From: Clostridia bacterium
Lineage (GTDB): Bacteria; Bacillota; Clostridia; CAKSNL01; HGM11501
NCBI GenBank assembly: GCA_045545475.1
Contig: JAZQAZ010000004.1
Location: forward strand, 1-21,433
Reading direction: 5' to 3'
DNA: 21,433 bases
The notes under the pieces are model-generated. The model searched no databases. It saw only the letters and a list, made by a program, of their open reading frames with translations, and was not told where the DNA came from. The first letter of the stretch is position 1. Every line of letters starts with the position of its first letter. Position numbers and translations under genes: made by a program. Shown here piece after piece: positions 1 through 21,433 of this stretch.

Positions 1-82
1 AAAACGCAGTCATACTGGCGTATGTCTGCGTTTTTTTGCGCACTATCAGCGGAAAATAACAAGCCAAAACCGGCTTCTCCCT

Positions 83-116
83 AAGAAGTACCGCCGAAAC
101 GGCGGTACTTCTTTTT
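83..116. terminator. Intrinsic terminator, probably bidirectional
   Basis: AAGAAGTACCGCCG-AAA-CGGCGGTACTTCTT hairpin with T-run, next to the stop of ORF 118..753. Confidence 0.75.
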
Positions 117-117
117 C

Positions 118-753
118 TCATACAAGGTTGTTATCTGCCAAAAAGTCGCTGACCAGTTTATCCAGGCTTCTTCGATAACAGTCACGAATCGGATTATTCT
201 TCTTTCCTACAGCTTTATCGAATAAAACTGCTGCGATACACTCAAAACGATGCAGAGTTGCTTTAGCAGCATCTCTGTCTGTTTTGTACAGCTCTAAAGA
301 AATCGCGCCTAATTTTACGCAAAAACCGTCGGAAAGGCTTTCATCATCGGGTTTCAGATAAACACTTATGACTTTTTCATCATCGTTGTACACCAAACAC
401 AGCACAGGCGTATAAGATTTAACTCCCTCTATCAGATCTTTCTCTTTTTCATAGCTGCATTCATTTTCAAACCATTCCTGATACATCTCTTCCATTTTGT
501 CACCTAAGAAATGCTCTTCCGATAATTTCTCCTCCAAAACACTATCGATAAGCATTATGGCTCTATTTGTCAGCTTTTTTCTCATGTCTATGTCTTCTAC
601 ACACATATCAAGGACAGTGTAAATTACCTTAGCACAGCCATAGGCCATGTTATCAACCAGCTCATCAATATCTTCTTTTTCTTCTTTAGTAACAACCGGA
701 CTTTCCCCAATAAATTCAAGGACATCCTTATTTGCTTTAACACTGAATTCCAT
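118..753 (-). CDS. Hypothetical acidic protein (211 aa)
   Basis: Open ORF with AAAGGGG SD before ATG and a terminator after the stop; no family recognised. Confidence 0.75.
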   Translation of the reverse strand: MEFSVKANKDVLEFIGESPVVTKEEKEDIDELVDNMAYGCAKVIYTVLDMCVEDIDMRKKLTNRAIMLIDSVLEEKLSEEHFLGDKMEEMYQEWFENECSYEKEKDLIEGVKSYTPVLCLVYNDDEKVISVYLKPDDESLSDGFCVKLGAISLELYKTDRDAAKATLHRFECIAAVLFDKAVGKKNNPIRDCYRRSLDKLVSDFLADNNLV

Positions 754-928
754 AATTAAAACCCCTTTCTTCAGTCTTCATTTTTACCTATAACTAATAT
801 ATCGCTGCTTTTGATTGCCATAAAACGTCTTAATATAATTATACCATCCTTAAATAGAAAAACAAGTATTTTTATTCTTTCGTACTGTCTCTTTTGTCGA
901 AAGCTGTAAAATTCCAAACGGCTCCTTT

Positions 929-1022
929 CCGATGCGATTCGACTTTCGCATTGCTTTCGCAATGCAAAAGCTTCGGAAAAAATGTCCTGCGGACTTTTTT
1001 TCCTACGACAAGTTCGAATCGC
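929..1022. repeat. tRNA-derived repeat element: inverted T-arm copy, hairpins, direct partial 3' copy
   Basis: 929-942 is identical to tRNA 1087-1100; 1012-1022 is the reverse complement of tRNA 1092-1102; two hairpins lie between. Confidence 0.6.
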
Positions 1023-1038
1023 TACATTGAATATTACC

Positions 1039-1078
1039 AAAAAGAGAATACCGCCCTTTTGGGACGGCATTCTCTTTT
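1039..1078 (-). terminator. Terminator downstream of tRNA-Arg
   Basis: Minus strand AAAAGAGAATGCCGTCCC-AAAA-GGGCGGTATTCTCTTTT hairpin. Confidence 0.75.
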
Positions 1079-1155
1079 TGGTATGCCCGATGCGATTCGA
1101 ACGCACGGCACATAGCGTCGGAGGCTATTGCTCTATCCAACTGAGCTACGGGCAC
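1079..1155 (-). tRNA. tRNA-Arg(CCG)
   Basis: Reverse complement GTGCCCGTAGCTCAGTTGGATAGAGC-ATAGC CT CCG AC GCTAT-...GTTCGAATC...GGGCATACCA; cloverleaf with encoded CCA. Confidence 0.95.
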
Positions 1156-1212
1156 ATATATAAGTAATTGCAGCAAAGGCTATATTACCACAATTACTTT
1201 GATTTGTAAACA

Positions 1213-1974
1213 TTATTTTGTCGCATTGTAAAAAATTTCTCTGCCGTCGGAAAGCAGAATTCTGTATGTGGGGGTTGCCGTCGCTTCGGCAAATCTGCTG
1301 TCCACATTATCCACTCTGTACCCTATATTTACCGAAGATACAGAGCAATTGGCAATTCCCTCCTGAATTAGTCTTGGTAAAACCGCCGTGGCATGACGTA
1401 TATCCGTTTTTGTTTCAGAATCTTCAATAACATAGAAAAAGCTTCCGTATGCTTTGGTTTTATTTCCCTCGCTCTTTACGGAAATACGGCTACCGTATAT
1501 TTCATGTCCCTCGTATACGCTTTTAATTACAAACTCTCCCCTATGCTCGGCCTTAACCGTATCTTTAAGGTCAAAACCCAAAGAAGTGAGCCATTTCGCC
1601 GCTTCCTCGGCACTTTTTACTTTGATGTCGCTTTCTATAGTAAAGGTATTTTTATTGATTTCAACGGAGCACTCACTGTTGTAGAAAACATTTTCTTCCT
1701 TTTCATACTTTCTGCCCAAAATTCCGCCAACAAACTCCGCTTCCGATGCCATTATATTCCTTACGGATATTCCGTTAACACTCGGAATTTCTTCATCAAT
1801 GATGCCTTCGGGAATTTTTATACCTCGCTTTTCCAGAAGCAGTGCCGTATCCCTTATGGTGTTTTCATCCACCACATTAGCCTCGTGACGGAGCGTAATA
1901 TTCCATATTACCAGAAAAATATCAATTGCCAAAAACAAGAATATGAGCACTGTTTTTATTTTTTTCCAGTTCAT
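1213..1974 (-). CDS. yycI: YycI (WalI)-like two-component system regulatory protein
   Basis: N-terminus MNWKKIKTVLIFLFLAIDIFL is typical of YycI; ~250 aa; C-terminal TPTYRI; last gene of the walRK cluster. Confidence 0.75.
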   Translation of the reverse strand: MNWKKIKTVLIFLFLAIDIFLVIWNITLRHEANVVDENTIRDTALLLEKRGIKIPEGIIDEEIPSVNGISVRNIMASEAEFVGGILGRKYEKEENVFYNSECSVEINKNTFTIESDIKVKSAEEAAKWLTSLGFDLKDTVKAEHRGEFVIKSVYEGHEIYGSRISVKSEGNKTKAYGSFFYVIEDSETKTDIRHATAVLPRLIQEGIANCSVSSVNIGYRVDNVDSRFAEATATPTYRILLSDGREIFYNATK

Positions 1975-1995
1975 ATAAAGCTCCTTTCACAAAAA

Positions 1996-3441
1996 TCACT
2001 GATATATTACCGTCTGCTTTCCCTCAACATATCCTACCCAGCACGGTGCCAGGGCTTTGCTTTCGCCATCTTCCATGTACGCCGGGAATAAATCCTCAAC
2101 TTTTACAGGTTCTTCTGCATCCTCATAATTTGCCGCAATTTTATCAATTGCCCCGTAAATATTAATGAATTCTCTTTCTCTTCCCGTCTCTGAATAGCTT
2201 CTTAAAAGCATGCGGAACTTGGTTACATACCCGCCTGAAACTGTCATTTCCACCGCATGCTTCATTTCTTCTTCACCCGCTTTGATTATGGTTGCAACCT
2301 GAGTGCCGTCGTAATAGTAATCAAATAAAAACTCCATTTCGCCGGCAGATTTAAAGCGTATATCCCTTGATACGTTCATAGGAAATTCTCCATCGGGAGA
2401 CGATGCAAAATACACTCCCCCCGCAAAGCGGATTGCACTGTTAAGAGATTCATAAAGAGAGGTTCCGCCTGATAGCAAAATTCCGTGTTCCCTTGATGTT
2501 GCCTCATATTCAATAAGTCCGTTTTTATGAATTTTAAGCGAAGAATCGTTTTCAAGATAAACAACAGTTCCTTCGCTGTCCACATAACGGTAAAGCGAAT
2601 CGGGGTTATATGAAAAGCACTTTATAACCTCTGCCGGAATACCTTCTTCCAACAAATTAATGCTTTTTATCTCCGCCTTGTCACTGTCGGCTGTTGATGC
2701 CGAGTCAAGCACCAAAAATGAATCCAGAAGTGTTTTCATCTTAACCGCATCGGAAGGCGATGATATATCCATATTCATCTGCAGTGCCATAACACAGTAA
2801 TTCTCGGGCGGAACGTCCTCAGTATATCCTATGAATTTTTCAATAAGTCCCGATGTTTTTTCATAATTAAGTTCATAACGCATAACATTTTCCGTGTCAC
2901 TGTCTATTGCCAGAAGCTCCAAACTTTCATCACCCGTGGGCAGAATAAAAAAGTCCCTCACCAGCGAAAGCCCCGAAAAAGCTTCAGAATCTGCAACACC
3001 CATAAGTTGTCCGAAAAAGCTTCCGGGCATGGCAACCGAATAGTTTACATAGGTATACATTATTTGTTCATTCAAAAGCTCTCTCACGTTTTCCTTTGTC
3101 AAAAGCGTGGTGGCTTTAATTTCCACCTCTCCGTTCATAAATGCAGTGATAAGGATTTCAATATCGGAGTAAACATCGTTATATATGCGGTCTCCGTTGT
3201 AGAAAACGGCACTGGAACCGGAACCGTCCGCAATTACTATTTTTCTCGCCTTGCTCAAGTTTTCCATGGGCATCGAATAGCTTTTTTCAAAGAAGTTTCT
3301 TATTATCGGCCATTCTTTTACATTAACAAAAAGGCTATAGCCATCCGGCCATAACCTTTCATCAATCCATGTTATTGAAGTAAGCCCTATACTAAGAAGT
3401 ATGAGCAACACGAGAACGAAACTTTTGATACGTTCCTTCAT
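1996..3441 (-). CDS. yycH: YycH (WalH)-like regulatory protein
   Basis: N-terminus MKERIKSFVLVLLILLSIGLTSITW fits the YycH anchor pattern; 481 aa; C-terminal LAPCW; lies between walK and yycI. Confidence 0.7.
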   Translation of the reverse strand: MKERIKSFVLVLLILLSIGLTSITWIDERLWPDGYSLFVNVKEWPIIRNFFEKSYSMPMENLSKARKIVIADGSGSSAVFYNGDRIYNDVYSDIEILITAFMNGEVEIKATTLLTKENVRELLNEQIMYTYVNYSVAMPGSFFGQLMGVADSEAFSGLSLVRDFFILPTGDESLELLAIDSDTENVMRYELNYEKTSGLIEKFIGYTEDVPPENYCVMALQMNMDISSPSDAVKMKTLLDSFLVLDSASTADSDKAEIKSINLLEEGIPAEVIKCFSYNPDSLYRYVDSEGTVVYLENDSSLKIHKNGLIEYEATSREHGILLSGGTSLYESLNSAIRFAGGVYFASSPDGEFPMNVSRDIRFKSAGEMEFLFDYYYDGTQVATIIKAGEEEMKHAVEMTVSGGYVTKFRMLLRSYSETGREREFINIYGAIDKIAANYEDAEEPVKVEDLFPAYMEDGESKALAPCWVGYVEGKQTVIYQ

Positions 3442-3456
3442 TTTACTTCTCCCTAA

Positions 3457-3915
3457 TTATTTTATCCATCCGTTTATAAGGCTTTTTATGCTGTTATACC
3501 ACCCAAGAGATACAAGGTTTATTTTGAAAAATACCCTTTGTACTTTCAGGTTGTCGGCAGTTACTGCCTGAACAGCCAAATTGTTGTCACCGGATGAAAG
3601 CTGTACATTAAAGCAGAAAAGTCCGCTTGCTCCGACGGTTGTCTGTAAAACCTTGCCTTCCGCATCCTTCTTTGGATAGTAAAGACCATCTTCGCTGTTG
3701 TATGTAAGCACAGTTACGGTACATCCGGGGTTTGCAACACCCGAAACGGGATAAACACTCTTATTACTCTGGGACTGAGCATTTTCCGGCTTTTTAATAA
3801 CCAGAATGTTTGCCGCATTTCCCACGTCCTTATAAGTTACTCCTGCTGCAAGGCTCAATGCCGACATGGATAAAAACATGAGAATGACAAGTAAAACAGC
3901 TATTAATTTTTTCAT
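3457..3915 (-). CDS. Small exported protein, beta-rich (possibly Ig-like)
   Basis: Start moved to ATG 3915 because of GGAGG SD spacing; signal peptide MKKLIAVLLVILMFLSMSALSLAA; VSGVANPG..VTV and L..GDN motifs suggest an Ig-like fold. Confidence 0.75.
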   Translation of the reverse strand: MKKLIAVLLVILMFLSMSALSLAAGVTYKDVGNAANILVIKKPENAQSQSNKSVYPVSGVANPGCTVTVLTYNSEDGLYYPKKDAEGKVLQTTVGASGLFCFNVQLSSGDNNLAVQAVTADNLKVQRVFFKINLVSLGWYNSIKSLINGWIK

Positions 3916-3947
3916 AATCGGCACCTCCTCCAGTTTTTTCTGTAGTT

Positions 3948-3991
3948 ATTATAACACACCAATGTTACAGGAGTATTACATCGGAATTACT
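3948..3991 (-). promoter_or_regulatory. WalR-type direct-repeat box with extended -10 (internal promoter)
   Basis: Minus strand AGTAAT-N5-TGTAAT-N5-TGTAAC then TGTTATAAT; matches WalR consensus TGTWAH-N5-TGTWAH. Confidence 0.7.
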
Positions 3992-4015
3992 TTTGAATAA
4001 CATATTGAAAGTATT

Positions 4016-5767
4016 TTATGCCAGAAAAGGAAGAATTATAGTCACCGTAGTTCCCCTTCCCTCATGGCTCTCCAGATTTATGGTTCCGCCGTGGGCATCC
4101 ACAATTTCCTTGGCGATTGCAAGTCCCAGCCCTGTTCCGCCCATGGCACGGCTTCTTGCCTTATCAACACGGTAAAATCTTTCAAATATACGTTCCTGAT
4201 CCTCTTTCGGGATTCCTATACCGTTATCCTTTACCCTGATATAAGCCTTTTCTTCATCGCGGCGAAGACCAACCTCAATCTTCCCGCCGTCCTTTGTATA
4301 CTTTATGGCATTACCCACGATATTTACTATTACCTGCTCTATTCTGTCTTTATCAATAAGAATAGAGCCCACATTTTCGTCAATGTCCCTTTCAATCGTC
4401 TGCCTGTGTTCGTTTGCTTCAATGGCAAGTCTGTCGCATACTGATGTGACAAGGCCCGGCAAATCAACAGGCAATTTTTGCATTTCCCTGTTATTATCAA
4501 GCTTTGAAAGGGCAAGCAAGTCTCTTATAAGCCTTGTCATTCTGTCTGTTTCATCATTTATAACTCCCAGCATATGGGCTTGTGTTTCGTCACCCGAACC
4601 CATATCCATAAGGGTTTCAGTGTAGCTTTTCACCACGGTTATGGGGGTTCTGAGTTCGTGGGATACGTTGGCAACAAACTCACGTCTTGCATCGTCCAGC
4701 TTCTGCTGACGAGTGTAGTCATGGAACACCGCAACCACACCGTCCACCTTTCCGTTTTTCTGAAGCGGTGCAAGATAGACTCTCAGATGCTTTTCTCCCA
4801 GGCTTATGCTTCTCTCAAAGGGTTCTGTTGCAAGATAAAGAAACTGCCCCATATTAATATCCGTCCCGAGAAATTCAAAGAAGGAGTCAAAGTCTCCGAT
4901 TTCCTCTTCCTTGATATCAAGAAGTTTTGTTACGGCCGGATTTATGTGGATGAGATTTCCTTCCGAATTAAACGCCATAACGCCGTCGGTCATGTATAAA
5001 AGAACCGTTTCCACCTTGTTTTTCTCAGCTTCAAGACGTATCATACTTGTCTCAAGAGCTTCGGACATGTAGTTAAAGTCCTTGGTAAGCCGGCCGATTT
5101 CGTCGTCATTATTTACCTTTATTTTGCCCGTGAAATTCCCCTCTGCCAACTGAGATGCGGATTTCTGAAGTCTCTTAAGCGGCTTTATAAGCGTAATTGA
5201 AAGAACGAAACCCAGGAAAACAGAAAGGAAAATTCCGATTAAGAGTGCAAGAAAAATATTTGTCAAAATACTTTTCATGACCTCATACATTTCCACTTTG
5301 GTATCTGTGACATATATAATGTATTCCACATCGCTGCCCTTCATCATGGGAACGGCATAGTCCATTATTTCTCCATGCTCGTTTATATCTCCGCCCACTT
5401 CGCCGTTAAGTGCCGCAAGGACGTTTCCCGTAATTTCATAGTCAGCATCCAAAGCTCTTCCCGAAAGCGAGAAAAGACATCTGGCATCATACCCCGAAAG
5501 AATATAAAGTTCGCGGTAGGAATCGATACCTATTCTGACAGAAAACTTACCCAAAAGGTCACAAAGTTCTGAAAAAGAGCTTTCTGCAGCCGTATTAAGC
5601 TGTTTCGTCATACTCTCCGTAAATACGCTTTCTTCCATATCAAAAGCAAACTGCTCATGATAATAGTGCTTGACTCCTCTTGCCGAGAACACGGCAACAA
5701 AGGTCATTACTATTACAGTAAGAATAATAAACAGAGCGAGTATTTTCCACTGTATACTTTTGAACAT
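4016..5767 (-). CDS. walK: WalK/YycG-like sensor histidine kinase (2 TM, HAMP, PAS, HisKA, HATPase)
   Basis: H-box FVANVSHELRTP, N-box NAIKY, G1 DNGIGIP, F-box FERFYRVDKARSR, G2 GGTGLGL; next to yycH/yycI-like genes. Confidence 0.85.
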   Translation of the reverse strand: MFKSIQWKILALFIILTVIVMTFVAVFSARGVKHYYHEQFAFDMEESVFTESMTKQLNTAAESSFSELCDLLGKFSVRIGIDSYRELYILSGYDARCLFSLSGRALDADYEITGNVLAALNGEVGGDINEHGEIMDYAVPMMKGSDVEYIIYVTDTKVEMYEVMKSILTNIFLALLIGIFLSVFLGFVLSITLIKPLKRLQKSASQLAEGNFTGKIKVNNDDEIGRLTKDFNYMSEALETSMIRLEAEKNKVETVLLYMTDGVMAFNSEGNLIHINPAVTKLLDIKEEEIGDFDSFFEFLGTDINMGQFLYLATEPFERSISLGEKHLRVYLAPLQKNGKVDGVVAVFHDYTRQQKLDDARREFVANVSHELRTPITVVKSYTETLMDMGSGDETQAHMLGVINDETDRMTRLIRDLLALSKLDNNREMQKLPVDLPGLVTSVCDRLAIEANEHRQTIERDIDENVGSILIDKDRIEQVIVNIVGNAIKYTKDGGKIEVGLRRDEEKAYIRVKDNGIGIPKEDQERIFERFYRVDKARSRAMGGTGLGLAIAKEIVDAHGGTINLESHEGRGTTVTIILPFLA

Positions 5768-5769
5768 AA

Positions 5770-6471
5770 TTATTCTTCCTTTGAGAAGTAATATCCAACG
5801 CCGCGGCGTGTCATGATATAGCGAGGTTCACCGGGATCGTCCTCAATTTTTTCACGAAGACGCCTTACCGTAACGTCAACTGTTCGCATGTCTCCGTAAT
5901 ATTCATATCCCCATACCTTTTCAAGAAGGGTTTCTCTTGAAAAAATGCGGTTTGGTGATTCTGCCAGATATTTTACAAGCTCAAATTCACGAAGAGTAAG
6001 TTCTATCACCTTTCCCCTCTTCCGTAATTCATAGCTTGCCGTATTTATGGTGATTTCTCCGATTTTTATTGTGTTCTCTTCCGTATCCGGAACATTTTCC
6101 TTTGAAACCGTACGCCTTAAATTAGCCTTTACTCTGGCCATAAGCTCTCTTATTGAGAAGGGTTTTGTGACATAGTCATCCGCACCCAGCTCAAGGCCTA
6201 AAATTTTGTCAATTTCCTCAGTTCTTGCAGTGAGCATTACAATCGGAACTTCGCTTTCACGGCGGATTTTTTTGCAAACCTCAAATCCGTCCATCTTAGG
6301 CAGCATCACGTCAAGCAGCACAAGGTCAGGATTAAGGGAAAGTGCAAGGCGTGCACCCTCTTCGCCGTCCATGGCAACCGCAACGGCATAGCCTTCTCTT
6401 TCCAGATTGATTTTTAAAATATCGCCTATTGCCGCCTCGTCGTCAACCACCAGAATTTTCTTTTTATCCAT
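5770..6471 (-). CDS. walR: WalR/YycF-like OmpR-family response regulator
   Basis: Receiver LLDVMLP and GADDYVTKPFS; winged helix WGYEYYGDMRTVDVTVRRLREKIED...TRRGVGYY typical of YycF. Confidence 0.88.
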   Translation of the reverse strand: MDKKKILVVDDEAAIGDILKINLEREGYAVAVAMDGEEGARLALSLNPDLVLLDVMLPKMDGFEVCKKIRRESEVPIVMLTARTEEIDKILGLELGADDYVTKPFSIRELMARVKANLRRTVSKENVPDTEENTIKIGEITINTASYELRKRGKVIELTLREFELVKYLAESPNRIFSRETLLEKVWGYEYYGDMRTVDVTVRRLREKIEDDPGEPRYIMTRRGVGYYFSKEE

Positions 6472-6491
6472 ATGTAACCCTCCTTCAGGGA

Positions 6492-7130
6492 TTAATAGCC
6501 TAAATTCTCATTTACTATAATTACCTTAACTCTGTCTTTTATTCTCTGATGAGCCATAACCGTATAGTTTGCACAAATTCTGTCGTTGCTCTCGCAACCT
6601 GCACATAACTTTTCTCCGTCCGTTCCGACGCACAAACCTTTTTCGCTGCAATATGTCTTCATGGAAAGTCTCTTTGCATTTTGAGGTGCTGCAACGGTTT
6701 TAACTCTCTTTTCCGCAGCTTTTAAATTTTCAACAATTTTATTTTTACCCGCTACAACTATTACAGACTTAGGGCCGAAAAGCATTGCGGAAACACGGTT
6801 GGAATTTCCGTCCACGTTATAAAGCTCGCCCTCTTCGGTTATAGCATTACTGCTGGCAAAATATGCATCGGCAAAAAAGCATTTTCTGAAAATTTCTGTT
6901 ATTTCTTCCCTGGTAAGGCCTTCTTTGTATCTGTCAAGGAAATTATAGTCGCCGTTTCTGAGTAAATCTAAAACTCCGGCTTCGTTCAACGTAACGGAGC
7001 CGCCTACGCCAACGGTATCTCCCTTTGAAATAAGGCCCTTTATTATATCAAGAGCTTCTTCCTTTGTTTCAGCAAAGTATGCCATCATGTTGTTTTTTCT
7101 TAAATTTTCCAGTGTTTTTTCTATATTCAT
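6492..7130 (-). CDS. LUD-domain (lactate utilization-like) protein
   Basis: GGSVTL, SSNAITEEGELYNVDGNSNRV, GKNKIV motifs and C-terminal Cys cluster. Confidence 0.8.
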   Translation of the reverse strand: MNIEKTLENLRKNNMMAYFAETKEEALDIIKGLISKGDTVGVGGSVTLNEAGVLDLLRNGDYNFLDRYKEGLTREEITEIFRKCFFADAYFASSNAITEEGELYNVDGNSNRVSAMLFGPKSVIVVAGKNKIVENLKAAEKRVKTVAAPQNAKRLSMKTYCSEKGLCVGTDGEKLCAGCESNDRICANYTVMAHQRIKDRVKVIIVNENLGY

Positions 7131-7897
7131 AATTTACCTCCAAATGCATCGGATACAATTTTTTCTATGGAATATTCTCCTTCTCCGACGTTTTTTCCCA
7201 AATATAAAAGATATTCAATGTTTCCGTTTTGCCCCGTTATAGGCGACGGTGTCAGTCCCTTTACGAAAAATCCGACACTTTTTGCAAATTCCGTTATGTC
7301 GGAAAGCACCTTTATGTGTGCCTTTTTATCCTTTACCACACCTTTTTTACCCACAAAGCTTCGGCCCGCTTCAAACTGAGGTTTCACAAGGCATACGCCT
7401 TCGGCTTCATTTTTAGACAATCTGTAAAGATGATAAAGAATCTGCGTAAGAGATATAAATGAAACATCCGCCGTGAAAAAGTCAGCACTTTCGGAAAGGC
7501 TCAATCCCCTTATATCGGTTTTTTCAAGATTTACAACTCTTTCATCTTTTTTAAGTCTTTCTGCCAGCTGGTCGGACCCCACGTCCACAGCGTAAACTTT
7601 AGTCGCTCCATTAATGAGAAGCTGCTCGGTAAAGCCACCGGTAGATGCCCCGGCATCTATACAGATTTTTCCTTTAACATCAAGGGGAAAAACGTCAAAG
7701 GCCTTGATAAGCTTTTTCGCTCCTCGTCCCACAAAGTTTTCTTCTTCCGTTACGGTAATCGTCTGGTTTTCCACAGAAAAGCTTGCCTTTTCGCAAACCT
7801 TGCCGTCAACCAAAACCTTTCCGCCCGCAATCAGCTCTTTGGCCTGCTCCCTGCTTCTTGCAAGGGATGATTTGACCATGTATAAATCAAGCCTCAT
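7127..7897 (-). CDS. tlyA: TlyA-family rRNA methyltransferase (S4 + FtsJ-like)
   Basis: Starts MRLD; DAGASTGGFT, DVSFISL, VKPQFEAG, SPITGQNGNIEYL motifs; directly after dxs. Confidence 0.93.
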   Translation of the reverse strand: MRLDLYMVKSSLARSREQAKELIAGGKVLVDGKVCEKASFSVENQTITVTEEENFVGRGAKKLIKAFDVFPLDVKGKICIDAGASTGGFTEQLLINGATKVYAVDVGSDQLAERLKKDERVVNLEKTDIRGLSLSESADFFTADVSFISLTQILYHLYRLSKNEAEGVCLVKPQFEAGRSFVGKKGVVKDKKAHIKVLSDITEFAKSVGFFVKGLTPSPITGQNGNIEYLLYLGKNVGEGEYSIEKIVSDAFGGKL

Positions 7898-9749
7898 TTT
7901 TTGCACCCGCTTCTTCCATGATGGCTTTTTTAATACCTTCTTCATCCATGCCGTATTTAGCCAGTATATCCCCGGTCTTTCCATGCTCTATAAAAGCGTT
8001 GGGGAAAGCTTTTATGCTGCCTTTCGCCCTGAGACGGGAAAATATTCCTTCGCCCATGCCGCCACGCTCAACATTTGCTTCCACAGTCAAAAGCTTTCCT
8101 GTTTTGGAAACGGACTTTTCGATGGTTTCAAAATCGGTGGGATACACAGTGGAAAGCTTTAACACTTCCACGCTCACACCTTCTTTTTCAGCTTCAAGTG
8201 CAGCAAAAAGCACATCCTTAAGCATCATTCCTTCGCAGGCAACGGTTATATCCTCTCCCTCTTTAACCACGTTAGCCTTTCCGAATGTAAAGTCGGAAAA
8301 TCCCGTTTCTCTGTCAGCTCCCTTGGGATAGCGTATTGCTATAGGCCCGTTATACTCTTCAGTTGCAAAGCGGAGCATTTCTGAAAGTTCGGCAAAAGAT
8401 GATGGAGAAAGCACTGCCATACCGGGAATATTTCCGAGATACGATAAATCGTATATACCCTGATGAGTTTTTCCGTCAGTACCGGGAAGGCCCGACCTGT
8501 CAAGGCAGAACACAACGTGAAGCTTGTTTATTGCCACATCATGCCATATTTCATCATAAGCTCTCTGGAGAAAAGTTGAATAGGTGCACACCACTGGTAC
8601 GAGATTTCCCCTGGAAAGTCCTGCAGCAAAGGTAACCGCATGCTCCTCCGCAATTCCGCAATCGTAAAATCTATCGGGAAAGCTTTCGGCAAAACCGGAA
8701 AGGCCGCAGCCTTTGGTCATGGCCGGAGATATAACCGAAATACGCTCGTTTTTCATTGCCAGCAGGCATAAATCCATGCCAAGAGCACTTGAAAAATCTG
8801 ATTTTATGCTGTGAGTTATTCCCTTGTCTACCTCAAAATCGGACACACCGTGAAATTTAGAAGGCTCTCCCTCTGCATGAGCGTATCCTTTTCCTTTTAC
8901 GGTTTTTACATGGAGCAGGACCGGCCCTTCTATATTTTTTGCATTGTTTATATAATATTCAAGCTGTTTTAAGTCATGTCCGTCCACGGGGCCAAGATAT
9001 TTTATTCCCAGACTTTCTGCAAAAACGGAAGGAACAATCGCAAATTTAAGTCCGTCCTTTAAGTGCTTAAGTCCTCTTTCCAGAAAAGAACCAACACCCT
9101 TTAAAAGCCCCAGAACATCTTTAACTTCGGCCTTGGCTTTATTGTACCCCTTACTCGCCCTGACCTTTGTAAGAAGATTTGACATCGCCCCTACATTTTT
9201 CGATATTGACATTCCGTTATCGTTAAGAATAATCAAAATATTTTTCTTAGTATTTCCTATATTGTTAATGGCCTCATAACAAAGGCCGCCTGTAAAAGCA
9301 CCGTCGCCTATCAATGCAACGGCAGTGCCGCTTTCTCCTTTTTGCATTTTAGCCGTTGCAATACCGTCGGCCAGAGAAATGCTTGTACCGGAATGGCCTG
9401 TATCAAAAAGATCTGTTACGCTTTCCTCATATCTGGGAAAGCCTGACATTCCGCCTGTTTTACGCAATGATTCAAAGCCTTTCATTCTTCCGGTTAAAAT
9501 TTTATGGACGTAGCACTGATGTCCCACATCGAAAATGAGCCTGTCATCATTATTAAAATCAAAACACCTATGAAGCATAACCGTAAGCTCCACAACTCCA
9601 AGATTTGATGCAAGGTGGCCCCCGGTTTTTGATACGCCGTCAATCAAAAAGTCCCTGATTTCGGAAGAAAGCATAGTAAGCCCCTCAAAATCAAGGTCCT
9701 TTAAGTCATTATGTGTTAAATTTTCATTTAGAATTTTTCTTTTTCCCAT
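7887..9749 (-). CDS. dxs: 1-deoxy-D-xylulose-5-phosphate synthase
   Basis: GGHLASNLGVVEL, DVGHQCYVHK, GDGA..N TPP motif, GIAEEHAV, DGKTHQG; start at 9749 is approximate. Confidence 0.95.
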   Translation of the reverse strand: MGKRKILNENLTHNDLKDLDFEGLTMLSSEIRDFLIDGVSKTGGHLASNLGVVELTVMLHRCFDFNNDDRLIFDVGHQCYVHKILTGRMKGFESLRKTGGMSGFPRYEESVTDLFDTGHSGTSISLADGIATAKMQKGESGTAVALIGDGAFTGGLCYEAINNIGNTKKNILIILNDNGMSISKNVGAMSNLLTKVRASKGYNKAKAEVKDVLGLLKGVGSFLERGLKHLKDGLKFAIVPSVFAESLGIKYLGPVDGHDLKQLEYYINNAKNIEGPVLLHVKTVKGKGYAHAEGEPSKFHGVSDFEVDKGITHSIKSDFSSALGMDLCLLAMKNERISVISPAMTKGCGLSGFAESFPDRFYDCGIAEEHAVTFAAGLSRGNLVPVVCTYSTFLQRAYDEIWHDVAINKLHVVFCLDRSGLPGTDGKTHQGIYDLSYLGNIPGMAVLSPSSFAELSEMLRFATEEYNGPIAIRYPKGADRETGFSDFTFGKANVVKEGEDITVACEGMMLKDVLFAALEAEKEGVSVEVLKLSTVYPTDFETIEKSVSKTGKLLTVEANVERGGMGEGIFSRLRAKGSIKAFPNAFIEHGKTGDILAKYGMDEEGIKKAIMEEAGAKNEA

Positions 9750-10341
9750 TAGTTTTCGCATCCTTCTCAAAAACAGAAAGTGCTTTAGCAACCATAAATA
9801 CGATGTCGTTGCTCTTGGAAATGGCAATTCCTTTGCCGAAGGCCTTTCCGCCAACGGTTAAGGATGCAACGCAGGCTGTTACCAGAATTCCTCCCCAAAA
9901 GGCAAAATCCGTTCCCTTTTGAAATAGCATTCCCACAATAACAGCTGTTGTGGAACCCGAAACGATACCGCAGATGTCCCCTATTACGTCATTGCAGATA
10001 TTTGAAACACGCTCAGCATTACGCAAAAGAACTATACCCTTTGCCGCACCCTTTACTTTTCTGGATGCCATTGAATGAAAGGGAGCTTCTTCCGCCGCTG
10101 TTACCGCAGTTCCCACAATATCAAAAAGAACGCCTATTAAAATGATTGCAAGCAAAACGCAAAGTGCAATTCCTGCCGGAGAACCCTTTATGGAAACCTC
10201 CGAAACTATATTTATAAGTACTGAAAGCGAAAATGTAATGCCCATACTCATAAAGGCCCATTTTAAGTATTTTCTTTTCTGCTTGTTAGCCTTTTCCTGA
10301 GGGTCAGGCTTACTACTTCGGACAGTATCCAAAAAAATCAC
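9724..10341 (-). CDS. oapA: OLE-associated protein A (membrane protein, DUF21/CNNM-like)
   Basis: ~200-aa multi-TM protein with FHSMAS and NDVIGDICGIVSG (DxxxD) motifs, between OLE RNA and dxs; the start may be TTG at 10332. Confidence 0.85.
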   Translation of the reverse strand: MIFLDTVRSSKPDPQEKANKQKRKYLKWAFMSMGITFSLSVLINIVSEVSIKGSPAGIALCVLLAIILIGVLFDIVGTAVTAAEEAPFHSMASRKVKGAAKGIVLLRNAERVSNICNDVIGDICGIVSGSTTAVIVGMLFQKGTDFAFWGGILVTACVASLTVGGKAFGKGIAISKSNDIVFMVAKALSVFEKDAKTNGKKKNSK

Positions 10342-10362
10342 ACTCCAAAATCAAAAAATTGT

Positions 10363-10948
10363 GGTGGCAATGCAAGAAGTAAATTTTGCGGCATAGGTTC
10401 GGTCGGATTTCCCGCCCTGATCCTTCCCCGTCGCCGATGGAAGCGGTTTCCCTTTAAATCCAGGCCCGTCAAGTCGCCTTAAACAATACCGAATTGCCAC
10501 TAAGTCCGCACTACAATCCCTCTTGCACCACGAAAGGTACAGTCTAGAAGTTTTCCTTCACAGCACAAACGCCGTTCCTATCCTCTTTTGCAGATAGGCT
10601 TTCAAGAAGCTATAACCTCGCTCTCTCGGCCAAGAGAGCGTTGTCTGTCCGCTATCCTGCATACCCACTCAAGGCAGGCTACGCTACCCACAGCACAATA
10701 AGCACTGCATGGCAGGTTTAATCCTTACCCGTAGCTAAATTGTGTCCGCATTAACCACAAAGTAAAGTCTCCACGGGAGGAGGGTCATGCGCCGCATGCC
10801 ATTGCGGTCCGCCCTCAACCCTTAACTCCCAGCACACACCCCCGACCGGCATCGGAAGCAAGCACCAGGAACTTCATCGATGTGCCCTTAAGCGGCTTTT
10901 TACGACCGCCTTCAGAACAGCATGTACTGACTAGAATACTGCGCCACC
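10363..10948 (-). ncRNA. ole: OLE RNA (ornate, large, extremophilic RNA)
   Basis: ~590-nt GC-richer ORF-free region upstream of oapA-dxs-tlyA; minus strand starts GGTGGCGCAGTATTCTAGTCAG...GGGCACATCGATGAAGTTCCTGGTGCT and ends GCCACC, closing the terminal stem. Confidence 0.88.
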
Positions 10949-10955
10949 TTCCTTT

Positions 10956-10983
10956 ATTATAACATACTTTTTTCAAAAGTCAA
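10956..10983 (-). promoter_or_regulatory. Sigma-A promoter for OLE RNA
   Basis: TTGACT-16 nt-TATAAT with TG extension, ending ~7 nt before the OLE 5' stem. Confidence 0.75.
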
Positions 10984-11025
10984 TCCGTGATGACAATTTA
11001 ATTAGCACCGTTAACCATTTTAAAG

Positions 11026-11054
11026 TTGACACTTTTTTGACAAAATGCTATAAT
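11026..11054 (+). promoter_or_regulatory. Sigma-A promoter for the C39-like peptidase gene
   Basis: TTGACA-17 nt-TATAAT with TG extension. Confidence 0.8.
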
Positions 11055-11123
11055 AGTAGCTGAATTTTCTAAGAAAATGACAAAATTCACAAAAGAGATT
11101 GATTTCCGAAAGGATTTGAGACG

Positions 11124-12260
11124 ATGAAAAAACGCCTTTTATGCCTGGTCAGTGCAATCATTTTAATACTTTCTGTCAGCATCAATGCTGCGGTTACTGT
11201 GGACTATAACTATTCCGAAACGGTAACTCCGGGTGTTGTCCGCTACGTTTCGCAGATTCGCTCCAGCGATGTTTACTATCAAAACTACTGGGGAAGATTT
11301 TCGCCCTGGGCACACAATGAATGCGGAACAGCAGCTGTTTCCATGGCGTTATCCGCCATCGGCATTAACAAGACACCTCTTGACCTTGGTAACTACTGGA
11401 TTTCCAAGGGGTATACATGGGGAAATCCTTTCTCCACAGTATTAAATGACGTTCCGGAAGCAACAGGCGGAGAAACCTATGACTTTTTCGCCTCATTTGA
11501 CCGCTACATAAACGGCGACGGCTCATACAGCCCCGTAATAATTTACTTTACTGCGGCCACAAACCCCAACCGCACCGGAAACCGTCACTTCGTTCTGGTT
11601 ACCGAAAAGAAGGAGGACGGCTCCTTTAACGCAGTAAACCCCTCTAATAAATCAATGCTCAATTTGAAAATCGAAAAAACCTCAGGCGGAAGTTTATATG
11701 TTACCGTTTACGGCCACAAGGGAACCACATCGGGATATATTTCGGAATATGATTTCCGTTCGGCACAGTATCACAACCCCTCTTTTGTAAAGCCTGCAGA
11801 AAAAGAAGTTCCGACGGAAGAAGCAGGCACTACCCCCGAAGAAACTGCTCCGCAATCCGAAAATCCCGAGGATGCAACAAAAGTTGCGGAAGCAGAATTA
11901 CCGGAAGAAAACGATACCGTAGTTACTCCTGAATTTTTGTTCCCCGCATCGATTTATCCTTCGGCTCCCACAGCATTGTCCTATGATTTTTGCGAAATAA
12001 GGTTCAAGGATACAGGCTGCGATACATACACCCTTAGTTTCAGACGTGCAACTGTTCCCGGAGCTGACGCTCCCTTTAATGATGAACACGCAAAGGCAAT
12101 AACCGCTACTGTGGGAGAAGGCTTAATTGCCAGAAACAATGACGGAACCATGAGTTTATTTATACCCGACGGTCTTGAACAGGGTTACCTTTACCGCTTC
12201 TTTATTTCGGATGCAAACGGAGTGTCCTGCACACTTATAACCTATGGCCTTGCCCAATAA
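11124..12260 (+). CDS. Secreted C39-like (papain-fold) cysteine peptidase with acidic linker and C-terminal domain
   Basis: Signal peptide; Q..D, ECGTAAVSMALS, HFVLV and VNPS motifs; E/P/T-rich linker. Confidence 0.7.
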   Translation: MKKRLLCLVSAIILILSVSINAAVTVDYNYSETVTPGVVRYVSQIRSSDVYYQNYWGRFSPWAHNECGTAAVSMALSAIGINKTPLDLGNYWISKGYTWGNPFSTVLNDVPEATGGETYDFFASFDRYINGDGSYSPVIIYFTAATNPNRTGNRHFVLVTEKKEDGSFNAVNPSNKSMLNLKIEKTSGGSLYVTVYGHKGTTSGYISEYDFRSAQYHNPSFVKPAEKEVPTEEAGTTPEETAPQSENPEDATKVAEAELPEENDTVVTPEFLFPASIYPSAPTALSYDFCEIRFKDTGCDTYTLSFRRATVPGADAPFNDEHAKAITATVGEGLIARNNDGTMSLFIPDGLEQGYLYRFFISDANGVSCTLITYGLAQ

Positions 12261-12268
12261 TAAAACAG

Positions 12269-12307
12269 AAAAAACCACGCAGTTCATTCTAAGCTGCGTG
12301 GTTTTTT
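12269..12307 (+). terminator. Intrinsic terminator
   Basis: AAAAAACCACGCAG...CTGCGTGGTTTTTT after the stop codon. Confidence 0.8.
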
Positions 12308-12355
12308 ATAATTGACGATTGCAGTAAAAGAAAGCTTGTGCTTCCCTTTCGTTCT

Positions 12356-12592
12356 TTATTCATTTTTGCCCGCTTCATCAACAAAAGAAGCCTTAAGCAT
12401 CTGCTTATGTCTATGTACTATATATTTTATAATACAGGCTATGCCGAAGCATATTGTTATGCCGATTATCTGATAATTTCCTATATAACTTATCAATATT
12501 CTTATGGCAAACCATTCGTTGTTTTCTCTGAATATAAGTGGAAAATACCACGGCGTTTGCAAAAGAACTAGAAAAAGCCATATAAAAAATGC
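12356..12592 (-). pseudogene. 5'-truncated paralog of immunity-like gene 14283..14738
   Basis: Encodes AFFIWLFLVLLQTPWYFPLIFRENNEWFAIRILISYIG..., nearly the same as the C-terminal half of 14283..14738; N-terminal half missing. Confidence 0.8.
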
Positions 12593-12633
12593 TTTTACAG
12601 TTATTTTATCTTCATCAGGTTGATAGAGAAGTC

Positions 12634-12668
12634 AAAAAGAATCCCCGCTGCTGCGGGGGTTCTTTTTT
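12634..12668. terminator. Terminator after the displaced nrdG 3' fragment
   Basis: AAAAAGAATCCCCGC-TGCT-GCGGGGGTTCTTTTTT. Confidence 0.75.
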
Positions 12669-12673
12669 GCGTG

Positions 12674-12772
12674 TTATTCCAAAAAAAGTTTAATTTCACC
12701 TGTTTCTCTTGTCTTCTTAAGATCGATAACCCTCTGGTTTGAAGAACCCTTAAACTTGAGCATTATGCTGTA
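12674..12772 (-). pseudogene. nrdG: Duplicated 3' end of nrdG (32 codons plus stop)
   Basis: Translates YSIMLKFKGSSNQRVIDLKKTRETGEIKLFLE*, 28/32 identical to the nrdG end at 16588-16686. Confidence 0.9.
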
Positions 12773-12780
12773 TGCCAAAA

Positions 12781-12851
12781 GGGGACGTGCCTTTTTTGGC
12801 ATCTTTTACTGCTTACCACTTAAATAATAGTACCAATGCGTGTCCGTCCCC
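12781..12851. repeat. ~70-bp cassette-tail repeat, copy 1 (GGGGACG...CGTCCCC inverted ends)
   Basis: 12781-12850 matches 14195-14264 at 67/70 positions. Confidence 0.9.
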
Positions 12852-12864
12852 AGAGGTTACTTTT

Positions 12865-13377
12865 TTAATATCCCTCTGGCTCAAAGAAAACGGTGGTAAA
12901 GATTTTTCTGAACGGAACTTCTCTTTTGGATTTTATCCGTATTACACTAACCCTTTCGTCTGCAAGTACAACATCAGGCAACACCACATCTTCATAAATG
13001 TAAAATGTAGCTTTGTTCCCTTTTGTAAGCATAACATAGCCTTCTTCTGATTCGATATACAAATTATTGACATGTCCACTTGAGCCCGCGTAGTCTTTTA
13101 TACTTGGAAATATTGTTGTTGGCTCATCTTCTACGTAATAATCAAAGCTATATCTGCCACTGTGATAATATATCCTGTATGTTCCGTCTCGGTAGAAAAC
13201 ACAGTTGAAATCATCTACGCCTTCCAAGGTTCTTTCGTAGTGCATCTCGTCCCAAAACCGATCAATAGATTCAGAGTATAAATAATCCGCGAATCTTATT
13301 CCGCAGCATAAAAGAGCAATTGCACACAGAATAGCCACAATTAATACAAAAATCTTACGCCTCTCTACGAAGTTCAT
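12865..13377 (-). CDS. Putative immunity protein of the orphan tip; membrane-anchored, extracytoplasmic
   Basis: Starts 9 nt after the tip stop; N-terminal hydrophobic anchor IFVLIVAILCAIALLCC; function inferred from position. Confidence 0.65.
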   Translation of the reverse strand: MNFVERRKIFVLIVAILCAIALLCCGIRFADYLYSESIDRFWDEMHYERTLEGVDDFNCVFYRDGTYRIYYHSGRYSFDYYVEDEPTTIFPSIKDYAGSSGHVNNLYIESEEGYVMLTKGNKATFYIYEDVVLPDVVLADERVSVIRIKSKREVPFRKIFTTVFFEPEGY

Positions 13378-13386
13378 AGCATCACC

Positions 13387-14202
13387 CTACCTTATTGTGT
13401 TAAAATATACTCTCACCATATACGGATTTATTGCTCCGGTGCTTTGAGATATCTTAGCCACGTCATTCGCAACCGTTCCCGTTCTTATATCAAATGACAA
13501 TTTGCCATTTTCAAATTTAACTGTCATCCACTCTGTGAAATCATAAGTATCCTCAAGCATTGCAGTTATAATCCACTTTCCGTCTTTGTTTTTATAACCT
13601 TTTACGTGAATTGTAGCCCTGTGGATGGAATAATATAAATCGTCTGTTTCAAAAGCAATGTCTTCCAAATCTGTATCAATGGTCTTTCCGTCAGATTCTT
13701 CAATAGCTTTATCAAGAGCATCCAGATACACAGGATCATTTTTTATCAGCTCCGCTATGTCGGACTCATTCCCCAGCGTCATAGACGTCGGATTGTCCTG
13801 CAAAGAATGTTCAAGCATATATGCGGAAACATAATACTTGTTTTTTCTCAGATAATTATCTGCTCCAAGTTCCCAAACATTTCGCTGTAACTCTTTTTGC
13901 GCTTCTTCAATTGTTTTACCCGCTTCTTTTGCAAAACGTATTGCCGCTTCCTTTGGGTTTCTAATGTAATCCCAAAGCCAGTTTTTTTCTTCCGCATTGC
14001 TTTCGTCACTTTTCTGCTTTTCCGAATTTGACATAAGCGTAAGCTCAGGTTCTTCTGTAGCGAAAAGGTTATCTTCCGGCAGGTATTCGCTTTCAGGAAT
14101 ATCTGTCCTGCGGTTACTGCCTGAAAAATCCGATTCGTCTTCGGAAAAAGCATAATCGTTAAATGCTATACCCGTCGGTTTGTATGTACGAAACGGTGAC
14201 GT
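13387..14202 (-). CDS. Orphan C-terminal toxin-tip module (conserved linker plus alternative domain)
   Basis: Frame is open from 14202 (TSPFRTYKPTGIAF...ELTLMSNS), homologous to the linker of 14757..16259, then diverges; upstream in-frame TAA at 14227-14229; the ATG at 14034 is internal to the linker. Confidence 0.75.
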   Translation of the reverse strand, partial: TSPFRTYKPTGIAFNDYAFSEDESDFSGSNRRTDIPESEYLPEDNLFATEEPELTLMSNSEKQKSDESNAEEKNWLWDYIRNPKEAAIRFAKEAGKTIEEAQKELQRNVWELGADNYLRKNKYYVSAYMLEHSLQDNPTSMTLGNESDIAELIKNDPVYLDALDKAIEESDGKTIDTDLEDIAFETDDLYYSIHRATIHVKGYKNKDGKWIITAMLEDTYDFTEWMTVKFENGKLSFDIRTGTVANDVAKISQSTGAINPYMVRVYFNTIR

Positions 14203-14264
14203 GCCTTTTTTGGCATCTTTTACTGCTTACTACTTAAATAATAGTGCCAATGCGTGTCCGTCCC
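14195..14264. repeat. ~70-bp cassette-tail repeat, copy 2
   Basis: Near-identical to 12781-12850; lies between an immunity stop codon and the next linker. Confidence 0.9.
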
Positions 14265-14282
14265 AAAACGGCGTATTTCCCA

Positions 14283-14738
14283 TCAACAATCAAAATTCGT
14301 CGCCGTGCCATCTTCTTCCGACACCGGAGCTTTTTCAATTTCCTTTTTCGCCTTTCTACGATAAACAAGATATTTTACAAGACAGGCTATGGCAAAGAAA
14401 ACGGTTATTCCGATTATCTGATAATGCCCTATATAGCTTATCAATATTCTTATGGCAAGCCATTCGTTGTTTTCTCTGAATATAAGGGGAAAATACCACG
14501 GCGTTTGCAAAAGAACAAGAAAAAGCCATATAAAAAAGGCATTTTTCTTTCGTGTAAGGCGGTAATTAATTATCGCAAGGTAAATCGGATTAAGCAAAAA
14601 AAGCACTCCAACGACTCTGGTTGCTATTGTTGTAGTGTCAATAAAGCAAACAAGTAAAACAGTTGGCAAAGAACATACTAAAATCCAAGCAAAAACTTTC
14701 AGCAATACTTTCCCTGTTCCACACAGATATTTCCTCAT
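14283..14738 (-). CDS. Putative immunity protein with about four TM helices
   Basis: AAGGAGG SD directly after the toxin stop; hydrophobic segments; a paralog relic lies at 12356-12592. Confidence 0.7.
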   Translation of the reverse strand: MRKYLCGTGKVLLKVFAWILVCSLPTVLLVCFIDTTTIATRVVGVLFLLNPIYLAIINYRLTRKKNAFFIWLFLVLLQTPWYFPLIFRENNEWLAIRILISYIGHYQIIGITVFFAIACLVKYLVYRRKAKKEIEKAPVSEEDGTATNFDC

Positions 14739-14756
14739 AATTCAGCTCCTCCTTAT

Positions 14757-16259
14757 TTACTCTTCTGATGCTTTTTCAAAACTAATGTTTGGGAATAGCT
14801 TTTTGTCAATCCCAATTCCGCCCATTCCCAAAATTGACAATGCAATATGGTCGCAGTTTCTGTATGCCAGGTCGTAGCTGAAGCCTAATCCGGTAATTGC
14901 TACAGCCTGCTCAAACATCGCCTTACCCTGCTCCGGAGTAATTTCATATTCCAGCACTCTGTCATAGCTTTCCGTTCTCTTTTTTCCCGATGTTGATGCA
15001 GATAAAACAGTATTTCCGTTAAGAAAATTTTCAAGTCCCTGTCCACTTAAAACACTGATTCGCATTTCCGAAGGAGAATAAAACACTCCGTCAGGAAAAT
15101 TCTGATTTTGCGGATAAAAACTGAATAATATTCCCTGTCCACCTGAATTAACCATTAAAATTCCCGAATGTCCTGCCGTCATCGCCCCATCTTCATCGTT
15201 GAGGTAATATACGCTCGTTATTGCAGAATCGTCAAAACTATCCACATTATTAATTGTTGTTTTTATTACCTGTTGTGAATAATAGTCATCATTTGTCGTT
15301 GCTGTTTCCAACGCATTATTAAGCTCCTCGGTCAAAACGCTTTTCGCAGGAGTTTTTTCAAAATCATAATATACAGAATAATCCGTATTTACAATATCTT
15401 GGCTATCTGCATCCCAAAAAGCATTCCACCCTTTACTTGCCATACTACCATTTATTATATTTTTATCAGCTTCTGTTATTGTAATCTTTTCCGTCTCTTC
15501 CGCTTCGCTCTCGTCACTTTCCTGTTTTCCCGAATTTGACATAAGCGTAAGCTCAGGTTCCTCTGTCGCGAAAAGTTTATCTGTCCTGCGGTTACTGCCT
15601 GAAAATTCCGATTCGTCTTCGGAAAAAGCATAATCGTCAAATGCTATACCCGTCGATTTGTATGTGCTAAACGGTGACGTACTAATACCGGGGGTGTCGT
15701 CTCTTGATAAGCTAAGCACTCTGCTTGTGTTTCCGCCGTTTCCCCACCGTCTTCTGACCTTGTCGTGAAAGCTTTCGTCTTCCTCTTTTTCAGTGCCGTT
15801 AAAAGGATTACCCATTTTATTCCACTTATCAACTACTTTTGTAAATTGGTCTTCGCTTCTTTCGGATTTCGGTGTATATGTATCCCCCTTTGGTCCTTCG
15901 GGAGTTGTCGGAAGCACTATGCCTTCGTCTGTTTTTTCTGTTCCTCCGAAAGGGGCTTCTTCCTTCTTTTTCTTATCCTTGTACATGGAGTTCCAGGTTT
16001 CATCGCCAACTATGCCGTCTACCGTGAGACCTTTTGCTCTCTGATAACCCATAACCGCATTTGCCGTGTTTGCTCCCACTACTCCGTCTACCGCAAGCTC
16101 TTCGCCCTTTCCATCCTTAAAGCCTTCCTTATTCAAAAACGTCTGTACACCTTTTACTGCGTTTGAATTCATGCTGTCAGGAAAAAGTTCTTCGCCCGGT
16201 TTCTTAAGATTCTTAAATCCTTCACTGTCAAGTTTTTCATGATCAATAAAATTCTTCAA
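14757..16259 (-). CDS. Putative polymorphic toxin: PG_binding_1-type domain, acidic linker, permuted papain-like C-terminal domain
   Basis: VQTFLN..G...VDGVVGANT..AV..YQ...GLTVDGIVGDETW is a peptidoglycan-binding domain; C-terminal GHSGIL...YDLAYRNCDH; likely TTG start at 16259 after AAGGAG. Confidence 0.75.
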   Translation of the reverse strand: MKNFIDHEKLDSEGFKNLKKPGEELFPDSMNSNAVKGVQTFLNKEGFKDGKGEELAVDGVVGANTANAVMGYQRAKGLTVDGIVGDETWNSMYKDKKKKEEAPFGGTEKTDEGIVLPTTPEGPKGDTYTPKSERSEDQFTKVVDKWNKMGNPFNGTEKEEDESFHDKVRRRWGNGGNTSRVLSLSRDDTPGISTSPFSTYKSTGIAFDDYAFSEDESEFSGSNRRTDKLFATEEPELTLMSNSGKQESDESEAEETEKITITEADKNIINGSMASKGWNAFWDADSQDIVNTDYSVYYDFEKTPAKSVLTEELNNALETATTNDDYYSQQVIKTTINNVDSFDDSAITSVYYLNDEDGAMTAGHSGILMVNSGGQGILFSFYPQNQNFPDGVFYSPSEMRISVLSGQGLENFLNGNTVLSASTSGKKRTESYDRVLEYEITPEQGKAMFEQAVAITGLGFSYDLAYRNCDHIALSILGMGGIGIDKKLFPNISFEKASEE

Positions 16260-16368
16260 TAATTTCTCTCCTTTAATCTTATCATATCTTTTTTCTTTTA
16301 GCAACTTATTTTTCCGGTGCAAACGTTTCGAACCATCTGCACCCCCACAGGTTAACTCTGCAGGTTAT

Positions 16369-16397
16369 ATTATAACACAAAACGGTCTTTTTGTCAA
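16369..16397 (-). promoter_or_regulatory. Consensus sigma-A promoter upstream of the toxin gene
   Basis: TTGACA-17 nt-TATAAT with TG extension. Confidence 0.75.
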
Positions 16398-16549
16398 GAC
16401 ATTTTTACTCATAGGTTAATTTCAGTCCCAAGAGGAGCCTTGGTCGTACCGATGGTGTGCAGCGTCTCCTTCGGTGAAAGTGCTCACTGCCCCACAGCAA
16501 AATTGGTACACAAAAAAGCATTGGACTTTATTAAGCATCCCCAAAAGCA

Positions 16550-16581
16550 AAACCACACAATTCGTATGAATTGTGTGGTTT
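16550..16581 (-). terminator. nrdDG terminator
   Basis: AAACCACACAATTC-N4-GAATTGTGTGGTTT hairpin just after the nrdG stop. Confidence 0.8.
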
Positions 16582-16587
16582 CATTTT

Positions 16588-17106
16588 TTATTGGAGGAAA
16601 AGGACTATTTCGCCCGTTTCTCTTGTTTTGTTAAGGTCAATTACCCTTTGATTTGATGACCCTCTGAACTTAAGCATTATGCTGTAGAGTTCCTCTTTAA
16701 ATTCTCCGTCAACCAGTATATCTATAAGAGACAAAAGCTCGTCGGTATCCTGTGTGTGCACCTTGCCGCCGGGAAGCAAATCCTCGTAAAGGTAGCCTGT
16801 GTAACACCAGATATTTTTGTCCGGATAATGCTCTTTCACCCTTTTTACAAAAGGCAAAAGTCCCTTCTGATTGACCTTTTCCATAGGCTCTCCTCCAAGG
16901 AGAGAAAGACCGTCGATATAGGAAGGCTCCATCATTTTTATGATGGAATCTTCTGTTTCCTCTGTAAATGGCTGACCCGATGCAAAATCCCATGTTTCTT
17001 TATTGAAACAGTTTTTACAGTGGTGGCTGCAGCCTGAAACGAAAAGAGAAACCCGAACTCCGAATCCGTTTGCTATGTCGCAGTTTTTAATTGCAGAATA
17101 ATTCAT
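16588..17106 (-). CDS. nrdG: Anaerobic ribonucleotide reductase activating enzyme (radical SAM)
   Basis: MNYSAIK..DIANGFGVRVSLFVSGCSHHCKNCFN (CxxxCxxC), GGEP, RGSSNQR; TAATG overlap with nrdD. Confidence 0.95.
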   Translation of the reverse strand: MNYSAIKNCDIANGFGVRVSLFVSGCSHHCKNCFNKETWDFASGQPFTEETEDSIIKMMEPSYIDGLSLLGGEPMEKVNQKGLLPFVKRVKEHYPDKNIWCYTGYLYEDLLPGGKVHTQDTDELLSLIDILVDGEFKEELYSIMLKFRGSSNQRVIDLNKTRETGEIVLFLQ

Positions 17107-19289
17107 TATAAGTGCAATACCCTTTCCTTGATTTCCTGAGTTCTGCCCTGATTCCAATACTGTGAGCCTATATAACCGCAGGTTCTTCTTGCGACATTCA
17201 TCTTTGCCTGGTCACGGTTTTTGCAGTTGGGGCATTCCCAGATAAGCTTTCCGTCGTCTTCCTTGATAAGGATTTCACCGTCATATCCGCAAACCTGACA
17301 GTAGTCGGACTTTGTATTAAGCTCGGCATACATAATGTTGTCATAGATAAACTTCATTACGTTAAGTACCGCGGGAATGTTATCCTGCATATTGGGAACT
17401 TCAACGTAGCTTATTGCTCCGCCGGGAGAAAGTGCCTGGAATTTTGCTTCAAGAGCAAGCTTTGAGAAAGCGTCAATATCTTCGGTTACGTGAACGTGGT
17501 AAGAATTTGTGATATAGTTTTTATCTGTTACGCCGCTGATTTTACCGAATCTCTTCTGAAGGCACTTAGCAAACTTGTATGTGGTGGACTCCAGTGGTGT
17601 TCCGTAAAGTGAATAGTCAATATTTTCTTCAGCCTTCCACTTGCGGCAAGCGGCATTTAATGCTTCAAGCACCTTGATACCGAATTCCTCACCCTCTTTT
17701 TCGGTGAGCTTTTTGCCGGTAATGGCGTATACACACTCCCAAAGACCTGCAAAGCCTAAAGAAATTGTGGAATATCCGCCGTGGAGAAGCTCGGTTATTG
17801 CTGTACCCTTGGGAAGACGTGCGATTGCACCGTACTGCCAGAGGATGGGGGCTGCATCAGAAAGTGTTCCTTCAAGTCTTTCGTGACGGCACTGAAGTGC
17901 TCTGTGGCAAAGCTCAAGTCTTTCTTCAAGCACTTCCCAGAACTTCTTTTCGTCCTTACTTTCAGCTCTTGCTGTGCATGCAACGTCAACCAGGTTAATG
18001 GTTACAACGCCCTGATTGAAACGTCCGTAATACTTGGGGTTACCGTCTTTGTCAACATAAGGTGTTAAGAAGCTTCTGCAACCCATGCAGGTGTAGCAGT
18101 GGCCTTCGCCATTTTTATCCTTTTTGAGTTCAAGCATAATTTTTTCGGAGATATAGTCGGGAACCATTCTCTTTGCGGTACATTTAGCAGCAAGCTCGGT
18201 TAAGTACCAGTAGGGAGAATCTTCCTTGATGTTATCTTCTTCAAGAACGTAGATAAGCTTGGGGAATGCAGGTGTTACATACACACCGGCTTCGTTCTTT
18301 ACGCCCTCGCATCTCTGACGGAGAACCTCTTCGATAATTAAAGCAAGGTCACGTTTCAAGCCGGGATCCTTTGCCTCGTTAAGGTACATAAACACTGTAA
18401 CGAAAGGTGCCTGACCGTTGGTGGTTAAAAGTGTAACAACCTGATACTGAATAGTCTGAACACCTCTCTTGATTTCGTCAAGCAGGCGTGTTTCAACAAT
18501 CTTTGTAAGCTTTTCTTCCGTAACGTCAATTTCAGCTTCGGCAAATTCAGATTCCACCTGACGGCGGATTTTCTCTCTTGAAATCTGCACGAAGGGTGCA
18601 AGATGCGTAAGGCTTATGCTCTGACCGCCGTACTGGTTGCTGGCAACCTGTGCGATAATCTGAGTTGCAATGTTGCAGGCGGTGGAAAAGCTGTGAGGCT
18701 TTTCGATCATGGTTCCGGAAATAACGGTACCGTTCTGAAGCATATCCTCCAAGTTTACAAGGTCGCAATTGTGCATATGCTGTGCGAAATAGTCAGCATC
18801 GTGGAAGTGGATGATACCTGCTTCGTGTGCATCTACAATGTCCTGGGGTAAAAGGATTCTTTTTGTGATATCCTTACTTACTTCGCCCGCCATATAGTCA
18901 CGCTGAACGCTGTTTACCGTGGGGTTTTTATTGGAGTTTTCCTGCTTAACCTCTTCGTTGTTACATTCGATAAGAGAAAGAATCTGATTGTCTGTAGTGT
19001 TTGCAACTCTGGCAAGGTTTCTTGTGAAACGGTATCTTATATATCTCTTTGCTGTTTCGGGAGCACCCTGCAAAATGATGTGGGTTTCAACAAGCTCCTG
19101 AATTTCTTCCACGCTCATCGCTCTTCCGATGTCACGGCAATAGTCCTCAATAACTAGGGAAATGTAGTCAATCTGGCGGTCAGTAAGTTCCTTCTGTCCG
19201 CTGGTTGCCGCATTTGCTCCTTCTATAGCCTTTTTGATTTTTATTCTGTCAAACTCTGCCTCGGATCCGTTACGTTTGATAATCTTCAT
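17106..19289 (-). CDS. nrdD: Class III anaerobic ribonucleoside-triphosphate reductase with ATP cone
   Basis: IIKRNG ATP cone, MGCRSFL, GRFNQGVVTINL, CxxC..CxxC zinc site, RTCGY glycyl-radical motif. Confidence 0.97.
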   Translation of the reverse strand: MKIIKRNGSEAEFDRIKIKKAIEGANAATSGQKELTDRQIDYISLVIEDYCRDIGRAMSVEEIQELVETHIILQGAPETAKRYIRYRFTRNLARVANTTDNQILSLIECNNEEVKQENSNKNPTVNSVQRDYMAGEVSKDITKRILLPQDIVDAHEAGIIHFHDADYFAQHMHNCDLVNLEDMLQNGTVISGTMIEKPHSFSTACNIATQIIAQVASNQYGGQSISLTHLAPFVQISREKIRRQVESEFAEAEIDVTEEKLTKIVETRLLDEIKRGVQTIQYQVVTLLTTNGQAPFVTVFMYLNEAKDPGLKRDLALIIEEVLRQRCEGVKNEAGVYVTPAFPKLIYVLEEDNIKEDSPYWYLTELAAKCTAKRMVPDYISEKIMLELKKDKNGEGHCYTCMGCRSFLTPYVDKDGNPKYYGRFNQGVVTINLVDVACTARAESKDEKKFWEVLEERLELCHRALQCRHERLEGTLSDAAPILWQYGAIARLPKGTAITELLHGGYSTISLGFAGLWECVYAITGKKLTEKEGEEFGIKVLEALNAACRKWKAEENIDYSLYGTPLESTTYKFAKCLQKRFGKISGVTDKNYITNSYHVHVTEDIDAFSKLALEAKFQALSPGGAISYVEVPNMQDNIPAVLNVMKFIYDNIMYAELNTKSDYCQVCGYDGEILIKEDDGKLIWECPNCKNRDQAKMNVARRTCGYIGSQYWNQGRTQEIKERVLHL

Positions 19290-19398
19290 AAAATTCCCTC
19301 TCTTTTTCCTTTTAGTTCTTTATTTTTACATATTTTAAAAACATAATTAGTGAGCATTACCCATTATATTATAAAGATTTTATATAGTAAAATAATTT

Positions 19399-19416
19399 TT
19401 GTTGCATTTGCAACAA
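19399..19416. promoter_or_regulatory. Dyad, candidate Crp/Fnr-family operator
   Basis: TTGTTGCA-TT-TGCAACAA inverted repeat between nrdD and the Crp/Fnr gene. Confidence 0.55.
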
Positions 19417-19429
19417 TTTTGTGATAAAA

Positions 19430-19476
19430 TAACAATATATAGGGTTTTATTTTTTAAAAATAACAAGATATAGGGG
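19430..19476. promoter_or_regulatory. Tandem NrdR boxes
   Basis: Minus strand ACCCTATATATTGTTA (19430-19445) and CCCCTATATCTTGTTA (19461-19476), 31 bp apart, upstream of nrdD. Confidence 0.8.
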
Positions 19477-19484
19477 GTATTTTT

Positions 19485-20162
19485 ATGCCTTTTTCTGAAA
19501 AAAAAGTGGCAAAAAGCCTTGAAACACAAGGTTTTCAAGGTTTTTCGGCATCGGATTTTGCCCGCCTGAAATCATCGGTCAGCTCTACTACCAACTACTA
19601 TATGCAAGGAGAGAAAATTTTCCGTTATTCAAAGCTGGGGATTTCAAACATTGCATATATAAGTGAAGGAAGTGTTTACATTTCTGCCACGGACCTTTCG
19701 GGGAAAACGGTGAGCAACGAGTCATTTAAAAAAGGAGATATAATCGGGGAACTTTTCGGCTTTCCGCCAAACGGTTTTGATTATACCGTTTACGCAAAGA
19801 GCGACTGCTCTGTTGTCTTTTTTGATGCAGTAAAGCTATTGCACCCCTGCGAAAATATGTGCCGTCACCATACCGCCTTTTTAAATGAACTTTTTAAAAA
19901 AGCGGCACTCCGTTTGGCGGAAAGAGAAGAAAGGCTGTTATTTTTGGGCTATAAAACGCTCCGTGAAAAGCTCTCTGCCTATCTTAGAAACCAAAGCTAC
20001 TTATCAAAGTCAGATTCTTTTGACATCCCTATGAGCCAGACGGAGCTTGCATCCTACCTTCTGACAGACAGAAGTGCCCTTGCCCGCGAGCTTTCTATTA
20101 TGAAAGCAGAAGGAATGATTAATTATAAAGGAAGGCATTTTGAGATTCTGAAGGCAGAATAA
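19485..20162 (+). CDS. Crp/Fnr-family transcriptional regulator
   Basis: cNMP-like domain (GDIIGE); C-terminal HTH SQTELASYLLTDRSALARELSIMKAEGMI; CENMCRHH motif. Confidence 0.9.
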   Translation: MPFSEKKVAKSLETQGFQGFSASDFARLKSSVSSTTNYYMQGEKIFRYSKLGISNIAYISEGSVYISATDLSGKTVSNESFKKGDIIGELFGFPPNGFDYTVYAKSDCSVVFFDAVKLLHPCENMCRHHTAFLNELFKKAALRLAEREERLLFLGYKTLREKLSAYLRNQSYLSKSDSFDIPMSQTELASYLLTDRSALARELSIMKAEGMINYKGRHFEILKAE

Positions 20163-20182
20163 AAACTTTTTTATTTTTTCAC

Positions 20183-20211
20183 TTGACAACCCTTTTTATT
20201 TGTGCTATAAT
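20183..20211 (+). promoter_or_regulatory. Sigma-A promoter of tRNA-Trp
   Basis: TTGACA-17 nt-TATAAT with TG extension. Confidence 0.85.
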
Positions 20212-20228
20212 TTCATAGTCGTGAATAC

Positions 20229-20304
20229 AGGGGTATAGCTCAGTTGGTAGAGCAGTGGTCTCCAAAACCACGTGCCGTGAGTTCAAGTCTTACTGCCCCT
20301 GCCA
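20229..20304 (+). tRNA. tRNA-Trp(CCA)
   Basis: AGGGGTATAGCTCAGTTGGTAGAGCA-GTGGT CT CCA AA ACCAC-...GTTCAAGTC...TGCCCCTGCCA. Confidence 0.95.
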
Positions 20305-20342
20305 AAACAAGAAACCGTCCAAAAGGACGGTTTTTTTGTTTT
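20304..20342 (+). terminator. Terminator after tRNA-Trp
   Basis: AAACCGTCC-AAAA-GGACGGTTTTTTT. Confidence 0.8.
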
Positions 20343-20353
20343 AATTGGATATG

Positions 20354-20525
20354 AGACTTGAACGAGCGGCACGTGGAACGTGAACGTGTGAGGTCGCGAG
20401 CGCCGCCGGTGGCGGATGAAGCGAGCGTAACGATGCGAAGCGGTCGAAAGTTGTGGCGGGAGCCAAAACAACTTTCGGGCACCGCAAGTCGGGCGAAGCC
20501 TTTCTGAGTCTTACTGCCCCTGCCA
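20354..20525. repeat. GC-rich tRNA-associated element ending in a 19-bp duplicate of the tRNA-Trp 3' end
   Basis: 20354-20363 is the reverse complement of 20281-20290; 20507-20525 is identical to 20286-20304. Confidence 0.75.
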
Positions 20526-20527
20526 CG

Positions 20528-20557
20528 AAAAAAGCACTTCTTCGGAAGTGCTTTTTT
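20528..20557. terminator. Terminator after the duplicated tRNA 3' end
   Basis: AAAAAAGCACTTC-TTCG-GAAGTGCTTTTTT. Confidence 0.8.
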
Positions 20558-20560
20558 CAA

Positions 20561-20731
20561 TGAAATTTGCCTATGGCAAGTGAAATAGCTCCGCTATGAA
20601 ATACTGCTACGCAGTGTGAAATACGCCTTTTGGCGTATGAAAAGGCAAATTTTATTTCACTTTCTGCGAAGCAGAAAATTTCACAATTTACGAAGTAAAT
20701 TATTTCACATCGAGCATAGCGAGATATTTCA
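20561..20731. repeat. TGAAAT/ATTTCA mini-hairpin array with mirror symmetry
   Basis: TGAAAT at 20561, 20581, 20597, 20617; ATTTCA at 20654, 20678, 20702, 20726; short palindromes between motifs. Confidence 0.75.
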
Positions 20732-20812
20732 TTTTCTTAAATTTAATCATCAATTTCGCATACGGTCGCATCCGTTTCGGGGCGTTCCGTCTGCTACATC
20801 ATCATTTTAGCA

Positions 20813-21433
20813 TCATTTGATTTCATACTTTTTATTCTGATATACATCGATTGCAGTCAGGCTTCCATCCTTGTTAACCGAAAGCTGAAAACCACCTGTT
20901 TTTTCCTTTGGCTCGATGTAGAATACATTTTCTTCCGGATTCCGTAAATGCCAGCGCTTGATGTCTGTGTCCGAGTCCAGGATAACTGCATACACTGCGA
21001 TATAATCTGTGGTGTACTCTGTAGATTTATAATCATAAATCAACGCCGAACCCTCTATTCCCTGCCCAAGACGGTTTGGCTCCGGATGATAGCAATCATG
21101 CATATAGCCCCAATTCATCTTCATTTCCGATTCTTGTCCGTTGACGGCTAAGGGCAAAAATTTCATACCAACGCCATTTCTGCGGAAAACAATTCTCTTA
21201 CCATAAAATATTCTGTCATCGGTTTGGTCGCCTCTGTTGTTGATTAAAAAGTGACTGACAGGTTTTACGGGAATATTCGATTTGATTCTGTCGACTATAA
21301 ACATCATATTTCCGCCAAGCACAAGCCATGTTCTTTGAGCTTTCTGGATATCTTCACCATACACTTTACCACAATCGCTTTGAGCGATGAACAGATTATC
21401 TGTTTTTTCGCAGCGCTCTAAGGTATTCATAGG
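20813..21433 (-). CDS. C-terminal part of a larger protein, possibly heparinase II/III-like
   Basis: Frame is open to the window edge; SDCGKVY...RTWLV..MFIVDRI resembles the heparinase II/III beta-sandwich. Confidence 0.5.
   Translation of the reverse strand, partial: PMNTLERCEKTDNLFIAQSDCGKVYGEDIQKAQRTWLVLGGNMMFIVDRIKSNIPVKPVSHFLINNRGDQTDDRIFYGKRIVFRRNGVGMKFLPLAVNGQESEMKMNWGYMHDCYHPEPNRLGQGIEGSALIYDYKSTEYTTDYIAVYAVILDSDTDIKRWHLRNPEENVFYIEPKEKTGGFQLSVNKDGSLTAIDVYQNKKYEIK

Follow-up and report, generated by a model that had tools for sequence, protein, structure and literature searches.

The window, a 21,433-nt stretch of DNA from an uncultured gut Clostridia genome, carries what appears to be a polymorphic-toxin hot spot between the genes for anaerobic ribonucleotide reductase and its activase (nrdD, nrdG) and a convergent gene for a C39-like protein (Table 1). 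The likely start of the toxin gene is a TTG at 16259 behind AAGGAG, in a reading frame open from 16322; the promoter-like stretch before it is kept upstream of the toxin genes of relatives, including one at another locus (G004:C116). The toxin, of about 500 amino acids, consists of three parts: a PG_binding_1 N-terminus, which would dock the protein on the Gram-positive wall, a linker of conserved sequence (TSPF...ELTLMSNS) and an exchangeable tip at the C-terminus. As the preliminary description stated, this carrier has no evident signal peptide, and its N-terminus includes no hydrophobic stretch; no known toxin export system or secretion signal was found, nor was WXG100 in the genome. The protein has 181 database relatives; in an alignment of 13 homologues (P0008 and P0009 were excluded for low coverage) the N-terminus is conserved and the C-terminus varies among at least four tip types; another tip type bears the lipase-like family PF11187. 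Relatives with a constant N-terminus and changing tips, which the preliminary description had anticipated, are thereby documented.

Table 1. Features of the toxin locus, in order along the window from the nrdD side.
Feature	Position	Strand	Evidence
nrdD	17106-19289
nrdG, activase gene for anaerobic ribonucleotide reductase; anchors the locus upstream	16588-17157	-	Pfam Fer4_12, 2.6e-53
Promoter-like site of toxin gene, TTGACA-17-TATAAT with TG	16369-16397	-	Consensus match 12/12
Full-length predicted polymorphic toxin	14757-16259	-	ORF list; homologues begin MKNFIDHEKL
PG_binding_1 domain, residues 53-113 of 521-aa ORF	15984-16166	-	Pfam PF01471, 3.5e-14
Linker head 1 (TSPF...ELTLMSNS...)	15497-15680	-	Repeats D2 and D4
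Tip A, predicted permuted NlpC/P60 (papain-like) fold, His...Asn-Cys motifs	14757-15496	-	AlphaFold model, pLDDT 84
imm1 (presumed immunity gene), 151-aa polytopic membrane protein	14283-14738	-	ORF opens 19 nt past toxin stop codon
Tail 1, ending in palindrome left arm ATGCCAAAAAAGGC (14216-14203)	14203-14282	-	Repeat D5
Tail-head joint ACGTC, common to palindrome centre and head start	14198-14202	-	Sequence read
Orphan without N-terminus of its own: head 2 (14202-13990) and tip B (13989-13387)	13387-14202	-	Translation
imm2 (presumed immunity gene), 170-aa protein with N-terminal membrane anchor	12865-13377	-	Also 3' of tip B in G004, G009 and G007; aligned
Tail 2, portion upstream of palindrome	12803-12864	-	Repeat D5
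Intact REP-like palindrome ATGCCAAAAAAGGCACGTCCCCTTTTGGCAT, centre CACGTC	12772-12802	-	Hairpin fold
Scar: final ~99 nt of another, diverged nrdG copy, abutting palindrome	12674-12771	-	Repeat D3
Terminator-like hairpin of nrdG scar	12643-12658	-
Scar: 3' portion of another imm1-like gene	12356-12596	-	Repeat D1, 89% over 180 nt to 14365-14544
Secreted Peptidase_C39_2-like protein, convergent, far border	11124-12260	+	Pfam PF13529, 1.7e-4, below cut-off

The tandem arrangement of two minus-strand units (15680-14203 and 14202-12789), each with a linker head, an unrelated tip, an immunity-like gene and a tail of ~75 nt, is confirmed by repeats in head and tail. The heads are 95% identical over 103 nt (15578-15680 vs. 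14100-14202) and, in a second block, 90% identical over 87 nt (15496-15582 vs. 13988-14074), the two blocks being set apart by a 30-nt insertion that is present in the orphan and absent from head 1; the tails are 95% identical over 74 nt (14191-14264 vs. 12777-12850). When head and tail were searched against the whole genome, all three matches fell on contig C4, and only at these places. Homology ends at the junction, as had been described: the flank upstream of 15680 (ggtattagt) bears no relation to that upstream of 14202 (aaaaaaggc). From 14202 the orphan translates as TSPF... through 271 stop-free codons, in a frame that opens just eight codons upstream of the joint; both heads begin at the first base of a codon, and removal of unit 1 would therefore fuse the frames, which bears out a further point of the preliminary description. 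Read on the minus strand, ACGTC (GACGT on the plus strand) stands at 15680-15676, 14202-14198 and 12788-12784, and three of the four GACGT on the plus strand between 12300 and 16700 are unit boundaries. All three boundaries that had been proposed are thus present, but the first is ordinary coding sequence common to relatives, and the third, in the middle of an intact 31-nt palindrome (12802-12772), is no cassette joint; the one true tail-head joint does not show a site in repeated use.

The expressed tip, tip A, is predicted from its structural model to be a TseH-like permuted NlpC/P60 hydrolase; its best match is TseH (6v98; Z 11.6, rmsd 3.3, 138 aligned, 15% sequence identity), matches at Z 5.3-6.4 include Aichivirus 2A, YiiX, CLN5 and PLAAT4, and the motifs GH..G and NC are conserved in all seven type-A tips of the alignment. 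The gene behind it, imm1, presumably provides immunity to tip A; its product has about four hydrophobic segments (by eye) and matches no Pfam family above cut-off. Tip B forms the C-terminus of the full-length PG-binding toxins P0006, P0012 and P0013, which agrees with the earlier view of the array as a toxin-tip/immunity locus whose orphan module is like those of Rhs, CdiA and MafB systems. It has 413 relatives (E<=1e-3), with C-terminal position in the examples read; among 10 long relatives scanned, eight were RHS proteins, one carried PG_binding_1 and one was without a family. The first 15 Foldseek rows for the tip B model were colicin M-type bacteriocins or BtpeA (best PaeM, E 2.7e-3, prob 0.99), and VIA Z values of 8.1-6.0 were obtained with pectocin M1, BtpeA, PaeM, syringacin M and colicin M. 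Its DTYD corresponds to the opening half of DXYDX5HR, the motif of ColM (PMC5821083), the HR is missing, and the Pfam ColM model does not match tip B. Judging from these models, tip B is colicin-M-like in fold and probably acts from outside on lipid II or the wall. An extra copy of imm2, which presumably confers immunity to tip B, follows a 24-26-nt tip-B remnant in genome G009 and in the metagenome contig L053.

The junction motif is not arbitrary, as the preliminary description had suspected: GACGT lies at the core of a palindromic repeat that is specific to the genus and associated with toxin and immunity clusters. The intact palindrome folds into a hairpin of -8.5 kcal/mol (z -4.7; equalled by none of 200 shuffles) and is a variant of a 26-nt repeat with 16 sites in five of 12 congeneric genomes, 1-7 copies per genome, no copies in 89 genomes outside the genus and none in a reversed control; the A-to-C and T-to-G changes of the window copy preserve the complementarity of the arms. 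The copies adjoin toxin and immunity genes in the genomes examined, including all six copies of this genome, the neighbors of which are Barstar (5e-22) and Imm33 (3e-16) genes, an array of small genes beside another PG_binding_1 gene, and a further toxin family whose tip is a deaminase. At the tail-head joint, the left half of the palindrome is fused to the gene's best look-alike of the right half, the head start (12/15; next best 9/15). The palindrome is halved at 14203, and the half left in tail 1 retains no hairpin (-2.9 kcal/mol, z -0.6); halved copies also occur in G004:C15 and L053 (GGCACG, then unrelated flank) and in G002:C33 (GGGGA, then unrelated sequence). The outer end of the palindrome, ...TTTTGGCAT, is sharp in the window, in L053, and in a 31-letter contig joint found in four of four public runs. 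Tail 2 is 96% identical to the tail following imm2 in G004:C15 and L053; a search for the tail elsewhere, which the stacking of cassettes had suggested, led to this one species genome and this one metagenome contig, where it ends in unrelated flank without a head. The palindrome itself seems to be a recombination hot spot in the genus.

In five related loci, at least one toxin gene comes after nrdD-nrdG, and cassette number and order differ between loci, as had been expected. The far border is known in four of the five, the C39-like gene in G003, G004:C21 and G009, and orf205 in G010; no match to the C39-like gene turned up in the G010 locus (G010:C161, L051). Displacement scars have each their own breakpoint. 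In the window, the scar is an nrdG broken 99 nt before its stop, which is 77% identical to 16588-16686 and the end of which resembles the second nrdG copy of G003; in G004:C21, nrdG is broken 46 nt before the stop and accompanied by a second promoter copy; in G003, nrdD is fused near codon 561 to a truncated immunity gene, and a duplication of 1029 nt (98.7%) is present. The preliminary description had named ragged breakpoints in homologues as speaking against its reading, and the breakpoints at the other loci are ragged. G003 matches the upstream part of the array at 96-97% (intergenic region, N-terminus and the initial 103 nt of head 1; in this head portion identity to the G003 gene is 97%), and the orphan unit agrees at about 88-96% with a G004 gene from a different locus.

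The explanation that is, taken as a whole, probable on balance is displacement, with a homologous crossover upstream and a short-homology joint at the palindrome. Incoming DNA composed of nrdG, a toxin gene with tip A, imm1 and the tail would have recombined homologously upstream; its downstream end, at the palindrome centre, would have joined the most similar short sequence of the resident gene, the linker start (ACGTC plus 7 of the 10 following bases). This joining would have severed the resident N-terminus, leaving linker, tip B, imm2 and tail as an orphan. In a similar earlier event, the outer end of the palindrome may have joined a resident nrdG, leaving its last 99 nt. The linker would serve as a homology arm for tip exchange; in three of four runs, a contig links tip A to the long linker type via 39 other letters. 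The orphan would still be usable for switching tips, since a full gene would be regained if the two heads recombined homologously, and the cell may still be protected by the orphan's immunity gene; the killing tip would be swappable, and behind the toxin gene another tip would be kept in reserve together with its antidote gene. The same tail stands behind two unrelated immunity genes, for which displacement alone gives no explanation. A donor with tip A, imm1, tail and intact palindrome, as displacement would call for, was not found in the data searched. Several independent copies of the palindrome are broken at the centre, and its outer end is sharp; random illegitimate joining would be less regular.

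A dedicated cassette system is an unlikely but tenable alternative. In it, the REP-like palindrome at the tail end would be a recombination site, functionally like attC, which a Y1 (HUH, IS200/RAYT-like) transposase or other recombinase cuts in the middle and links to a similar site at the linker start, stacking linker-tip-immunity-tail units inside the gene and shuffling immunity cassettes elsewhere. Several findings already given are consistent with it: the confinement of the repeat to the genus with none in the reversed control, the association of all six copies in this genome with toxin or immunity genes, the compensating base changes of the window copy, the recurrent breaks at the centre, and the use of the gene's best pseudo-site by the joint. 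In addition, two inverted repeat copies in G010:C8 flank a 245-aa Y1_Tnp gene (IS200-like Y1 transposase), a truncated homologue of which lies in the toxin locus G004:C21, and the immunity arrays of G000:C23 and G002:C33, which are syntenic, differ in the genes between repeat copies, with homology blocks that stop at these copies. Of the enzymes that the preliminary description proposed to look for, a HUH transposase exists beside repeats in one congener. Transposase and repeats are seen together in G010 only, four of the five repeat-bearing genomes showing no cognate transposase; in the 95%-complete genome under study no close homologue was found, only a weak Y1_Tnp match on another contig. 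Other scars at the locus contain no repeat, 1-7 copies per genome are low for a REP family, and a single tail-head joint was found in all data searched. Known Y1 transposases cleave beside hairpins and are not known to cut within the loop. Since the tail-head joint is seen in one genome only, short-homology joining and an enzyme acting at a pseudo-site fit alike. Integron-like stacking at a fixed site is not supported: there is no recombinase in the window, the five tyrosine recombinases of the genome lie on other contigs, no integrase was found, and the tails fold no better than shuffled sequence (z -0.1 to -0.7) and are not attC-like. Overall, the preliminary interpretation is partly supported.

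Somewhat less probable again is a plain tandem duplication of head, tip, immunity gene and tail by unequal illegitimate crossing-over, after which homologous recombination in head and tail replaced the tip and immunity gene of one copy, with no incoming displacement event required. Such a duplication should create one new end-to-start joint, as observed, and head and tail would provide the two homology arms; the recent 1029-nt duplication in G003 affects the same locus, and in G002:C33 tandem duplications of 41 and 90 nt begin at repeat copies. However, two steps are needed, plus a donor with the tail already behind tip A and imm1; the nrdG scar behind tail 2 is left unexplained; and the G003-like upstream part and G004-like orphan unit fit two origins better. 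That the locus is no toxin system at all, its genes being paralogous wall hydrolases or autolysins with PG-binding domains followed by unrelated membrane proteins, is very improbable. PG_binding_1 is frequent on lysins and wall hydrolases, distant relatives bear amidase, SpoIID and lysozyme domains, the predicted fold of tip A is of wall-hydrolase type, and the missing secretion signal, export system and WXG100 would agree; against this stand the occurrence of tip B on RHS proteins (8 of 10 scanned) and its resemblance to colicin M-type bacteriocins, the lipase-like PF11187 on another tip type, the swapping of tips on one carrier, each followed by its own small membrane protein, and the persistence of extra imm2 copies without a toxin. 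Least probable of all is an assembly artefact that strung together alleles of co-existing strains: the array comes from a single metagenome-assembled contig, no contig among those listed from four public runs (Logan contigs) spans 14158-14235, and the best runs contain just 0.52 of the array's sampled words, but tail and head share only the five bases ACGTC, far under assembler word length, which makes a mistaken k-mer join improbable, head-2-specific bases and tail bases lie on opposite sides of the joint, the 30-nt insertion of the orphan head is absent from head 1, and the downstream scars (nrdG and imm1 remnants) run on into conserved flank.

Among known systems, integrons (IntI, attI, attC) resemble the window in that an imperfect palindrome stands behind each cassette (here tip and immunity gene), with the joint lying within the palindrome and the next unit giving the other half; unlike integrons, the window has neither IntI nor a platform of attI, integrase and promoter, the insertion lies inside coding sequence, and there are two units only. 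An attC site is far longer than the window palindrome. REPs serve as join-points of duplications. The REP/REPIN elements described, with their RAYT transposases, by Bertels et al. (2017; PMC5581495) are likewise short extragenic palindromes with unrelated flanks, dispersed within a clade, and the single Y1_Tnp gene between two inverted copies in G010 follows this pattern; going by that description, REPs reach tens to hundreds of copies, whereas here 1-7 copies per genome sit in toxin/immunity islands, mostly (four of five genomes) without a cognate transposase. The rAID-1 clusters of Bacteroidales, outlined as "integron-like" and made up of orphan immunity genes and remnants of toxins with repetitive intergenic sequences, each cluster headed by a XerD-family tyrosine recombinase (Ross et al., bioRxiv 10.1101/471110), share with the genus studied here the immunity-gene arrays and toxin remnants punctuated by repeats and an associated recombinase; as far as that outline goes they differ in that the arrays here are headed by no recombinase, the repeat is a 26-31-nt palindrome, the hosts are Clostridia, and the sole associated enzyme is the Y1 (HUH) transposase of one congener. 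The S8-PTS/ABP toxins of Gram-positive bacteria, summarized as diffusible proteins with signal peptides, a BetaH domain and an S8 protease (PMC9424270, PMC13460014), also combine an N-terminal binding module, a variable tip, an immunity gene and an adjoining peptidase gene; compared with that summary, the window has PG_binding_1, no signal peptide and a convergent C39_2-like neighbor for which no match was found in one related locus.

With the colicin M family as portrayed by Ghequire et al. (2018; PMC5821083), tip B shares a model like the ColM catalytic domains with DxYD kept, and imm2 would resemble Cmi, a membrane-anchored extracytoplasmic immunity protein, for a target reachable from outside the membrane; it differs in the missing HR and Pfam ColM match, in its Gram-positive-type Clostridia host, and in the PG-binding domain that replaces the TonB-box and receptor-binding domains of the ColM proteins portrayed there. 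TseH, a type VI effector of Vibrio cholerae (PDB 6v98) with a permuted NlpC/P60 / LRAT-like fold, has the conserved His followed by Asn-Cys in common with tip A, which is only 15% identical to it, involves no T6SS and is fused to a PG-binding carrier. Orphan tip-immunity modules are explained by a displacement model, and known junction motifs in polymorphic toxins are PxxxxDPxGL or VENN; unlike Rhs, CdiA and MafB, the window has TSPF...ELTLMSNS at the junction, an orphan boundary in a repeated palindrome, and a short PG_binding_1 carrier without RHS, filamentous haemagglutinin or LXG, evident signal peptide or associated secretion genes. In terms of the general scheme of polymorphic toxin loci (Zhang et al., 2012; PMC3482391), the window resembles these systems in that a constant N-terminus leads into a conserved region at the junction, and the variable toxin at the C-terminus is paired with its own immunity gene; it also shares tip B with RHS proteins; the downstream orphan likewise retains a piece of the conserved region, so that switching by homologous recombination is possible.

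The toxin array on the minus strand of contig JAZQAZ010000004.1 comprises a first unit (15680-14203; a linker head, tip A, the gene imm1 and a tail) and, behind it, an orphan unit of the same layout (14202-12789; a second head, tip B, imm2 and a second tail). The preliminary description of heads, tails and GACGT boundaries proved correct in every coordinate checked, since the repeats, the frames and the GACGT positions agree; the finding is real, and the locus belongs to the polymorphic toxin kind, with a single orphan module. The orphan opens with 213 nt of linker, which match head 1 at 90-95% identity once a 30-nt insertion is set aside, and on the two sides of this insertion the head repeats share 95% (103 nt) and 90% (87 nt) identity; between the two tails the identity is 95% across 74 nt, and both kinds of repeat are confined to the array within the whole 2.74-Mb genome. 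On the minus strand, ACGTC forms the first bases of both heads and recurs at 12788-12784, and three of the four GACGT occurrences on the plus strand of 12300-16700 are boundaries. The array is known from one MAG contig, and the best public runs contain about half of its sampled words. Among the Logan contigs listed for four public runs, none bridges the joint between tail 1 and head 2 (14198-14202), and none has a joint that skips the 1478 nt of the first unit, a result that is neutral because contigs cannot reveal rare forms; a contig joint from 13479 to 15553, with unknown letters between its sides, occurs in two of the four runs.

Features of the toxin array and its upstream anchor genes
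Feature	Position	Strand	Remarks
nrdD	19289-17106	minus	
nrdG	17157-16588	minus	followed by a hairpin
Sigma-70-like promoter, perfect	16397-16369	minus	
Toxin ORF, 521 codons	16322-14757	minus	likely start TTG 16259 behind AAGGAG, where homologues also begin
imm1, 151-aa membrane protein	14738-14283	minus	followed by an 80-nt tail
Orphan frame, 271 codons, stop-free	14202-13387	minus	
imm2, 170-aa protein with N-terminal anchor	13377-12865	minus	followed by the second tail

The toxin ORF contains PG_binding_1 at residues 53-113 (Pfam, 3.5e-14) and no other Pfam family, and a database search with residues 1-280 retrieved 181 relatives. The 13 closest relatives with adequate coverage were aligned together with the window's two tips (P0008 and P0009, with 15-26% coverage, were excluded); as anticipated, a constant N-terminus is combined with a variable C-terminus, the PG_binding_1 N-terminus being common to all 13 homologues and the C-termini falling into four unrelated types. 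Type A is represented by the window's tip, P0003, P0011 and P0010 and more distantly by P0004, P0014 and P0015, type B by the orphan's tip, P0006, P0012 and P0013, type C by P0002 and P0005, and type D by P0007 and P0016, which carry the lipase-like family PF11187. Since tip B is carried by the full-length proteins P0006, P0012 and P0013, the orphan's tip is a working tip elsewhere. The family is centred on the window's genus; it is present in six of the 11 other genomes and multicopy in several. Inspection by eye found no hydrophobic stretch at the toxin N-terminus, and a search of the genome, which is 95% complete, gave no match to WXG100, the part of the T7SS looked for.

The AlphaFold model of tip A (pLDDT 84) was most similar to the type VI effector TseH (Z 11.6, rmsd 3.3, 138 residues), followed by the permuted NlpC/P60 relatives Aichivirus 2A, 3kw0, YiiX, CLN5 and PLAAT4 (Z 5.3-6.4). 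A His and an Asn-Cys (NC) motif are conserved in all seven type-A tips, H105 being invariant, and the model assigns tip A to the permuted NlpC/P60 superfamily (TseH/LRAT-like), with a predicted papain-like fold in which the His precedes the Cys. Tip A is rare (four word-search matches, none in other carrier families). Tip B has 413 relatives among cluster representatives (E<=1e-3), and the match reaches the C-terminus of the protein in the examples inspected (e.g., 1682-1857 of 1857); RHS repeats were found in eight of ten longer relatives scanned, PG_binding_1 in one, and no family in the remaining one. Rows 1-15 of the Foldseek search with the tip B model (pLDDT 89) are all colicin M-type bacteriocins or BtpeA, led by PaeM (E 2.7e-3, prob 0.99); VIA gives Z values of 8.1-6.0 for proteins of this kind, and these scores are borderline. 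The excerpts available of PMC5821083 give the ColM motif as DXYDX5HR and report degenerate versions within the colicin M family; tip B reads DTYDFTEWMTV, in which DxYD is kept and HR is absent, and its D147 and D150 are invariant in 60 sequences. The Pfam ColM model (PF14859) did not match tip B, and the orphan has no Pfam family at E<=0.01; tip B has no PDB sequence match at E<=1, and PDB sequence searches with both tips returned nothing meaningful. Because the modelled folds are TseH-like and ColM-like, both tips look like cell-envelope enzymes, which agrees with the wall-binding N-terminus and the membrane-bound downstream partners. The tips are presumably toxic, the downstream genes presumably protective, and the toxin presumably exported.

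A presumed cognate immunity gene lies directly downstream of each tip and appears, from its recurrence in other genomes of the genus (numbered G002 to G010 here, with C for contigs; G000 is the window's own), to travel with that tip. Tip B is succeeded by imm2 in the window and likewise in G004, G009 and G007, and imm1-like genes follow type-A-like tips in G007:C11 and G004:C21, in the latter behind another membrane-protein gene. The layout of imm2, one anchor and an outer domain, is that described in part of the literature for the colicin M immunity protein; the predicted complex of tip B with the imm2 ectodomain scored 0.00 and speaks neither for nor against binding. A second, 5'-truncated imm1-like gene is located at 12356-12596, behind the remnant of a second nrdG. 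Summed contig depth over 14165-14797 (imm1 and tail 1) is about 2-4x that of the flanks in the four public runs, and extra imm1 copies in related strains may lie behind this raised depth.

The order nrdD-nrdG followed by at least one toxin gene is also found in G003, G004:C21, G009:C3, G007:C4 and G010:C161. The far border, seen in four of these five loci, is a C39-like gene in G003, G004:C21 and G009, where orf205 and dxs come next in G009; in G010 it is orf205, and no C39 match is present. Gene content varies among these loci: G003 holds a type-C toxin and a lipoprotein gene, G007 two complete tandem toxin genes, G009 tip B, imm2 and then a second imm2 behind just 24 nt of tip B, and in G004:C21 a type-A-like toxin is accompanied by a membrane-protein gene, by imm1-like genes that are fused and by a Y1 transposase gene that is truncated; the tip-B gene with its promoter lies at another locus of G004. 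The C39_2-like gene, which adjoins the toxin array in G000, G003, G004:C21 and G009, encodes in the window (11124-12260) a secreted Peptidase_C39_2-like protein (below the Pfam cut-off) with a Pro/Glu-rich spacer and a C-terminal domain. In the G003 locus (L042, on G003:C249), ORFs of 111 and 286 aa that by eye resemble IS3-type orfA/orfB occupy 5751-6943, between a second nrdG and the C39-like gene; such a pair would add to the traffic of mobile elements at this hot spot.

Duplication of the upstream anchor has left scars in three loci, each with a different breakpoint: the final ~99 nt of a second nrdG in the window (77% identity), 46 nt of nrdG with an intergenic stretch and a second promoter copy in G004:C21, and in G003 a truncated immunity gene fused to nrdD near codon 561 and followed by a second nrdG (a 1029-nt duplication, 98.7%). 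Between G000 and G003 the intergenic stretch and toxin N-terminus (16323-16587 versus 1653-1916 of L042) are 96% identical, whereas the adjacent nrdG reaches only 88%, which suggests a more recent transfer between species for the toxin region than for the anchor gene nrdG. Exchange at the linker is visible in public contig data; contigs of three of the four runs join tip A to the long linker type via 39 different letters.

The sense that GACGT is a special junction was borne out: GACGT forms the centre of a palindromic repeat which is specific to the clade, marks toxin/immunity islands and has a link to a Y1 transposase. The third boundary coincides with the centre of an intact 31-nt palindrome, ATGCCAAAAAAGGCACGTCCCCTTTTGGCAT (12802-12772), which folds at -8.5 kcal/mol, a value equalled by none of 200 shuffles; the joint of tail 1 and head 2 keeps the left palindrome arm alone, after which come ACGTC and the sequence of the head. 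In G004:C15 and in the metagenome contig L053 the same tail ends at GGCACG, with an unrelated flank beyond; the 26-nt pattern of the tail was found among the species genomes in G004:C15 only, plus one metagenome contig, and BLAST of the tail against five congeners returned the same single place. A leftover third head at the third boundary was considered and rejected, since the 17-mer ACGTCCCCTTTTGGCAT also follows another gene in L053 and completes a palindrome. The window palindrome is a variant of the repeat (TT)GACAAAAAAGGTACGTCCCCTTTTGTC, and its deviations are paired changes that keep the arms complementary. Searched as a 26-mer with at most three mismatches, the repeat has 16 sites in five of 12 congeneric genomes (reversed control 0) at a density of 1-7 copies per genome, and none in 89 genomes outside the genus (class-level sample of 101; the order comprises 14 genomes only). 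Its flanks are unrelated in the 19 contexts compared, and its hairpins have z-scores of -2.6 to -4.7.

All six repeat copies of the window's genome lie beside toxin or immunity genes: one in the window locus, two within a small-gene array beside a Barstar gene (5e-22) and a second PG_binding_1 gene, one near an Imm33 gene (3e-16), and two adjoining remnants of a second family of polymorphic toxins that includes a member with a deaminase tip; the small-gene array also contains a third, more degenerate copy. In this region (G000:C23:105757-112031, loci L027, L062 and L064; G002:C33, L083) the array comes after a shorter second PG_binding_1 protein (214 aa) and a 430-aa membrane protein; within it the Barstar gene and several anchored proteins are punctuated by repeat copies, and the genes enclosed by the conserved flanks are not the same in the two species. 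The immunity arrays of G000:C23 and G002:C33, which are syntenic, contain further copies that are halved or decayed; the gene content between copies differs, some homology blocks stop at copies, and short tandem duplications begin at them. The second toxin family (G000:C23:123228-126000; G002:C16, L084; G002:C49, L085; G003:C52 and C207) has a conserved pre-tip region ...YDGEKEVEAYEYGLEQRK... and variable tips, one of them a BURPS668_1122-type deaminase (5e-13); its orphans begin at the pre-tip region, repeat copies adjoin several, and in G002:C16 a copy stands immediately before a 5'-truncated gene copy of this family. Two plus-strand ORFs in the window, 12772-13050 and 14180-14479 (MPKGDVPFLASFTAY..., M..NGDVPFLASFTAY...), were rejected as genes, being translated tail and palindrome; similar 'TKGDVPFL' frames accompany the repeat everywhere and could mislead gene callers.

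In G010:C8 a 245-aa Y1_Tnp gene (3.2e-16) is located between two inverted repeat copies, an arrangement described for REP elements and RAYT transposases in the accessible part of PMC5581495. The co-occurring recombinase or HUH transposase that the preliminary description had anticipated is thus seen in G010, the only genome in which transposase gene and repeats occur together, and not in the window, nor was a close homologue found in its 95%-complete genome. The repeat-flanked Y1 gene (G010:C8:6282-12595, L088) has on one side genes that by eye resemble those of phage heads (a terminase-like and a portal-like gene and one for a 433-aa protein) and on the other a small gene, a homologue of which follows the toxin of the second family in G000:C23.

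The first 15 bases of the head (ACGTCACCGTTTAGC in the full gene) are identical to the right half of the palindrome at 12 positions, the best match in the entire 1566-nt gene (runner-up 9/15), and the joint is therefore read as a crossover of the palindrome with its closest look-alike within the gene. Two mechanisms fit, short-homology joining at a fragile hairpin or an enzyme recognising the palindrome and, in the gene, a pseudo-site, and because the joint is a single event it cannot tell them apart. Displacement with a short-homology joint at the palindrome is, on balance, the probable course. DNA consisting of nrdG, toxin and immunity genes would have arrived repeatedly, by homologous crossover upstream and irregular joining downstream, and older modules would have been pushed along; repeated arrival is proposed because the anchor scars in three loci each have their own breakpoint. 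A general model of this kind has been put forward for Rhs and CDI orphans and in studies of homology-facilitated illegitimate recombination.

An enzyme-driven cassette mechanism would accord with the gathering of breaks at the palindrome centre in independent copies and with the sharp outer end of the palindrome, ...TTTTGGCAT, which adjoins nrdG in the window, a 26-nt piece of tip B in L053 and, in contigs of all four public runs, the final 112 nt of tip A (here with just 31 letters on the palindrome side); it is nevertheless unlikely, given that a search of this genome gave no cognate transposase, that the scars in G003 and G004:C21 are repeat-free, and that the known Y1 enzymes cleave beside hairpins and are not known to do so inside them. 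Its genus-wide form, in which the palindrome would serve as a cassette end cut or mobilised by an IS200/RAYT-like Y1 transposase (HUH chemistry, without an integron integrase), with tip-immunity modules stacking at the linker half-site and orphan immunity genes shuffled in separate arrays, is quite improbable. Duplication followed by replacement is likewise given a low probability, and the small remaining weight goes to non-toxin or artefact readings. The integron-like, site-specific stacking originally proposed for the GACGT boundaries fails because there is no integrase, no attC-like fold, a single joint, and ragged breakpoints elsewhere, so that its defining tests turned out negative. A scan of 19 ORFs of the window gave no recombinase family, and the five Phage_integrase matches of the genome are on contigs C8, C10, C20 and C40. 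Whole tails on both strands folded no better than shuffles (z -0.1 to -0.7), the folding part of tail 2 being its terminal 31-nt palindrome only, and Rfam returned only sub-threshold chance matches; the tail was accordingly rejected as an attC-like or RNA structure. Where the stacking proposal had led one to expect the same GACGT breakpoints in related loci, the anchor scars of G003 and G004:C21 are ragged and each different.

The accessible part of PMC3482391 names PGB domains only as accessory adhesion domains. The literature listings and passages searched yielded no description of this PG-binding carrier or of a link between RAYT/REP elements and polymorphic toxins. The locus adds an apparently undescribed carrier class from uncultured gut Clostridia, a small PG-binding protein with putative envelope-acting tips. 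It also offers a breakpoint that is readable base by base, and it connects toxin/immunity islands with a palindromic repeat that is specific to the clade and associated with a Y1 transposase. Should the repeat be an active recombination site, a 30-nt substrate and a single enzyme would suffice to test how toxin/immunity cassettes are captured; should it be only a fragile hairpin, it would still show clearly how palindromes can steer the landing of new toxin modules. In dense communities such as the gut, competition is shaped by polymorphic toxins and by the spare tips kept in store, and the origin of orphan modules has mostly been inferred from Proteobacteria.

Like REP/RAYT systems, the repeat is a short dispersed palindrome with unrelated flanks, here in a genus of Clostridia. 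REP families reach high copy numbers across intergenic regions, whereas the present repeat is limited to a few copies per genome, which in G000 are all in toxin/immunity islands. The toxin itself resembles known polymorphic toxins in its common N-terminus and unrelated C-termini, in the occurrence of tip B on RHS proteins as well, and in an orphan that keeps part of the linker.
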